Assembly (NCBI GenBank): GCA_016704325.1
Contig: JADJAG010000005.1
Span: 135,860-199,859, forward strand
From: Chitinophagaceae bacterium
GTDB taxonomy: Bacteria; Bacteroidota; Bacteroidia; Chitinophagales; UBA10324
Direction: 5' to 3'
DNA length: 64,000 nucleotides
Below are positions 1-64,000 of this stretch, in pieces. The translations under genes and the position numbers were made by a program. Under the pieces are notes generated by a model that was not told the origin of the DNA, searched no databases, and saw only the letters and a list, made by a program, of their open reading frames with translations. Within the stretch, counting starts at the first letter, position 1, and every line of letters begins with the position of its first letter.

Positions 1-1914
1 CTGATCGTAGGCTATTGTTCCAATAGAAGATGCTATTTCGAGACTACCATTACCTAAAATGCTAACTGATGATGCTCCTGTGAATTTCAGTTGTATGTCT
101 GATGGTCGACTACCAACATCGCAAATGAAGTACTCTTTCGCACCTGCATTATTGCCATACCACATCAAGTCGACATTATTATACAATTCAGGATATAGTA
201 ATCGTTGAAAACCTTGGACATTGATTACACCTGTTGAACAATGGGGAAGAAAATAATTTCTGTATCCAGCAACTTGTGGAGAAATTTTATAAACTTTTGT
301 GTTTAGGGAATTTTGATAAGACTGATCAATGCGATGCAAGGCGTCAGAAGTTGAACTCGATATATCACGTTTTGAAAATACGTATGATGTTTTTGAATTC
401 AGAAAGTATAGAGTTGGATGATGATTATCGCAAAAGAACTTAATTTCCGGATGTAACGCGGCATCTGTACCGACTAATTGCCCTTTATTCTCATAGTATC
501 CAAATCCGGTAGGACAAATCTCATTATCTGGCGGGGTTATATAATCAATCATTTCGTATTTAACTGTCAAATAGGAGTACTGTGTACCCGTCCACACTCT
601 GCCTGTCACATACAATAAATTATCCACGCCTACTTTTACGGCCATTGGGGTATCATCACCATTTCCAATACCTTCGTACCACTCTTCCCATTTTACATTT
701 CCACTTGCGTCATATGCGAGAGTTAAGAAATCCTTGTTTCCTATATTGTACACATCACCGGTCACCAGAATATCTCCGTAAGGAGCAATGTCGAGTTTTC
801 TTGCTATAGCGGTTTTTGTTTCGTCTGGTGCAGAGTAAAACTTCTGCCACTGCAGCGCACCGCTATTGTTGTATTTAATTGTTATGAAATCACTGCCACT
901 ATTTGCTTTTTTTGTATATCCAGTCAGATACACGTAGCCATCAGCATCCACTCCGATAGAATTAGCCTGATCATCTAATCCTACATTATCCCAGGTTACT
1001 GACCACACCGTGTTCAATTCTTCATCAAACTTTACAGTTTTTATATCATAGTGCGTACCATTTGTTGCTGCACCGGTCACGTAAATGTTATCGTATAGAT
1101 CTTTAGCTAAAGCAGTAGGATGATCTAACCCTAAACCGGAAGAAGAATTACGAGTTACTGTTATTTGCGCTCCTGTAGTTGCATTGTACTTAACTGTAGC
1201 AAAGTCCCAATTGCTAAATGAACTCGCACTTCCACCGGTTACATACACCCGCGCACTGCTTCCTAGAGTGATAGCTGCCGGAATATCAAGTAGACTCGTA
1301 TAATCATATCTTGCTTCCCAGATGAAAGTTCCGTTAGATGCACTGTACTTGCGCGTGCAATAGTCACTCAAAGATGTTGTTCCGTAGCTTGCACCCACTA
1401 CATAAAGAGCACCTGCTCCGTCCAATACCATATCAGTTGGAACATCGTAGCTACTCCCGGGACCATTGTATTGTTCTTCCCAAATTAAAGTGCCTCCATC
1501 GTCATATTTTTGAATGACCCAATCATACCCATTCCCCGAGGAAGTGATTGAAGTTCCCGCTACATAAATATCGTCCGAAGCGTCAATAGAGACCGCTACC
1601 CCGTAGTCCCTGTTGTTGTTGGTGTGATTATACTGAATCTGCCAAAGTACTGTTCCATCCGTTGCATACTTTGTAATAAGCATATCAGTGTTATTGGTAG
1701 TTACCATGGTATTACCAACTACAATTAGATTACCCGATCCGTCCAAGGCAGAAGAGCTCCAGTCTATGGTGTCAGGTGTCCCAGTCGTGTGTTCCCACAA
1801 CTTAGACACCAAAGTGGAATTGTTAAACTGAGCATTTGAAGTAAGAGAATTGGCGAAAGAAATGACCAGTAGCACAAAAGTGCTTACAAATGAAAATGTG
1901 TTGATGCTTTTCAT
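1..1914 (-). CDS. Secreted SBBP/beta-propeller-repeat protein. The N-terminus is complete and the C-terminus runs off the window edge, which is why it is absent from the ORF track (no stop in window).
   Basis: A reverse-strand ATG at 1914-1912 gives MKSINTFSFVSTFVLLVISFANSLTSNAQ, a signal peptide. I hand-translated the frame and found it open at 600-541, 480-421 and 60-1. Recurrent units such as DMLITKYATDGTVLWQ and YDWVIQKYDDDGGTLIWEEQYNG are typical of SBBP repeats. Confidence 0.75.
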   Translation of the reverse strand, partial: MKSINTFSFVSTFVLLVISFANSLTSNAQFNNSTLVSKLWEHTTGTPDTIDWSSSALDGSGNLIVVGNTMVTTNNTDMLITKYATDGTVLWQIQYNHTNNNRDYGVAVSIDASDDIYVAGTSITSSGNGYDWVIQKYDDGGTLIWEEQYNGPGSSYDVPTDMVLDGAGALYVVGASYGTTSLSDYCTRKYSASNGTFIWEARYDYTSLLDIPAAITLGSSARVYVTGGSASSFSNWDFATVKYNATTGAQITVTRNSSSGLGLDHPTALAKDLYDNIYVTGAATNGTHYDIKTVKFDEELNTVWSVTWDNVGLDDQANSIGVDADGYVYLTGYTKKANSGSDFITIKYNNSGALQWQKFYSAPDETKTAIARKLDIAPYGDILVTGDVYNIGNKDFLTLAYDASGNVKWEEWYEGIGNGDDTPMAVKVGVDNLLYVTGRVWTGTQYSYLTVKYEMIDYITPPDNEICPTGFGYYENKGQLVGTDAALHPEIKFFCDNHHPTLYFLNSKTSYVFSKRDISSSTSDALHRIDQSYQNSLNTKVYKISPQVAGYRNYFLPHCSTGVINVQGFQRLLYPELYNNVDLMWYGNNAGAKEYFICDVGSRPSDIQLKFTGASSVSILGNGSLEIASSIGTIAYDQ

Positions 1915-2107
1915 AGTCAATAGGGAAATTAGATTTGTGAGAAAAAAAAGAAATGCTTGGATTTTATTCCGGTACCCTCATATGAGTAATTCGTTAAAGA
2001 TAATTATTTTACGACATGGTTGCAATACTCAAAAAGGGTGATTTTTGAGGATTCTGAAAAAAAATCAGAACAACTGAAAATTGAAAGTTTTTATAGATAT
2101 TTAGTCC

Positions 2108-2737
2108 ATGACTTCCCTCGATAAGGTAAGTGGTCTTCTTCTTTCACTGGCTAATTATCAGCAATTTGACGGTGAGTTCTTTCGTTTAAGACTCGATGAG
2201 AATCATATATTTTTAAAGGAAAATCAAATTAAGTTTGATGAATGTCACTTTTATTTCAGTACACTGAAAAACCTCAATTGGATAGCGATAACTAGCTTGC
2301 AAACAACAAATGCAGGTACGTATGCTGCCGAGTTTTCATTAACCTTTGAAGGAATTAAACAAGCACTATTGCTTCAGTCAGAAGGAATCACTTCAAACAA
2401 TTGCTTTGTGGCTATGTCTTTTCGAAATGAAACAAAGGCGATTAGACAGGCTATCAAAAACGCAATTTTTAGCACAGGCTTCAATGCAATACTTATTGAT
2501 GAATTGCATCACGATAGTGTTCAGCCGATTAATGATGCAATTATTACAGCTTTGAAAAAATCCCGATTTTGCTTTGCAGACTTTAACAATCAAGCAAGCG
2601 GCGTTTACTACGAGAGCGGCTTTGTAGCGGGTCAGAGTAAAAAGGTAATTTATTGTTGTCAGCAAGATCATTTTCAAAATTCACATTTTGATACAAATAA
2701 CTGTAGTCCAAATAAATTTATTTATGGCTATTCCTGA
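2108..2737 (+). CDS. Two-domain protein: an unknown N-terminal domain of about 95 aa plus a C-terminal nucleoside 2-deoxyribosyltransferase-like / TIR-like Rossmannoid domain.
   Basis: CFVAMSF...ILIDEL...INDAIITALKKSRFCFADFNNQASGVYYESGFVAGQSKKVIY...HFDT matches the FVxMxF ... D..(N)..VyYE.G.A...gK.vI pattern of the NDT/TIR-like clade, and the Glu of YYESG is retained. The gene is AT-rich: my hand count of two 60-nt lines gave 33-37% GC. Confidence 0.6.
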   Translation: MTSLDKVSGLLLSLANYQQFDGEFFRLRLDENHIFLKENQIKFDECHFYFSTLKNLNWIAITSLQTTNAGTYAAEFSLTFEGIKQALLLQSEGITSNNCFVAMSFRNETKAIRQAIKNAIFSTGFNAILIDELHHDSVQPINDAIITALKKSRFCFADFNNQASGVYYESGFVAGQSKKVIYCCQQDHFQNSHFDTNNCSPNKFIYGYS

Positions 2738-2792
2738 AATTGTGACGGATCATTTCTATTTTCATGATCGGTAAAATTTAAATGGATTATTT

Positions 2793-3638
2793 ATGGAGGA
2801 AACTGTAAAAAGAAAAAGCCGGGCGCATGAGGAACCGCGATTCAGGCAATACCTAGGAACGGTAATAAGTGGTTTTGTTTTGTTTGGCACAGTAGCCTTT
2901 ATTGTGATGGGTTTCTGGATCATCAATATTGTAGTAACGCACAATCCACCCGGTGAAGATCCAACTGATAAACTGATTAAAGTCCTTCAGACACTATTTA
3001 CAGCAATCCTGCCGCTTTTCGGAACCTGGATCGGAACGGTGTTGGCTTTTTATTATACAAAGGAGAACCTGCAGGCAGCCAATGAGAGCATCAGGGACCT
3101 GGTAGATAAGGTGACTTCTGCCAAGAAATTGGAATCCATAAAAGCAAAGGATGTAATGATACCGGTAGAGAAGCTGATCTATCTGGAGTTTAATTCAACC
3201 GATGACCCTGCGAAGTTCAGGCTGAAAGAAGATTTTCACGATTATGTGGTGAGAGAAAAAATTCAACGGGTAATTCTGTTGAATGAAAACAAGAATGCCC
3301 GTTATGTACTGCACAGCAGCCTTATTCAGCGATTTATTACGCTACAATATTTTAAGCGGGTAGCGAATCAACCTGCAGAGCATGGTGCAGAAAATAGCGA
3401 ACCGCTGACCGCTGCTACTTTTGCAGATATGCTGCAATCGGAAGATGAGCAGATCAAAGGTGTGATCAGGGAAGGTATTAATTTCATCAGTTTGGAAGCA
3501 ACCCTTGCCGTAGCGAAGTCGTTGATGAATAACAAATATTGCCAGGACGTCTTTATTACAAAAGGCGGACAGTCCAATGAGCCGGTCCTGGGTTGGATCA
3601 CCAATAAAACCATTGAGGATAACAGCATTGTTGATTGA
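2793..3638 (+). CDS. Membrane protein with two N-terminal TM helices followed by a CBS-domain pair.
   Basis: The hydrophobic segments are YLGTVISGFVLFGTVAFIVMGFWIINIVV and LQTLFTAILPLFGTWIGTVLAFYY. CBS1 is SIKAKDVMIPVEKLIYLE...VILLNENKNARYVLHSSLI and CBS2 is TFADML...INFISLEATLAVAKSLM...VFITKGGQSNEPVLGWITNKTI. Confidence 0.7.
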   Translation: MEETVKRKSRAHEEPRFRQYLGTVISGFVLFGTVAFIVMGFWIINIVVTHNPPGEDPTDKLIKVLQTLFTAILPLFGTWIGTVLAFYYTKENLQAANESIRDLVDKVTSAKKLESIKAKDVMIPVEKLIYLEFNSTDDPAKFRLKEDFHDYVVREKIQRVILLNENKNARYVLHSSLIQRFITLQYFKRVANQPAEHGAENSEPLTAATFADMLQSEDEQIKGVIREGINFISLEATLAVAKSLMNNKYCQDVFITKGGQSNEPVLGWITNKTIEDNSIVD

Positions 3639-3682
3639 TATTTCTCCTATAGTGCCTTCTGTTTTTTTATCAACTTTCGAAC

Positions 3683-5745
3683 ATGCATCCATTTGTAATA
3701 TATGTTACCTGGCATCCCTTGTTTGAAGATGGGAAACACTATGCAGAACGAATTTATCAAACCTTTAACAGAAATTTTGCTGATCCATTCAGCCGGAGCA
3801 TAGGCATTCCCGTCTTTTACAGATCCATCAGCAATACCGGAAGTGAAGAGGAAGTACCTGCTGCTATAGATCCCGATGGCGCTGAACACACCGCAATTGT
3901 ATTACTGGTAGATGATTGCATGGTCATTCACCGGCAACAATGGGCAGACTACCTGCAGCAACTGGTAGCTTTAGATAAGGGAAATCATCAGGTGAGAATC
4001 TATCCTGTCGCCATCTCGAAGACTGCATTCAGTGTGAGTGATGTGGTGAATGATAAGAATTTTGTAAGGGTATTTGAGAAAGAGACGACGGAACAGAAAG
4101 CGCGGTTTTTAACGGTAACCCTTGCTCACGAATTTTGCAGGCTGATACTTGGTTTTCAGAGAGCAACGGATCCTAAACAAGATTCATTACCAAGACTTAA
4201 GCTTTTTCTCAGCCATTCAAAAGCAGATGGAGTGGAGATCACCAAACTGTTGAAATACTGGATACAGGAATTCACCGGATTGGAGACCTTTTTTGATGCA
4301 ACCGATATTTCACCGGGAGAATTGTTTGCCGAAGCGATTGACAAAGGAGTGGGCAATTCAAGTTTGCTGGTGGTTCAGACCGATATCTTCAGTAGCCGTG
4401 AATGGTGCCGTGCAGAAGTGCTGGAAGCCAAGAGACACAATCGCCCGGTGGTGGTAGTGAATGCCCTTGATAAAGGAGAGTCCAGGAGTTTTCCATATAT
4501 GTGTAATGTTCCGGTTATACGTTGGAAAAATGAGAGTGCTGCTGATTTTTCATCATTGATTGAACGTATCATTTTAGCGGTGTTGCTCGAAACGCTGCGG
4601 CATGCTTACCAGGGCAAACTGATTGAACATCAGTTTAAGACGTTTCTGAAACCCGGAACAGATTACAAGTTGCTAAAGAATGCACCGGAATTACTCGACC
4701 TGGTAAATACAGAAGAAGCATCAGTCAATTTGAATCGACACTTCATTTATCCTGATCCTCCATTGGGTAATGGCGAGCTGCAGATCCTCAGGCGCTGCAT
4801 GCCGGGTGCGCAATTCAGCACACCCATTCAGCTGATTCGCGATGAAGCAAAAAAAAGTGCCTCACGGGATAAGTTTACAATTGGGCTCTCTATTTCGGAA
4901 TCTGAAAAAATGGAAGTGCGCGGATTGAGTACCGATCACCTGAAAGATGTAATGGTGGAAGCTGCACGTTACCTGTTGGCTTCAGGCTATTCTCTTGCAT
5001 ATGGTGGCGATATACATTACAGTGCGGGCTTCAATTTTGCCATGTTGCTGAAGGAGATGGTGATGACTTACCGTGCCGATTATAAAGGAGAAAACGCCAG
5101 GGTTACCAACTATGTGGCCTATCCAATCTTTCATACGATCAGCACTGCTTTGGAAGCGGAATTAATTGACGTGGTGCGCTTTATCCGTGTTCCCCGCCTG
5201 TTGACCTGGCCATAAATAAGAAGGACGACTGGCAACGGATTTTGAAAGCGGAAACGGTGCACGACCAATACCTTTTTGCCCGGTGCCTTACAGAAATGCG
5301 TTTGATTATGAATGAGTCTATTGATGCGCGAATAATCCTTGGCGGAAAGCAGACCGGGTATAAAGGTCGCTACCCCGGATTGATGGAAGAAGTATTGATA
5401 GCGATGACTTCTCATAAGCCGGTATTTATCATTGGTGCATTCGGAGGTTGTGCGGCGTCTGTTATTCAGGCTCTGCTTGGAGAGACACCGGAAACTTTAA
5501 CAAAAGAGTATCAATACAAAGTAGCACAATACAAAACGCTTGCAAACTATTATCAACAACAGGATGCTGGTGCGGTAAATGAAATCAACTACGAGAAGGT
5601 GGTTGGATTCTTCAACAGTGCAGGCATAGAAGGACTAAACAACGGATTGTCGCCTGATGAAAATAAAATGCTGTTTACCAGTGTTGATGCCGGGCTTGTG
5701 ATCTCTTTGCTTTTGAAAGGGCTGAGCAGTTGTGTAAACAAATGA
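3683..5745 (+). CDS. TIR-like / TIR / SLOG three-domain protein. As assembled it is split by a 1-nt frameshift at the C-run 5192-5195 (ORFs 3683..5215 and 5242..5745).
   Basis: Residues 1-100 are TIR-like (PFVIYVTWHP...GIPVFYRS...IVLLVDD). The central domain is a canonical TIR (KLFLSHSKADG...ETFFDATDISPGE...SSLLVVQTDIFSSREWCRAEVLEA; the WCRAE codons are 4403-4417). The C-terminal domain is SLOG-like (FTIGLSISESE...LAYGGD... in the first ORF and ARIILGGKQTGYKGRYPGLMEE...PVFIIGAFGGCAA in the second). The second frame is open from 5170, and adding one C gives ...RFIRVPPPVDLAINKKDDWQRILKAE... Confidence 0.75.
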
Positions 5746-5870
5746 CAGGCTTTTAGGTGTTCGGGAAGCAGCTTGCATAATAAATGTGCTGCCTGGCATT
5801 TTTGCCACCGCTCAACAAGCTTGTACTCCTGCTAATTTTGTATTTTCATCACAGCAATTAAAATAGATCT

Positions 5871-6921
5871 ATGCAGGAGCAGTCTTCAGGACGGACAAAC
5901 CGGGAACCAACCACTGCAAAACGCGGGCATTTTTTTGATTTTTTCTCAGGGATAGATCCTGAGATCAGGAATGAATTACCACCTGCCGATCATTTTCCAT
6001 ATATCCTTATCGGGTTCAGTAACCTTTTTGCCTCTGTATTGATAGGTATGTCGGCGTACCTGTTTTTTGAATCCATCCTGCATACGTATTATCTCGCCAT
6101 TTTTTTTGCCTGGCTCATTTTCAGCCTTGTCGTAATTGTGTTGCGGGCAATTACTACTTCCTTTCTTTCTAAAACCTACCAGTCAGTCAGGTATGTTTAC
6201 CTTATTTGCATTCCTGTTATCGCCATTGTATGCAGCCAGCCGGTTGGTATGTTTATTTCAGAAGTGAACCTTGTGCGGGAGAAACGAACCACCTTGATCA
6301 GTGATACCGTTCAGTGGACCAATGATACAGCTCAATTCAGACTAACAGCTGAAGCGTACCAGGATTCCGTTAAGTTGTTTGAAATGAGTGGCGTAAATGC
6401 AAGGATGAAAGCTGATTCGCTGTATAAAGTTATTGTGTCAAAGAAAAAGGATTCCATTGCCATTCAAAAAAGTATTCGCGCACTTCAGAACAACCTGCAG
6501 ATTGAGGAAAAAAAAGGCAAGAGCCCTGAGCAGACCAATAACAATAATTATGCAGCAGCAGTGGAAGAGACGAAGAAACTAAAACAACAACTTGATCAGC
6601 AAACAGGGGCATTGGAGTTGCTGAAAAGGGATTTGAGTAATGTGAGGATCTCCTACCAGATACTCAGCAACCCGATCAGTGAATTGCCGTATGTAAAGGA
6701 GTTGTACATCAATAAATACCAGGATTCAATTGCTTCTCAGAAGAAGCAGGCTGAAATGTTGGTATCGCGGATCAAAAGAGAATCGAGCACAGATTGCTGC
6801 GCTCGAAGGAGTAACCACCTGCACTACCTGTACCTTCAGTGAAAAGTTTGCTTATTACCGGCAACATGTATTTTCCAGTTGGCTACTTCTTTTCGTTAGC
6901 ATCACGTTTTTTTACTGTTAA
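5871..6921 (+). CDS. DUF4407-like membrane coiled-coil protein. As assembled it is broken by frameshifts at the A-run 6773-6776 and the T7 run 6907-6913, and its C-terminal limit is unresolved.
   Basis: The N-terminus FFDFFSGIDPEIRNELPPADHFPYILIGFSNLFASVLIGMSAYLF, the further TM segments, the long coiled coil, and then ...AQIAALEG...WLLLFVSITFF / LILPPYIISRSRNDLYHQLL follow the DUF4407 layout as I remember it. The third frame, open from 6900, has no stop before the ATG at 7065. Confidence 0.55.
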
Positions 6922-7064
6922 TTCTTTTCTTAATCCTTCCTCCGTATATTATTAGCAGGAGCCGGAATGACCTTTACCATCAGTTACTTGCTACGAAAGA
7001 GAACAGTGAAACCATTTCCATACGCAGAAAGGAGATAGAAGAAAAGTTTAAGATTGAAACGGAA

Positions 7065-8845
7065 ATGAAAACCGTAAAAGACCTGCTGCAAAAATTTGAC
7101 GGCGGAGGCAATGAGACCACACAGGACATCACCAACAATCTAACTTCAACCAATGATCCCAAATCGTATGAAGCTTTGGGTGATGTTCAGGTGAAGCTGG
7201 GTGACTATTTCAGAGCCGTGGAATTCTATGACCGCGCTATTTTCCTCGATCCGGAAGCTTCAGCGCCATGGAGAAAGAAAGCAGATGTTTATTCCGTTAT
7301 GGGAAGATATGCCGAAGAGCAACAGGCAAAGGCACGATATACGGAATTGTTGAGTGTGGAACGCTTTCGCAATAATCTCACACGTGCCACCAGGTTGTAT
7401 GCTGTGGAAGTAGCGAACCTGCCTTTCTATGGTTCTTTTTCCTGGCACTTGCGCGGCAGCATGAATATTATGCTGGGAAAAAACGGTTATGGAAAAAGTC
7501 ACCTCATGTCGATCATGCTGGCCTTATTGCAGGAAGAAGAGAAGTTATTGCGTGACCTGACCATGATGGACAAAGCCTCTCCAACTCCTGCTCCCTATTT
7601 TAAAATCTCTTTTCAGTCGGATCATGAGCGCGATGTGCCCTTGATGGAATCGTTGCAGCAACAGGTGGAGGAAAATCAAAATTGCGATCAGCGTTTCTTG
7701 CACGGCAGCGTGCGGCGAGGACTCCTGCTGATCAGACTGTAACAGAAATTGCACCACCTGTTACAACGGAATGGGATGGTGAATTGATCAGGCTGCAAAA
7801 GCAACTAGAACTGTTGGAAGGAATAGCTTACTTTGATAAGCTGGGTATTCAGTCTTCCTATGGTAAAATCCCTGTACTGGCAATTCCTGATTCGAGGTTC
7901 ATAAATAAATCAGCGGAGTCCACTTCCATTAGAAATGATGAACGATCTAAGAAAATACTGGAAAACGGAGCATACCAGTTTATGCTGCAGGTACCGTATG
8001 AAGATGTGATTCAGAATTTATTGAATACCATCTCTACCATCTACCTTGATGAAAGGAATTTTGAGGATGAAATATTTCAGCTCATCCGCCGTGTTTTCAA
8101 ACGCCTTACCGGAAGTGAATTTGTGTGGGATACTATTCAGCGTACAGAAGATAATTCCGGTTTTATTATCAGGGTGAAGACAGAAGGCGCAGATACTTCG
8201 CTTCCGATACAGAAAGCCTCGCAGGGCACATTATCCGTTGTCGCGATGATTGGAACGATGTATCATTATATGTCGCTTCGTTATCCTGCTGTTTCGCGCA
8301 AACAGGTGACCCGGCAACCGGCTATTATTTTTATTGATGAGATTGATGCGCACCTGCATCCGAGCTGGCAGCAAAAGATTATCGGAATTTTGCGTAATGA
8401 GTTTCCGAATGTACAATTCATTATTTCAGCGCACAGCCCGCTGGTGATAGCCGGATGCAAAGAAGAAGAAGTGTGTGTGCTGCGAAAGCGCGACAAAGGA
8501 TTTACGATGGAGATCATTGAATCTAACCTGATTGGTAAACCCATCGCCGATATCTTCAGGATGATTTTTGAAGTGGAAGAAAAGAATGAAATGTATTTGC
8601 AGCTGGCAGCGCTGATGCCCTTTAAAAATTCCATTAAATCGAAAGCGCAGGCTCTCCGTGAAAAAACGACACGCGATGAAAAGGAAGAGCAACAACTGCA
8701 GGAGTTAGAGCAGCAGATTGAGAATTTTGTTTACCTCGAACAGTTTGATACCATCCGTTCTACCTTTGAAGAACTGGAAGATTTGAAGAATGCGAATGAG
8801 ACGTTGAAGATGGAGGTGGAGCGGTTGCGGGCGAGGTTGGGGTGA
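7065..8845 (+). CDS. TPR-containing ABC-type (AAA_15/AAA_21-like) ATPase with a C-terminal coiled coil. As assembled it is split by a frameshift at the A-run 7678-7681 (ORFs 7065..7742 and 7682..8845).
   Basis: A TPR-like segment is YEALGDVQVKLGDYFRAVEFYDRAIFLDPEA. The Walker A motif GKNGYGKS is at 7475-7498. Walker B and the D-loop are AIIFIDEIDAHLHPSWQ, followed by FIISAHSPLVI. Adding one A restores ...QQQVEENQKLRSAFLARQRAA... Confidence 0.7.
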
Positions 8846-9157
8846 ATGGTTAAATTGTTGAATTGTTGAATTGTTAAATGGTTAAATGGTTAAATGGTTA
8901 AATGGTTAAATGGTTAAATGGTTAAATGGTTGAATGGTTGAATGCTTAAATTGTTAAATGGTTGCAGCGAAGCTGATGCGATGGGGAGGTTGATGAAAAT
9001 TTTAAATTTGAAAATATTGAATATTGAATATTGGATATTGGATATTGAGTGTTGAATATTCAATATTCAATATTCAACACTCAATATTCAACACTCAATA
9101 CTCAATACTAACGACTTCCGACTAATTACTTCCGACTAACTACTAACTACTAACTAC
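8845..9157. repeat. Nested low-complexity block: 15 units of the 8-mer AATGGTTA, the hairpin CAGC-GAA-GCTG, a 7-mer array ATTGAAT mirrored by ATTCAAT (a palindrome with arms of about 45 bp), then CGACTTCCGACTAA x2 and ACTAACT x3 abutting the next ATG.
   Basis: I counted the units directly. The 8-mer units run 8845-8964, the palindrome is centred near 9057/9058, and the ACTAACT run ends at 9157. The block has the same architecture as the 195-202 bp MITE at 28749 and 56538, but greatly expanded. Confidence 0.85.
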
Positions 9158-10149
9158 ATGGATACCAAAGTAGAATCTCTCGTAAAAATGTTTGGTGAAA
9201 ATGCCCTGACGGACATTGAAACCAACATTGAGCCGTTGATAAAAAAGTATTTTAATGCAGAGTGGGATGCTGTGTATCAACAGGAGTTTTTTACAAAGCA
9301 TTATGAACTGATTCGCGGTTACCGGAAGAAGCTGGATGAGCTGACGGGCAATGCGTTGAATACAAAGGAAAAGATTATTGCCGCATTGAGTTTCTGCTGG
9401 AAGGAAGCTAATTTCAATAAATCGGAGGCCACGATATTTTATTCAAAAATGGAATTATTTCACCGGCTGGTGAATGAAATGTTGAAGAACGAATGGACGC
9501 CGAAACAGCAGGAACACTTCAATACGGTTGCCGTGATATTCCGTGATTATCACAATTATTTTCTTTCCTATACCAACCATCTTTCGCAGGCCATCAACCA
9601 GGCATACAAGATTATCTATGAAGCGATTTTGAATAAGGAAGATTATTCCGGCGAAGATTTCAGCAAGCGCAACCTGCTGGCCAAAGCCTTTCACCGTTTC
9701 CTTCACCTGAAAAATATCCGCAAGGGTTTCTTCGACCTCGACTCCATCCGGCTGGCGCAGGGCATTGACGATAAAGTGACTGCCAATGCCAGCAAATCCA
9801 TAGCCTTTATTCAATTGATTTCCATGGCATCTTTTGAATACAATGAACCCAACTGGAGTTATATTGAATACCTGACGTATACAAAAGCAAGAGACGTTTT
9901 CAAACAGCAAAACGACCACCGTTCCGGTTTCTCTCCTTTACTTTTTATGTTTTCACAGAAAAGAATGCATTACCGCCTGAATCGCTGATCCCCGACGATT
10001 ATAAAGTTTGGTCTGCCTCCACGAATGAGAAGCTGCACTGCGATCTTACGGCTATCAATACCTACGAAGATTTTGTGAAGGAAATTGAAAGACTGATCAA
10101 TGCCATTATCAATTATAAATCTGAAATGGTGAATAGTATTCCGGATTGA
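9158..10149 (+). CDS. Helical N-terminal domain plus a TIR-like domain. As assembled it is frameshifted near the T-run 9950-9953, and the track ORF 9158..9988 continues in another frame to a TGA at 10147-10149.
   Basis: NYFLSYTNHL...KGFFDLDSIRLAQGIDDKVTANASKSIAFIQLISMASFEYNEPNWSYIEYL follows the TIR pattern F.SY...FfD...i..G..i...i..S...i.liS......W...E (the WSYIE codons are 9854-9868). The alternative frame reads FTEKNALPPESLIPDDYKVWSASTNEKLHCDLTAINTYEDFVKEIERLINAIINYKSEMVNSIPD*. The gene is AT-rich: my hand count of two lines gave about 33-35% GC. Confidence 0.55.
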
Positions 10150-10193
10150 AAGGAGGCAGCATGGGGGACTATTTTTATGTGCGCAGCCTCTTT

Positions 10194-10336
10194 AGTCATC
10201 GGATGACTATAATTCAATGTATTGATTGAGCAGTTTTACTTTAAGTCATCCGATGACTTTCGGCCGGTTGTAGTCATCGGATGACTTGTATTCAGTAGGT
10301 TGATTTTCCAAATTTGTTATAAGTCATCCGATAACT
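10194..10336. repeat. Four copies of the 15-bp palindrome AGTCATC[G/C]GATGACT, arranged as two tandem units of about 78 bp.
   Basis: The copies are at 10194-10208 (centre G), 10244-10258 (centre C), 10272-10286 (centre G) and 10322-10336 (degenerate, centre C). The spacings are 50, 28 and 50 bp. The inner segments are related (attcaatgtattgatt versus attcagtaggttgatt). Confidence 0.85.
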
Positions 10337-10376
10337 ATCATTGAGACAAGATGTAAGTAAAATTTGGAATAGGAAA

Positions 10377-11087
10377 CTAAATAAACTCCTCCACAGAAAT
10401 CTTCAATACCTCAAACGCTTTTTTAGCAGCCAATTTCTCCGCGTTTTTTTTATTCGTGTCTTCGCCTTCTCCGTATTCTTCTCCATCAATTATTGCCGCA
10501 ACTTTATACAAAGCACGATGGCGGTGACGGGAGTGGTTTTTACGGCGAAAGTGAGGAGCGTCCTGATTTCTGCGCCCATTCCAGCAGCTTGCTTTTATAA
10601 TTGAATTCGCTGATCTCCAACTCCCCGATATCGAGAAATGGTTTCACAATTTTTTTGATGATAAAATTGTGCGCGCTCTTATATCCTTTGTCGAGATAGA
10701 CTGCTCCTACCAGGGCTTCCAGCGCATTGCCGGTAAGTGACTTTTTATTGATCAAGGGATCTGCTGAACTATAGGAAAGATATAAGTCAATGCCCATCTT
10801 ATGAGAAACGGTCTTCAATTGGCTCCTGCTTACCATTTTTGAGCGGATATCAGTCAGGTAGCCTTCATCTTTGTAGGGGAATTTTTAAATAGGTAATCAG
10901 CTATTACGGCACCGAGTACGGCATCGCCTAAAAATTCGAGGCGTTCATTGCTTTCGTATATTTCTTCGGCAGAAGAACTGTGGCGAAAGGCCATTTCATA
11001 CAATAACAGGTTGGAAGGCGAAATGCCGGTGAGTTCCTTTACCTGCGAGTAGAACGCTTTCTTTCCTGAAAATAATCGTCGAATCAA
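10377..11087 (-). CDS. rnc: Ribonuclease III. As assembled it has at least two frameshifts.
   Basis: The signature [20 protein letters not shown] is present. Adding one base at the T5 run 10882-10886 restores [25 protein letters not shown]. The C-terminal dsRBD (...[45 protein letters not shown]) lies in a third frame that ends at the stop 10379-10377. Confidence 0.85.
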
Positions 11088-11116
11088 ACGAACGGCTTGT
11101 GTGGTATCCTAAAATG

Positions 11117-11149
11117 AAAAAACCCCGGCAGAAATAAATCCTGCCAGGG
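11117..11149 (-). terminator. Rho-independent terminator between fabF and rnc.
   Basis: The minus strand reads CCCTGGCAG-gatttattt-CTGCCGGGG followed by TTTTTT. The stem is 9 bp with one G-U pair. Confidence 0.6.
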
Positions 11150-11169
11150 TAAAAGGTAGAAAAAAATTA

Positions 11170-12426
<1,257 letters not shown>

Positions 12427-12438
12427 GTAAAATTCGGA

Positions 12439-12678
12439 TTAAGACTTTGCGTACTGCTCGATGTAAGCGATGGCCTGGCCAACTGAAGTGATAGTTTCAG
12501 CCTGCTCGTCAGGGATGGAGATATTAAACTCTTTCTCGAACTCCATGATCAACTCAACCGTGTCGAGAGAATCGGCACCAAGATCATTGGTAAAGGTTGC
12601 TTCAGGCGTAACCTCGCTTTCATCAACGCCTAATTTGTCAATGATGATCTTCTTAACTCTTGCTGCGATGTCTGACAT
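12439..12678 (-). CDS. acpP: Acyl carrier protein.
   Basis: The 79-aa product carries [16 protein letters not shown] with the phosphopantetheine Ser, and the gene lies immediately upstream of fabF. Confidence 0.95.
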
Positions 12679-12840
12679 AAAAAATTATTGGTTTATGTGG
12701 ATTAATTTTTGGCAAAGTAAGGGATTTCAGTTTTTATACGCAATCTTTTGATCAATTATTTTCAGACACTTGTTTTGAGTCATTTTACTGTGAATACACT
12801 GAAGTAACAGGTATGCCGTATTGGTCAATGTCTCTACAAT

Positions 12841-13329
12841 TTGTTTAAGTCACTCCAATCGTGTAGGTTTGAAAGGCATCAGCCAACAAAAAGGGGAATA
12901 GCGAGTGTCGAAGAAAAAACAATTGCGCTCGAAGAGCAATTTACCGGACTTTTATGGGCCATTGTTGCACCGCTGAAGGAGTATCAGTTGGGATGGCATA
13001 TAAATAAAGTGCTGGGATTTGAACTGAAGAAGGCTGATGATATGGAACTGATACATAAGAAGCGCCATAAGACATCAGTTTACAGTTGTTACAAATACGA
13101 GAGTGAACTGGATAAATGGCTGGTGTACGTAGTTTCGAATAAAAATTCAGGCGAGTTCCTGGTACCTGAAGTGAGGCAGGCGGATTATTTTCTGATTATC
13201 CGTGGTGAAATTTCTGTGCAAAGGGAAGAGGAGCTGTTTGTTAAACTAAGGAGCATACCGGTTATTCAACTAGTAGTGAAGATGAACTTTGATCATTTGA
13301 AATCGAAGGCCAACCTGATGATTGATTAG
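12841..13329 (+). CDS. IPExxxVDY family protein. The start is uncertain: the track uses TTG and there is no in-frame ATG near the expected N-terminus.
   Basis: The motif LVPEVRQADYFLIIRG is present and the gene is divergent from acpP, which is the usual Bacteroidota context. Confidence 0.65.
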   Translation: MFKSLQSCRFERHQPTKRGIASVEEKTIALEEQFTGLLWAIVAPLKEYQLGWHINKVLGFELKKADDMELIHKKRHKTSVYSCYKYESELDKWLVYVVSNKNSGEFLVPEVRQADYFLIIRGEISVQREEELFVKLRSIPVIQLVVKMNFDHLKSKANLMID

Positions 13330-13362
13330 CTTATCAATAACTGCGAATTATTTATTGAATCT

Positions 13363-13541
13363 GTAACTACTCAGTAGATGAACATTTAAGAAATAGAACA
13401 CGGATAACACTGATCAAACGGATTCTTACGGATTTTTATCTGATCATTTGATAAGTGTGCTTTGAATGATCACTGTTATAATCTGTGGTTATCAGTTAAA
13501 TCTGTGTCATCCGTGTGCCATTTTTCTTTTCTGCTTAGTAG
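13363..13541. repeat. Dispersed intergenic repeat, family B (CACGGAT-word element), copy 1.
   Basis: Nearly the full length aligns to the reverse complement of 28944-29120. A shared stretch is ...ctactcagtagatgaa.atttaagaaatagaacacggataacactgatca.acggattc.tacggattt... tctgtgtcatccgtgtgcc. Confidence 0.8.
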
Positions 13542-13576
13542 ATCCTTGAATCTTAATACTGTTAAAACAAAAAAAT

Positions 13577-13816
13577 ATGTGGAAAGAACATGATAACAAA
13601 CTTCAAAGAACATTCCTGTTCAGCGATTTTGTGATGGCCTTTGGCTTTATGACAAAAGTTGCCCTGGTAGCGGAGAAAATGAACCATCATCCAAAATGGA
13701 CCAATGCCTGGAACAAGGTAGAAATAACACTTTCCACGCATGATGCCGGCGATGTGATAACAGAGAAGGATCGAGCGCTCGCCGATGCCATAGACAAAAT
13801 ATACGTTGATGAATGA
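13577..13816 (+). CDS. 4a-hydroxytetrahydrobiopterin (pterin-4-alpha-carbinolamine) dehydratase.
   Basis: The 79-aa product contains [41 protein letters not shown], the PCD signature. Confidence 0.85.
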
Positions 13817-13874
13817 TTCTTTTGGCTAACTTTGAATTTAGCCGTTACTTGTGTAAATCGATCAAACTAATCTG

Positions 13875-15979
13875 TTGAAAGTTAAAATATACGCTGTACT
13901 ATTCCTGCTAGTCCTGGCTGCACTTTCAGCAAATGCACAATTGCCTGAACAGGATTGCAGCGGCGCGATACCGGTTTGTCAGAATGTGTATGTGCAACCG
14001 AACTCGTATGCAGGTGAAGCAACACAGGAATTGACTTTCGGTAATTCTTCCTGCCTTTCGCAGGGAGAAGAAAATTCCGTATGGTATATCTGGACGGTGA
14101 ACGTATCCGGAACGCTTGAATTTCAGATAACACCCATCAATAACAATGATGACTATGACTGGGCTGTGTATGATTTAACCAATGCCACCTGTGCTGATAT
14201 TATTACCGGGGTTGCACCGGAAGTACGCTGTAACTACTCCGCTATTCCCGGAGCAACCGGATTGTCAAATCCATATGTGCTTACTTCCGTAGGAGCAGGC
14301 GGGCCCAATCAATGTCAGCCGATGAATGTAGTGGTTGGCGAAACGTATGTGTTGGTCATCAACAATCACGACGGGCTTATCGGAGGTTATACCTTATCGT
14401 TTAGCGGAACGGCCGTTATATTCGACAATATTCCACCTGCACCTGTTTCCATAGATCCATTTCCTTGTACACCTCCTTCCGTTTTGCACATCACTGTTTC
14501 GGAACAGGTACGTTGCAATACGATTGCTGCTAATGGGAGTGATTTTTATGTGACAGGCCCTTCTGCAGTGGGCATTATCGGGGCATCTTCAACAGGCTGT
14601 GTTGGCGGAACATTTACCAATAATTTTGATGTGTTGCTGTCGGGACCCATTACTGTCAATGGCTCGTATGTCCTGAATTTCAAACAAGGTACTGATGGCA
14701 ACGTGATACTCGACAATTGCGGCAATGAATTGTCGGATACGAATAAGGTGCCCTTCACGGTAGCGATAGCTGATGCAGAGTTTAGTTATGAAATCATAAA
14801 AACCTGTACCGGCGATTCGCTTGTCTTCACCGACCTTTCTGTAGGTGATACTACCATTACCTGGTCGTGGGATTTTGGAGATGGTACTACATCAACAGAT
14901 ATTAATCCCGGCCATATGTTTCCGGGTACGGGTACTTTTGATATCATACTTGCCATTACGGATAGTGGCGGCTGTTTCAACCAGGATACTGTTACGATCA
15001 ATACTTATTTAGAGCCTCCGGTAGCAGGATTTTCTGTATCACCACCACCTTATTGCACCAATATTCCCATTTCTTTTTTCAACTCATCAACCGGGCAGGG
15101 GCTGGTATATGAATGGATTTTTGGAACTGCCACTACCAATGAGTTTGAACCGGTTTTCACATTCACCGCTTCCGGATTGTATACCGTTTACCTGGTGGTG
15201 ACGGACAGTATAGGATGTAAGGATACCGTTTCCGCCAACTTAACAATTAATCCCGGTGTAATTGCGGCTTTTAATTTTGAACCGGATGTATTATGCACCG
15301 GCGATATGATAACATTTAACAATGTTTCTGCCGGTGATTTTAGCGGCGTCCACTGGGATTTCGGAAATGGTACCACAGATACCAGTTCCACTGAAGTAAC
15401 TCTTGTTTACAACAGCAGCGGTACGTACGAGGTAACCATAATCATTCAGCATGATGTATGTCTGCCGGATACTTTTTCCGAGACGGTTACGGTATATGAC
15501 TATCCTTTTGTTACGTTGGGAGCCGATACCAGCATTTGCATCGGAGAATCAATTGTGCTGGATTCGGACAACCCAAATTACCAGCACGACTGGTCAACCG
15601 GTGAACAAACACAGGCTATTGTAGTGAGCCTGGTTCCTCAAACAGTAGTCGTATATGTAAGTAATAATGGTTGTATCGGTAAGGATACCATTTTTGTAGA
15701 AAATGCCTGTCCGTTTTTGTGCCCACAGCGTTTACTCCAAACAATGACGGTATCAATGATGTTTATAAAATTATTACCGATGGAACGAATGAATTTGATT
15801 TAAAGATCTTCAACCGTTGGGGGCAATTGGTTTATATTTCTTCCGATCCGGATGGCTATTGGGACGGTAATTTCGAAGGGTTACCGGAAGAGATGGGAGC
15901 GTTTATTTATTCGCTCAGCATCCGGTTCAGCAATGGCATATCAAGGGTTATGAATGGAAACATTACACTGATCAGGTAA
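13875..15979 (+). CDS. PKD-repeat cell-surface protein with a T9SS type B (gliding motility-associated C-terminal) sorting domain. As assembled it is frameshifted at the T5 run 15714-15718.
   Basis: The signal peptide is MKVKIYAVLFLLVLAALSANAQ. PKD cores WDFGDGTTS and WDFGNGTTD are present. Adding one T gives ENACPFFVPTAFTPNNDGINDVYKI...FNRWGQLVY...GNITLIR. Confidence 0.85.
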
Positions 15980-15988
15980 TTCTGGGTG

Positions 15989-16110
15989 CCCTTCGGCTGC
16001 GCTCAGGGTAAGCCCTTCGGCTCCGCTCAGGGTAAAGAAAATCCGGTCGCTGAGCGGAGCCGAAGCGCCGGATTTTCGGGAAGAACGAAATAAATTTTTG
16101 CACCCTTCGG
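15989..16110. repeat. REP-like cluster with the word CCCTTCGGCT(G/C)CGCTCAGGGTA twice direct, once inverted and once degenerate.
   Basis: The direct copies are 15989-16010 and 16013-16034. The inverted copy tcgctgagcggagccgaagcg is flanked by gaaaatccgg/ccggattttc. The cluster lies between the convergent genes ending at 15979 and 16163. Confidence 0.8.
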
Positions 16111-16162
16111 CTTAGCCTCTCAGCAACCTCTTATTTTTTGATATCAAATCAGCATCCAGGTA

Positions 16163-18151
16163 CTAACGTTTCCTGGTAAGATCCGTCAGATCTTCTTCCT
16201 GCATATTACCGATTCGTTTAAGCCTCAGATCGCGGGGAGGTGTAAGGATAAGCGGAATTTTTTCCAATGTTACAGTACTTGAATCCAATCCGAATTCACG
16301 GCCTTCCGACAACGATATTTTTTTAAGGAAGAAGTAAATGTCCATTACCAGTTTTTGCAGGAAGGGCAGTTCATTCTCAAATGAAAGAAATTTCTCCATC
16401 ACCACGAAACGGAAGTCGCCGGGCAACTGGTATTTGTTAAGTGATTCATAGCGGCTGGTGATATCCACCTCGCCACGTTCCACCATATCTTCAATCACCT
16501 TGCGGAGAAACAGGTTAACCCTTGGCTCAATTCTGAATCCCAGCCTGAAATCGATGCGGTAAGCAAGGTTGGGTTCCAACACATCCACTTCATACTCCAT
16601 GGTATAGGGCTCATCAATTACATCTACGTGCACAAACCAATAGGTATCGGCCCGCTTGGGTTGCTTCTTAAATATAGAAAAGAAAAATTTTGATTCTATC
16701 TGTGAAGGGTAGTTGGCACTGGTCATAAAGATGACATGCGATGCATACTTGGGAATACTCTGGTCTTCGCTTAATTCCGCCAGCTTCGGCAGCAGGTCTT
16801 TCATGGAATCGAATTCCAGGAAGCGGTTTTTTATTTTGCGTGCTTTGTACCAGGAGTACATCACAATAATGAAAGACAGCGCGGCGATGAGGGCAACATA
16901 TCCGCCATGCGGGAACTTGATCAGGTTGGCCACCAGGAAAAAGATCTCAATACAAAGAAAGGTGATGCCAATGGCAAGGGTAATGGTGTAAGAACCTCTT
17001 CTCACATAGGAGTAGGTGCTGATGAGGATGGTGGTAACAATCATGGTAAGATTGATGGCCAGTCCATAAGCCGCTTCCATGTATTTTGATTCGCCGAAAT
17101 ACAAAACAACACCAATGCAACCTGCATAAAGGATCCAATTGATAGAAGGTACATAAAGCTGGCCGCGGAGATCTGTTGGATGCACTACTCTTACCTTGGG
17201 CCAGAGGTTCAATCGCATGGCTTCGTTGATAAGGGTAAATGCACCGGTAATCATGGCCTGGCTGGCGATTACGGTTGCTACGGTGGCAATACCTATTCCG
17301 AAGATCAGGAACCATTCCGGCATAATACCATAAAAAGGGTTGGAGATAGGAAGGTCTACCTGTTTCAGACCCTGGTGTTGCATGAGCCAGGCAGCCTGCC
17401 CAAAATAGTTTAGCAGGAGACAGATCTTAACGAAGATCCAGCTAACGCGAATGTTATTTTTTCCGCAATGTCCCAGATCGGAATAGAGGGCATCGGCACC
17501 GGTAGTACACAAAAACACAGCACCCAGCAGCCAGAAGCCACCGGGATATTCTATTAATAACCTGATGGCATACATCGGGTTTAGTGCATGCAGAATTTCT
17601 GTGTGATCGATAATTTTACAGATGCCAAGAATGCCCAGCATCAGGAACCAAATGACCATAATAGGCCCGAAAGAACTTCCGACAATACGTGTTCCGGCAC
17701 GCTGAAACATGAATAGTATGGTGATGATAAATATGACAATGGGCACCGTATTGATCTCACTGTTCAGGTATCGCAATCCTTCTACAGCGGAAGAAACTGA
17801 GATGGCAGGCGTAATCATGCCATCAGCCAGCAAGGTAGAGCCGCCAATTATGGCCGGTATTACCAGCCATTTAGCTCTTTTTCTTACCAGGGCATATAAA
17901 GCGAAAACACCGCCTTCCCCTTTGTTGTCGGCACGTAAAACAAGGAGGATATACTTAAACGAAGTAATGAGCGTCATTGCCCAGAAAACACAGGAGATGC
18001 CACCGTAGATGAGGCTTTCTGTAATCGCCCTTTCTCCAATGATGGCAGACATCACATATAAAGGAGACGTACCGATATCTCCGAATACAATGCCAACGGT
18101 GATCAATAACATTCCGACAGAAATGCCGGATACCTGCTTACTGCTGCTCAC
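16163..18151 (-). CDS. kup: KUP/HAK/KT family potassium transporter.
   Basis: GDIGTSPLYV is present near the N-terminus, there are about 12 TM segments, and the product is 662 aa. Confidence 0.92.
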   Translation of the reverse strand: MSSSKQVSGISVGMLLITVGIVFGDIGTSPLYVMSAIIGERAITESLIYGGISCVFWAMTLITSFKYILLVLRADNKGEGGVFALYALVRKRAKWLVIPAIIGGSTLLADGMITPAISVSSAVEGLRYLNSEINTVPIVIFIITILFMFQRAGTRIVGSSFGPIMVIWFLMLGILGICKIIDHTEILHALNPMYAIRLLIEYPGGFWLLGAVFLCTTGADALYSDLGHCGKNNIRVSWIFVKICLLLNYFGQAAWLMQHQGLKQVDLPISNPFYGIMPEWFLIFGIGIATVATVIASQAMITGAFTLINEAMRLNLWPKVRVVHPTDLRGQLYVPSINWILYAGCIGVVLYFGESKYMEAAYGLAINLTMIVTTILISTYSYVRRGSYTITLAIGITFLCIEIFFLVANLIKFPHGGYVALIAALSFIIVMYSWYKARKIKNRFLEFDSMKDLLPKLAELSEDQSIPKYASHVIFMTSANYPSQIESKFFFSIFKKQPKRADTYWFVHVDVIDEPYTMEYEVDVLEPNLAYRIDFRLGFRIEPRVNLFLRKVIEDMVERGEVDITSRYESLNKYQLPGDFRFVVMEKFLSFENELPFLQKLVMDIYFFLKKISLSEGREFGLDSSTVTLEKIPLILTPPRDLRLKRIGNMQEEDLTDLTRKR

Positions 18152-18318
18152 TCAGTATTATTTGCGGCCAAAGGTAATTGGAATGTTAACATTGATAATA
18201 GGGTAACGCTACTATTCTTTTTCAAAACCACTGCATCATTAAAAATGGGTTAACGACCACTGATCGGCTGTCGAAGTATTTTAACACTAAAGTAAATGTA
18301 AGGCAATTTGTAAATCGC

Positions 18319-19737
18319 TTAGAAACCATAAACCACGCCAATATTCCATCCCAACCAATAAGGATGTGCAGATACAGGAATTTCAGAAAGCGTGACACTG
18401 GTGAGGTAATATTTAAACTGAAGACCTGTGGTGATTTTGAAATGATTGGAAATCGTATGGTAATAGTTAAGTCCTGCTAATCCGGTAAGCTGGTAATTGT
18501 GAAAGACAGGAGGCTGCTGTTCATTCTTGAAAAAGGAAGTATTCACAATGCTGGCTTCTCCGTTTCCGGGTACACTAAGGGTATATTTCATGAAGTGGGA
18601 GACCCCTGCACCGGTGCTTAATGAAAACCGGCTTAACGGATGGTTATAAAAAAACCATTCCCCTTTCAGCGACCAATCGAGCCAGCTATAACGGGCAGAC
18701 GCTAGCGTTTCGGATGAATTAGCTGCTGTAGTCGGGCCGCCTCCGGAATTGTTCACCGATCCAAATTCTGTGGCATAGAAGTCCTGCAGTCCGGATTGCA
18801 GCACCTGGTTTTTTTCTCCTGTTTTTGAAAAATGGAACCCTGTACTGAGTGCGAATCTCTCGGAAATTCGGTAGCTGCCACTGATACCGGTAGAGAAGCC
18901 GATGAGTGGTTTACTGTTGGATTGGTTGAGGCTTGAAACTGAATCAGCCATCAATTGATCAGAGGATGTTAATCCAAGCCCTGACTGATTACCATAGTTG
19001 ATCCAGGAGATCAAAGGAGTTATTTCGCCGCTGATACTGAAGCGGGAAGGCTTAAAACTTGGTATGGGAATTTGATTTGCTGATGGCTGCAAAACAGCAA
19101 CCGGATTTTCATAAGCAAGCTTACTTTCTGAAGGGGGCAATGGTTCAATGGCCATTATTGATAGATTGTTGTTGTCTTGCTGCTGTGGTGATGCTTGTGA
19201 CGGATCAGCAGCCTGAATGTATTTAAAAGTAAGTGATCCGTTTTCTGCCTTATCAGGAATAGCAGCATCTTTAGAAGTAACAGATTTAAGTATTGCGGAA
19301 GCACCTTTCAATCCGGTAGTGGTGGTTACTTTTTTATGGATGGGTGCCGCTTCTTTTTCTGCAGCAGGTAACAAAGGTTTTGTTTCATTAACCTGTAGCG
19401 CTGTTTCAGGATTATGCGAAGGTTCCTTTTCAGTAATTATGGATTGTTTATCGGGAAGCGGTATTTCCTTTGAAGTTGTTTCTTGGTCTGTAATTTCAGT
19501 GATTGTTGCAGTTTTTTTAACATCGGTATCCGATAAAAAATACAGCGTAGCAGAACCGGCGCCGATCAATAATCCGACTGCAGCAGCCCATAGCCAGAGG
19601 TAACGTTTTTTATGTTTATTGCTTTGTAATGAATTACTCACGGCAGTCCATACGCCGGCAGTTGGCTTTAATTGAAAGCCATCCGCTTTTTCACGCAAAA
19701 GCTTTTCAAAATTATTTTCCAGATCCTGTTCTTCCAT
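18319..19737 (-). CDS. Anti-sigma-like single-pass protein with a low-complexity linker and a C-terminal outer-membrane-beta-barrel-like domain.
   Basis: It overlaps the stop of the upstream ECF sigma gene. The TM segment is YLWLWAAAVGLLIGAGSATLYFL, and the C-terminus has alternating beta-strand patterns and ends in ...VVYGF. Confidence 0.55.
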   Translation of the reverse strand: MEEQDLENNFEKLLREKADGFQLKPTAGVWTAVSNSLQSNKHKKRYLWLWAAAVGLLIGAGSATLYFLSDTDVKKTATITEITDQETTSKEIPLPDKQSIITEKEPSHNPETALQVNETKPLLPAAEKEAAPIHKKVTTTTGLKGASAILKSVTSKDAAIPDKAENGSLTFKYIQAADPSQASPQQQDNNNLSIMAIEPLPPSESKLAYENPVAVLQPSANQIPIPSFKPSRFSISGEITPLISWINYGNQSGLGLTSSDQLMADSVSSLNQSNSKPLIGFSTGISGSYRISERFALSTGFHFSKTGEKNQVLQSGLQDFYATEFGSVNNSGGGPTTAANSSETLASARYSWLDWSLKGEWFFYNHPLSRFSLSTGAGVSHFMKYTLSVPGNGEASIVNTSFFKNEQQPPVFHNYQLTGLAGLNYYHTISNHFKITTGLQFKYYLTSVTLSEIPVSAHPYWLGWNIGVVYGF

Positions 19738-20281
19738 TTGCTGATCCGATTGAATGCATGTGTGTTAATTTTTTAAATAGCCATTGTTTGGCGCGTGCAT
19801 ACTGAGAACGCGAAGTGCTTTCTCCGATATCCAGCATCTCGCCGATTTCTTTATGGGAATAGCCTTCTATCGCGTAGAGGTTAAGTACGGCACGGTAACC
19901 GGGCGACAATTGCTGAATGAGTGCCATGAGTTCCGCATTCTCCATTCTTTCCAGGGCATCCAGTTCTTCGGCGCTTTCTTCCTTTGCAATCGTAATTTCA
20001 AATTCCGCCCTGAAATTTTTCTGGCTCTTGATGTAGTTAAGTGCGGTAGTCACCATGATGCGCCGCAGCCATCCTTCCAGGGAACCATCGCCACGAAAAT
20101 CTTTCAGGTAACGAAATACCCTGATGAATCCTTCCTGTAACACATCCTCTGCTTCATGCACATTCTGCACATAACGATAGCATACCCCGAGCATAGGTGG
20201 GGCAAAGCGGTCGTAGAGTTGTTGCTGAGCCTGCGAATTGCCGGCCAGGCAGCAATTCACCAGCTCGAGGTCCGGGTTCAT
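19712..20281 (-). CDS. ECF-type RNA polymerase sigma-70 family factor.
   Basis: Region 2 is DVLQEGFIRVF. Region 4 is LSPGYRAVLNLYAIEGYSHKEIGEMLDIGESTSRSQYARAK. Confidence 0.9.
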   Translation of the reverse strand: MNPDLELVNCCLAGNSQAQQQLYDRFAPPMLGVCYRYVQNVHEAEDVLQEGFIRVFRYLKDFRGDGSLEGWLRRIMVTTALNYIKSQKNFRAEFEITIAKEESAEELDALERMENAELMALIQQLSPGYRAVLNLYAIEGYSHKEIGEMLDIGESTSRSQYARAKQWLFKKLTHMHSIGSANGRTGSGK

Positions 20282-20374
20282 ATGAACAACTTTCGCCAGC
20301 GTTTTTTTGTGAGGTAGACAACGGTGCCGGCGCTAATGCTGCATGTCAAAAGTAGACATGATATTTTGATCCTT

Positions 20375-20922
20375 ATAATAGAAAGATTGAATGGATGTAC
20401 TACAATTAGTACTTTCTGAAAAGTGGAAAAATCAGCGCTAAGACGCAAAGCCGCCAAGACTACCTCTTAGCAGCTTTTCGCTTAATAAGCTTTTTTACAA
20501 GGAAGTATAATATAATAGAAAGATTGAATGGGTGTACTACAATTAGTACTTTCTGAAAAGGGGAAAAATCAACGCTAAGACGCAAAGCCGCCAAGACTAC
20601 CTCTTAGCAGCTTTTCGCTTAATAACCTTTTTTACAAGGAAGTACATTATAATAGAAAGATTGAATGGGTGTATTACAATTAGTACTTTCTGAAAAGGGG
20701 AAAAATCAACGCTAAGACGCAAAGCCGCTAAGACTACCTCTTAGCAACTTTTCGCTTAATAACCTTTTTTACAAGGAAGTACATTATAATAGAAAGATTG
20801 AATGGGTGTACTACAATTAGTACTTTCTGAAAAGGGGAAAAATCAGCGCTAAGACGCAAAGCCGCTAAGACTACCTCTTAGTAACTTTTCGCTTAATAAC
20901 CTTTTTTACAAGGAAGTACATT
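20375..20922. repeat. Tandem array of four 137-bp units.
   Basis: Unit starts (ATAATAGAAAG) are at 20375, 20512, 20649 and 20786. Each unit contains GGGTGTACTACAATT, which resembles the MITE terminus, and GCGCTAAGACGCAAAGCCGC(C/T)AAGAC. Confidence 0.9.
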
Positions 20923-21184
20923 TTATCGTAACCCAAAGAAATGATGTTCTTTAATGCGATCAAGGGATTAAAGCATCGTTCCAATACATTTCGAGTGAGT
21001 AACTTTAAAAGGACGAACCTAAGCACAGTGGAATAGTTGGACGATTTAGAATAATTTGCCAATAATTTTTTTGACGATTAACATCAGTAAAGGAGCGGCA
21101 GGCGTTTCCATTATTGATTGATGCGTATTTGCTTTAAATGAAGTTGAGCTGCTGTGATTCGCTCTTTCTGTTTAGAAGGGTATC

Positions 21185-21215
21185 AAAAAAAACTGCCCAC
21201 CGGTTTAGTGGGCAG
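21185..21215 (-). terminator. Rho-independent terminator downstream of the T9SS cargo gene.
   Basis: The minus strand reads CTGCCCAC-taaaccg-GTGGGCAG followed by TTTTTTTT. Confidence 0.65.
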
Positions 21216-21240
21216 TAGCATAAATTTAAAGAAGCGCCTC

Positions 21241-22844
21241 TTACTGTATGATAATTTTAGAAGTGAATTGTTGATTTGGTGAAGACAATTGCAAAAGGTA
21301 CACGCCATCAGGCAATTCGTTTCTGTTTAAATTAACAGAGGTTTGATGAGCAATCTGTTGTTGAAAAACTACCCTTCCTGTAATATCCATAAGTTTCAAA
21401 ATTTCAAATTTGCCATTGAAACGGACAGTGGTAAAATCATGAAATGGATTAGGTGAGATAGTTATTTCAACTGCTTCAAATTCCGGTTGGTTTGCAGAAG
21501 TGATCGTTCCGTTCTTAAAGAGATCAATGATAGATTGTACGGAGTTTGAAAGTGCCAATCTTCCCTCCCCATCTTCATCGCTGCCATTGTAAGGCAAAAA
21601 GTTATAGACGAAATCAAGGCTTATTACTCCTTGCGACAGAAGATTAAAAGGGCCGATAGAACCAATCATTCGGATATCAGTAGGATCGAGGTTGGCATTC
21701 CACCACCAGTTGGAGGGCTGACCTGAAACAGAAGAGTCGGAAGTGCCGGGGAAATAGAAATCTACTGTATCGGCACCCTGATACCCATCTGGATTTAAAG
21801 AATCAACAGCAAGGGTGATCCGTCTTTCCATATTGCGCGGAGGTAATCATAATAGTCGTCGCTTGTTTCAGGATTTCCAAGCACCGAAAAATCGTTGTGG
21901 TAACCGATTGATTTAGTAATTGGATGACTGAGCCAGGTAGCTGCCAATGCAGGCGGGTCAACTCCATAAGATGGATTTCCGCAGGAAATGTCTCCGTCAA
22001 TAGAATCCTGGTTAATAACAAAAATGGTGTTCTTTGCCACATCGGTACCAACATAATCGTCGGCATAACAGCCGAGATCAAAATCATTCCACAATCCAAA
22101 ATACAGGTCGTGATAATTGTTACCTGACTTGTTTTTGAGTGTATAATTAAAGAAGACAGAATTTTCCAGGAGTAGATTTGTAGCAGCATTAAAAGCATAT
22201 GCCATGCCGTGTACTTCAAATCCCAAAGGGAGGGCATTGGTTTCTGTATGTGGAAGGGCCAGGTCGTTAAATATAAAATACACTGCCTGGTCGCCATAAA
22301 TAGCAGGATAGTCGCCGGCTGAAGGTTCGTAGATGCCATTGTTGTTAAGGTCTGCAAATGGCGCCATGATCGCATCAAAACCTGCCGGTCCGTTGCCGGG
22401 CCAGTTTGCTATACGCTGTGGCACTACATATCCTGCATCGGTATAGTGTGTTTTATGATGTGCTATCTCTGCTTTGCCGACTTTCCAAAGTTGATCCCAG
22501 GTTTCTATATCACCGGCCGCACCATTTGTTGCAATCGGTCCGGGAAAAAAATCATCGCCTGTCTGACGATAGGTAGATGCGGCGAGATGCAATTGACCAC
22601 CGTCATCCAAACCTCCCATCCATAGATTCGCTGCGAAGGTCGCATGAACACCTCCACCTTTCGGGGCTTCGAATCCATTGTCATAAGGGAATTGTTCAAA
22701 CAATGTTCCATTAGAGTTGATCATTGCCCTGATGTTTCCGGTATCTATTGTTTCTGTTGCATCGTATTGTTGCGCATGAAGCGCATCCAAAATGAAAAGG
22801 CAGCATAGGGTCGTAATTATTTTTTGCAGCGTAATAGTTTTCAT
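21241..22844 (-). CDS. Secreted protein with a T9SS type A (Por) C-terminal sorting domain. As assembled it is frameshifted at the G-run 21813-21815.
   Basis: A signal peptide is present (LFILDALHAQQ). The C-terminus is ISPNPFHDFTTVRF...DITGRVVFQQ...LPDGVYLLQLSS...KIIIQ. Adding one C on the coding strand gives AIWKDGSPLAVDSLNPDGYQG. Confidence 0.8.
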
Positions 22845-22934
22845 GATAATCAGTTTTAGTTGTTAATGAATAAACAGATGAACCGGTTTCGTTGTATTGA
22901 TTCATCAACTAAATCAAATGTTGCCTGCTTTTTT

Positions 22935-24422
22935 TCAGAATGAATATTTAATACCGGTATTCAGTCCGAACTGATGTAATCTTTGTTCAACCGGTGCAGC
23001 ATCCGTAGTGATGGGTTTTAGTTGCCATTGAAAATAGGGTTCTGCGAATATGCCAAAATGCTTATTGAAGCGATACTCATTAATTACACCGGCATAAAGA
23101 CTCAGTGATGCACGGTTGCGGAAAAAGGAAGCGCTGTTTTCAGGCAGGTTAACCGGTTCCAGGGTTTGTGGGTCTATGCTGCTTCCCTGTTTTGTAAATT
23201 TTGCATTGATGACCACACCGGATTGAATACCAATTTCAAATTTATTCAGTTCCCATGCATATCCCAACAGCAATGGAACATTCAAATAGGAATAGGTAAT
23301 AGAAGAAGCATAAGTGGCCATTGAATCGCGGGACGTAATAATCGTATCGCTGAAAAAAACATATAGCGGATCTTCGAATGGAGACCAGATAGTATAATAA
23401 TAACTGCTGTCAAGTATTACCGGCACTTTCCAGGCTTTTTGCATGGTAAAGGATGATTGCTCTTTAGAATACGTAATACCGGATTTCAGGAATACGCCAC
23501 CGTCAAAATTCAATGCAAAGCGCAAGCCTGCAGTAAACGATTTTTCCATGCGCTTGTTCCAATTGGTAAGCGTGAGTGAATCACCATCGATATCTGTGAG
23601 TTGCTGGAAAGCAAGGTCGGGGGAGAAGAAGGCTTCCACCGATCCATGCAGGCCCCAGGAAGTGGGAGAGATTTCTATCGCCGCTGTTGAATCAATTACT
23701 TTGTTTGAAGAAGGTGTAGTCAGGGATGATTTTTTTAATGGTGTTGCATAATTTTCTTTATACAGGTAATTTGAGTTAACCGGTAAGGAGGAAATCGAAA
23801 ATATTTCCGCGTTTTGTCCGGCTGACTCTGTTTTTGAATTTGTAATACCTGCTGAATTTGAATCTTCTACATTCATCATATTCAAAAGCGCTGCTGGTGT
23901 AGCAAATGTTGCAGGTATTTCATTTGAATTATTAGATGTGTTTTTGAAACTGCCAGAGTAATTGATTTCATTTGAAATATCAGGTGTTGCCTGCTTTTGT
24001 GATGCAGTTGTTGTTTCTGATGGTTGTTTGTTAGATTCTTTTTTCCGGACTTTGTTTTTTTCTGCATTATTTAATTGCTGAGCAGATTGGCTATTCTCTG
24101 CTTTGACGGGTTGGTTAATTGATGTAATGCTATTTGATCCTGTTGGATAGGATAATTTAGTATCAGTTGTGCTTTGTTCCCTGTTGTTTACTAAATTTTC
24201 TATTGCCGGAGTGGTGTTGTTTCTTAAATAGGTACAGGTAAATGGTACCAGCAGCAAAAGCAAAAGCCATAAGCCGCGGCTTTTTTTGCGAAGTGCAACC
24301 ATCCATTTTCTTTGTTCCCTTTTCTTCATTGCAGCATTAAAAAGGTCATCAGATACAGGTGATTCCAACTCACCCAATCTTTCCCTGAGCTTTTCATCCC
24401 AATTTTTGACAGGTGTTTTCAT
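22935..24422 (-). CDS. Anti-sigma-like single-pass protein with a C-terminal beta-barrel-like domain, a paralogous architecture to 18319..19737.
   Basis: There is a 4-bp ATGA overlap with the upstream sigma gene. The TM segment is GLWLLLLLLVPFTCTYL, the linker is rich in N/S/T, and the beta-rich C-terminus ends in ...GIKYSF. Confidence 0.55.
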   Translation of the reverse strand: MKTPVKNWDEKLRERLGELESPVSDDLFNAAMKKREQRKWMVALRKKSRGLWLLLLLLVPFTCTYLRNNTTPAIENLVNNREQSTTDTKLSYPTGSNSITSINQPVKAENSQSAQQLNNAEKNKVRKKESNKQPSETTTASQKQATPDISNEINYSGSFKNTSNNSNEIPATFATPAALLNMMNVEDSNSAGITNSKTESAGQNAEIFSISSLPVNSNYLYKENYATPLKKSSLTTPSSNKVIDSTAAIEISPTSWGLHGSVEAFFSPDLAFQQLTDIDGDSLTLTNWNKRMEKSFTAGLRFALNFDGGVFLKSGITYSKEQSSFTMQKAWKVPVILDSSYYYTIWSPFEDPLYVFFSDTIITSRDSMATYASSITYSYLNVPLLLGYAWELNKFEIGIQSGVVINAKFTKQGSSIDPQTLEPVNLPENSASFFRNRASLSLYAGVINEYRFNKHFGIFAEPYFQWQLKPITTDAAPVEQRLHQFGLNTGIKYSF

Positions 24423-24955
24423 AAGGCAGTCACCTCCTTGTGACTCAGCTTTGCGCGGAGCGCTTTGCGTGCTTTAAAAAATTGTGTTCTGGATGTTGCT
24501 TCTGTTATTTTCAACAGACCGGCAATCTCTTTATGACTGTATCCTTCCAATGCAAAAAGGTTGAATACAATGCGGTAACCTGCCGGCAGTTCAGCAACGA
24601 GTTCGAGCAGTTCTTGTGCAGCATAGTGATCAATCAGTGAAGGATCTTCAGGCTCTGCGGTTACTTCATCGAGCGAAGCATTTTCATACTTAACATGTGA
24701 TTTGCGAAGGTGGGCCAAAGAGGTATTCACAAAGATGCGACGTATCCAGCCTTCAAAAGGGCCCTGATTCCGGAAGTCGCCGATGTGATCAAATAGCTTG
24801 ATAAACCCTTCCTGCAATACATCCTGGGCATCTTCCCTGTTACCGCAATAGCGGATACATAAGGTCATCATGCGGTTAGCAAAACGATTGAAGAGCGCTT
24901 GCTGGCAGCTACGATTCTCTGTAATGCATCCTTGAATCAGTTCATCCAGTTCCAA
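24419..24955 (-). CDS. ECF-type RNA polymerase sigma-70 family factor.
   Basis: DVLQEGFIKLF is present, together with LPAGYRIVFNLFALEGYSHKEIAGLLKITEATSRTQFFKARK. Confidence 0.9.
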   Translation of the reverse strand: MELDELIQGCITENRSCQQALFNRFANRMMTLCIRYCGNREDAQDVLQEGFIKLFDHIGDFRNQGPFEGWIRRIFVNTSLAHLRKSHVKYENASLDEVTAEPEDPSLIDHYAAQELLELVAELPAGYRIVFNLFALEGYSHKEIAGLLKITEATSRTQFFKARKALRAKLSHKEVTAL

Positions 24956-25164
24956 TATTGCAGTATTTCCTGTGTAAGAGGATGCATTAAGGTATGAAAA
25001 TGTTGCCTGGGGGAAATAGTTTTATTGCTGCGGCTAATACTTCTAATAGGATCCAACTATCCAGTTAAATAAACCATTTTATGATCACAGAAACCGATTA
25101 AACCACGACCTGTTCAGCGCTCCGGGCAAGAACTGACAATCAGCAGATCCTAATCACAGGTGTT

Positions 25165-25908
25165 TCACAAATGGCTTTCCACATAAGTACGGTATGATGG
25201 TTTGGCCGGTGACTCAATCATAAAGAGGGTACTTGGTTCTGAGCAATTTAATTCAATAGCATCGCTGTCTTCCAGCTTAAAAAAGTCTTCTTCATTCAAA
25301 TGTTCCATTCCAATCTTCAATGCTCCTTCCATTATAAAGATGGAATAGATGGAAGTTGGTGTAAGCGTTAACTGATGCTTTCCTGTTTCAAGTATAATTT
25401 TTTTGATATTAACACCTTCCGTATCCATTGCAATAGGTGCGCCTTTGCCTTTAAAGACCACGGTGCTGATTCCATTTTTCTTTTCAACCGGGAAATTTTC
25501 ACCCATGTAATCGTCATAAGTAGCTGGCTGTTGCATCGAATGATCGAGATTCGGATCAAACCATATCTGGAAGATGGCAGAACCGGGAAGCAGTTTTTCT
25601 GCATGGGAAATACCATTGCCGGAACGGATGATCTGTACGTCACCGGCTTTCAGTTTCAACCACGTTTTATTTTTGGTGTCGTAATGTTCAATCTCACCTT
25701 TCAGCACAAAAGAAAGGATTTCAAAACCCTGGTGCGGATGTAATCCGATGGTGCTGCCTTTATCGCTCCAGGCATGGGCCCAATAAAAAAGATTTGAGTA
25801 TGGAAAGGTTTGCGCCTTTTGATAGAACACCGGTCTTTTTTCCCGTACGGCGCCGCCATTAAACTGGCCATCTGCCTGGTCTTCTCTTCGAATAATTTGG
25901 GTTGTCAT
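25165..25908 (-). CDS. Pirin family protein.
   Basis: GLHPHQGFEILSFVLKGEIEHYD is a cupin metal-binding motif typical of pirins. Confidence 0.85.
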   Translation of the reverse strand: MTTQIIRREDQADGQFNGGAVREKRPVFYQKAQTFPYSNLFYWAHAWSDKGSTIGLHPHQGFEILSFVLKGEIEHYDTKNKTWLKLKAGDVQIIRSGNGISHAEKLLPGSAIFQIWFDPNLDHSMQQPATYDDYMGENFPVEKKNGISTVVFKGKGAPIAMDTEGVNIKKIILETGKHQLTLTPTSIYSIFIMEGALKIGMEHLNEEDFFKLEDSDAIELNCSEPSTLFMIESPAKPSYRTYVESHL

Positions 25909-26077
25909 AGTGAATTTATTTTACCCGTTGTTAAACAGCTATTGTGGTTATTAGTTCAATCTATTTCTCTTACTTTGTTTACGGTGGAATAAAAATAAAC
26001 GCTTAACCGTTTCCTGAAAATGGGCTTACGGTATCCTGTTCTTATTTATTTTATTTTTGACCCATACCCATTTTATT

Positions 26078-27346
26078 ATGATTGAAACATTGATGAGCTT
26101 GTTGTTTATTATCGGTTATGCCGTTATTTCATTTGAGCATCCTTTAAAGATCAATAAGACAGGTACAGCAGTCTTATTGGGTGTGGTGATATGGACGGTG
26201 TACATTCTGACTACCCAAACCGGTACAGCAGCTGTAACGGATGAATTGAGCCATCACCTGGCATCTATTGCGGAGATTCTCTTTTTTCTGATGGGCGCCA
26301 TGACGATTGTGGAACTGATTGATACGCACCAGGGATTCCGAATCATCACCAGTGTCATCAAAACCAATTCAAAAGTAAGGTTACTATGGATCATTAGTAT
26401 ACTCACCTTTTTTCTGTCTGCTGTACTGGATAACCTCACGACTTCCATCGTTATGGTTTCGCTTATCAGGAAATTGGTAGATGACAAAAAGGACAGGCTT
26501 ATGATGGCCAGTATGATCATTATTGCAGCCAATTCCGGCGGCGCCTGGAGTCCGATTGGTGACGTGACCACTACCATGCTTTGGATTGGAAGCAGGGTGA
26601 CAGCCGGTAATATTATCTCTGAATTATTTGTGCCCTCCCTGGTAAGTTTGTTAGTTCCTTTGATCTATCAGTCATTTTTCCTCAAAGGATCATTTCGTAA
26701 TGCTGGCATGCATGAAAGGCAACAACCTCCTGTACCATTTTCAAACACTATTTTCTTTCTTGGTATCGGCGTATTAATTTCAGTGCCTTTCTTCAAAACC
26801 ATCACACATCTTCCACCTTATATGGGTATCTTGTTTGGACTTGGCTTGTTATGGGTGATTACGGAGATTTTGCATGCAGGCAATGAAGAGCGAAAACATC
26901 TTCGCGTTACCAGTGTGCTGGCAAAGATTGATCTGTCCAGCATCTTGTTTTTCCTGGGAATCCTGCTTGCTGTTGCCGGACTTGAATCGATAGGATTGCT
27001 GAATGCTACGGCAAGCTGGCTGGATACAACGGTTGGTAACAAAGATGTTATTGTAACGATTCTGGGCTTGCTCTCTGCGGTGATTGACAATGTACCCATG
27101 GTAGCAGCTACTATGGGCATGTATTCATTGCAGGATTTTCCAACAGATCATAAGTTGTGGGAGATGATTGCCTTTTGCGCCGGAACAGGTGGCAGCTTAC
27201 TTATTATTGGTTCTGCCGCAGGCGTAGTGGTGATGGGCATGGAGAAAATTGACTTTATCTGGTACCTGAAAAAAATCAGTTTTACTGCTTTGCTGGGTTA
27301 CCTTGCAGGTGTGGGTACTTATCTTCTGTTGTATCAATTATTTTAG
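26078..27346 (+). CDS. nhaD: NhaD/ArsB-family Na+/H+ antiporter. I prefer the ATG at 26078 to the track's TTG at 26057.
   Basis: It is a polytopic membrane protein with LSAVLDNLTTSIVM and LSAVIDNVPMVAA, the duplicated motif of the NhaD family. Confidence 0.8.
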   Translation: MIETLMSLLFIIGYAVISFEHPLKINKTGTAVLLGVVIWTVYILTTQTGTAAVTDELSHHLASIAEILFFLMGAMTIVELIDTHQGFRIITSVIKTNSKVRLLWIISILTFFLSAVLDNLTTSIVMVSLIRKLVDDKKDRLMMASMIIIAANSGGAWSPIGDVTTTMLWIGSRVTAGNIISELFVPSLVSLLVPLIYQSFFLKGSFRNAGMHERQQPPVPFSNTIFFLGIGVLISVPFFKTITHLPPYMGILFGLGLLWVITEILHAGNEERKHLRVTSVLAKIDLSSILFFLGILLAVAGLESIGLLNATASWLDTTVGNKDVIVTILGLLSAVIDNVPMVAATMGMYSLQDFPTDHKLWEMIAFCAGTGGSLLIIGSAAGVVVMGMEKIDFIWYLKKISFTALLGYLAGVGTYLLLYQLF

Positions 27347-27387
27347 ACTTGTTCGGAAATGACAACCACCTATTACCGGACAGACAT

Positions 27388-28290
27388 ATGTTGAAAATAG
27401 CCTTTGCTCCTGAATATGTTTTGCCTTTGCCGGTAAATCACCGCTTCCCCATCAGCAAGTATGAATTGATACCATTGCAACTCCTGCATGAAGGAACAGC
27501 GACAGCGGATAATTTTTTTGAGCCAAAGATCCTTGACCCTGAAATTGTTGCACTCACACATACGCGGGCGTACATTCAACGGTTGCAGAACCTGGAGATG
27601 ACAGCATCGGAAATGAGGAAGATCGGATTTCCGCAAACACCTGAATTGATGAAACGTGAATTCATCATTGCAGGAGGTACCCTGGAATGCTGTGAGTTTG
27701 CCGGGCAGTTTGGCGTTGCATTAAATGTGGCCGGTGGCACCCATCATGCATTCGCGGACAAAGGAGAAGGATTCTGTTTGCTGAATGATTGTGCAATTGC
27801 TGCTAACTATTTATTGCACAAAAATAAAACGGAGAAGATATTGATTGTCGATCTCGACGTGCACCAGGGACAAGGCACAGCCAAAATATTTGAACGGGAG
27901 CCTCGTGTATTCACCTTTAGCATGCATGGTAAAAACAATTACCCGTTGCATAAAGAAAAATCAACACTGGATGTTGAATTACCAGATGGAATGATTGATG
28001 AAGATTATTTAGCATTGCTTTATAATCATTTACCGGCTATCATTGATTCATTCCAACCTGATTTTGCATTTTACATCAGTGGTGTTGATATTATTGCCAC
28101 CGATCGCTTCGGTAAACTGCATGTTTCGATGGAAGGATGCAAGCGGCGGGATGCCTTTGTTTTTGAAACGATGAAGAAGCACAATATTCCAGTAGTGGTA
28201 TCGATGGGTGGTGGTTATTCACCGGATATCAGGGAAATATTGGAAGCGCATTGCAATACCTTCAGGATAGCAAAGGAGATTTATCTGTAG
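27388..28290 (+). CDS. Histone deacetylase-family (acetoin utilisation/HDAC-like) zinc hydrolase. I prefer the ATG at 27388.
   Basis: The motifs GGTHHAFADKGEGFCLLND, LIVDLDVHQGQGTA and SMHGKNNYP are present. Confidence 0.85.
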   Translation: MLKIAFAPEYVLPLPVNHRFPISKYELIPLQLLHEGTATADNFFEPKILDPEIVALTHTRAYIQRLQNLEMTASEMRKIGFPQTPELMKREFIIAGGTLECCEFAGQFGVALNVAGGTHHAFADKGEGFCLLNDCAIAANYLLHKNKTEKILIVDLDVHQGQGTAKIFEREPRVFTFSMHGKNNYPLHKEKSTLDVELPDGMIDEDYLALLYNHLPAIIDSFQPDFAFYISGVDIIATDRFGKLHVSMEGCKRRDAFVFETMKKHNIPVVVSMGGGYSPDIREILEAHCNTFRIAKEIYL

Positions 28291-28322
28291 GCTGCAAGTA
28301 CCGGTTAGTGACTTTAAACATT

Positions 28323-28685
28323 CTAAGTCGCATTTAACTTCTCCAACTTCTTCACCTTCTCAATAAACTCTTTGGCAAACTGCCTGATGTCGTCACTCAG
28401 TTCTTTGTTTTTGGTGGCGCGGAAAAAGGTATCACCCATTGTGTTCAGGGTCTGGTAGAAAAACAGGTTCATTTCAGGAACGGTCATGTCTTTCGTCCAG
28501 ATGTCGATACTCATGCCGGTCTTTGCCTGGTGATCCCATAAGGCCAGCAGCATGGCATTGGATTGATGCCTGCCTGGTTCGGCATCAGTAGCTTCCCAGT
28601 TAATTTGTTCCGGAATATTGCTCTTGTCAAGCCCGATGGTAAGATGGATGGTGCTTACCCGGGCCGGTTTTTTCTCTTCACTCAT
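28323..28685 (-). CDS. gldC: Gliding motility protein GldC.
   Basis: The 120-aa product has ...MLLALWDHQAKTGMSIDIWTKDMTVPEMNLFFYQTLNTMGDTFFRAT..., which closely parallels Flavobacterium GldC as I recall it (WD.K.....DLWTKDM.V.EM..FF.QTL..M.DTF.RAT). Confidence 0.8.
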   Translation of the reverse strand: MSEEKKPARVSTIHLTIGLDKSNIPEQINWEATDAEPGRHQSNAMLLALWDHQAKTGMSIDIWTKDMTVPEMNLFFYQTLNTMGDTFFRATKNKELSDDIRQFAKEFIEKVKKLEKLNAT

Positions 28686-28748
28686 GTGGTATTATCTTTT
28701 GGCAAAGGTGTTGAAATATTGGCAAATGGTTCTTTTGTCTAGTCAACA

Positions 28749-28943
28749 GGGTGTACGACAATTCATGCATCTTGTCAAGCAATGGTTGGTGGGTTAAATG
28801 GTTAAATTGCTAAATGGTTAAATTGTTGCGGCGAAGCCGATTACTTGGCATTCTGTAATCACTACCCTGCTTTACTCACTTACTCAAATACTTAATACTC
28901 AAATTCAACACCCAATAATCTATATCCAGTTTGTCGTACACCC
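28749..28943 (+). mobile_element. MITE family A, 195 bp, with terminal inverted repeats GGGTGTACGACAA / TTGTCGTACACCC.
   Basis: The 13-bp terminal repeats are perfect. The interior has (GGTTAAAT)n, the hairpin GCGGCGAAGCCG and ACTCAAATACTTAATACTCAA words. It is roughly 90% identical by eye to the reverse complement of 56538-56739. No clear target-site duplication is visible here, and another repeat abuts its right end. Confidence 0.8.
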
Positions 28944-29120
28944 TCCTCAGCAGGAAAGAAAAACGGCACACGGATGACACAGAATTGACTGACAACCACA
29001 GATTAGTAAAGTGTTCAATCAGAATACTCTTTACAAATGATCTAATAAATCCGTATGAATCCGTATGATCAGTGTTATCCGTGTTCTATTTCTTAAATCT
29101 TCATCTACTGAGTAGTTACA
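28944..29120. repeat. Family B dispersed repeat, copy 2, inverted relative to 13363-13541.
   Basis: Its reverse complement aligns along its length with 13363-13541, and it directly abuts the MITE at 28943. Confidence 0.8.
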
Positions 29121-29729
29121 AATTATTGAAGATTTTCCTAACCTGATTTTTTTGATTACAACGGACACAGAATATTGGAAATGATAGATTTATAACCACT
29201 GTGAACACAAAGGTTGCTAAAATCGAACTTCATTTGTCCAAGACGAATATGCTTTGGATATAAAAAACTTTGTGTTCTCCGTGCAAAATTTCCATAACCA
29301 CTATGGATGATTTTTTTGCCTCCTGTTTTCTGCTAAGCCCAAAAACCATTTAGGGAAATTCGTTAACAGAAAGTTAACCGGTCAGACATGGTTTATAAGG
29401 TATAAAAGGATTTTTGAGATACTGTCCAAAAACTTTCCACACTCAAAATAGCTGATCTTCAAGGGTGATTTTCCGATTCCCGCATTATATCCACATTTCC
29501 GCCCACTAAATAGTGCAATTCACATTTACAGGTGCATAAAATCGAGTCGTAATGTTTGATTAAAAAGGAATTCAATTTTAATCTTGTCTTAGCAAAGTAC
29601 TGCCGGCCTGACTTGTTGCTGATTGCTGTTTCGTTCACTCCACTCAATTTTTAATACCGTCATTTTAAAGAGATAACCGATTCTACCTGACCAATTTATC
29701 CCATTACAAAAAAAACTGCACACTAACTG

Positions 29730-30722
29730 ATGACTCAACACACTGATGAACCAATATTGAAAGAGAATAAAGATCGCTTTGTATTACTGCCGATCAAGTA
29801 TCCTGATATCTGGGAAATGTATAAAAAACATGAAGCCAGTTTTTGGACAGCCGAAGAAATTGACCTCTACCAGGACCTTAAGGACTGGGATTCACTTACT
29901 AAGAATGAAAAGCATTTCATCACCCATGTGCTTGCGTTTTTCGCTGCAAGCGACGGTATTGTTAATGAGAACCTGGCCACCAATTTTATGGAAGAGGTGC
30001 AGATTCCGGAAGCACGTTGTTTCTACGGTTTTCAGATTATGATGGAAAACATACATTCAGAAACCTATGCTTTATTAATTGATACGTATGTGAAGGATGT
30101 GAAAGAGAAAGACCGGTTGTTTCATGCCATAGATACTGTTGAGTGTGTTAAGAAGAAAGCAGAATGGGCACTGAAATGGATTTCAAATGGCACCTTCACC
30201 GAAAGGCTGGTTGCTTTTGCAGCGGTAGAAGGTATCTTTTTCAGCGGCAGTTTCTGTTCCATCTTTTGGTTGAAGAAACGCGGACTGATGCCGGGCCTTA
30301 CTTTTTCCAATGAGTTGATTTCACGAGATGAAGGGTTGCACTGCGAGTTTGCGACACTACTTTATAGTAAGATTCAGAATAAACTCTCCAAAGAGCAGGT
30401 GTATAAAATGATTGGTGATGCTGTAGAAATTGAAAAGGAGTTTATCGGTGATGCTTTACCGGTTGACCTCATTGGCATGAATGCAAAACTGATGAAACAG
30501 TATATCGAATTTGTTGCCGACCGCTGGATTGTTGCACTTGGTTATCCGAAGATGTACAATGCATCTAACCCATTTGATTTTATGGAGATGATTTCCTTAC
30601 AAGGGAAAACCAACTTCTTTGAAAAACGGGTAGGTGACTATCAGAAGAAAGGGGTGTTGGGCAATGAAAAGAAAATGGAAGTATCGGGTGATAGTGCCTT
30701 TTCACTGATCGAAGATTTTTAG
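29730..30722 (+). CDS. nrdB: Class Ia ribonucleoside-diphosphate reductase beta subunit (R2).
   Basis: The di-iron/tyrosyl motifs [34 protein letters not shown] and ISRDEGLH are present, and the C-terminal tail is ...SLIEDF. Confidence 0.95.
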
Positions 30723-30835
30723 CATACTGATTGACCTTAATGGTAGATAAAACGCATCATCTGCAAAGTATAAAATAAATTACTTCGCTTTTTATGCAGA
30801 ATTAAACCCATCATCACTATTTAACACCTCCTGTT

Positions 30836-33284
30836 ATGTTTGTAATCAAAAGAGATGGCAGAACAGAAACTGTAAAGTTCGACAAGATCACTGCCCGCAT
30901 AGAGAAGTTATGCTATGGCCTCGACCAGGAACATGTGGAACCTATCCTTGTTGCCAAAAGAGTGATTGAGGGAATCTACGATGGTGTTACCACCACGGAG
31001 TTGGATAACCTTGCAGCAGAGACTGCCGCTTCTATGACGGTGCGTCATCCGGATTATGCATCACTTGCCTCACGCATAGCCGTTTCCAACCTGCATAAGA
31101 ATACCAAAGAAATCGTTTTCGGGCGCGATGTATGATTTGTATCATTACGTGAATCCGAAAAATGGCAAGAAATCACCTTTGCTTGCAGATGATGTGTTTG
31201 AGATAATTGCAACTCATGCAGATGTGCTGGACTCGAGCATTATTTACGATCGTGATTTTCAATTCGACTACTTTGGATTTAAAACACTGGAGAAGTCATA
31301 TCTCTTAAAAGTAGATGGCCGCATTGCAGAGAGGCCGCAACATATGTTTATGCGCGTCGCTATCGGCATACATCGCAACGATATTGAAGCGGCAATAGAA
31401 ACCTACAACCTCATGAGTGAACGTTGGTTCACGCATGCTACGCCTACCTTGTTCAATGCAGGTACGCCGAAACCACAGATGTCATCTTGTTTTCTATTGA
31501 CCATGAAGGAAGATAGTATCGAAGGCATTTACGACACGCTGCGTTCCTGTGCGCAGATTTCCCAATCGGCAGGCGGCATCGGATTGAGCATTCATAATAT
31601 TCGTGCAACAGGATCTTACATTCGCGGCACCAATGGCACATCGAATGGTATTATCCCCATGCTTAGGGTGTTTAATGATACTGCGCGCTATGTAGATCAG
31701 GGCGGTGGTAAAAGAAAGGGATCATTTGCTATTTACCTGGAACCCTGGCATGCTGACATCTTTGAGTTTTTAGAATTGAAGAAGAATCACGGCAAAGAAG
31801 AAATGCGTGCACGTGATTTATTTTATGCACTCTGGATTCCCGACCTGTTTATGAAACGTGTGAAGGAAAATGGCATGTGGCCATTGTTTTGTCCGAATGA
31901 AGCGCCGGGATTAGCGGAAGTACATGGAACTGCTTTTGAAACACTCTTCACGAAGTATGAAGAGGAAGGCCGCGCCCGTAAAACGGTTAAAGCGCAGGAT
32001 TTGTGGTTTGCCATAGTACAATCGCAGATTGAAACCGGCACACCTTATATGTTGTATAAGGATGCCTGCAATGAAAAGTCGAATCAGAAGAACCTGGGTA
32101 CGATCAAGAGTTCCAATCTGTGTACTGAGATTGTAGAATATACGGCGCCTGATGAAGTAGCGGTTTGTAACCTTGCTTCCATTGCACTTTCCCGTTTTAT
32201 TAAGGATGGCGCATTTGATCACAATAAATTATTTGAGGTAACGAAAGTGGTTACCCGTAATCTCAATAAGATTATTGATGGAAATTACTACCCGGTAGAG
32301 GCTGCACGCAAATCGAATATGCGGCACCGCCCGATTGGAATCGGTGTGCAGGGACTTGCAGATGCATTCATTCAATTGCGGTTAGCGTTTGATTCTCCGG
32401 AAGCGCAGCAACTGAATAAGGAAATTTTTGAGACGATCTATTATGCTGCTGTTACTGCGTCAAAAGATCTTGCAGCGGAACACGGTGCCTATGAAACGTA
32501 TGAAGGTTCGCCGATGTCGAAAGGTATTATGCAGTTTGATATGTGGAATGTAATTCCGGGCAATCGCTGGGATTGGGAATTTTTACGTGAGGAAGTGAAA
32601 AAGCATGGTGTAAGAAACTCGCTGTTACTCGCACCGATGCCTACTGCTTCTACTTCACAGATACTGGGTAACAATGAATGCTTTGAGCCTTATACTTCAA
32701 ACATCTATACACGCCGGGTTTTGTCGGGCGAATTTATTGTGGTAAACAAACACCTTCTAAAAGATCTGGTGAAACTCGGAATCTGGAATAATGCTTTGAA
32801 AAATAAAGTGATTACTGCAAATGGATCAGTGCAAAACATTCCGGAAATACCACAATCGATTAAAGACATTTACAAAACAGTATGGGAGATTAAGCAGAAA
32901 GTAGTGATAGATATGGCAGCAGATCGTGGTGCATTTATCTGCCAGTCGCAGTCGTTGAACCTGTTTATGCAGGAGCCCAGTGTTTCAAAGATCACCTCCA
33001 TGCATTTTTATGGATGGGAAAAAGGATTGAAAACAGGGATGTACTACCTGCGTACCAAGTCGGCTGCAGATGCAGTTAAATTCACGATAGAAAAAGAACA
33101 TGTGGAAGTGGTACAGCCGGCTGTAGAGGAAGAGGCAACAGTATATGCCAGTGTTACTGCAACTGCTGAGGTAACCGTTGTATCCGCAGTACAGAATGAT
33201 GTAGAAACAGAAATGGTCAATTATAAAGAAGGCGAGGCCTGTGTACTGGATGAAAACGGTAATTGCTTAATGTGTGGATCGTAA
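30836..33284 (+). CDS. nrdA: Class Ia ribonucleoside-diphosphate reductase alpha subunit (R1). As assembled it is frameshifted at GAAA 31109-31112 (ORFs 30836..31135 and 31128..33284).
   Basis: The ATP cone is [22 protein letters not shown], the catalytic motif is [11 protein letters not shown], and the C-terminus has CLMCGS. Removing one A gives [26 protein letters not shown], which parallels the eukaryote-type R1 sequence ...[23 protein letters not shown]. Confidence 0.92.
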
Positions 33285-33348
33285 TTAAGATCTCGACAAG
33301 TATCATTTTCGTATAGTAATGTGAGTTGTTTTTAGTTTTTTTTAGCAG

Positions 33349-33382
33349 CAGCGCAGCCGGAGGGTTGCGCTGTTTTTATTTT
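33349..33382 (+). terminator. Rho-independent terminator after nrdA.
   Basis: CAGCGCAGCC-ggag-GGTTGCGCTG (10-bp stem, one G-U pair) is followed by TTTTTATTTT. Confidence 0.65.
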
Positions 33383-33497
33383 ATGGCAGGTTGCCGGTAT
33401 TCTGCACCTGATATCAACTACTTCATCACAAAAATTTCGAACAATAGCCTCCCTGCAATAGCTTTCGATTTTATTATCAAACAATTGCTGCAGTGCT

Positions 33498-34385
33498 ATG
33501 GATTTAATCATTAGTAAGCTGGCGAAGACCTATTATAATGGTGTTAAGGCGCTCGACAACATTAACCTGCAAACAGGAGCCGGTATGTTTGGGTTGCTGG
33601 GTCCGAATGGCGCCGGCAAATCAACGCTGATGCGCACCATTGCCACTTTACAGCAACCGGATTCGGGTACCATTATTTTTAACGGGATTAATGTTACTGA
33701 AGAACCGGCCAACCTTCGAAAAATACTGGGTTATCTGCCGCAGGAGTTTGGAGTCTATCCGCGCATGTCGGCTGAAGAACTGCTAATTTATTTTGCTACA
33801 TTAAAAGGAATTGCATCTAAAGCAGATCGTTCCAGGATTGTTGCTGAAGTGCTGGAACTAACTAACCTGTATGATGTAAGGAAGAAAAGCGTGGAAGGTT
33901 ATTCCGGCGGTATGAAGCAGCGTTTTGGAATCGCGCAATTACTTCTCAATAATCCACGACTGATTATCGTAGATGAACCTACTGCAGGACTGGATCCGGC
34001 TGAGCGAAACCGGTTTCTGAATATTCTCAGGGAAATCGGCAACAGCAGTACTGTTTTATTCTCTACGCACATTGTGGATGATGTGAAGGAATTGTGCAAT
34101 GATATGGCTATCATGAATGGCGGCAGGTTGCTGAAACAGGCAGCACCTTCAAATGCCATTAAAGAGCTGGAGCATCAGATTTGGACAAAAGACATAGCCC
34201 GGGAGGAGTTAGCACAATTTGAAACAGCCTATATGGTGCTTTCTTCAAAATACAATGCAGACAATTCAATCAATATAAGGGTTTATGCGCAATGCGAAAT
34301 ACTGCAAGGTTTTCTAAAAGCAGCACCGCAACTGGATGATGTGTATTTCCATAGTTTAAAAAATGAGGAGGCTCGTTTAAATTAA
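33498..34385 (+). CDS. ABC transporter ATP-binding protein.
   Basis: Walker A is GPNGAGKST, the signature is YSGGMKQR and Walker B is LIIVDEPTAGLD. Confidence 0.92.
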   Translation: MDLIISKLAKTYYNGVKALDNINLQTGAGMFGLLGPNGAGKSTLMRTIATLQQPDSGTIIFNGINVTEEPANLRKILGYLPQEFGVYPRMSAEELLIYFATLKGIASKADRSRIVAEVLELTNLYDVRKKSVEGYSGGMKQRFGIAQLLLNNPRLIIVDEPTAGLDPAERNRFLNILREIGNSSTVLFSTHIVDDVKELCNDMAIMNGGRLLKQAAPSNAIKELEHQIWTKDIAREELAQFETAYMVLSSKYNADNSINIRVYAQCEILQGFLKAAPQLDDVYFHSLKNEEARLN

Positions 34386-34392
34386 ATCATTC

Positions 34393-37300
34393 ATGTTCAT
34401 TACGATCTATTGGTTCGAAATAAGGTATTGGCTGCGTAATCCTTCGGTTTACATCTATTCCATAATCTTATTGCTGATGGCAACGGTTATTATGGCCGCT
34501 TCCGGAGGCATCTTTGGTGAAGGATCTTCTTCCGGAAATATTGCCAATACGCCAATGAGTCTGTATTCACTGACGGCCTTCTTTACGAAGTTTCTGTTGC
34601 TGTTGATTCCTTCAGTTATTGGAAATGCTGTTTACAGAGATTATAAGCATGAGGTGCATCCGGTTTTGTATTCTTATCCGATAGGGAAGCGTGCTTATTT
34701 GTTTGGGAAGTTTCTGAGTGCATACACGGTGGTATGCCTGATTGCTTCCATGGTTGGAATAGGATTGTTTATCGGCACACAGTTACCGGGAGTTGATAGC
34801 AAATTGATTCTGTCGTTTGATTTCAGTGTTTACCTCCACCTTTATTTTGTTTACCTGTTTCCGAACCTGCTTTTTTTTGGAGTAGTGGTGTTTACCATCG
34901 TCATTGTTTCCAGGAATAGTTATGCTGGTTTCATTTCCATTGTTGTCTTGCTCATTGCAAGGGAGATATTGACGCGCATCATCGGATCAACTGCGGACGG
35001 AAACTTCATGTATATGCTTGAGCCACTCGGTGAATCAGCCACGGATTTTTATTTGCAGGGGCTCACTAACTCAGAACAGCAGCAAATGAGTCTTCCTTTT
35101 GGCAGGACCATACTGTTAAACCGGTTATGCTGGATAGCCATCACACTCACGCTGTGGGGTATGATGGTCCGCAGTTTTTCATTCAGTCAGCATGGCATTA
35201 TTTTTTGGAGCATGAGCAGGAAAAGCGAACGAAATACCAGGAACAACTTTGGTAGTCTTGCTAAGATAAAATTAGCTGAAGTCGCATTGCGCTTTGATTT
35301 TTTTCAACAACTAATAACTGCCTGGCGTCTGTCTGCATTTGATTTTAAATACATCATCCAAAGCAGATCTTTTATGATTGTATTAGCGGTCGGAATTTTG
35401 TTTACACTGCTGTTGCTGTTGCAGATGAATCCGCAATACGAAACGCATATCAGGCCACTTACCTGGGTTATGCTGGCATTCCCTGTTTTCTTTTTTTCAT
35501 TGTTTATCAATTTAATGACCTTTCTGTATGCAGGTGTTTTAGTGCACCGGTCAAAAATTGCAGGTATGCATCAGTTGGCAGATGCAACAGCAGTAAGCAA
35601 TTGGGTGTTGACATTTTCAAAGTTTTTGGCATTGATAAAGATGCAGGTCCTGCTGCTGGCGATTATTATGGTTGCCGGTATTGTTGTACAGGCATACAAC
35701 AGTTACTATCGGTTTGAGATCGGCCATTACCTGTTTGATCTGTATGGAATTCACTTCGCAGGTTTCCTGATATGGGCATTTGCAGCATTGTTTATACAAA
35801 CAATTTTTACCAATCCATTCCTTGGCTTGTTCATGCTGATACTCTTTTCTTTTGGAATGAATGAATTGCCGCAACTTGGAATTGAGAAGGCTGTTTTCAG
35901 GTTTAATCAAAACCCTGAGCCGGATTTTTTTCTGAAGTATTCTGATCTCAGTGGATATGGATTTTCTTTAATTCCTTACTTCCTGTATAAAGCATATTGG
36001 TTGTTGTTAGGGATGGTACTTTTTTTTGGAAGTGTATTATTATGGCAAAGAGGTTTGATGGAATCTTTTAGGGAACGATGGGATGTTTTTAAGTTTCGCT
36101 TCACCGGTTCAATTGCTTTTGCTATTGTTGTGCTGTCTGTTTTGTTTCTTTTGATGGGTTGGAAAATTTATTGTGAAGAGAGAAGAAGTGTCACCATGCT
36201 TTCTGACCGAGAAGAAAGGAAGATAACAGAGGAAGCGGATATCAGGTATAAGCAATACATCTTGTTCACGCAACCAAGAATTGAAAAGGTGAAGGTTAAT
36301 ATGGATATTTTCCCGGCATCACTCAGTTTTTCGGCTTCAGGTATTTATTCAATAAGAAATAATTCCAACAAAAGTATTGACACGTTGCTGGTCAACTACG
36401 CTTTAAATGTGACTACCCAATACAAACTCAACCGGCCATTTCAGATTGTAAGCAGGGATACCGTTGCACATTTTGACATTTTACGTTTACCTGCCAGCTT
36501 ATCACCCGGCGACAGTATGGAATTAATATTTGAAGTGTGTAATATTCCAAATACACTTCTTCATAAGAATTCAATAGTAGAGAAGGATGGTACTTTTATC
36601 ACATCTGCCATTTTTCCGGGATTAGGTTATCGTCCTGCACATTCCAATTTTGATCCGGCTGATAGTGCAGCGCTTAATAATCACTACCGCTCGATAGATG
36701 CAGACCGGTTGGACTTTGAAGCGATAGTCAGTACGGCTGATGACCAGCTGGCCATTACTACCGGTATTTTGAAAAGGGAATGGAAGCATCGTGGAAGAAA
36801 TTATTTTCACTACAAATCAGAAGGAAAAGTCACCAATGATTTTTCTTTTAACTCAGGTTGTTATGAAATTGAAAGGGATAACTGGAGGGGCATTGACCTT
36901 GAAATTTATTATCACAAAAGCCATACGTACAATTTAAATCACATGATGGCCGGCATGAAAGCATCACTGGCTTACAATGAGAAATATTTCAGTCCATACC
37001 AGCACAGTATATTGCGTATTGTTGAATATTCACGTACGAAAGGAGATTATGCGCAATCTTTTGCAGGTACCATGCCATTTTCTGAGGTTGGCTTTATCAC
37101 AGATGTAATTGATTCAGGAAAAACAGGATTAAATCTTCCTTTCCTGGGTGCAGCACATGAAACAGCCCATCAATGGTGGGGAATGCAGGTTACGCCGGCA
37201 GATGTATTGGGAAGCAGGATGGTGACGGAAAGTATGGCGGAGTATGTTTCTCTTAAAGTGTTGGAACATAAGTATGGAAAAATCCGGGCACAGCAATTTC

Positions 37301-37998
37301 TGAAAAAAGCGCTGGAAATTTACCTGAGCAGAAGAATGACGGATGAAGAAACCGAGCAGCCGTTGATGTATAATACCGGACTCAACAAAAGCCATATTCC
37401 TTACCAGAAAGGAGCACTGGTGTTATTTGCTATGAGTGAGTATCTTGGAGAAGATAAGCTGAATGAAGCACTGAAGTTGTATTTGGAGAAAGTGAAATTT
37501 CAACATGCTCCTTATACCAATTCAATTGAGATCGTAAATGCTATCGATAGTGCTACACCGGACTCGTTGAAATATCTGATCAACGATTTCTTCAAAACGG
37601 TTACATTATATGATAATAGTATTCGCTCAGCCAACTCCACTGCCCTGGAAGATGGTAAATTCGCGGTAGAGATAGATTTTTTGATCGCTAAATACAACAC
37701 AACAAGAGCTGGAAAAAGAAATTATCAGGATACTTCATGTCAATCGTTGAACTATAAATCACAAGACATGGAGAAGCCTTTTTACTCACTACCTTTGGCT
37801 GACTACATAGAAATCGGTGTCTTGGTGGAAGGAGCAGCAAATGAAAGGGAAGGTAATTACACGGTGAAGCGGTTTAAGATCAATAAGATGCTTAATAACG
37901 CAACGATCATCACAGAAGGTAAACCGTTGGAAGTTTTCATCGACCCATACCTGAAGCTGATTGATGTAAATCCGGCAGACAACAGTCAAAAACTTTAA
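34393..37998 (+). CDS. ABC-2-type permease fused to an M1-family (gluzincin) aminopeptidase domain, 1201 aa.
   Basis: The N-terminal roughly 600 aa are polytopic membrane segments. The zinc site is HETAH at 37156-37170, followed by ...VTESMAEY (HExxH-x18-E). Confidence 0.85.
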   Translation: MFITIYWFEIRYWLRNPSVYIYSIILLLMATVIMAASGGIFGEGSSSGNIANTPMSLYSLTAFFTKFLLLLIPSVIGNAVYRDYKHEVHPVLYSYPIGKRAYLFGKFLSAYTVVCLIASMVGIGLFIGTQLPGVDSKLILSFDFSVYLHLYFVYLFPNLLFFGVVVFTIVIVSRNSYAGFISIVVLLIAREILTRIIGSTADGNFMYMLEPLGESATDFYLQGLTNSEQQQMSLPFGRTILLNRLCWIAITLTLWGMMVRSFSFSQHGIIFWSMSRKSERNTRNNFGSLAKIKLAEVALRFDFFQQLITAWRLSAFDFKYIIQSRSFMIVLAVGILFTLLLLLQMNPQYETHIRPLTWVMLAFPVFFFSLFINLMTFLYAGVLVHRSKIAGMHQLADATAVSNWVLTFSKFLALIKMQVLLLAIIMVAGIVVQAYNSYYRFEIGHYLFDLYGIHFAGFLIWAFAALFIQTIFTNPFLGLFMLILFSFGMNELPQLGIEKAVFRFNQNPEPDFFLKYSDLSGYGFSLIPYFLYKAYWLLLGMVLFFGSVLLWQRGLMESFRERWDVFKFRFTGSIAFAIVVLSVLFLLMGWKIYCEERRSVTMLSDREERKITEEADIRYKQYILFTQPRIEKVKVNMDIFPASLSFSASGIYSIRNNSNKSIDTLLVNYALNVTTQYKLNRPFQIVSRDTVAHFDILRLPASLSPGDSMELIFEVCNIPNTLLHKNSIVEKDGTFITSAIFPGLGYRPAHSNFDPADSAALNNHYRSIDADRLDFEAIVSTADDQLAITTGILKREWKHRGRNYFHYKSEGKVTNDFSFNSGCYEIERDNWRGIDLEIYYHKSHTYNLNHMMAGMKASLAYNEKYFSPYQHSILRIVEYSRTKGDYAQSFAGTMPFSEVGFITDVIDSGKTGLNLPFLGAAHETAHQWWGMQVTPADVLGSRMVTESMAEYVSLKVLEHKYGKIRAQQFLKKALEIYLSRRMTDEETEQPLMYNTGLNKSHIPYQKGALVLFAMSEYLGEDKLNEALKLYLEKVKFQHAPYTNSIEIVNAIDSATPDSLKYLINDFFKTVTLYDNSIRSANSTALEDGKFAVEIDFLIAKYNTTRAGKRNYQDTSCQSLNYKSQDMEKPFYSLPLADYIEIGVLVEGAANEREGNYTVKRFKINKMLNNATIITEGKPLEVFIDPYLKLIDVNPADNSQKL

Positions 37999-38000
37999 GG

Positions 38001-39041
38001 ATGCAGCGTGGCGGACAATTTATTATGAAGGAATGGATGGTAATGAGTTTATTCTGGGCATTCTACTTTTTTATGGCAGTATTTGGGCGCGGAACGTACT
38101 GGACTGAAATGGGTACCATTAATCTTATCATGATCGTTGTTTCATTTCCGGCTACTTTTTATGTTAATGCCTATGGCCTGATGCCGGCATTACTTAAAAA
38201 GAAGCGATGGATAGTCTATGTATTGACACTGATTTTATTCTTGATTTTTCTCGAGTCTGTCAGAGTTTTGATGTACGGCTTTGATGCGCAATCTTTGAAT
38301 GCGGATGGAACACAACAGGCAGCCGCTTCATTCTTTGGCAGACAAAATATTTTTCCATCTTTCTTCCTGGGATTTATTTGTTCAATGGGATATGTTACCA
38401 TGCGTGACTGGTTGCTAAATATTGGAATCATTGAAAGATTGAAATCTGAGAAGATGACTGCAGAGCTGGCTTTCCTAAAATCGCAGGTTGATCCACACTT
38501 CTTATTTAATACGCTTAACAACCTGTATGCCATGGCCCTGGAAGAGAAGGGTTTTAAGACAGCTGATGGCATTGCACAACTGGGAGGCTTAATGCGTTAT
38601 AACCTGCATGATGCACAGGAAGAATTTATCAGTATCGGTAAGGAGATTGAATACATTGAGAAGTATATTGCTTTGCAACAGTTAAGGACCAATAGTAATA
38701 ACGTGATCAAAGTGACTATTCAAAAAAATGATCCTTCCGGTTACGCGTGTAAAATAGCACCCATGTTGCTGATACCTTTCATTGAGAATGCATGTAAGTA
38801 TGGTATTAGTCCTTCCGAAGAAACATTGGTTATTATTCAATTGAGAGTTGAGATTAAGCGCCTGTTATTGACAACGGAGAATACGATTGTAGCAGGCATG
38901 AAAATTATGAAAGGCAAGGGTATTGGACTTCAAAACGTAAAAAGCCGGCTTGAACGATTGTATCCCGGCAAGCATTCACTTGAAATAGCTGAACGCAAGG
39001 GAGTGTTTATTGCTAAACTGGAAATAAATTTAGCATCATGA
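38001..39041 (+). CDS. LytS/YehU-type membrane sensor histidine kinase.
   Basis: There are N-terminal TM helices, the phospho-acceptor region is QVDPHFLFNTLNNLYAMA, and the ATPase-domain motif IPFIENACKYG is present. Confidence 0.85.
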   Translation: MQRGGQFIMKEWMVMSLFWAFYFFMAVFGRGTYWTEMGTINLIMIVVSFPATFYVNAYGLMPALLKKKRWIVYVLTLILFLIFLESVRVLMYGFDAQSLNADGTQQAAASFFGRQNIFPSFFLGFICSMGYVTMRDWLLNIGIIERLKSEKMTAELAFLKSQVDPHFLFNTLNNLYAMALEEKGFKTADGIAQLGGLMRYNLHDAQEEFISIGKEIEYIEKYIALQQLRTNSNNVIKVTIQKNDPSGYACKIAPMLLIPFIENACKYGISPSEETLVIIQLRVEIKRLLLTTENTIVAGMKIMKGKGIGLQNVKSRLERLYPGKHSLEIAERKGVFIAKLEINLAS

Positions 39042-39727
39042 TTAAATGTATTGCTGTAGACGATGAACCCATGGCACTTGAGGTGATCAGGAATCACATC
39101 TCAAGAGTAGATTTCCTTTCATTGGAAGAAACTTTTACCGACCCTTATAAGGCCATCTCCTATGTGAATGATCATGAAGTTGACCTTGTGTTCCTGGATA
39201 TCAGCATGCCCGGCATTAACGGTATGCAACTTTCAACCTGTTTTACTAGACAACCTTACCTCATTTTTACTACAGCACACAGCGAGTATGCATTGGCAAG
39301 TTATGAATTAAAAGCAATCGATTATTTATTGAAGCCATTTGATTTTCCACGTTTCCTGGCTGCTGCAAATAAAGTAAAGGAAAGGATGAGTGAAACGGTA
39401 AAGTCAGCCGCCGAGTTCTTTTTTGTGAATACAGGAAATCAAAGGCAGCGGATTTTTTACAAAGAAATTACACATATTAAAGGAGATGGAAATTATGTTA
39501 CCTACTATACTGCTAAAGGTAAAATACTTGTAAGGGCATCCATGTCGGAAACAGCAGTACAATTACCGGCATCTATGTTCGTACAAATCCACCGTTCAAC
39601 CATTGTAGCCCTTCAATGGATCGAGAAAATTGAGGACCAGCATGTTTACATTGAAAAAGAGAGGTTGCCGGTTAGCGCTACCTACCGTGACAAGTTTATG
39701 GATGTTGTAAATTCATTGCAGAAATAG
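39038..39727 (+). CDS. LytTR/AlgR-family response regulator.
   Basis: The receiver domain is IAVDDEP...DLVFLDISMPG...KPF. The C-terminal LytTR domain is ...ITHIKGDGNYVTYYT...HRSTIV. The start overlaps the kinase stop by 4 bp. Confidence 0.9.
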   Translation: MIKCIAVDDEPMALEVIRNHISRVDFLSLEETFTDPYKAISYVNDHEVDLVFLDISMPGINGMQLSTCFTRQPYLIFTTAHSEYALASYELKAIDYLLKPFDFPRFLAAANKVKERMSETVKSAAEFFFVNTGNQRQRIFYKEITHIKGDGNYVTYYTAKGKILVRASMSETAVQLPASMFVQIHRSTIVALQWIEKIEDQHVYIEKERLPVSATYRDKFMDVVNSLQK

Positions 39728-39788
39728 TAAGAAGCTTAGCACAAAATGGTATAGACTTCCATCTTATATTCCGAAGTGAAGGTCAATT

Positions 39789-40259
39789 TCAATTTACATA
39801 TTTCTTCAGTTCCTCAAAAAACAATTCAAAGTCGCCGGTTTCACGATGCAGAATAAGATTGCTTTTGGTATCGCTGAAAACCAGCGTGAAATATTCATTG
39901 TCTTCAAAATCGCTGAAATGGAATTCCTTAACATCATTCCATAAAAATGTTTTGGCAACATTTGTATGTTCTTTTTTAGCATTGATGCATTGCAGGTGCA
40001 GGCCGGAATCGGTGATAGTAAATTGGTAAGTTTTTGCAAGAGAGTGGTAAACTACCAATCCAATAAATACCGATGGCAGAAAAAGAAAGAAGATCCAGGG
40101 AACAATGAGAATGACTGACTGTTGCACGAGCAGGTTCCAGTCGAGCAAAACAGGTTGAAGCGCCTGGATGAGTATTGCATTCAATATCACAATTACCAAT
40201 AGTGCCAATGCAAACCATTGATACGATTTAGGTTTATGTGCTCGAAATTCAAAGGACAT
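39789..40259 (-). CDS. Hypothetical membrane protein with two TM helices and a small C-terminal domain.
   Basis: The only evidence is the ORF and its hydrophobic segments (WFALALLVIVILNAILI and ILIVPWIFFLFLPSVFIGLVVY). I recognise no family. Confidence 0.5.
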   Translation of the reverse strand: MSFEFRAHKPKSYQWFALALLVIVILNAILIQALQPVLLDWNLLVQQSVILIVPWIFFLFLPSVFIGLVVYHSLAKTYQFTITDSGLHLQCINAKKEHTNVAKTFLWNDVKEFHFSDFEDNEYFTLVFSDTKSNLILHRETGDFELFFEELKKYVN

Positions 40260-40296
40260 AGAACAATGTACCGATGATTGGCGGAAGAAAAAAATA

Positions 40297-40677
40297 TTAT
40301 TGAACAGGCTGTATCATTACCGACGTGTCACCCGTGGCCCGTGCAGAATCAATAATGTGTTGTATTTTCCGGTAGGTACTGCTGATATCGGTATCAATGG
40401 CATTCACTGTATCATTTACGATTACGATCAGTTGATTTTCGCCATAATACCATTCTTCCGTTTTTGTCTGCAAACCGGTTTCATCAGTTACAGTTCCAAC
40501 GAAAATTTTCTTATCAGGAATTCCTGCTGTTTCCAGGACCTCGATATAATTCATACCGATTTTAACTTTTGACAAGGAAGATGGAGCAGATCCGGATTTA
40601 TTGCCGGTGTTATTACAGGAAAAACAAAACAGTGTCATTGCAACGGAGAAGAAGATGATTCTGATAGAACAATTCAT
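40297..40677 (-). CDS. Hypothetical lipoprotein.
   Basis: The signal peptide has a lipobox-like motif: FFSVAMTLFCFSC. Confidence 0.5.
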   Translation of the reverse strand: MNCSIRIIFFSVAMTLFCFSCNNTGNKSGSAPSSLSKVKIGMNYIEVLETAGIPDKKIFVGTVTDETGLQTKTEEWYYGENQLIVIVNDTVNAIDTDISSTYRKIQHIIDSARATGDTSVMIQPVQ

Positions 40678-40710
40678 AAAAGCTCATTCACATTCATGTA
40701 AACTAATTTT

Positions 40711-41724
40711 TCAGAAACGCGGACAAGGCACATCAATAGAATTTCCCCTTTGTTTTCTATACCAACCTGTATACACAATAGAAAGCTCAAACGCGCCTTT
40801 GCCACCGGATGCTGCCTTTAAAGAAGAGGTGTTGACATCATAGTTCAGCACTGCACGCCATCTTTCAAACTGATAGCCGATAGTGGGTATCACTGCATCA
40901 CCAAACCTGGCAAACAGGCCGGCAAACAATTGATTGGAAGAAGCAGTATTGAGTGCATAACTCAACATTCCACCTGCCAGGAACTCATGTGCTTTCTTCT
41001 GCGACATGTAGATCATACTGGGATAGATATAGACCTGGTCAGATAGGCGGATACTTGCTCCGGCATTTAATGCAGGACGTATACCTAACCGGTTTTCTGT
41101 ATTGCCATAAAATGAATCGCTGGGTCTGAACACATGGAATACAGCTATACCGGCATATAAACCAATATTGTCTGAACCGCTGTAAGAATAAGAGATGCCG
41201 GCATTCACATCGGTGTATCCGGTTTGCTGCGCTTCATAATTTTCTCCACTGGGTAAGCCCAGGTCGAAGCCTGCATCAGCCCACTGATTGTCGAAATAAA
41301 ATTTAGAGAAGTCAACAGATTTCTGAACAAAACCTGCCTGCAAGCCAAAAGACAGGTAATTGGTTTTCTCTTCGTCAAAGGCAATATGATAAGATGCCGA
41401 TGCCATGATTTTTGTAACGGACAGGTCGCCATCACCTGCACGGTCAGAGATCATATATAGTCCGGTGGAAAAGTAGTTGCGGTGAATGAAATTTTTATTG
41501 AAAGACATATCACCATAAAAATCAAATGACTTGTAAGGAACCGTAACGCTGCCCCATTGTTGCCTGTAGTTAAGACCGGCGCGATAATCTCCAACGAAAC
41601 TGCCGGTATAAGATGGATTGATTGTTAATGGTGTAGAAAAGTACTGGGAGAAATGAATATCCTGAGCCTGCAGTTGGCCAACTGCGGCATGCATGAATAA
41701 GAGTATGACAACAACCCGCATCAT
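40711..41724 (-). CDS. PorP/SprF-family type IX secretion system membrane protein.
   Basis: AQDIHFSQYFSTPLTINPSYTG is the hallmark N-terminus. The gene lies directly downstream of a T9SS type B cargo gene. Confidence 0.88.
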   Translation of the reverse strand: MMRVVVILLFMHAAVGQLQAQDIHFSQYFSTPLTINPSYTGSFVGDYRAGLNYRQQWGSVTVPYKSFDFYGDMSFNKNFIHRNYFSTGLYMISDRAGDGDLSVTKIMASASYHIAFDEEKTNYLSFGLQAGFVQKSVDFSKFYFDNQWADAGFDLGLPSGENYEAQQTGYTDVNAGISYSYSGSDNIGLYAGIAVFHVFRPSDSFYGNTENRLGIRPALNAGASIRLSDQVYIYPSMIYMSQKKAHEFLAGGMLSYALNTASSNQLFAGLFARFGDAVIPTIGYQFERWRAVLNYDVNTSSLKAASGGKGAFELSIVYTGWYRKQRGNSIDVPCPRF

Positions 41725-41820
41725 GCCGGTTGGTTTGTATTTATTCCTGGATTCATTTAAAACGTTGCTTAAAAATGATCATATCTAAGTTGCCACTAAT
41801 TTTATAAATCATTGAATCTT

Positions 41821-44800
41821 CTATTTCAAAAGCGTGACATTTCCACTTCTTTGACTTACAGTACCGTTGCTGAATGTCGCAGTCAGCATCCATACATACA
41901 CTTCCATTTCCTGTTGCACTCCTTTATAATAGCCATCCCAGCCATTGTTGATATTGTTTGTTTCATAAACTAATTCTCCCCAGCGATTGAAAACCTTAAA
42001 TCCTAAGGTTTTGATATCCTGTCCTCTTACATACAGAATATCATTTTGCCCGTCGCCATTTGGAGAGAATGCATTGGGAACATCTACAACAGGCAATAAC
42101 CGGACTGTGATATACGTACACGCCTGATCCGGACAACCACCTTCATTGTTTGCGGTAAGGCAAGCCAGGTAATCACCACTCAATAAATAAGTATGCTTGG
42201 GATTCACTTCTTCACTGGTACCACCATCTCCAAAACTCCAGGAATAATATAGTGCACCGGTTGACTGATTAAGAAATTGTACTTCTGAAACATAGTCTTG
42301 TATCACGGTCGGATCTGCTGTGAAAGCGGCAACAGGCGGATAAGGTAATACCGTGACTGTGAAGAAAGCAGTATCAAAAACATTGCAGGCAGCAGGGTCA
42401 CCAATGATCATCATTCCTTCATAAATTCCAGGTATGGAATAGACATGTGTCGGGCTTGGATCAGTCGAAGTTTGTCCGTCACCAAAATCCCAGAAGAAGG
42501 TAATACCTCCATATCCGGTATTGGAAAAATTAGCGGTGTAAGGCGGACACCCAAAGAAATCGTCGCTGCTGATCTCCGCAATAAGCACATGGGTAAAATC
42601 GATTACCTGCTCAATCGTATCAAACTGATTGCACGACAGTGGATCGCTCACAATGAGGTATACCGTATACAATCCGGGCACCGTATAAGTATGACTAACG
42701 TTTAGCCCGGATGCTGTGGTGCCATCACCGAAATCCCAGGAAAAAGAGGTAACGGTACCGCTTGATACAGCCGCAAAATCTACTTTCAGTGAATCGCAGT
42801 AATCTGTAATGGTAGTTGTATAACTGGCATTTACGGTGGTATTGTAAACCACCACCGTAGTATAAGCCGTGTCAATCGGTACACAGGCAGTAGGATCGGT
42901 AGCAATGAGCATCACCACGAAGGTTCCTGTATCGGTGAATACATGGGTAGGTGTATTTTCTGTTGAGGTGGCGCCATCTCCAAAATCCCAGAAATACTGT
43001 GTGGCGTTTACACTGCTGTTGCTGAAACTTACATTCAGCGGCACACAACCTGTGGCCGTTGGAAAAGCTGCAAGGTCTGCCGTAACTACAAACAAGTTGA
43101 TCTCCATTTTGAATCCAAGCTGATTGCAGTTAAAACTTCCATTCACTTCACTTAATGCTCCTTGTGTAGTAGGTGTAAGAGAAGTGCCTCCGCACCCTGC
43201 ACATACGGCCTGGTATACATAGCCATTCTTATCGAATCTGCTCGTGCCACCATCTACATGTTCTGTTCCCAGATCAGAACCCGGAGCGCTGTAGCCACCA
43301 AAGTAGGTGGCATACATTAATTGCGTCATATCCTTTTTGAAAACTGCCAGGTAAAAATCATTGCCATCGGTTGTTGTCTGCAAGGCGCCTGAGGTAATCG
43401 GCATGTTTAGCATGTTCATGGTAAACTGTGGCCAACCGGTAAAAACGGTGCCGCCCCATCCGGATACGTAAATATTTTCACAGGTATCTACCAGGAATGC
43501 AGTAGGGGAAATGTTAGGACTGCCATTGCCATTGCCAAATACCGTAGAATAGATGGTGGTAGAAAGGGTAGGGTCGAGTTTATGAATGAACTGTCCGCTA
43601 TTGGCATTGCTGTAAACACCGCCAGTTACCGGGTAATTGCCGGCAGTCTGTCCGAAAAAATAAGCGTTGGCCAAATCATCCAGCTTAATAAAATAGACCT
43701 GGTCCGCTTCACCCGTTCCAATAAAAGATGATTGTAAAAGAGCAGTGCCGGTGGTATTGATATGCGCAACAAATCCATCTGATTCACCTCCCTGGAAATT
43801 ACTGTGCAATGCCCCTGATGTAGCGGGAAAGTTGCTGCTCATGGTTCCTCCGCAGGTGTATACTTCATTATTAAAAATATCCAGTGAATAACAGGCATCT
43901 TCATCCGATCCTCCAATGAAAGAAGAAAAAAGCAGTGTGGAAAGCGAACTGTTAAATTTGAAGACACAGCCATCTTGCGCGCCACCTATGCTGCCTTGAA
44001 AAGCATTTGAAGTGGTAGGGAAATTGGCGGATTTTGTACAGGTGGCAACATATACATTATTGCTTGCATCGGCGATAATCTCTCCCCGGGCATCATCGCC
44101 ATAATTGGCTTTCAATTTCCCCTGTACCGGTTCCGACACACTAAAATTAACGCCATCATCACTGCTGCCTCCCAAATACGTAGATGCCAGTAAGGCATTA
44201 CCGGCGGCATTAATTTTTGACACTACAATATCAGCACCGCCATTGGATACAGGATCATAGGCACCTGTTACAATGGGGAAGTTATTAGAGTATGTTCTTC
44301 CATAGATCAGTAAGTCACCATTGTTATCGACAAATAAGCTATGTGGTGTTTCATTGTGGCTGCCGCCAAGGTAGGTAGACCAGATCATGGCATTCCCTGC
44401 GCCGGTCAGTTTGGTAATACCCATATCGCAGGCATATTGCTGGTTAAAGATGTCCTGGCCCCCGGCATAGTTGATCTGCACTGCGCCCGTACTTACAGGG
44501 TAACCGGCACTGTGTACCAATCCACCGAGATACATAGAACCCGCTGCATCATAAGTAGCAGTGAATCCGAAATTATCTGCAGTGCTTCCGGTATAGGTTG
44601 AAAAGATCAGTGTGGGATCGATGATGAGTGGTAAAGCGCGGTCATAATTTTTGTCGATAGAAAAAGTAAGGGTGGTTCCTTTCAAAACAAATTTACAGGA
44701 TACTTCTTTTTTGTTTCCATTGATCACCTGGTAAGCATAAGGTTTTTGTTCTGTAAAGTCACCCACAGAAGTAGCTATCACAAGGTTGCCATTTTGAAGG

Positions 44801-45363
44801 GATAGTTTATCAGCCCCTTCGTATGCTATTTGTATCTGTTCGGCATCGGCAAAAGGAGTAACAATGAAATCATATTTCAGGTTAGGGCCAAAGGCATACA
44901 CATTCATGTCAATCCCTTTATACAATTCATCATAGGTTACCTGTGCATAATCCTTTACTCCTGTAGCCCATCGTTGCGGATCGTTGCCAAGAAAGTAATT
45001 AAAGTGGTAGAGAGAAGGTGATACGGCACTCGTTTGTACGCTGGGGTTGGCATTCACAAAAATCTCTTTGAAGGCATGGGCGTGAATTACAAAGCTGCCG
45101 GTATCGTGAGCATGGTGTACCTTTTTAAGGTCTTCGGGGTTGAAGAAATAATAGGTAAAAGCATTTTTTTCAAGAAAAAGGTCGCCGGCCCACAATTTTG
45201 CATTGTATAGTATCTTTTCGTCCCATTGCTTCTTGTTTTCTATAAATCGCAACTGTCCCGAAGGAATGACTGATGGCGGATAATCTACTGCAAGCAAACG
45301 CAAGGGTGCTATACATAGCATCCATATTATCCAAGGGGATATCTGCGGTGTAAAGAACTTCAT
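41821..45363 (-). CDS. Large (1180 aa) SBBP-repeat and PKD-repeat surface protein with a T9SS type B sorting domain.
   Basis: SBBP-like repeats are present (YLGGS..D....), as are four PKD cores (WDFGDG.TS). The C-terminus is VPNAFSPNGDGQNDILYV...FNRWGELVY...GNVTLLK. Confidence 0.88.
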   Translation of the reverse strand: MKFFTPQISPWIIWMLCIAPLRLLAVDYPPSVIPSGQLRFIENKKQWDEKILYNAKLWAGDLFLEKNAFTYYFFNPEDLKKVHHAHDTGSFVIHAHAFKEIFVNANPSVQTSAVSPSLYHFNYFLGNDPQRWATGVKDYAQVTYDELYKGIDMNVYAFGPNLKYDFIVTPFADAEQIQIAYEGADKLSLQNGNLVIATSVGDFTEQKPYAYQVINGNKKEVSCKFVLKGTTLTFSIDKNYDRALPLIIDPTLIFSTYTGSTADNFGFTATYDAAGSMYLGGLVHSAGYPVSTGAVQINYAGGQDIFNQQYACDMGITKLTGAGNAMIWSTYLGGSHNETPHSLFVDNNGDLLIYGRTYSNNFPIVTGAYDPVSNGGADIVVSKINAAGNALLASTYLGGSSDDGVNFSVSEPVQGKLKANYGDDARGEIIADASNNVYVATCTKSANFPTTSNAFQGSIGGAQDGCVFKFNSSLSTLLFSSFIGGSDEDACYSLDIFNNEVYTCGGTMSSNFPATSGALHSNFQGGESDGFVAHINTTGTALLQSSFIGTGEADQVYFIKLDDLANAYFFGQTAGNYPVTGGVYSNANSGQFIHKLDPTLSTTIYSTVFGNGNGSPNISPTAFLVDTCENIYVSGWGGTVFTGWPQFTMNMLNMPITSGALQTTTDGNDFYLAVFKKDMTQLMYATYFGGYSAPGSDLGTEHVDGGTSRFDKNGYVYQAVCAGCGGTSLTPTTQGALSEVNGSFNCNQLGFKMEINLFVVTADLAAFPTATGCVPLNVSFSNSSVNATQYFWDFGDGATSTENTPTHVFTDTGTFVVMLIATDPTACVPIDTAYTTVVVYNTTVNASYTTTITDYCDSLKVDFAAVSSGTVTSFSWDFGDGTTASGLNVSHTYTVPGLYTVYLIVSDPLSCNQFDTIEQVIDFTHVLIAEISSDDFFGCPPYTANFSNTGYGGITFFWDFGDGQTSTDPSPTHVYSIPGIYEGMMIIGDPAACNVFDTAFFTVTVLPYPPVAAFTADPTVIQDYVSEVQFLNQSTGALYYSWSFGDGGTSEEVNPKHTYLLSGDYLACLTANNEGGCPDQACTYITVRLLPVVDVPNAFSPNGDGQNDILYVRGQDIKTLGFKVFNRWGELVYETNNINNGWDGYYKGVQQEMEVYVWMLTATFSNGTVSQRSGNVTLLK

Positions 45364-45584
45364 TGACTAAAATTATAAAGAATAGACCATTTCATGAATT
45401 TAAGTGCTGCAAAGGAGCCAAACGATGAAGAGGTGACAATGTTATGACGTGTGAAACAGGATATTGGCCTTTTTGTAGTCCTTCTATCGAAAGGACTGAG
45501 TATGAAATGCTTTATGCATAGAATAAAGGTGGTTGAAACCGACGTATATCATGCTTTCTGCTATTTTTGTTTCAAAGGATTTGC

Positions 45585-47768
45585 ATGAAAAAATATTATT
45601 TGCTGAGCGTTGCTTTCTTTTCTTTTCTGGCTTCCGCCGCACAGTCTCCACTTACCCTCGAAGATATCTGGAGTAAACCCACATTCTCCGGTAAATCAGT
45701 TGCCGGCTATACTTCCATGAAGGATGGAGAACACTATAGTGCTGTGCAGTATAATGCTGACAATTTGCAAAATTATCTGGTCTATTCATTTGCAACAGGG
45801 ATGGTTACTGATACCATTGCCCTCGGGAAAAAACTGGTACCGGTTGATTCTTCAAACGTTATTTCACCGGAAAGTTTTGTGCTCAGTAATGATGAAGAGC
45901 GTGTTTTGTTTGAAACGGAACCGGAGGCTATTTACCGGCATTCATCCCTGTCTTCCTGGTTTGTTTATGACAGGATCACAGGTCAGCTCAAACCTGTTTC
46001 CAATGGTGGCAAACAACAGGTGCCGGCATTTTCTCCGGATAATAATAAGATAGCTTTTGTTCGTAGTAACAATATTTTCTACAGGGATCTGATAACAGGC
46101 AAAGAAATTCAGGTAACAACGGACGGGCAACAGAATGTAATTATTAATGGTATTGCCGATTGGGTCTACCAGGAAGAGTTCGCATTTGTGCAGGCATATC
46201 AATGGTCGCCCGATGGCAAATACATTGCTTATTATCGCTTTGATGAAAGCGAAGTTCCGGAGTATACGGTGCAATATTTCACCGGCTTGTATCCTGAAAA
46301 CTATACCTATAAGTATCCAAAAGTTGGAGAAAAAAATGCTGTGGTTTCCATACATATCTATGAAGTGGCTTCCGGTAATCAGGTAAAGGTTGATCTCGGT
46401 ACTGAAACCAATCAATATGTTCCACGAATAAAATGGACGCTGGATGCAACTACATTATGTGTGTTCAGGATGAACCGTTGGCAGAATACATTGGAACTAT
46501 TGCTTGCTGATGTTACCTCCGGCAAAACAAAACTTATGTATAAAGAGGTGAATGACCGATACCTCGAAATCAATAATCACCTCACTTTTTTCAATGCCAA
46601 TAATAATTTTATCTGGATGAGTGAAAGGGACGGCTACAATCATCTTTACATTGGTAATGTTAGCGACGGAAAACTGACACAGGTAACCAGGGGCACCTGG
46701 GATGTTACTGATTTTTATGGTATGGATGAGAAAAGCAAACAGTTATTCTATCAATCAGCGGAAGTCTCACCGATGGAACGGTATGTCTATGCAGTATCTT
46801 TTGATGGAAAAAAGAAGCGCCGGCTTTCACCTGCACCTGGCTGGAATGAGGCATCGTTTAACAATACCTTCACGTACATGATGATAAAACATTCCTCCGC
46901 GAATATGCCGGCAGATTTTGTATTGTATGGTAAAAAAGGAGAAGTGGTTCGTCAATTAGAAGACAATAACAAACTGAAAGAAAAGCTGAAGCAATATCCG
47001 TTAAGTAAAAAGGAATTTTTCTCGTTCACTACTTCTGAAGGCGTTACCCTGAACGGATGGATGATCAAACCCTGGAACTTCGACAGCACCGGGAAGTACC
47101 CTGTTTTCATGACGGAATATGGCGGGCCCGGAAGCCAAAAGGTGTTGGATCAATGGGGCGGAAGCGATTACCTGTTTCATCAGTACCTGGCACAGGAAGG
47201 TTATATGGTGGCTTGTATTGATAATCGTGGTACCGGTGCGCGTGGCGAAGAATTTAGAAAGATGACCTATCTGCAATTGGGAAAATATGAAACGATTGAT
47301 CAGATAGAAGGTGCAAAATACTTAGGTACACTACCTTTTGTTGACGCCGGCCGCATAGGCATTTTTGGATGGAGCTATGGCGGATATCTTTCAGCCTTGT
47401 GTATGGAACTTGGCGCTGATATTTTTAAAGCAGGAATTTCTGTGGCTCCTGTTACAGATTGGAGATACTATGATAGTGTATACACCGAACGATACATGCG
47501 TGACGGAAAAGAGAATGAATCAGGTTATGTGAATGGCTCACCGGTTACGTATGCCGGAAAAATCAAGGGCAATTTTCTATTGATAGCCGGCCTTGCAGAT
47601 GATAATGTCCATTACCAGAATACAGCTGTTTTTATAAAAAAACTCTATGAAAACAATGTCCAATTTGATCAAATGACTTTTCCTGATAAGAACCATAGTA
47701 TAAGGGGAGGAAATACACGATATTATTTATACACCCGGATGACATCGTGGATTAAGGAGCATCTTTAG
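45585..47768 (+). CDS. Dipeptidyl-peptidase IV (S9B prolyl oligopeptidase family). I prefer the ATG at 45585.
   Basis: The signal peptide is MKKYYLLSVAFFSFLASAAQ, a DPP-IV N-terminal propeller is present, and the catalytic motif is GWSYGGY with downstream D and H. A TATTTTTG motif at 45562-45569 fits the Bacteroidota -7 consensus TAnnTTTG. Confidence 0.9.
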   Translation: MKKYYLLSVAFFSFLASAAQSPLTLEDIWSKPTFSGKSVAGYTSMKDGEHYSAVQYNADNLQNYLVYSFATGMVTDTIALGKKLVPVDSSNVISPESFVLSNDEERVLFETEPEAIYRHSSLSSWFVYDRITGQLKPVSNGGKQQVPAFSPDNNKIAFVRSNNIFYRDLITGKEIQVTTDGQQNVIINGIADWVYQEEFAFVQAYQWSPDGKYIAYYRFDESEVPEYTVQYFTGLYPENYTYKYPKVGEKNAVVSIHIYEVASGNQVKVDLGTETNQYVPRIKWTLDATTLCVFRMNRWQNTLELLLADVTSGKTKLMYKEVNDRYLEINNHLTFFNANNNFIWMSERDGYNHLYIGNVSDGKLTQVTRGTWDVTDFYGMDEKSKQLFYQSAEVSPMERYVYAVSFDGKKKRRLSPAPGWNEASFNNTFTYMMIKHSSANMPADFVLYGKKGEVVRQLEDNNKLKEKLKQYPLSKKEFFSFTTSEGVTLNGWMIKPWNFDSTGKYPVFMTEYGGPGSQKVLDQWGGSDYLFHQYLAQEGYMVACIDNRGTGARGEEFRKMTYLQLGKYETIDQIEGAKYLGTLPFVDAGRIGIFGWSYGGYLSALCMELGADIFKAGISVAPVTDWRYYDSVYTERYMRDGKENESGYVNGSPVTYAGKIKGNFLLIAGLADDNVHYQNTAVFIKKLYENNVQFDQMTFPDKNHSIRGGNTRYYLYTRMTSWIKEHL

Positions 47769-48004
47769 CAGGGAAATTTCTATTGGATGGTTATCCGTTA
47801 AAAGTTGGCAGAATGGCGTACTACTTTTGTAATGGTTGTTTTGAAGTATTACAAAGCATACCTAAAGGTTTATTTTGAATACTATCTTATGTAATCCAAC
47901 TATTGCTAACAGCCGATACGTGTCGCAAATTGCAAACTGTCGATAACCCAAATTATCTTTTTCTGATAATTCTGCTATTTTTACCATGAACCAAAAAAAT
48001 CATC

Positions 48005-49684
48005 ATGTCTGCACCTGCTATTAAGAAAGGCCATCCAAAAGCGCTGTATATTTTGTTTTTCACAGAGATGTGGGAACGATTTGGTTATTACCTGATGGTG
48101 GGAATTTTCCTTTTGTACCTTATTGATCCTTCAGGCAATGGCGGTAAGGGTCTCGACAATGCCAATGCCGCAGATATCGTAGGTTCCTTTATTGCACTGG
48201 TCTATCTTACTCCTTTCATCGGCGGCTTAATTGCAGATCGTTACCTGGGATATCGAAAATCAATTTTGATTGGAGGTGCATTAATGGCCCTTGGGTACCT
48301 GGGCTTGTCGTTTCCAGGGGATACTGCAATGTATCTTTCATTGCTGTGCATTATTATCGGCAATGGATTTTTTAAGCCGAATATTTCTACCCTGCTTGGT
48401 AATATTTACAGCGCGGATGAACTCAAACCGCAAAAGGATGCAGCATATGGTATCTTCTACATGGGTATAAATATTGGGGCATTCTTCTGCAATTTTGTCG
48501 CGGCATACCTGCGTAACTATTATGGCTGGGGATATGCTTTTGCTGCAGCCGGTGTAGGTATGGTGATTGCATTGATAATTTTTGCGATTAACTATAAAGA
48601 TGAAAAGATAGTAGGTGGCGATGTGAAGAAACCACTGCAAAAGGAAGACATGCCGATCAGTAAGATATTGGCTTCTGTATTTCTTCCGGCTATACTGGCC
48701 GGCATTCTGGGCTGGAACATCAGTTCGATCATCGGCAGCACCATCTTTGGAACTAAATCTAACGATGCATTTATGTTTGCCTGCGTACCCATTATTATTT
48801 TCTATGCAGGACTTTTAATAAGAGCTTCCAAAGAAGATAAGCGCGGTCTTGGTGCATTGCTTGCATTTTTTGCAGTGTCCATCGTTTTTTGGGTAATCTA
48901 TAATCAAAACAGCACGGCACTTACCATCTGGGCGCAAACTTATACAGACCGCAACATGCCTGAATCCGGTGTTGCCTGGACCAAACCTTTCGGCATGTTA
49001 CAAACAGTGACCTCTGATACGGTAGACATAACCAAAGTAGATAAGTATTTTGCCGCTGTGCTGGATGAGAATGGAAATACCATCCAAACAAAAGGAGTTG
49101 ATCCATATCTTCAGAATCTTCCGAAAGAAGAATGGCCTGCTCCCGGAGAAGAGAAGAAACTCATATCACCTGAATTATATCAATCCGTCAATCCATTTTT
49201 TATAGTGTTGTTTACCCCGTTAATCGCAGTATGGTTTTTCGGATGGTTAAGAAGAAGAAATAAAGAACCATCAACACCTTCCAAAATTGGCATAGGCATG
49301 GTGCTTGCAGGACTTTCTTCGCTGATGATGATTGCGGCGGTTATGTCCACCAACATTTATGAAGACAAATCGCACATGCTTTGGCTGATTTGTACGTATG
49401 CTATCTTTACGATGGGTGAATTGTTGATCAGTCCGATAGGCTTATCGATGGTTTCCAAATTGTCACCACCGCGCCTTACCGCTTTGATGATGGGCGCCTG
49501 GTTCCTGATAAATTCTATAGCCGGAAAAATATCCGGTCTCATGGCAACATTCTGGGATGAGTTTCCTGATAAGAAAGATTATTTCCTGATCTTGTTTGTA
49601 GCCGCCATGTTTGCCGCAGTCATCTTATTCTCTATGGTGAAGTGGCTTCGGTCAGTGGTACGTGAGAAGACGGGTACTGATTAA
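48005..49684 (+). CDS. POT/PTR2-family di-/tripeptide:proton symporter.
   Basis: FFTEMWERFGYYLMVGIFLLYL is present and the protein has 14-TM MFS topology. Confidence 0.88.
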   Translation: MSAPAIKKGHPKALYILFFTEMWERFGYYLMVGIFLLYLIDPSGNGGKGLDNANAADIVGSFIALVYLTPFIGGLIADRYLGYRKSILIGGALMALGYLGLSFPGDTAMYLSLLCIIIGNGFFKPNISTLLGNIYSADELKPQKDAAYGIFYMGINIGAFFCNFVAAYLRNYYGWGYAFAAAGVGMVIALIIFAINYKDEKIVGGDVKKPLQKEDMPISKILASVFLPAILAGILGWNISSIIGSTIFGTKSNDAFMFACVPIIIFYAGLLIRASKEDKRGLGALLAFFAVSIVFWVIYNQNSTALTIWAQTYTDRNMPESGVAWTKPFGMLQTVTSDTVDITKVDKYFAAVLDENGNTIQTKGVDPYLQNLPKEEWPAPGEEKKLISPELYQSVNPFFIVLFTPLIAVWFFGWLRRRNKEPSTPSKIGIGMVLAGLSSLMMIAAVMSTNIYEDKSHMLWLICTYAIFTMGELLISPIGLSMVSKLSPPRLTALMMGAWFLINSIAGKISGLMATFWDEFPDKKDYFLILFVAAMFAAVILFSMVKWLRSVVREKTGTD

Positions 49685-49708
49685 AAAGTTTAGAAACCGG
49701 AATAATGT

Positions 49709-49741
49709 AAAGGGTGACTTCAATAAAGTCACCCTTTTTAA
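49709..49741 (+). terminator. Hairpin terminator between the convergent POT and alpha-2-macroglobulin genes.
   Basis: AAAGGGTGACT-tcaataa-AGTCACCCTTT is followed by TTTA. Confidence 0.6.
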
Positions 49742-49760
49742 TTTGGGACCTGCTGGCTGG

Positions 49761-52700
49761 CTATTTCACAATTACCCTGACGCCTTCCGAATGGCTGGTA
49801 AACTCCGGTGCATACATGCATTGAATAGTGGTGATGCCATTTGAAAAATCACCTTTCAATTGCACGCGCAGTGGATATTCAAACACATAGGTTCCTTTAC
49901 GTAAATAATCAAAGAAGAAATTTGTTGCGGCATCCCGGGTCTCTTCATAGTATCCTAATCCATCCTGCCATTGATACCCGCTCAATACATTCATTGGTTC
50001 AAAACAGGCTGCCCGCATATCTTTCATATGAACGTACTCCATATCACGGTCTGTCCGCAATTCTACAACAACTTTTACAAGATCACCGGGATGGAGGATC
50101 GTGGAAGTAGTGATAGGTTCAAGCACCGGGCCGGCAGCACTGTTACGTTGCAGGTATAATTTCTTTTTCAATGAAAGCGGTGTTGCTGCTGGTGTAATTT
50201 TATCGAGTTGCTCAAAATACTGCCAGTAAACAGCACCCCAGCTTACACCATCCTCACTGCTTTTGCGGACAACTTTTATTGATCCCATTTGCGGTGTGAT
50301 CTCATTTTCCTTCCAGGAAGTTTTGTAATAGCCTGTTCCGGGCTCTGCATTCGTCTTTGCTAAATCAACTACCTGCTTGCCAAGCGAAACCGTTATCGCA
50401 GGTTCATTCATCAGCCAGGTGCTGCCTCTGAGTAATAAGGCATATACAGCCTCTGCTGTTGCCTTGGTGGATTTCCATTCATTGGTTTGCTTCTGCTTCA
50501 GCAACCAAAGTTTCATTGCATCAACAGATGCCACGTCATTGCCTGCTTCATCAAAGGCTTCAATCAGCAAAGCCTGTGTTTCAACAGGAGCTTCATACCA
50601 ATAATAGCCACTGCTGTTGCTTTTCCAATACATGCCAAGCTCTTCATGTACGATAGCATTTTCTTTCAGTGATTTAAGAATGGAAGCCGCAGTTTTTTTA
50701 TCACCGGATCTGTACAATGCAAGGGCAATCATTCCCTGTGCATAGATGCCTTGCTTGGTCCAGTATTGCTGCACCTGCGATTTGTAGTAGTCGGATGCTT
50801 TTTTATTTTTTTCGGCAATAGGAATATCATTGAAATAACTTCTCGCATAAAAATAATACGCAGCATGATAACTGAGATTATTCTGATCTGTATTCACTTT
50901 ATATTTAATGAGGTTATCGTAATCTTCCTGTATTCGAGCATCAAGATATGGAATAGCCCTTTCCACCATTGTGCGTGTTTTAATTTCTGTGCCGGCAATA
51001 TTTAATTGTTGCAGATGACCAATGCCGGCAAGTATGTATTGTGTTATATAACGGTTGTCAGGCCCTCCTGCAAACCACGCCCAGCCTCCGTTTGGTGTCT
51101 GCAGTTGCTCGAGTTGCTGTAATGCCGCACTCATTTCACTGCTCATCCGGTTAAGATCGAAGAGCAGGGCAATTCTTTTTTTGCGTTCCGATTCGTCCTG
51201 CGATTGTAATACCCAGGGTGTTTCCTGCAAAAGCAATGATTTCAGCTCCTGGTTTTTTTCGAGATTGGATAGGAGGGCATCCGGGTTTAAGTTTCTCCAT
51301 TGGTCAAACACCTGCTTAATCTTTGGATTTGAATTCGCGATGTGACTTGCCAATGCATTTGCATAGAAACGATTGAAGGTTTGCTCCGAACATTGATACG
51401 GATATTCCATCAGGTAAGGCAATGCCTGCACAGCATACCAGGCAGGATTGCTGGTGAATTCTAAGGTGAGATGGTAATTTTTTAGAGTTGAGGAAGCTCC
51501 GGACTGCAGCAACTTCGTGAAAGAATAATTCTTTTCGGCATTGCCACGAATGTTTATTGGTAATGATTCAGTCACTAACATTTTATTGGATAAAACCGGC
51601 AGTACATTTTCTTCACCGTCTGATTGATTGCCTGCTTTTGCAATCAACCGGTATGCAATTGCTTCAAAGCCTTCCGGCACGGTGAGGGCCCATGACAATG
51701 CCGTACTTTGTCCTTTCTCAACAGTGAATGCCAAAACATTGCTTGTATTTCCAAAATCCATATCCACAGGTTGCATGGTAAGGGCGTCAAACAATTGCAG
51801 CGTGGCTGTTCCTGATAATGCATTGCCGGATAGATTCGTGACTTTTCCTGCAAATTGTATTTTATCGCCTTCGCGGAAAAAGCGTGGTGCGTTTGGAATG
51901 GCCATTAACTCTTTTTGCGTTACCAGTTCTTTAGAGGTTTGCGCATAGCGGAGATCTGCTGTATGTGCAAATCCAAGCAGCTTCCAGCGGGTGAGTGCTT
52001 CGGGAATGGTAAAAGAGATGATGACATTGCCTGCTGAGTCAGTTCGCAGTTGGGGGAAGAAGAAAGCCGTCTCCTGCAAATTTTTGCGTACAGCCACGGT
52101 CTCTAAGCCGGTATCTTTCTTTACCTCCGTTACAGCAACGGAGTCTTCAGCACTTTTGTCCTCAGATTTACGCACCGCATTCTTTGAAACTACATTGTTG
52201 TCAAACAGCATCATTTCTGCTTGCGAGCCCCCATCCATAGCCGCTTCGCTTCGCATCAGGTATCGCTGCCTCATTTCCAGCCCAAACCAGTTCAATTGGT
52301 TATAGGAAGGCATAAAATAAGTGGCAGCGCCGGAACCGTCAACATCAAAAAATTCACTGCCTACATCACTAAAGCAGTTTCCGGGTTCCCATCTGGCATA
52401 TGGATAATAACGCTGGTAAATATCAAATTCCCAGCTAGGTGTCCGAAACGCATCCAACGATGCATCATAGAGTGTGGCAACCATTTCAGCCGAAACAGCT
52501 TCACCTTTTGCTCCTGATATTTTCAGTTTCCATTCTTCATTTTGTCCGGGTAACAATTTATCACGGAATGATTCGAATGATATTTTTAATTCTTTGCAGG
52601 TATATGGAACGGCAATGGTTTGATTGAATGAATAAACCCTTCCATGTTTTACAGCGAAGGCACTCACATAAATTCCACCGGCCATGTTTTCAGTAACAGG

Positions 52701-55700
52701 TATTTCAAACGTCTCTTTGCCCTTTTTCCAATCCATCAGTTTTAGGTCGTTGATATTTTTACCTGACACCTGGTAGATAACAGTAAGATCTTTCTCACTT
52801 GTGCCAGCCTGGAAGTTGATGGTGGTGCCTGCTATTGCTTTTTCAGTTAATGCAGGAAACCAAAAAGTTTGCAATAATGGAAGCTGCTTGTCTTTCGCAG
52901 CATATACCGTGAAGTATTTATGCATTACAAAATCTTCCCCATACGTATCCTTGCTCTTCAATTCAAGATGGTATTTACCTTGTGGCAATGCGGGTAAGGC
53001 TATTTTGTTTGTGTTGCCTGTGTTAAAGGCAATGTCATCATAAGTTGATTTTACATTCCATTTGGTGAAGTCATCTTCCTGGTCATATATATCATATGGA
53101 AATGATTTATAGAACGCTTCTTTTGTCATCACAAACTGATCCGGATTTTTCCAAAGACGCTTGCGAAAAATCCTGTCAGGCTGTTCCAATCCATAGATGA
53201 CAATTGTTCCGGAAGCAGGCTCAAATACCTGGTTCAGGTTCACTGAAGTGATCATGATATTAGAAAGTGAATCTGCTGATACTTCATCCGGGATGGTCAG
53301 TTCCACATTAACAGATACATAACCAACTGCTACATTGGTTTCTGAACTATGTGTTTCACCACTGATGTCCGCTACATCAGCGATGATGCTGTATTCAAAT
53401 TGCGGTTTGTCTTTTGCCGGAATTTTTAAATCAGGAATAGCCTTAAAGGAAACGGTAAAAGCACCATTAGCATCGGTAATGCTGGTTCCGTTCGCGATTT
53501 CCATTTCCGGTGCGAACCGGTCATAACCGGAACGCTTCCCGTAATAATACCATATGGGTAACCTAGCCCGCCTTACCACACGATAATTTACCGTTGCTCC
53601 ATCAATATTTGCACCTGCATATGATTTTGCACTTCCTGTTACGGTTACCATTTCATTCAGCCGCCAACTGCCTTTCAATGAATCGAACACCACTTCAAAC
53701 TTCGGTCGTTTGTATTCCTCAACCGAGAACGAAGTGCTTCCCGAACCATTTGTCAACGACATTTCTCCATTTAATCCACTGCCGGGCGCAGTAAAGGAAC
53801 CCTGGAAACTCCCGAAATCATTGGTGGTGAGCGAAAGTTGATGGACTTTTTGTCCATTCACATCATTAAAAACAACAACTGAATTGAAACCTGTTTTCAA
53901 GGCATGCTCATCACCTGTTTCTTCCAGAACAATTCCTTTGAAGTAAATAGTTTGTCCGGGCCGGTAGATGGCGCGGTCGGTAAAGAAAATGGTGCGCAGG
54001 GTCTTTTGATTTTCCTCACGTTCTTTATAGAGGTAGAAATAATCATCGCAGCGCAATTTATCCTCACCGGATGAAAATTCGACCTGGAAATTGTGTTGGT
54101 CAGTAAGTGCCGGTATCTCAAGATATCCTTGTTGATTGGTCACATAGTTTCCAATTTCTTTCCAGAGATAGGTTCTGTTTTGGCTTTCATATTCCCTGAC
54201 CAGCAATTTCGCTCCGGCTTTATAGATGGGTTTGCCGGATTCGCGGTTCAAAACATAAAAACTGTAATGGTCCTTATTGCGTTTGCTGAGATAACTTAAG
54301 TTGGAAATGTAAGTGGCTGCTTTGGTGATACCACTTTCTGTCATCGAAAAATTTTCAGCAGCAGATGAAAGAATAAGGTAACGTCCAAGCGGCAATGCCG
54401 GAATTTTTATCTCTGCCGCATGCATTTGATAGTCACCTGCATCGGGGAAAGTTTGCGACCAGGATAATACCGCCGGTTCCTGCAAATAGCGTTTCATCCC
54501 TTCTTCCGGATTTGCACGATCCTCACTTGCTGCAAGTTCCGGAGTATACTTTATAATCCGGTAGAATATTTTATTGACATTTTTGTATTCCATGAGGCCA
54601 CGGAAAGGATGGCCTGGTTGATTGATCCGCTCTATAGTGAGTGAAAAAGCTTTACGCGTAATTTCTATGCGCAACGCTTTACAACTTTTTGCCGCATTGG
54701 ATGCAGGAAAACGGGTTAGTACTTTGTCGCAATAACTCAAAGCTATCACCTTATCATTCCGGAAGCCCGGCGCAGTTTCCGGATCATACTTATTGCCATT
54801 TGCTGCATAAAATGCTGCCAGCTGGTAAGAAACGGTTGCACTTGCCGAGTCGTTCTGAAAGCGTTGTTCTAATTCCTTTAAACCATCTGCATACAACGAA
54901 TCTTTTAATTCGTACACGCTGTTTGTGTGTAAAAAGAAGAAACGCTTTAATTCGGCATCCACCAATGCATCAGGCGAAGCGTCGTGCAGGTGAAACGAAA
55001 TCAATTTCTGAAGGGTTTGTAAAGCGAGGAGTTTTCCGGAAAGTGAATCCTTGCTGGTAATATTCAATCTTGTAAACTGTGCTGAAGGCTGGAAAACTTC
55101 TGTTCCTTCAAGTGTAAACTTATAAGCCGGTTGCGTGACATATGCTTCTTCATTCATGAAAAAATCTATTGCCCGATGTGCGAGAAAATCATACAAGGTC
55201 GGACGATAAACAACAGACATATTTCCTTCTTGCAGGATGGCTGCAAAGGGTTCGATAGCCGTTTGCTGCAATGAATCAGAGTTTTCCAGTGAAGCACGGT
55301 ACAAGGTGGTAGCATGCTGCGTAATGTGATGCAAATCCCAGGTTTCAATATCTTTTGATTCAGGGTCTGCCATTTGTGTCCGTTCTGAAAAGCGCCAGCG
55401 GTTCTCTTCGTAATAACTCCAGTAGAGTTCTGCTGCGGCAGACTGCAAAATGTTCTTTGCCGGGAAATCACTTTTACTGATTGCAGTTTCAAAACTTTCC
55501 AATACTTTTTCAAATCCGCCTTCTTCCAGCACCTGCTTGTATTTCACAGTATAGATCAGTGATTTTACAGTTTGTGGTGCGTTCTCTGATTTGTTTGCCA
55601 GGTCATAAATCTCCAGTGCTTTTTCCAGAGCAGATTTTGTGAGGTTCTGCGCTTCCAGCGAATCCACTTTTTTCCAAAGTTTTTCGTACCGGTCATAATT

Positions 55701-55826
55701 TATGGGTGGTGGCATATGGTTTTTTTTGGATTCAAAAGCAAAAAGCAGTAACAGGTTAAACAGCAACAGGCCAATCAAGGTCCCGCCTGCAACTTTTGAT
55801 GAAGCGGATAGGGAATATTTTTTCAT
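49761..55826 (-). CDS. Alpha-2-macroglobulin family protein, 2021 aa, with a CxEQ thioester motif.
   Basis: YPYQCSEQTFNRF (the CSEQ codons are 51392-51381) parallels the YPYGCLEQ of enterobacterial A2M. The protein has a long array of MG-like beta domains and an N-terminal membrane anchor. Confidence 0.85.
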   Translation of the reverse strand: MKKYSLSASSKVAGGTLIGLLLFNLLLLFAFESKKNHMPPPINYDRYEKLWKKVDSLEAQNLTKSALEKALEIYDLANKSENAPQTVKSLIYTVKYKQVLEEGGFEKVLESFETAISKSDFPAKNILQSAAAELYWSYYEENRWRFSERTQMADPESKDIETWDLHHITQHATTLYRASLENSDSLQQTAIEPFAAILQEGNMSVVYRPTLYDFLAHRAIDFFMNEEAYVTQPAYKFTLEGTEVFQPSAQFTRLNITSKDSLSGKLLALQTLQKLISFHLHDASPDALVDAELKRFFFLHTNSVYELKDSLYADGLKELEQRFQNDSASATVSYQLAAFYAANGNKYDPETAPGFRNDKVIALSYCDKVLTRFPASNAAKSCKALRIEITRKAFSLTIERINQPGHPFRGLMEYKNVNKIFYRIIKYTPELAASEDRANPEEGMKRYLQEPAVLSWSQTFPDAGDYQMHAAEIKIPALPLGRYLILSSAAENFSMTESGITKAATYISNLSYLSKRNKDHYSFYVLNRESGKPIYKAGAKLLVREYESQNRTYLWKEIGNYVTNQQGYLEIPALTDQHNFQVEFSSGEDKLRCDDYFYLYKEREENQKTLRTIFFTDRAIYRPGQTIYFKGIVLEETGDEHALKTGFNSVVVFNDVNGQKVHQLSLTTNDFGSFQGSFTAPGSGLNGEMSLTNGSGSTSFSVEEYKRPKFEVVFDSLKGSWRLNEMVTVTGSAKSYAGANIDGATVNYRVVRRARLPIWYYYGKRSGYDRFAPEMEIANGTSITDANGAFTVSFKAIPDLKIPAKDKPQFEYSIIADVADISGETHSSETNVAVGYVSVNVELTIPDEVSADSLSNIMITSVNLNQVFEPASGTIVIYGLEQPDRIFRKRLWKNPDQFVMTKEAFYKSFPYDIYDQEDDFTKWNVKSTYDDIAFNTGNTNKIALPALPQGKYHLELKSKDTYGEDFVMHKYFTVYAAKDKQLPLLQTFWFPALTEKAIAGTTINFQAGTSEKDLTVIYQVSGKNINDLKLMDWKKGKETFEIPVTENMAGGIYVSAFAVKHGRVYSFNQTIAVPYTCKELKISFESFRDKLLPGQNEEWKLKISGAKGEAVSAEMVATLYDASLDAFRTPSWEFDIYQRYYPYARWEPGNCFSDVGSEFFDVDGSGAATYFMPSYNQLNWFGLEMRQRYLMRSEAAMDGGSQAEMMLFDNNVVSKNAVRKSEDKSAEDSVAVTEVKKDTGLETVAVRKNLQETAFFFPQLRTDSAGNVIISFTIPEALTRWKLLGFAHTADLRYAQTSKELVTQKELMAIPNAPRFFREGDKIQFAGKVTNLSGNALSGTATLQLFDALTMQPVDMDFGNTSNVLAFTVEKGQSTALSWALTVPEGFEAIAYRLIAKAGNQSDGEENVLPVLSNKMLVTESLPINIRGNAEKNYSFTKLLQSGASSTLKNYHLTLEFTSNPAWYAVQALPYLMEYPYQCSEQTFNRFYANALASHIANSNPKIKQVFDQWRNLNPDALLSNLEKNQELKSLLLQETPWVLQSQDESERKKRIALLFDLNRMSSEMSAALQQLEQLQTPNGGWAWFAGGPDNRYITQYILAGIGHLQQLNIAGTEIKTRTMVERAIPYLDARIQEDYDNLIKYKVNTDQNNLSYHAAYYFYARSYFNDIPIAEKNKKASDYYKSQVQQYWTKQGIYAQGMIALALYRSGDKKTAASILKSLKENAIVHEELGMYWKSNSSGYYWYEAPVETQALLIEAFDEAGNDVASVDAMKLWLLKQKQTNEWKSTKATAEAVYALLLRGSTWLMNEPAITVSLGKQVVDLAKTNAEPGTGYYKTSWKENEITPQMGSIKVVRKSSEDGVSWGAVYWQYFEQLDKITPAATPLSLKKKLYLQRNSAAGPVLEPITTSTILHPGDLVKVVVELRTDRDMEYVHMKDMRAACFEPMNVLSGYQWQDGLGYYEETRDAATNFFFDYLRKGTYVFEYPLRVQLKGDFSNGITTIQCMYAPEFTSHSEGVRVIVK

Positions 55827-55919
55827 GATGATGGAGCTATGCGTGATGAGCTAAAATAGTTGAATGTTATTTCGACAGTGAGCAAGATGAGGTAAGTTTG
55901 ACTTTTCCATAAAAGTTGT

Positions 55920-56420
55920 TCAAAAAATTACGTTTATTTTTTCTCTTACCAGGATTTCAAATTCTTCGTATTTGCCGTCTTCAAAGTTGTTCTTAGGAAA
56001 AATATAGAACATCTTTTCCGTGGGATACAACAGGATCATATCCGGTACAATCAGTGCTTTCTTTAATGCTGTCCAGGGCATTTCATAGGTGCTGCCGCCT
56101 ATGGTCATCTCTATGTTATCGTTGTTGATTTCCATAAGAAAGGGTTCATGATAATCTTTCAATCGTTTATAAACCCTTGTACCTGTTGTTTTCATTAGCC
56201 AGAAATAGATTCCGATCGCCAAAATTCCTGACAAAACAAGAGATAAACTCAAAAACCGGTTTCCATCGGAGCCCAGAATAACAAAAAGCAATAAGCCTGC
56301 CCAGATTGCCAATATGCCCATCAGCATCGGTAACCTCGACTGAAAAAGAAAAAACTTGCGATAATGTAAAGTATGCGCACGCTGCAATATGGCCGGTGAA
56401 TATTGAAAGTTAATTTGCAT
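55920..56420 (-). CDS. Hypothetical 2-TM protein with a C-terminal bPH/YcxB-like domain.
   Basis: There are two adjacent TM helices (MLMGILAIWAGLLLFVIL and LSLVLSGILAIGIYFWL), followed by ...YEMPWTALKKALIVPDMILLYP.... Confidence 0.5.
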   Translation of the reverse strand: MQINFQYSPAILQRAHTLHYRKFFLFQSRLPMLMGILAIWAGLLLFVILGSDGNRFLSLSLVLSGILAIGIYFWLMKTTGTRVYKRLKDYHEPFLMEINNDNIEMTIGGSTYEMPWTALKKALIVPDMILLYPTEKMFYIFPKNNFEDGKYEEFEILVREKINVIF

Positions 56421-56537
56421 GAATTTTGTAACTGGCTTTTTGACTTATTAATTTTTTGAATCAGAATGTATTGCTAACAGTTCAGCAAACTGCAAATTTC
56501 CCAAAAAATGCATTAGCGGGTATTATCAGGTAATAAT

Positions 56538-56739
56538 GGGTGTACGACAAATTGAATATAGATTATTGGGTGTTGAAATTGAGTATTAAGTATTTGAGTA
56601 AGTGAGTAAAGTAGAGTAGTGATTACAGAATGGCAAGTAATCGGCTTCGCCGCATCAATTTAACCATTTAGCAATTTAACCATTTAGCAGTTTAACCTCC
56701 AACCATTGCTTCACAAGATGCACGAATTGTCCCACACCC
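56538..56739 (-). mobile_element. MITE family A, 202 bp, flanked by a perfect 8-bp target-site duplication GTAATAAT.
   Basis: The termini are GGGTGTACGACAA (56538-56550) and TTGTCCCACACCC (56727-56739). The duplication is at 56530-56537 and 56740-56747. The copy is inverted relative to 28749-28943. Confidence 0.88.
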
Positions 56740-56800
56740 GTAATAATTGTATGATTCTGCCAACCTTAAATTAACCGTAACTTCGCCGCAAAAAAAGAGA

Positions 56801-57844
56801 ATGGAAGAAGAACCCCGGACAGAGATCAGTGAATTGGGTGAGTTTGGCTTGATTCGACACCTCACTAAAAACATTGAATTGCGGAATGAATCCAGCAGGA
56901 TAGGCGTGGGTGATGATGCTGCTGTTATTGAGTATGATTCCGGTATGCAGACGGTGGTCACTACCGACTTGTTGACGGAAGGCATTCATTTCGATCTCAT
57001 CTATGTTCCGCTGAAGCATCTTGGTTATAAATCGGTAGTCGTAAATCTATCCGACATCTATGCAATGAATGCGACGCCAAAACAAGTGACGGTGTCCATT
57101 GCCATCAGCAATCGGTTCTCACTGGAAGCGATCAGTGAATTGTATGAAGGGATATACTTTGCCTGTGAAAAGTATGGTGTCGACTTGGTAGGTGGTGACA
57201 CCACTTCCAGCTTAAAAGGACTTACCATTTGTATAACAGCAATAGGAGAAGTGAAACCTGATCATGTGGTAATGAGAAACGGAGCGTTGGAGAACGACTT
57301 GTTGTGCGTAACCGGTGACCTTGGAGGTGCTTATGTTGGATTGCAGTTGCTGGAACGGGAGAAAAGGGTATACCTGGAAAATCCGGAAGTGAAGCCTGAC
57401 CTCGAACAACAAACCTATATTGTTGGCAGGCAATTGAAACCCGAAGCAAGGAAGGATATCATTGAACTCTTTGAGCAAATGCAGCTGAAACCTACTTCCA
57501 TGATTGATATCTCTGATGGGCTTTCTTCAGAGATACTTCACCTCTGCGAAGCATCTGAAGTAGGCTGTGACTTGTATGAAGCCAAAATTCCCATAGCGGA
57601 AGAAACGTATAACATGGCGCTTAAATTTAACCTTGACCCTACTACCTGTGCTTTAAGTGGAGGAGAGGATTATGAGTTGCTGTTTACTATTGCCCCCGGT
57701 GATTTTGATAAAGTGAAGAACAATCCGGACATCTCTGTAATAGGGCATATTACCGCAAAGGAAAAAGGGGCACACCTCATTACCAAAGGAAATAATGTGC
57801 ATCCATTGACTGCACAGGGCTGGAATGCACTGTTGAAAGGTTGA
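56801..57844 (+). CDS. thiL: Thiamine-monophosphate kinase. I prefer the ATG at 56801, because the track start at 56747 lies within the MITE target-site duplication.
   Basis: The sequence has the AIR-synthase-like fold: ELGEFGLIRHL...GVGDDAAVI...TTDLLTEGIHF...GGDT. Confidence 0.88.
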   Translation: MEEEPRTEISELGEFGLIRHLTKNIELRNESSRIGVGDDAAVIEYDSGMQTVVTTDLLTEGIHFDLIYVPLKHLGYKSVVVNLSDIYAMNATPKQVTVSIAISNRFSLEAISELYEGIYFACEKYGVDLVGGDTTSSLKGLTICITAIGEVKPDHVVMRNGALENDLLCVTGDLGGAYVGLQLLEREKRVYLENPEVKPDLEQQTYIVGRQLKPEARKDIIELFEQMQLKPTSMIDISDGLSSEILHLCEASEVGCDLYEAKIPIAEETYNMALKFNLDPTTCALSGGEDYELLFTIAPGDFDKVKNNPDISVIGHITAKEKGAHLITKGNNVHPLTAQGWNALLKG

Positions 57845-57860
57845 ATTTTTGTAGAATTTG

Positions 57861-58040
57861 GGGTGTATGACAAATTGCATTTCTCAGCGATAAAATAATA
57901 CAAGCGCGAAGCCGCCAGGACGCCAAAAAACGTAGCATATTGATCCTTTGTGATTTTCTTCGCGACTTCGCGTCTTGGCGCTAAAAAAGCAAGGCGCTAA
58001 GATAAACGCTACAGCATTAAGTGTAATTTGTCATACACCC
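57861..58040. mobile_element. MITE family A2, 180 bp, with terminal inverted repeats GGGTGTATGACAAATT / AATTTGTCATACACCC and a perfect 8-bp target-site duplication AGAATTTG.
   Basis: The duplication is at 57853-57860 and 58041-58048. The 16-bp termini are perfect and related to those of family A. The interior carries GCGCGAAGCCGCCAGGACGCC and GCGTCTTGGCGCTAAAA words, which recur in the 137-bp tandem array. Confidence 0.9.
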
Positions 58041-58102
58041 AGAATTTGTAATCGATGGTCGTTTGTTTTTGATTTCATAATTTCGCCTTCAAACATACCT
58101 TA

Positions 58103-59689
58103 ATGTATTGTCGTTGTACGCTTGTTTTATTGATGTTTTTAATAACAGCCAATGCAAATGCACAGGAATCAGTTCCTGAAATTCAGTTTCAACATGCCAT
58201 GGGAGGCACACTGGATGATATTTCATATGAAGTAATAGTTACGCAGGACGGTGGTTACTTTGTGGTAGGTGGATCCACCTCCAGTGATGGTGACCTGTTG
58301 AAAACAACAGAGGTGCAACATGGCGGAAATTATGATTACTGGTTTGCAAAGCTGGACCCTACATTAAATTTTCAATGGAAAAAACACCTGGGCGGCACCG
58401 GCAGCGATCTGGCCCGCAAATCATTGCAACTGAGTGATGGTGGTTTTGTAATTGGTGGAAGCAGCAATTCTCCCGATCTCGATGTTTTTGGGAACCATGG
58501 AGATTATGATTTTTGGGTGGTCAGGCTTTTTCCTTCCGGCACCGTGCAGTGGAATAAAAGCTATGGAGGTGCAGACTATGATGATTTTGGGTCAATGCTC
58601 AATACACCTGACGGAGGATTTATTTTGGCAGGAGGTTCACAATCCAACGATGGGGATGTGAGTGGCAATCATGGCAGCAGCGATTTTTGGATGGTTAAAA
58701 CAGATGCGAATGGTAACGTGCAATGGCAAAAGTGTTATGGCGGAACCAACTACGAAAAAGCTGCCAGTGTAAAACTGTGTCCGGATGGTGGGTTTATCCT
58801 AGTCGGATTTTCAGAATCAAATGATGGTGATGTTACAGGAAATCACGGCGACTATGATGTTTGGGTGGTGAAAACAGACGCTTCCGGAAACCTGCAATGG
58901 CAACGGTCTTTAGGAGGCAGCGGATATGATGCTGCCAATAGTGTGGTATCATTAAGTGATGGCAGCTTTATAATCAGCGGGTATACCGGATCCGTTGATG
59001 GAGATGTTACCGGTAATCACGGCGAAGATGATGCATGGATTGTTAAACTGAATGCTTCCGGAGCAGTGGTCTGGTCGAAGTGCCTGGGCGGAACTGCTAC
59101 GGATGTTTCGACAGAAATCATGCAGGTAGGAGATGAAGGTTTTATCCTGGCCTGCTATTCCCGATCTTTAGATGGTGACGTAGGCGGTAACTATGGTTTT
59201 TGGGATTATTGGTTGGTAAGAACAGATATGGAAGGCATTATTGAATGGCAGCAGCATTTTGGGGGTTCATTGAATGATGTTTGTTATGGGGCTAAACCAA
59301 CAAGCGACGGAGGTTACATTCTCACCGGCTATTCCGAATCACAGAATTTTGATGTGTCCGGCAATCATGGAAAAAAGGACTATTGGGTGGTGAAATTGCA
59401 AGGCACTGTGGGAGTGGAGGAAGTAGCTTTGCCGGAGATAGTAATAAATGTCTATCCTCAGCCGGCAAAAAACATGGTGTACCTGAAACTACCGGATGAG
59501 CAAATGCCGGACTATAATAAACTGATCATGCATATTTATGACGTAACAGGAAGAAGAATCCATTCAGGGCCCGTCGGTTTTGATCCTCTTGTCAAAATAG
59601 ATTGCAGTTTATGGGGTAGTGGTATTTATTTTTTCCGCCTGATGAGTAACGGGACTGAATTGGCTAATGGGAAAATTGCCATTCAATAG
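58103..59689 (+). CDS. Secreted protein with seven repeats (about 58 aa each, probably a 7-bladed propeller) and a T9SS type A sorting domain.
   Basis: There are seven units of GG..D......(T/S)DGGF(I/V)L.G.S.S.DGDV(S/T)GNHG..D.W(V/M)VK.D..G...W.K. The C-terminus is VYPQPAKNMVYLKL...GIYFFRL...KIAIQ. Confidence 0.8.
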   Translation: MYCRCTLVLLMFLITANANAQESVPEIQFQHAMGGTLDDISYEVIVTQDGGYFVVGGSTSSDGDLLKTTEVQHGGNYDYWFAKLDPTLNFQWKKHLGGTGSDLARKSLQLSDGGFVIGGSSNSPDLDVFGNHGDYDFWVVRLFPSGTVQWNKSYGGADYDDFGSMLNTPDGGFILAGGSQSNDGDVSGNHGSSDFWMVKTDANGNVQWQKCYGGTNYEKAASVKLCPDGGFILVGFSESNDGDVTGNHGDYDVWVVKTDASGNLQWQRSLGGSGYDAANSVVSLSDGSFIISGYTGSVDGDVTGNHGEDDAWIVKLNASGAVVWSKCLGGTATDVSTEIMQVGDEGFILACYSRSLDGDVGGNYGFWDYWLVRTDMEGIIEWQQHFGGSLNDVCYGAKPTSDGGYILTGYSESQNFDVSGNHGKKDYWVVKLQGTVGVEEVALPEIVINVYPQPAKNMVYLKLPDEQMPDYNKLIMHIYDVTGRRIHSGPVGFDPLVKIDCSLWGSGIYFFRLMSNGTELANGKIAIQ

Positions 59690-59803
59690 CATTCTGAAAA
59701 TTAATAATCACAGATTGAAATATATTCAACTATCCATTTAAAGAATCAGTATGGTCCGGCTAGAATATTGGGGTTTAGGCTAAAACACAATACTCTCACG
59801 TAT

Positions 59804-59836
59804 CCTATAGCCCCACGCTTCAGCGTGGGTTATAGG
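59804..59836. repeat. REP-like perfect hairpin CCTATAG-CCCCACGC-ttca-GCGTGGG-TTATAGG.
   Basis: The inverted repeat is visible directly. It is intergenic, about 115 bp after the stop at 59689. Confidence 0.6.
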
Positions 59837-59960
59837 GTGAAACCCGGGCCTGGCAGGCTTTAGCCCATGTTAGTCGGACAATCAGTGTAAAAAAATAGTT
59901 GTATTGGATTCAGATCGGTACCGAAATAAAAAGTTTTGCTAATAACTATTAATCTTATTC

Positions 59961-60605
59961 ATGAAAAAAATCTGCTTAGTTCTTCTCCTTGCATTTTCTT
60001 TCACAACAAAATCTAATGCACAGTTGACTGACCAACAAATTGCCGGTATTTATTTCCTGGAAGGTGTGATGGAGGTGGGTTCCGGATTCCGGTTATTGGA
60101 AGACCATACATTTGAGTTCTTCTTTACTTATGGAGGATTGGACCGCACTGGGCAAGGAACATGGAAAGCAGCAGGTAACAACATAGTGTTTGACAGTGAA
60201 CCGTGGCCCGGAGCAGACTTTAAGATTATCCGACAGGATCATAAAAAGCAAAAGGGCATTGTGATTCAGGTTACTGATAAGAACACCATGCTTTTAGCGT
60301 ATGCAGGCGGAATTGTTTCCGGCGATGGCAATAAAATGGAATTTCAAACTGATCAACAGGGGAATGCAATTGTAAATCTGCAAACCGCTGATACGATTTC
60401 ATTATATCACCAGTTTTACTCCGATCAGCTATCGGTATTTCCCGTCCAGGATAAAAAGCACAACTATTTTGAATTTGCTTTTATGCCTCATCTTGGAACG
60501 GTCTACTTTAAAAATTTCATATTAGAATGGAAGGACCAGGAGTTATCAGGTGGTAATCCTTTACTTAAGGAAGAAGCAGCTTATCACTATAAAAGGAGTG
60601 AGTGA
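59961..60605 (+). CDS. Hypothetical secreted protein.
   Basis: The signal peptide is MKKICLVLLLAFSFTTKSNAQ. I recognise no family. Confidence 0.55.
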   Translation: MKKICLVLLLAFSFTTKSNAQLTDQQIAGIYFLEGVMEVGSGFRLLEDHTFEFFFTYGGLDRTGQGTWKAAGNNIVFDSEPWPGADFKIIRQDHKKQKGIVIQVTDKNTMLLAYAGGIVSGDGNKMEFQTDQQGNAIVNLQTADTISLYHQFYSDQLSVFPVQDKKHNYFEFAFMPHLGTVYFKNFILEWKDQELSGGNPLLKEEAAYHYKRSE

Positions 60606-60655
60606 GCAGAAGGGTTACTGACTGGAACTTCTTGAAAAAGCCGATGCTTTTGTCA

Positions 60656-61020
60656 ATAAAAGGAAGCACAGAGCCCACCAAGAAAATTATTGACATAGAC
60701 CCGGTTTGAAGCAATTCCACCTCTGTGTACTTTGTGGTTTCAAAAAAAAGTAACCACAAAGCCCACAAAGAAAATTATCAATAAAAACCCCGTTTGAAGC
60801 ACTTCCACCTCTGTGTACTTTGTGGTTTCAAAAAAAGTAACCACAATGCCCATAAAGAAAGTTATTATCATAGGCCTGGTTTGAAGCACTTCCACCTCTG
60901 TGCACTCTGTGGTTTCAAAAAAAGGAAACCACAAAGCCCACCAAGAAAATTCTTAATAAAGACCTCGTTTGAAACAATTCCACCTCTATGGTTTCAAAAA
61001 AGGTAAACACACAGAGCACA
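60656..61020. repeat. Tandem array of about 4.2 units of 87-88 bp.
   Basis: The CCACCTCT landmark recurs at 60717, 60805, 60892 and 60980. Each unit junction can fold as CTTTGTGGTTtcaaaaaaagtAACCACAAAG. The array abuts the stop of the minus-strand gene at 61024. Confidence 0.88.
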
Positions 61021-61023
61021 ATC

Positions 61024-61911
61024 TCATATCATATGTTCAAATCCATTCCAACCCTGCAAACCTCCTGTATGGATGGCGATAATTATGCTACCTCTTTCAA
61101 AGTAATCCATGCGGATAAGATCATTTAATCCAAATAGCATCTTGCCTGTATAAACAGGGTCGAGTAGAATATTATTCTTTAGCAAAAATGTTTCAATGAA
61201 ATCGAATAATTCAGGTGGCAGTTTAGCATAACCTCCAAAATGATATTGATGGTTGACCGACCAGTTGGTAAATTGTTTACCTGAACGGGTCATCACCAAT
61301 GCGCTGATTTTATCTTCCATATCCTGAATTCCTTTTAATGCAGAAAACCCCAGCAATTGGTGATGGCCCTGATCTGCGGTAATCAATCCTGCCAGCGTTC
61401 CGCCTGTGCCACAGGAGCAACAGAGATAATCATAATCAATAGTTATTTCATTTGCTATTTCTTCACACCCTTTTACGGCAAGATCATTTGTTCCACCTTC
61501 CGGCAGTAAATAAAAATCACCAAACGTAGTATACAACTGATCAATGAAATCGCTGTTTTCTTTTTCCCGGTAGGAAGCACGGCTAATAAAATGGAGTTGC
61601 ATGCCTTGTTCAACAGCCTGCATCAAGGTTTTATTCTGAATCGCAGCTTCTTCACCCCTGATGATGCCAATGGTAGCAAATCCAAACGCAGCACCTGCTG
61701 CTGCGACAGCTGCAATATGATTGGAATAGGCACCGCCAAATGTAAGTAGGGTTTCTTTACCGGCTGATTTTGCTGCCTGCAGATTGTACTTCAGCTTTCG
61801 CCATTTATTGCCCGGTAGTGTGGGGTGATTGAGATCCTCCCGTTTCAACCAAAACTGTACCTTCTTTTCCTCGAAGAGCGGATCAAACAATTGCTGCAAG
61901 GGACTGTTCAT
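61024..61911 (-). CDS. PLP-dependent 1-aminocyclopropane-1-carboxylate deaminase / D-cysteine desulfhydrase family protein.
   Basis: LKREDLNHPTLPGNKWRKLKYNL (PLP Lys) and FGGAYSNHIAAVAAAG are present. Confidence 0.82.
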   Translation of the reverse strand: MNSPLQQLFDPLFEEKKVQFWLKREDLNHPTLPGNKWRKLKYNLQAAKSAGKETLLTFGGAYSNHIAAVAAAGAAFGFATIGIIRGEEAAIQNKTLMQAVEQGMQLHFISRASYREKENSDFIDQLYTTFGDFYLLPEGGTNDLAVKGCEEIANEITIDYDYLCCSCGTGGTLAGLITADQGHHQLLGFSALKGIQDMEDKISALVMTRSGKQFTNWSVNHQYHFGGYAKLPPELFDFIETFLLKNNILLDPVYTGKMLFGLNDLIRMDYFERGSIIIAIHTGGLQGWNGFEHMI

Positions 61912-62061
61912 TGGCTTTAGTTTAAGTTTGCAGTTTCAAAGGTCTTCAATATGCAAATCAGGTGTTTCTATTTTTGTAAAGAAAGTGAAATGGTTGGCTG
62001 ATTGATCATTGTTTTTGAAACAGTACTATTTTAAATCGTTTGACTAACTAAAAACTACTTC

Positions 62062-62409
62062 ATGAAAATATACCTGCTGATTGTGAGCGCCATGCTGTTA
62101 TTGGACGCTAAAAGTTGTGATAAAAAGGCGATTTCCACAACGCCGGAGTGCATCCTGCAAATGATTGCCGAACTTCAAAATAAACCAAAACAAAATCCCG
62201 CTGCTTCCATTTATCAGTATGACTACCAGGGACAGAAAGTATATTATGTGAATGCACCATGCTGTGATCAATGGAATAAATTGTACACTGCCGATTGCAC
62301 GGTCCTTTGTCATCCCGATGGTGGAATTACCGGAAAAGGTGATGGCAAATGCACTGACTTTAACAATTCAAAAACTAATGAAGTATTAATCTGGAAAGAT
62401 GATCGTTGA
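62062..62409 (+). CDS. Hypothetical small secreted Cys-rich protein.
   Basis: A signal-like N-terminus is present, and the six conserved-looking Cys residues include the pair in APCCDQW. Confidence 0.5.
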   Translation: MKIYLLIVSAMLLLDAKSCDKKAISTTPECILQMIAELQNKPKQNPAASIYQYDYQGQKVYYVNAPCCDQWNKLYTADCTVLCHPDGGITGKGDGKCTDFNNSKTNEVLIWKDDR

Positions 62410-62414
62410 TTCAA

Positions 62415-62475
62415 CAGTTAAACAGTTTAGCCATTTAACCATTTAACCATTCAGCCATTCAACCATTTTACCATG
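62415..62475. repeat. An 8-mer microsatellite with seven units of CCATTTAA-like sequence, the reverse complement of the GGTTAAAT word of MITE family A.
   Basis: The units are cagttaaa, cagtttag, ccatttaa, ccatttaa, ccattcag, ccattcaa and ccatttta. Confidence 0.8.
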
Positions 62476-62552
62476 TAATCATCCCCACATCTCAACCCAC
62501 ACTCTAAAAGCAAAACTTTTCCTACTTTTATTTCACAAATCAACAATACCCC

Positions 62553-62939
62553 ATGATTACCAAGATCACCGAAGGCGTTAAAATTTCGGTAGAAACTTTT
62601 TACCAGGATGAATACTCGCAGCCATTGAACAATGAGTTCATGTTTGCCTACCGCATTACCATTGAAAATGGAAGTGACCGGACCGTGAAGCTTTTGCGTC
62701 GTCACTGGTACATTTTTGATTCCTGCGGAATTACCAGGGAGGTAGAAGGTGAAGGTGTTGTTGGACTGCAACCGGTGATTGAACCGGGCAAATCGCATCA
62801 ATATGTTTCAGGTTCCCACCTGAAAACAGAGATGGGCCGCATGCATGGAACGTACCTGATGGAACGTATGGTAGATGGGAAACAGTTTTATGTTAACATC
62901 CCGGAATTTCAACTGGTAGCTCCTTTTAAGTTGAATTGA
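62553..62939 (+). CDS. apaG: ApaG (DUF525) protein.
   Basis: The 128-aa product has ...FAYRITIENGSDRTVKLLRRHWYIFDSCG...EGEGVVGLQPVIEPG..., the ApaG signature. Confidence 0.88.
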   Translation: MITKITEGVKISVETFYQDEYSQPLNNEFMFAYRITIENGSDRTVKLLRRHWYIFDSCGITREVEGEGVVGLQPVIEPGKSHQYVSGSHLKTEMGRMHGTYLMERMVDGKQFYVNIPEFQLVAPFKLN

Positions 62940-63037
62940 ACGAATACGGGAACCGATTCAATTTGCAGCACAACTTTCTTAATAATGAAAAAAATATCCT
63001 TTGTGCTGCAACGGCCTTTCGCAATTGACAAATACAG

Positions 63038-63111
63038 TGGGCCCACCAGGACTTGAACCTGGGACCTGCGGATTATGAGTCCGACGCTCTAACCAACTGA
63101 GCTATAGGCCC
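63038..63111 (-). tRNA. tRNA with anticodon CAU. It is an elongator Met or a lysidine-modified Ile2, not an initiator.
   Basis: The reverse complement is GGGCCTATAGCTCAGTTGGTTAGAGCGTCGGACTCATAATCCGCAGGTCCCAGGTTCAAGTCCTGGTGGGCCCA. It folds as a 74-nt cloverleaf with a 7-bp acceptor stem (one G-U pair), a paired 1:72 position, and no GGG/CCC at the base of the anticodon stem. Confidence 0.9.
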
Positions 63112-63205
63112 TGCATTTTACATCTTGTTAATGTAAAACGGGGCAAATTTAACATTCTCAGCATAGAATGGAAAATTGAATTTTGTGCCTTCCGTTTATA
63201 TAGCA

Positions 63206-63284
63206 GCAATTTAACCATTTAGCCATTTAACAATTTAACCCACCAACCATTGCTTAACATGCTAAACGATATGTAGTACACCCC
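63206..63284 (-). mobile_element. Half copy (one arm) of MITE family A.
   Basis: gcaatttaaccatttagccatttaacaatttaacccaccaaccattgcttaacatgc...gtagtacacccc parallels 56661-56739. The opposite arm is missing. Confidence 0.65.
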
Positions 63285-63347
63285 ACTGTTTCGGCATAAT
63301 GGATATGGAGGGGTAAAAATTATCTTTGACAATTCAAAAATTGATCC

Positions 63348-63980
63348 ATGCGTAATCAGCCTGCTATTCGTAACATTATTTTCGATTACGGTGGTGTTAT
63401 TGTTGACCTGTATCCTCAACGAACGGAGAATGCTTTCAGTGAGCTCGGTATTGTGGATTTCAACAGGCACTTTAACATATTGAAGCAAACCACTTTATTC
63501 GACAGGCTGGAAACCGGAAAAGTGACTGCTTCTGAATTCAGGAATCAACTGAACCTCGCACTCCATGCAAATTTCACCGATCAGCAGATAGACGATGCCT
63601 GGAATGCCATGCTTGGTGGCATTCGTAAAGAGAAGTTTGATTTATTACAGGAAGTGAAAAGCAATTACAGGACTTTCCTGTTAAGTAATACTAACTGCAT
63701 CCACCTGGAAAAACTCACCGGTTACCTGATGGAAGCACATGGTCGCCATGACCTTGATGCTTTTTTTGAGAATGTATATTATTCATTCTTGGTAGGCCTC
63801 AGAAAACCTGATGCTGCGATTTTCCTTAAAGTAATCCGTGACAATAACCTGTTGCCCGGGGAAACATTATTTATTGATGACAGTCCGCAGCATGTTGCAG
63901 GAGCCAAAGCCGCAGGATTACAGGCTTTGCTTTTTCCTGCCGGAGATGATTTGCGTTTGTTTCTCAGCAAGCACTTATAG
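63348..63980 (+). CDS. HAD-superfamily hydrolase (subfamily IA-like).
   Basis: Motif I is IIFDYGGVIV, motif II is LLSNT, and motifs III/IV are ...K.......LFIDDSPQHVAGAKAAG. Confidence 0.85.
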   Translation: MRNQPAIRNIIFDYGGVIVDLYPQRTENAFSELGIVDFNRHFNILKQTTLFDRLETGKVTASEFRNQLNLALHANFTDQQIDDAWNAMLGGIRKEKFDLLQEVKSNYRTFLLSNTNCIHLEKLTGYLMEAHGRHDLDAFFENVYYSFLVGLRKPDAAIFLKVIRDNNLLPGETLFIDDSPQHVAGAKAAGLQALLFPAGDDLRLFLSKHL

Positions 63981-64000
63981 TCATACACCAGGATGCATGA

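Follow-up and report, generated by a model that had tools for sequence, protein, structure and literature searches.

Genes Flanking the Repeat Block

The window analyzed here is a stretch of 64,000 nucleotides from a Chitinophagaceae genome. On its forward strand, the 3′ part of a PtuA-like AAA_15/AAA_21 ATPase gene (7682–8845, assigned by Pfam, PADLOC and the gene calls of relatives) is followed by an intergenic repeat block (8845–9157, 312–313 bp) and by a downstream gene to which no family could be assigned (9158–10149). The ATPase gene of relatives encodes one protein of 991–1008 aa with a DUF4407-TPR-ATPase arrangement, and the frame breaks found in the window fit long-read homopolymer errors like those on the 3′ side of the block. 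Genes of the defence type adjoin the block, namely TIR-SLOG and the PtuA-like ATPase.

The product of the downstream gene has 330 aa in all relatives, and its MDTKVE start is shared by homologues. The shorter reading of 276 aa in the window results from the loss of one T in a T-run near 9942, and an exact look-up of the 276-aa product gave no match because this assembly error shortens it. The repeat arrays mislead gene callers into false N-terminal extensions, as in a 371-aa call for the 330-aa protein. The initial annotation had called this gene a TIR gene. However, neither profiles nor PDB sequences gave a TIR-domain signal, the protein had no match in Pfam, PADLOC, NCBIfam or PDB sequences, and the low-confidence structural model (pLDDT 52, which makes for a weak fold test) was all-helical with no fold match. 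The TIR-domain identity was rejected as unsupported, and the gene is not recognisably TIR.

Organization of the Repeat Block

The block is a patchwork of 8-base and 7-base tandem repeats together with a long hairpin, and it fills the gap from the ATPase stop to the next ATG, as originally described. The stop codon TGA (8843–8845) abuts the first unit, the final A of TGA doubling as the first base of octamer unit 1. The codons before the stop, which had been likened to a word of the miniature element family A, are conserved coding sequence (A-R-L-G) present also in a repeat-less relative. Tandem Repeats Finder reported 14.9 copies of period 8 at 8845–8963 (90% match, consensus AATGGTTA), 13.6 copies of period 7 at 9013–9107 and a period of 14/7 at 9107–9157. 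When cut by hand, the octamer array (8845–8964) contains exactly 15 units, of the types AATGGTTA, AATTGTTG, AATGGTTG and AATGCTTA, which confirms the run of fifteen consecutive 8-mers noted before. A 24-mer of three units has 216 matches in the genome and its reversed control has 0.

The octamers are followed by the mini-hairpin CAGC-GAA-GCTG (8965–8975), just where a GAA-loop hairpin had been noted, and by a non-repeat stretch of 37 nt (8976–9012; genome coverage 1) that has no second copy elsewhere in the genome. From 9013 to 9157 (145 nt) the sequence keeps a single unbroken 7-nt register of 20.7 units, ending on the ATG; the heptamer runs reported before are present, but as one continuous array. 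It comprises the left arm of a palindrome (9013–9054; AATATTG three times, GATATTG twice, AGTGTTG), its right arm (9055–9110; AATATTC three times, AACACTC, AATATTC, AACACTC, AATACTC, AATACTA) and a G-poor tail (9111–9157; ACGACTT, CCGACTA, ATTACTT, CCGACTA, ACTACTA, ACTACTA, ACTAC), which shares the register of the arms, is predicted to be unpaired and abuts the ATG. Two copies of CGACTTCCGACTAA had been read near the end of the block, but the second copy is TTACTTCCGACTAA.

The inverted repeat has arms of 43 nt each (9022–9064 and 9065–9107, 86%), and the minimum-energy stem consists of 23 perfect pairs (9038–9060 with 9069–9091). The palindrome of the initial annotation is real; its centre lies at about 9064/65, and 9057 corresponds to an alternative register one unit off. 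It folds at −23.5 kcal/mol as DNA (z = −7.0) and at −38.1 kcal/mol as RNA (z = −7.7), and none of 200 shuffles folded as well. The entire block is also better folded than its shuffles (z = −5.8). In the energy model no significant structure is assigned to the octamer array, to the GAA mini-hairpin or to the final 50 nt. A search of the block against RNA families returned nothing at gathering score, and a permissive search returned only eukaryotic microRNA-precursor models far below threshold, which amounts to the description "long AT-rich hairpin".

Relation to MITE Family A and Genome-Wide Arrays

Family A is the commonest miniature repeat element of the genome, with the word order terminal inverted repeat, octamers, CGGCGAAGCCG, heptamers, terminal inverted repeat. 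The internal order (octamers, GAA hairpin, heptamers) is common to the block and family A. There are 156 octamer-plus-GAA modules in the genome, with a mode of 4 octamers and a range of 2–15, so that the block copy ties the maximum. The canonical CGGC-GAA-GCCG occurs in 128 of 138 family copies, which are too uniform for a covariation test; CAGC-GAA-GCTG departs from it by two changes that leave the stem paired. Octamers precede 136 of the 145 such GAA hairpins in the genome. The terminal inverted repeats GGGTGTACGACAA and TTGTCGTACACCC have no match within 8500–9500 even at 4 mismatches, and the block is among the 27 of 156 modules without either of them; because it has no ends, a target-site duplication cannot be defined. 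The allele L081, described below, retains the pre-array word of family A, GGTGGAGGGTTG. The view of the block as an expanded derivative of family A is supported by module counts and word order, with the terminal inverted repeats missing. The palindrome core is found in 34 genomic places, both inside elements bounded by terminal inverted repeats and alone.

No transposase that would mobilise family A was identified in the genome, and no ISKra4 transposase was found. Where family A ends are paired at distances of 0.4–4 kb, the DNA between them carries unrelated genes or pieces of other IS elements, and no coding element was found there. Five Y1_Tnp (RAYT-like) genes are present, flanked by different, GC-rich hairpins.

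Arrays of this kind are abundant: 286 with period 8 and 265 with period 7 (about 550) were detected, 97% of them intergenic, in every type of intergenic region (by a crude ORF map, 278/286 and 256/265, respectively, lie mostly outside ORFs). Arrays of ACTTCCG and ACTAACT occur in both orientations. The heptamer words recur in different Bacteroidota orders, and intergenic hairpins built of these words are frequent in many genomes of the phylum.

Alleles Among Close Strains and Presence in Relatives

The initial annotation had proposed comparing strains for unit-number polymorphism and had named a lack of strain-level variation as evidence against its reading. Such polymorphism exists: four alleles, with 15, 9 or 12 octamers where counted, were found among strains whose downstream genes are 95–99% identical. 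The window allele (312–313 bp) has 15 octamers and a 23-bp stem. The L085 allele (229 bp; downstream gene 99.0% identical) has 9 octamers, a change of −35 nt and an 11-bp stem. The L068 allele differs by +7/−14/+7 nt, with an 18-bp stem, no substitutions relative to the window and different octamer unit types. The fourth allele (294 bp), carried by L081–84 and L087–91, has other heptamer words and no palindrome (fold z = −0.8), with 12 octamers in L081. All indels between alleles are multiples of 7 or 8. Every allele ends in CTAACTACTAACTAC-ATG, L068 carrying one extra unit, and the CTAACTA count is 3 or 4. The unique stretch (8976–9012) is identical in L068 and L085 and is replaced by other sequence in L081. 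The only property kept in all alleles is the G-poor, unpaired last 45–60 nt before the ATG. Scans of metagenome contigs with the unique stretch and with the ATG junction gave no further alleles. Selection on the block was considered from its zero substitutions relative to L068, and this was rejected: in the adjacent gene the substitutions fall in clusters, with 11 in a span of 60 nt, which points to recombination mosaics and makes the contrast between block and gene meaningless.

Two related lineages, with proteins 87% and 74% identical, have plain spacers of 65 and 55 bp, respectively, with no repeats. Three of five lineages have the block (octamers, GAA hairpin and ACTAAC-type heptamers) at this stop-to-ATG position. 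No homology was seen between the unique stretch and the relatives' spacers. On the tree (P7,((P3,P4),(P5,P6))), gain followed by loss and two gains are equally parsimonious. The palindrome is missing from the P0005 and P0006 lineages, and its absence from one allele and these two sister lineages indicates that it is dispensable.

Expression Signals

No sigma-70-like promoter was found on the forward strand of the block, and a terminator scan of the block found none, with no U-tract after the hairpin. The only TAnnTTTG motif of the block, TAAATTTG (9003–9010), lies within the unique stretch, 155 nt before the ATG. Genome-wide, TAnnTTTG peaks at −40 to −20 (3.5/kb vs. 0.39/kb), whereas its density at −155 equals background; at the usual −40 to −20 before the downstream ATG it is absent. 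The 55–65-bp spacers of the repeat-less relatives are also without TAnnTTTG, which implies co-transcription with the ATPase gene. In the region −40 to −1 before start codons, ACTAAC ranks 29 of 60 words of the same composition, with no specific enrichment.

Origin and Possible Roles of the Block

The block is probably non-coding repeat DNA, selfish or neutral and prone to rapid slippage, that is tolerated within the spacer of an operon. In this reading a family A fragment (octamers and GAA mini-hairpin without terminal inverted repeats), together with heptamer arrays like those making up the hairpin of the sister sub-family, occupies an originally short (55–65 bp) spacer between the ATPase gene and the downstream gene of an operon. 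After arrival, it would have been quickly remodelled in 8- and 7-base steps, through slippage during replication or unequal exchange, and also by the swapping of whole modules; rapid remodelling would explain the different alleles of close strains. Transcripts that start at the ATPase gene probably continue through the block, since there is neither a terminator-like U-tract nor a promoter at the usual place, and the unpaired, G-poor last 45–60 nt would leave the translation start unhindered. Several observations count against this reading. The mini-hairpin stem has been kept through the double change from CGGC/GCCG to CAGC/GCTG, TAAATTTG is present in the unique stretch, and selection, not tolerance, could have retained the block at its shared position in three of the five lineages. 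Nor was a transposase able to move family A identified.

The initial annotation proposed a possible phase variation of the downstream gene through changes in array length. Slippage of 7 or 8 nt would then alter leader length and hairpin strength and so switch or grade the last gene of a defence operon, which we regard as unlikely. Near-identical strains do differ in unit number and stem length (23, 18, 11 and 0 bp), the arrays abut the start codon with 3 or 4 CTAACTA, the TIR-SLOG and PtuA-like neighbours are of the defence type, and heptamers upstream of start codons have been proposed elsewhere as translational regulators (PMC4679880). However, the repeats, placed between stop codon and ATG, do not lie in a reading frame and do not separate promoter elements, every allele keeps the nucleotides before the ATG unpaired and so leaves the start region unaffected, some relatives do without the block, the tail word shows no specific enrichment ahead of start codons and a defence role of the downstream gene is unproven. 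Similar variation is expected at any of the roughly 550 arrays, and nothing marks this locus, one among them, as a dedicated phase switch. The switch interpretation is not supported: the downstream protein gives no TIR signal, a promoter of the Bacteroidota type is missing at the usual distance, the palindrome is dispensable and the repeat-less relatives point to co-transcription with the ATPase gene.

Selection for an intercistronic RNA element, in which a REP/BIME-like hairpin stabilises the ATPase message or attenuates read-through and thereby sets the product ratio, is likewise improbable. The hairpin is strong (RNA −38 kcal/mol), it stands between two co-directional genes, the whole block outfolds its shuffles and heptamer hairpins of the same words recur between Bacteroidota genes. 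But it has shrunk to 11 bp in L085 and is missing from the fourth allele and from P0005 and P0006, it lacks a U-tract behind it and it lies 120 nt past the stop codon, after the octamer array, which is unstructured; the hairpins carried by the genome's five RAYT-like genes are different and GC-rich.

The block might also be a hypermutable intercistronic tuner: slippage in the heptamer arms would set hairpin strength and the number of G-poor CTAACTA units would set the leader, grading the last gene of the defence operon in a Bacteroidota lineage without Shine-Dalgarno-based initiation. We give this little credence; if true, it would account for the retention of the block, in differing versions, at one position in three lineages. 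An artefact of long-read assembly in a low-complexity region is hardly credible and is refuted as the source of the block's existence, for although the window assembly has single-base homopolymer errors, independent assemblies from ENA, NCBI, JGI and Logan contain the block, which is the same base for base outside unit-number changes in the short-read ENA, NCBI and Logan ones, and the differences are all whole units and none homopolymer slips.

The locus offers a clean natural series at one site, from no block through a block without hairpin to hairpins of 11, 18 and 23 bp, and shows the pace of heptamer and octamer array turnover relative to point substitutions. A further lesson is that an operon spacer can be filled by pieces of miniature elements, which then fix the present stop of the upstream gene. 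In practice, such arrays break short-read contigs. On present evidence the locus reveals neither a new regulatory mechanism nor a new defence component.

Comparison With Known Repeat Systems

The STRR heptamers of cyanobacteria are comparable tandem heptamer arrays. Long simple sequence repeats are defined by units of 5–11 nt (Mrazek, Guo and Shah, 2007, via PMC4679880), and the block carries 15 octamers at 90% match and 20.7 heptads head to tail. These systems resemble the present arrays in having tandem 7- or 8-nt units, hundreds per genome, nearly all intergenic and variable among strains, with slippage as the proposed driver and no established function; unlike them, the genome studied here has its arrays in a fixed order inside a family bounded by terminal inverted repeats, and its words are AT-rich and recur in different Bacteroidota orders.

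BrickBuilt of Porphyromonas gingivalis is a MITE with an internal minisatellite of 23-nt units and measured promoter activity (Klein et al., 2015; PMC4596501). Like family A, it is a multi-copy, always intergenic miniature element of Bacteroidota with a variable tandem array between leader and tail. Family A differs in its 8- and 7-nt units and GAA mini-hairpin, and the block has no inverted ends. The TAACTGA direct repeats of Beggiatoaceae, cyanobacteria and some Bacteroidetes (MacGregor, 2015; PMC4679880) are forward heptamers of variable copy number ending a few bases from the start codon, to which the block tail, (CTAACTA)n-C-ATG, is similar. However, the unit of the block is CTAACTA/TAACTAC, there is no specific enrichment before start codons genome-wide and related arrays lie in either orientation. 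The GGGNATC heptamer arrays of Xanthomonas and Nostoc are G-rich, quadruplex-forming and mostly transcribed (Rehm et al., 2015; PMC4692102). They are also abundant, variable in unit number and located near stop codons and upstream of ORFs, whereas the arrays studied here are AT-rich and partly form a duplex hairpin.

REP/BIME and REPIN hairpins with RAYT transposases are dispersed intergenic palindromes between co-directional genes. The palindrome of the block is placed in the same way, but its arms are tandem heptamers, unlike the hairpins beside the Y1/RAYT-like genes of this genome. Phase-variable simple-sequence contingency loci, finally, are known from host-adapted pathogens. They are also mentioned in PMC4679880. 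They share with the block short tandem units beside a gene and unit-number polymorphism, whereas the repeats of the block occupy neither of the usual switching positions and show no evident on/off state. In sum, the block belongs to a known class, that of long simple-sequence repeats, STRR-like arrays and MITEs with internal microsatellites.

Organization of the repeat block

The gap between the ATPase stop codon and the downstream ATG (8845-9157) carries the block of repeats and palindrome claimed in the initial annotation, as confirmed by Tandem Repeats Finder, manual cutting of units and folding. Tandem Repeats Finder returned a period-8 array at 8845-8963 (14.9 copies, 90% matches), a period-7 array at 9013-9107 (13.6 copies) and a period 14/7 array at 9107-9157, and manual cutting gave exactly 15 octamers at 8845-8964 and a single unbroken 7-nt register over 9013-9157. 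Between them lie a mini-hairpin, CAGC-GAA-GCTG (8965-8975), and unique sequence (8976-9012); the ATPase stop TGA (8843-8845) shares one base with the first octamer. From 9013 the heptamers read AATATTG (x3), GATATTG (x2), AGTGTTG, AATATTC (x3), AACACTC, AATATTC, AACACTC, AATACTC, AATACTA, and then ACGACTT, CCGACTA, ATTACTT, CCGACTA, ACTACTA (x2) and ACTAC up to the ATG. The palindrome results from the words of the first six units being reverse complements of those in the next eight. Its arms occupy 9022-9064 and 9065-9107 (43 nt, 86%), the best stem has 23 perfect pairs (9038-9060 with 9069-9091), and the predicted fold energy is -23.5 kcal/mol as DNA (z -7.0) and -38.1 kcal/mol as RNA (z -7.7). 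The energy model gave no significant structure for the mini-hairpin, the octamer array or the last 50 nt.

Relationship to repeats of the genome

The source genome (4.92 Mb, 12 contigs, 41-42% G+C) contains 156 octamer plus GAA-hairpin modules, with both family A ends in 70, one in 59 and none in 27. Family A, the commonest MITE family of this genome, has a fixed order: the left end GGGTGTACGACAATTCGTTCATCTTGTCAAGCAATGGTTGGTGG, the octamer array, TG-CGGCGAAGCCG, about 35 nt of fixed sequence, ACTCAAT-type heptamers and the right end TTGTCGTACACCC. A module usually has 4 octamers and at most 15, the number in the window copy. The heptamer palindrome ATTGAATATTGAGTGTTGAATATT...AATATTCAACACTCAATATTCAAT belongs to a sister sub-family that shares these ends; its 17-18 nt core occurs at 34 genomic places, partly within end-bounded elements and partly alone. 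No family A end-like sequence was found in 8500-9500 with up to four mismatches. The block is therefore a string of family modules lacking the inverted ends and does not qualify as a MITE sensu stricto.

Genome-wide, 286 period-8 arrays (14 units or more in 21 of them, 46 in the longest) and 265 period-7 arrays were detected. A crude ORF map places 97% of the arrays outside ORFs, with divergent, convergent and tandem gaps all represented. When the octamer arrays are read as AATGGTTA, 157 of 211 have a 5' neighbour gene that points away and only 54 one that ends at the array (intergenic base counts predict about 56%), so the TAACCATT strand runs mostly toward a gene start. This bias of family A and its octamer arrays is strong genome-wide (in the window, 28792-28827, 56656-56697, 62409-62482 and 63205-63239); the block has the minority orientation. 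Two larger tandem arrays were seen in the window, at 20373-20922 (137 bp x4.0, 96%, the MITE-end-like word GGGTGTACTACAATT in every unit) and 60658-60987 (88 bp x3.8, 83%).

Among 41 relatives, the octamer word is limited to the source genus and a second genus in the same family. Species-representative genomes carry the 22-nt heptamer core TATTGAGTGTTGAATATTSAAT in 65 stretches, nearly all of them in Bacteroidota MAGs (Chitinophagaceae, Saprospiraceae, Bacteroidales, Cytophagales, Balneolaceae), where it mostly forms one arm of an inverted pair with a short loop; no family A end was found beside any of the matches. Some copies, in the source genome too, adjoin a shared word, gcctaaaataggttgac.

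Five Y1 (IS200/RAYT-like) transposase genes are present in the source genome (C12:135780-136124, C5:34972-35310, C4:562024-562368, C4:566564-566905 and C10:43781-44092), each with its own flanking GC-rich REP-like hairpin family (for example gccccgtaggggc and ccacccttcagggtggg). One has AAGAGCC-type heptamers upstream, and two adjoin long poly-G runs with the appearance of assembly artefacts.

Neighbouring genes

The upstream gene encodes a PtuA-like AAA_15/AAA_21 ATPase, which in relatives is one DUF4407-TPR-ATPase protein of 991-1008 aa. The block sets its present end; compared with the three relatives with recovered ATPase ends, the protein's tail is reduced by 5-9 residues. The codons ahead of the stop do resemble the family A word, as had been suggested, but they encode A-R-L-G, and a repeat-less relative keeps these residues; the similarity is thus coincidental, or microhomology at most. 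In L085 (GCA_018063465.1, 1-1500), the gene is called as three pieces and its ATPase region is, over the final 700 nt, only ~71% alignable to the window, which suggests a rearrangement or insertion 5' of the block in that strain.

The downstream ORF has 276 aa in the window versus 330 aa in all homologues, because one T is absent from a T-run. All homologues start with MD(T/P/A)KVE, indicating that the ATG at 9158 is the true start. An annotated 371-aa form (JGI call; L081-L084, 1501-2616) starts 41 codons 5' of the conserved ATG and passes through the heptamer arrays, an annotation artefact that arises because the repeats are stop-free. Compared with the 98.3% identical contig L067, all single-base indels 3' of the block (9158-13400) fall in homopolymers (T5/T6, A5/A6, G2/G3), the hallmark of long-read consensus errors. 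Such errors are therefore present in the window assembly, and the island's 'broken' genes are probably intact. Substitutions relative to L067 and L068 cluster at 9221-9280 (gene 64-123; 11 in 60 nt), followed by long identical runs, a pattern that suggests recombination mosaics among strains. The downstream gene had been named a TIR gene, which is unsupported: searches of Pfam, PADLOC, NCBIfam and PDB sequences gave no match to the protein, and its AlphaFold model (five sequences) is all-helical and weak (pLDDT 52), with no fold relative found. The actual TIR-SLOG gene is at 3683-5215.

Allelic variation and related lineages

Four block alleles exist inside the window's 90% protein cluster. 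The window allele is 312 bp, with 15 octamers, 26 seven-nt steps past the hairpin (182 nt) and a 23-bp stem. L085 (gene 99.0% identical) has 229 bp, 9 octamers, a heptamer part shorter by 35 nt and an 11-bp stem. L068 (ENA; gene 97.3% identical), whose contig begins within the octamer array, has other octamer types and an 18-bp stem; its heptamer part differs by +7, -14 and +7 nt, with zero substitutions over ~220 aligned nt 3' of the octamer-type differences. The fourth allele, from four JGI metagenomes (L081-84) and five Logan runs (L087-91), all with a gene ~95% identical, has 294 bp, 12 octamers, the pre-array word GGTGGAGGGTTG, the canonical CGGCGAAGCCG hairpin and a different middle, with TTCAAAC/CTCAAAT heptamers and no central stem (fold z -0.8). 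All indels between the alleles are multiples of 7 or 8, so the unit-number polymorphism for which a strain comparison had been proposed is demonstrated (9, 12 and 15 octamers). All four share the 3' end ...CTAACTACTAACTAC-ATG.

Plain spacers without repeats were found in the lineage with 87% identical protein (seven assemblies, 65 bp) and in that with 74% (55 bp; ATPase end ...KLKARLGTTESNTPA*). The 82% and 77% lineages have octamers, a GAA-type hairpin and ACTAAC-type heptamers ahead of the ATG, and no palindrome. On the protein tree (P7,((P3,P4),(P5,P6))), one gain and one loss is as parsimonious as two gains. The 65-bp spacer (L070 3936-4000) shows a faint 8-nt periodicity (AATGAACA / GCAATGAC / GATGAACA) and could be a decayed octamer array; if so, gain then decay would be favoured over never having had it.

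Origin and possible function

Simple scans of 8600-9400 found no + strand sigma-70-like promoter and no terminator. The Bacteroidota TAnnTTTG motif is used in this genome, peaking in density at -40 to -20 from ORF starts (3.5 versus 0.39 per kb overall). The sole copy in the block, TAAATTTG (9003-9010), lies 155 nt 5' of the ATG, where motif density is near background; none was found at the usual position before ATG 9158, or by eye in the relatives' repeat-less spacers. The simplest reading is therefore that the ATPase and the downstream gene share one transcript, which would run through the block.

We consider it likely that the block consists of selfish or neutral repeat DNA which evolves fast, and which entered the operon spacer, was remodelled and is tolerated. 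A truncated family A module may have entered a short spacer, later growing, shrinking and swapping modules through slippage or unequal exchange, and would be tolerated because it neither stops transcription nor covers the start region; the final 45-60 nt before the ATG are predicted to be unpaired in all alleles and lineages. That the whole-unit length differences mark a contingency or tuning locus seems unlikely: the tail word ACTAAC shows no specific enrichment before start codons (rank 29 of 60 among same-composition words). Its sense/antisense asymmetry (61 versus 9) arises because leaders are generally G-poor (G 14.8%), and related heptamer arrays occur in both orientations relative to genes. 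A selected REP-like intercistronic hairpin, for which the strong stem might speak, is rather improbable; no U-tract follows the hairpin, which is missing in one allele and two lineages and measures 11 to 23 bp elsewhere. An assembly artefact is most improbable and, as to the existence of the block, refuted by the independent assemblies.

Cyanobacterial STRR repeats are part of a known class of such repeats. In the summary of Mrazek et al. (2007) in PMC4679880, heptamers predominate among long simple sequence repeats; GGGNATC heptamers are known repeats of the same class (PMC4692102), TAACTGA repeats are located ahead of start codons (PMC4679880), and BrickBuilt is a Bacteroidota MITE with a variable internal tandem array (PMC4596501). 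The block belongs to the same known class as all of these, and what is particular to it is its modular order and a well-resolved allelic series at one site.
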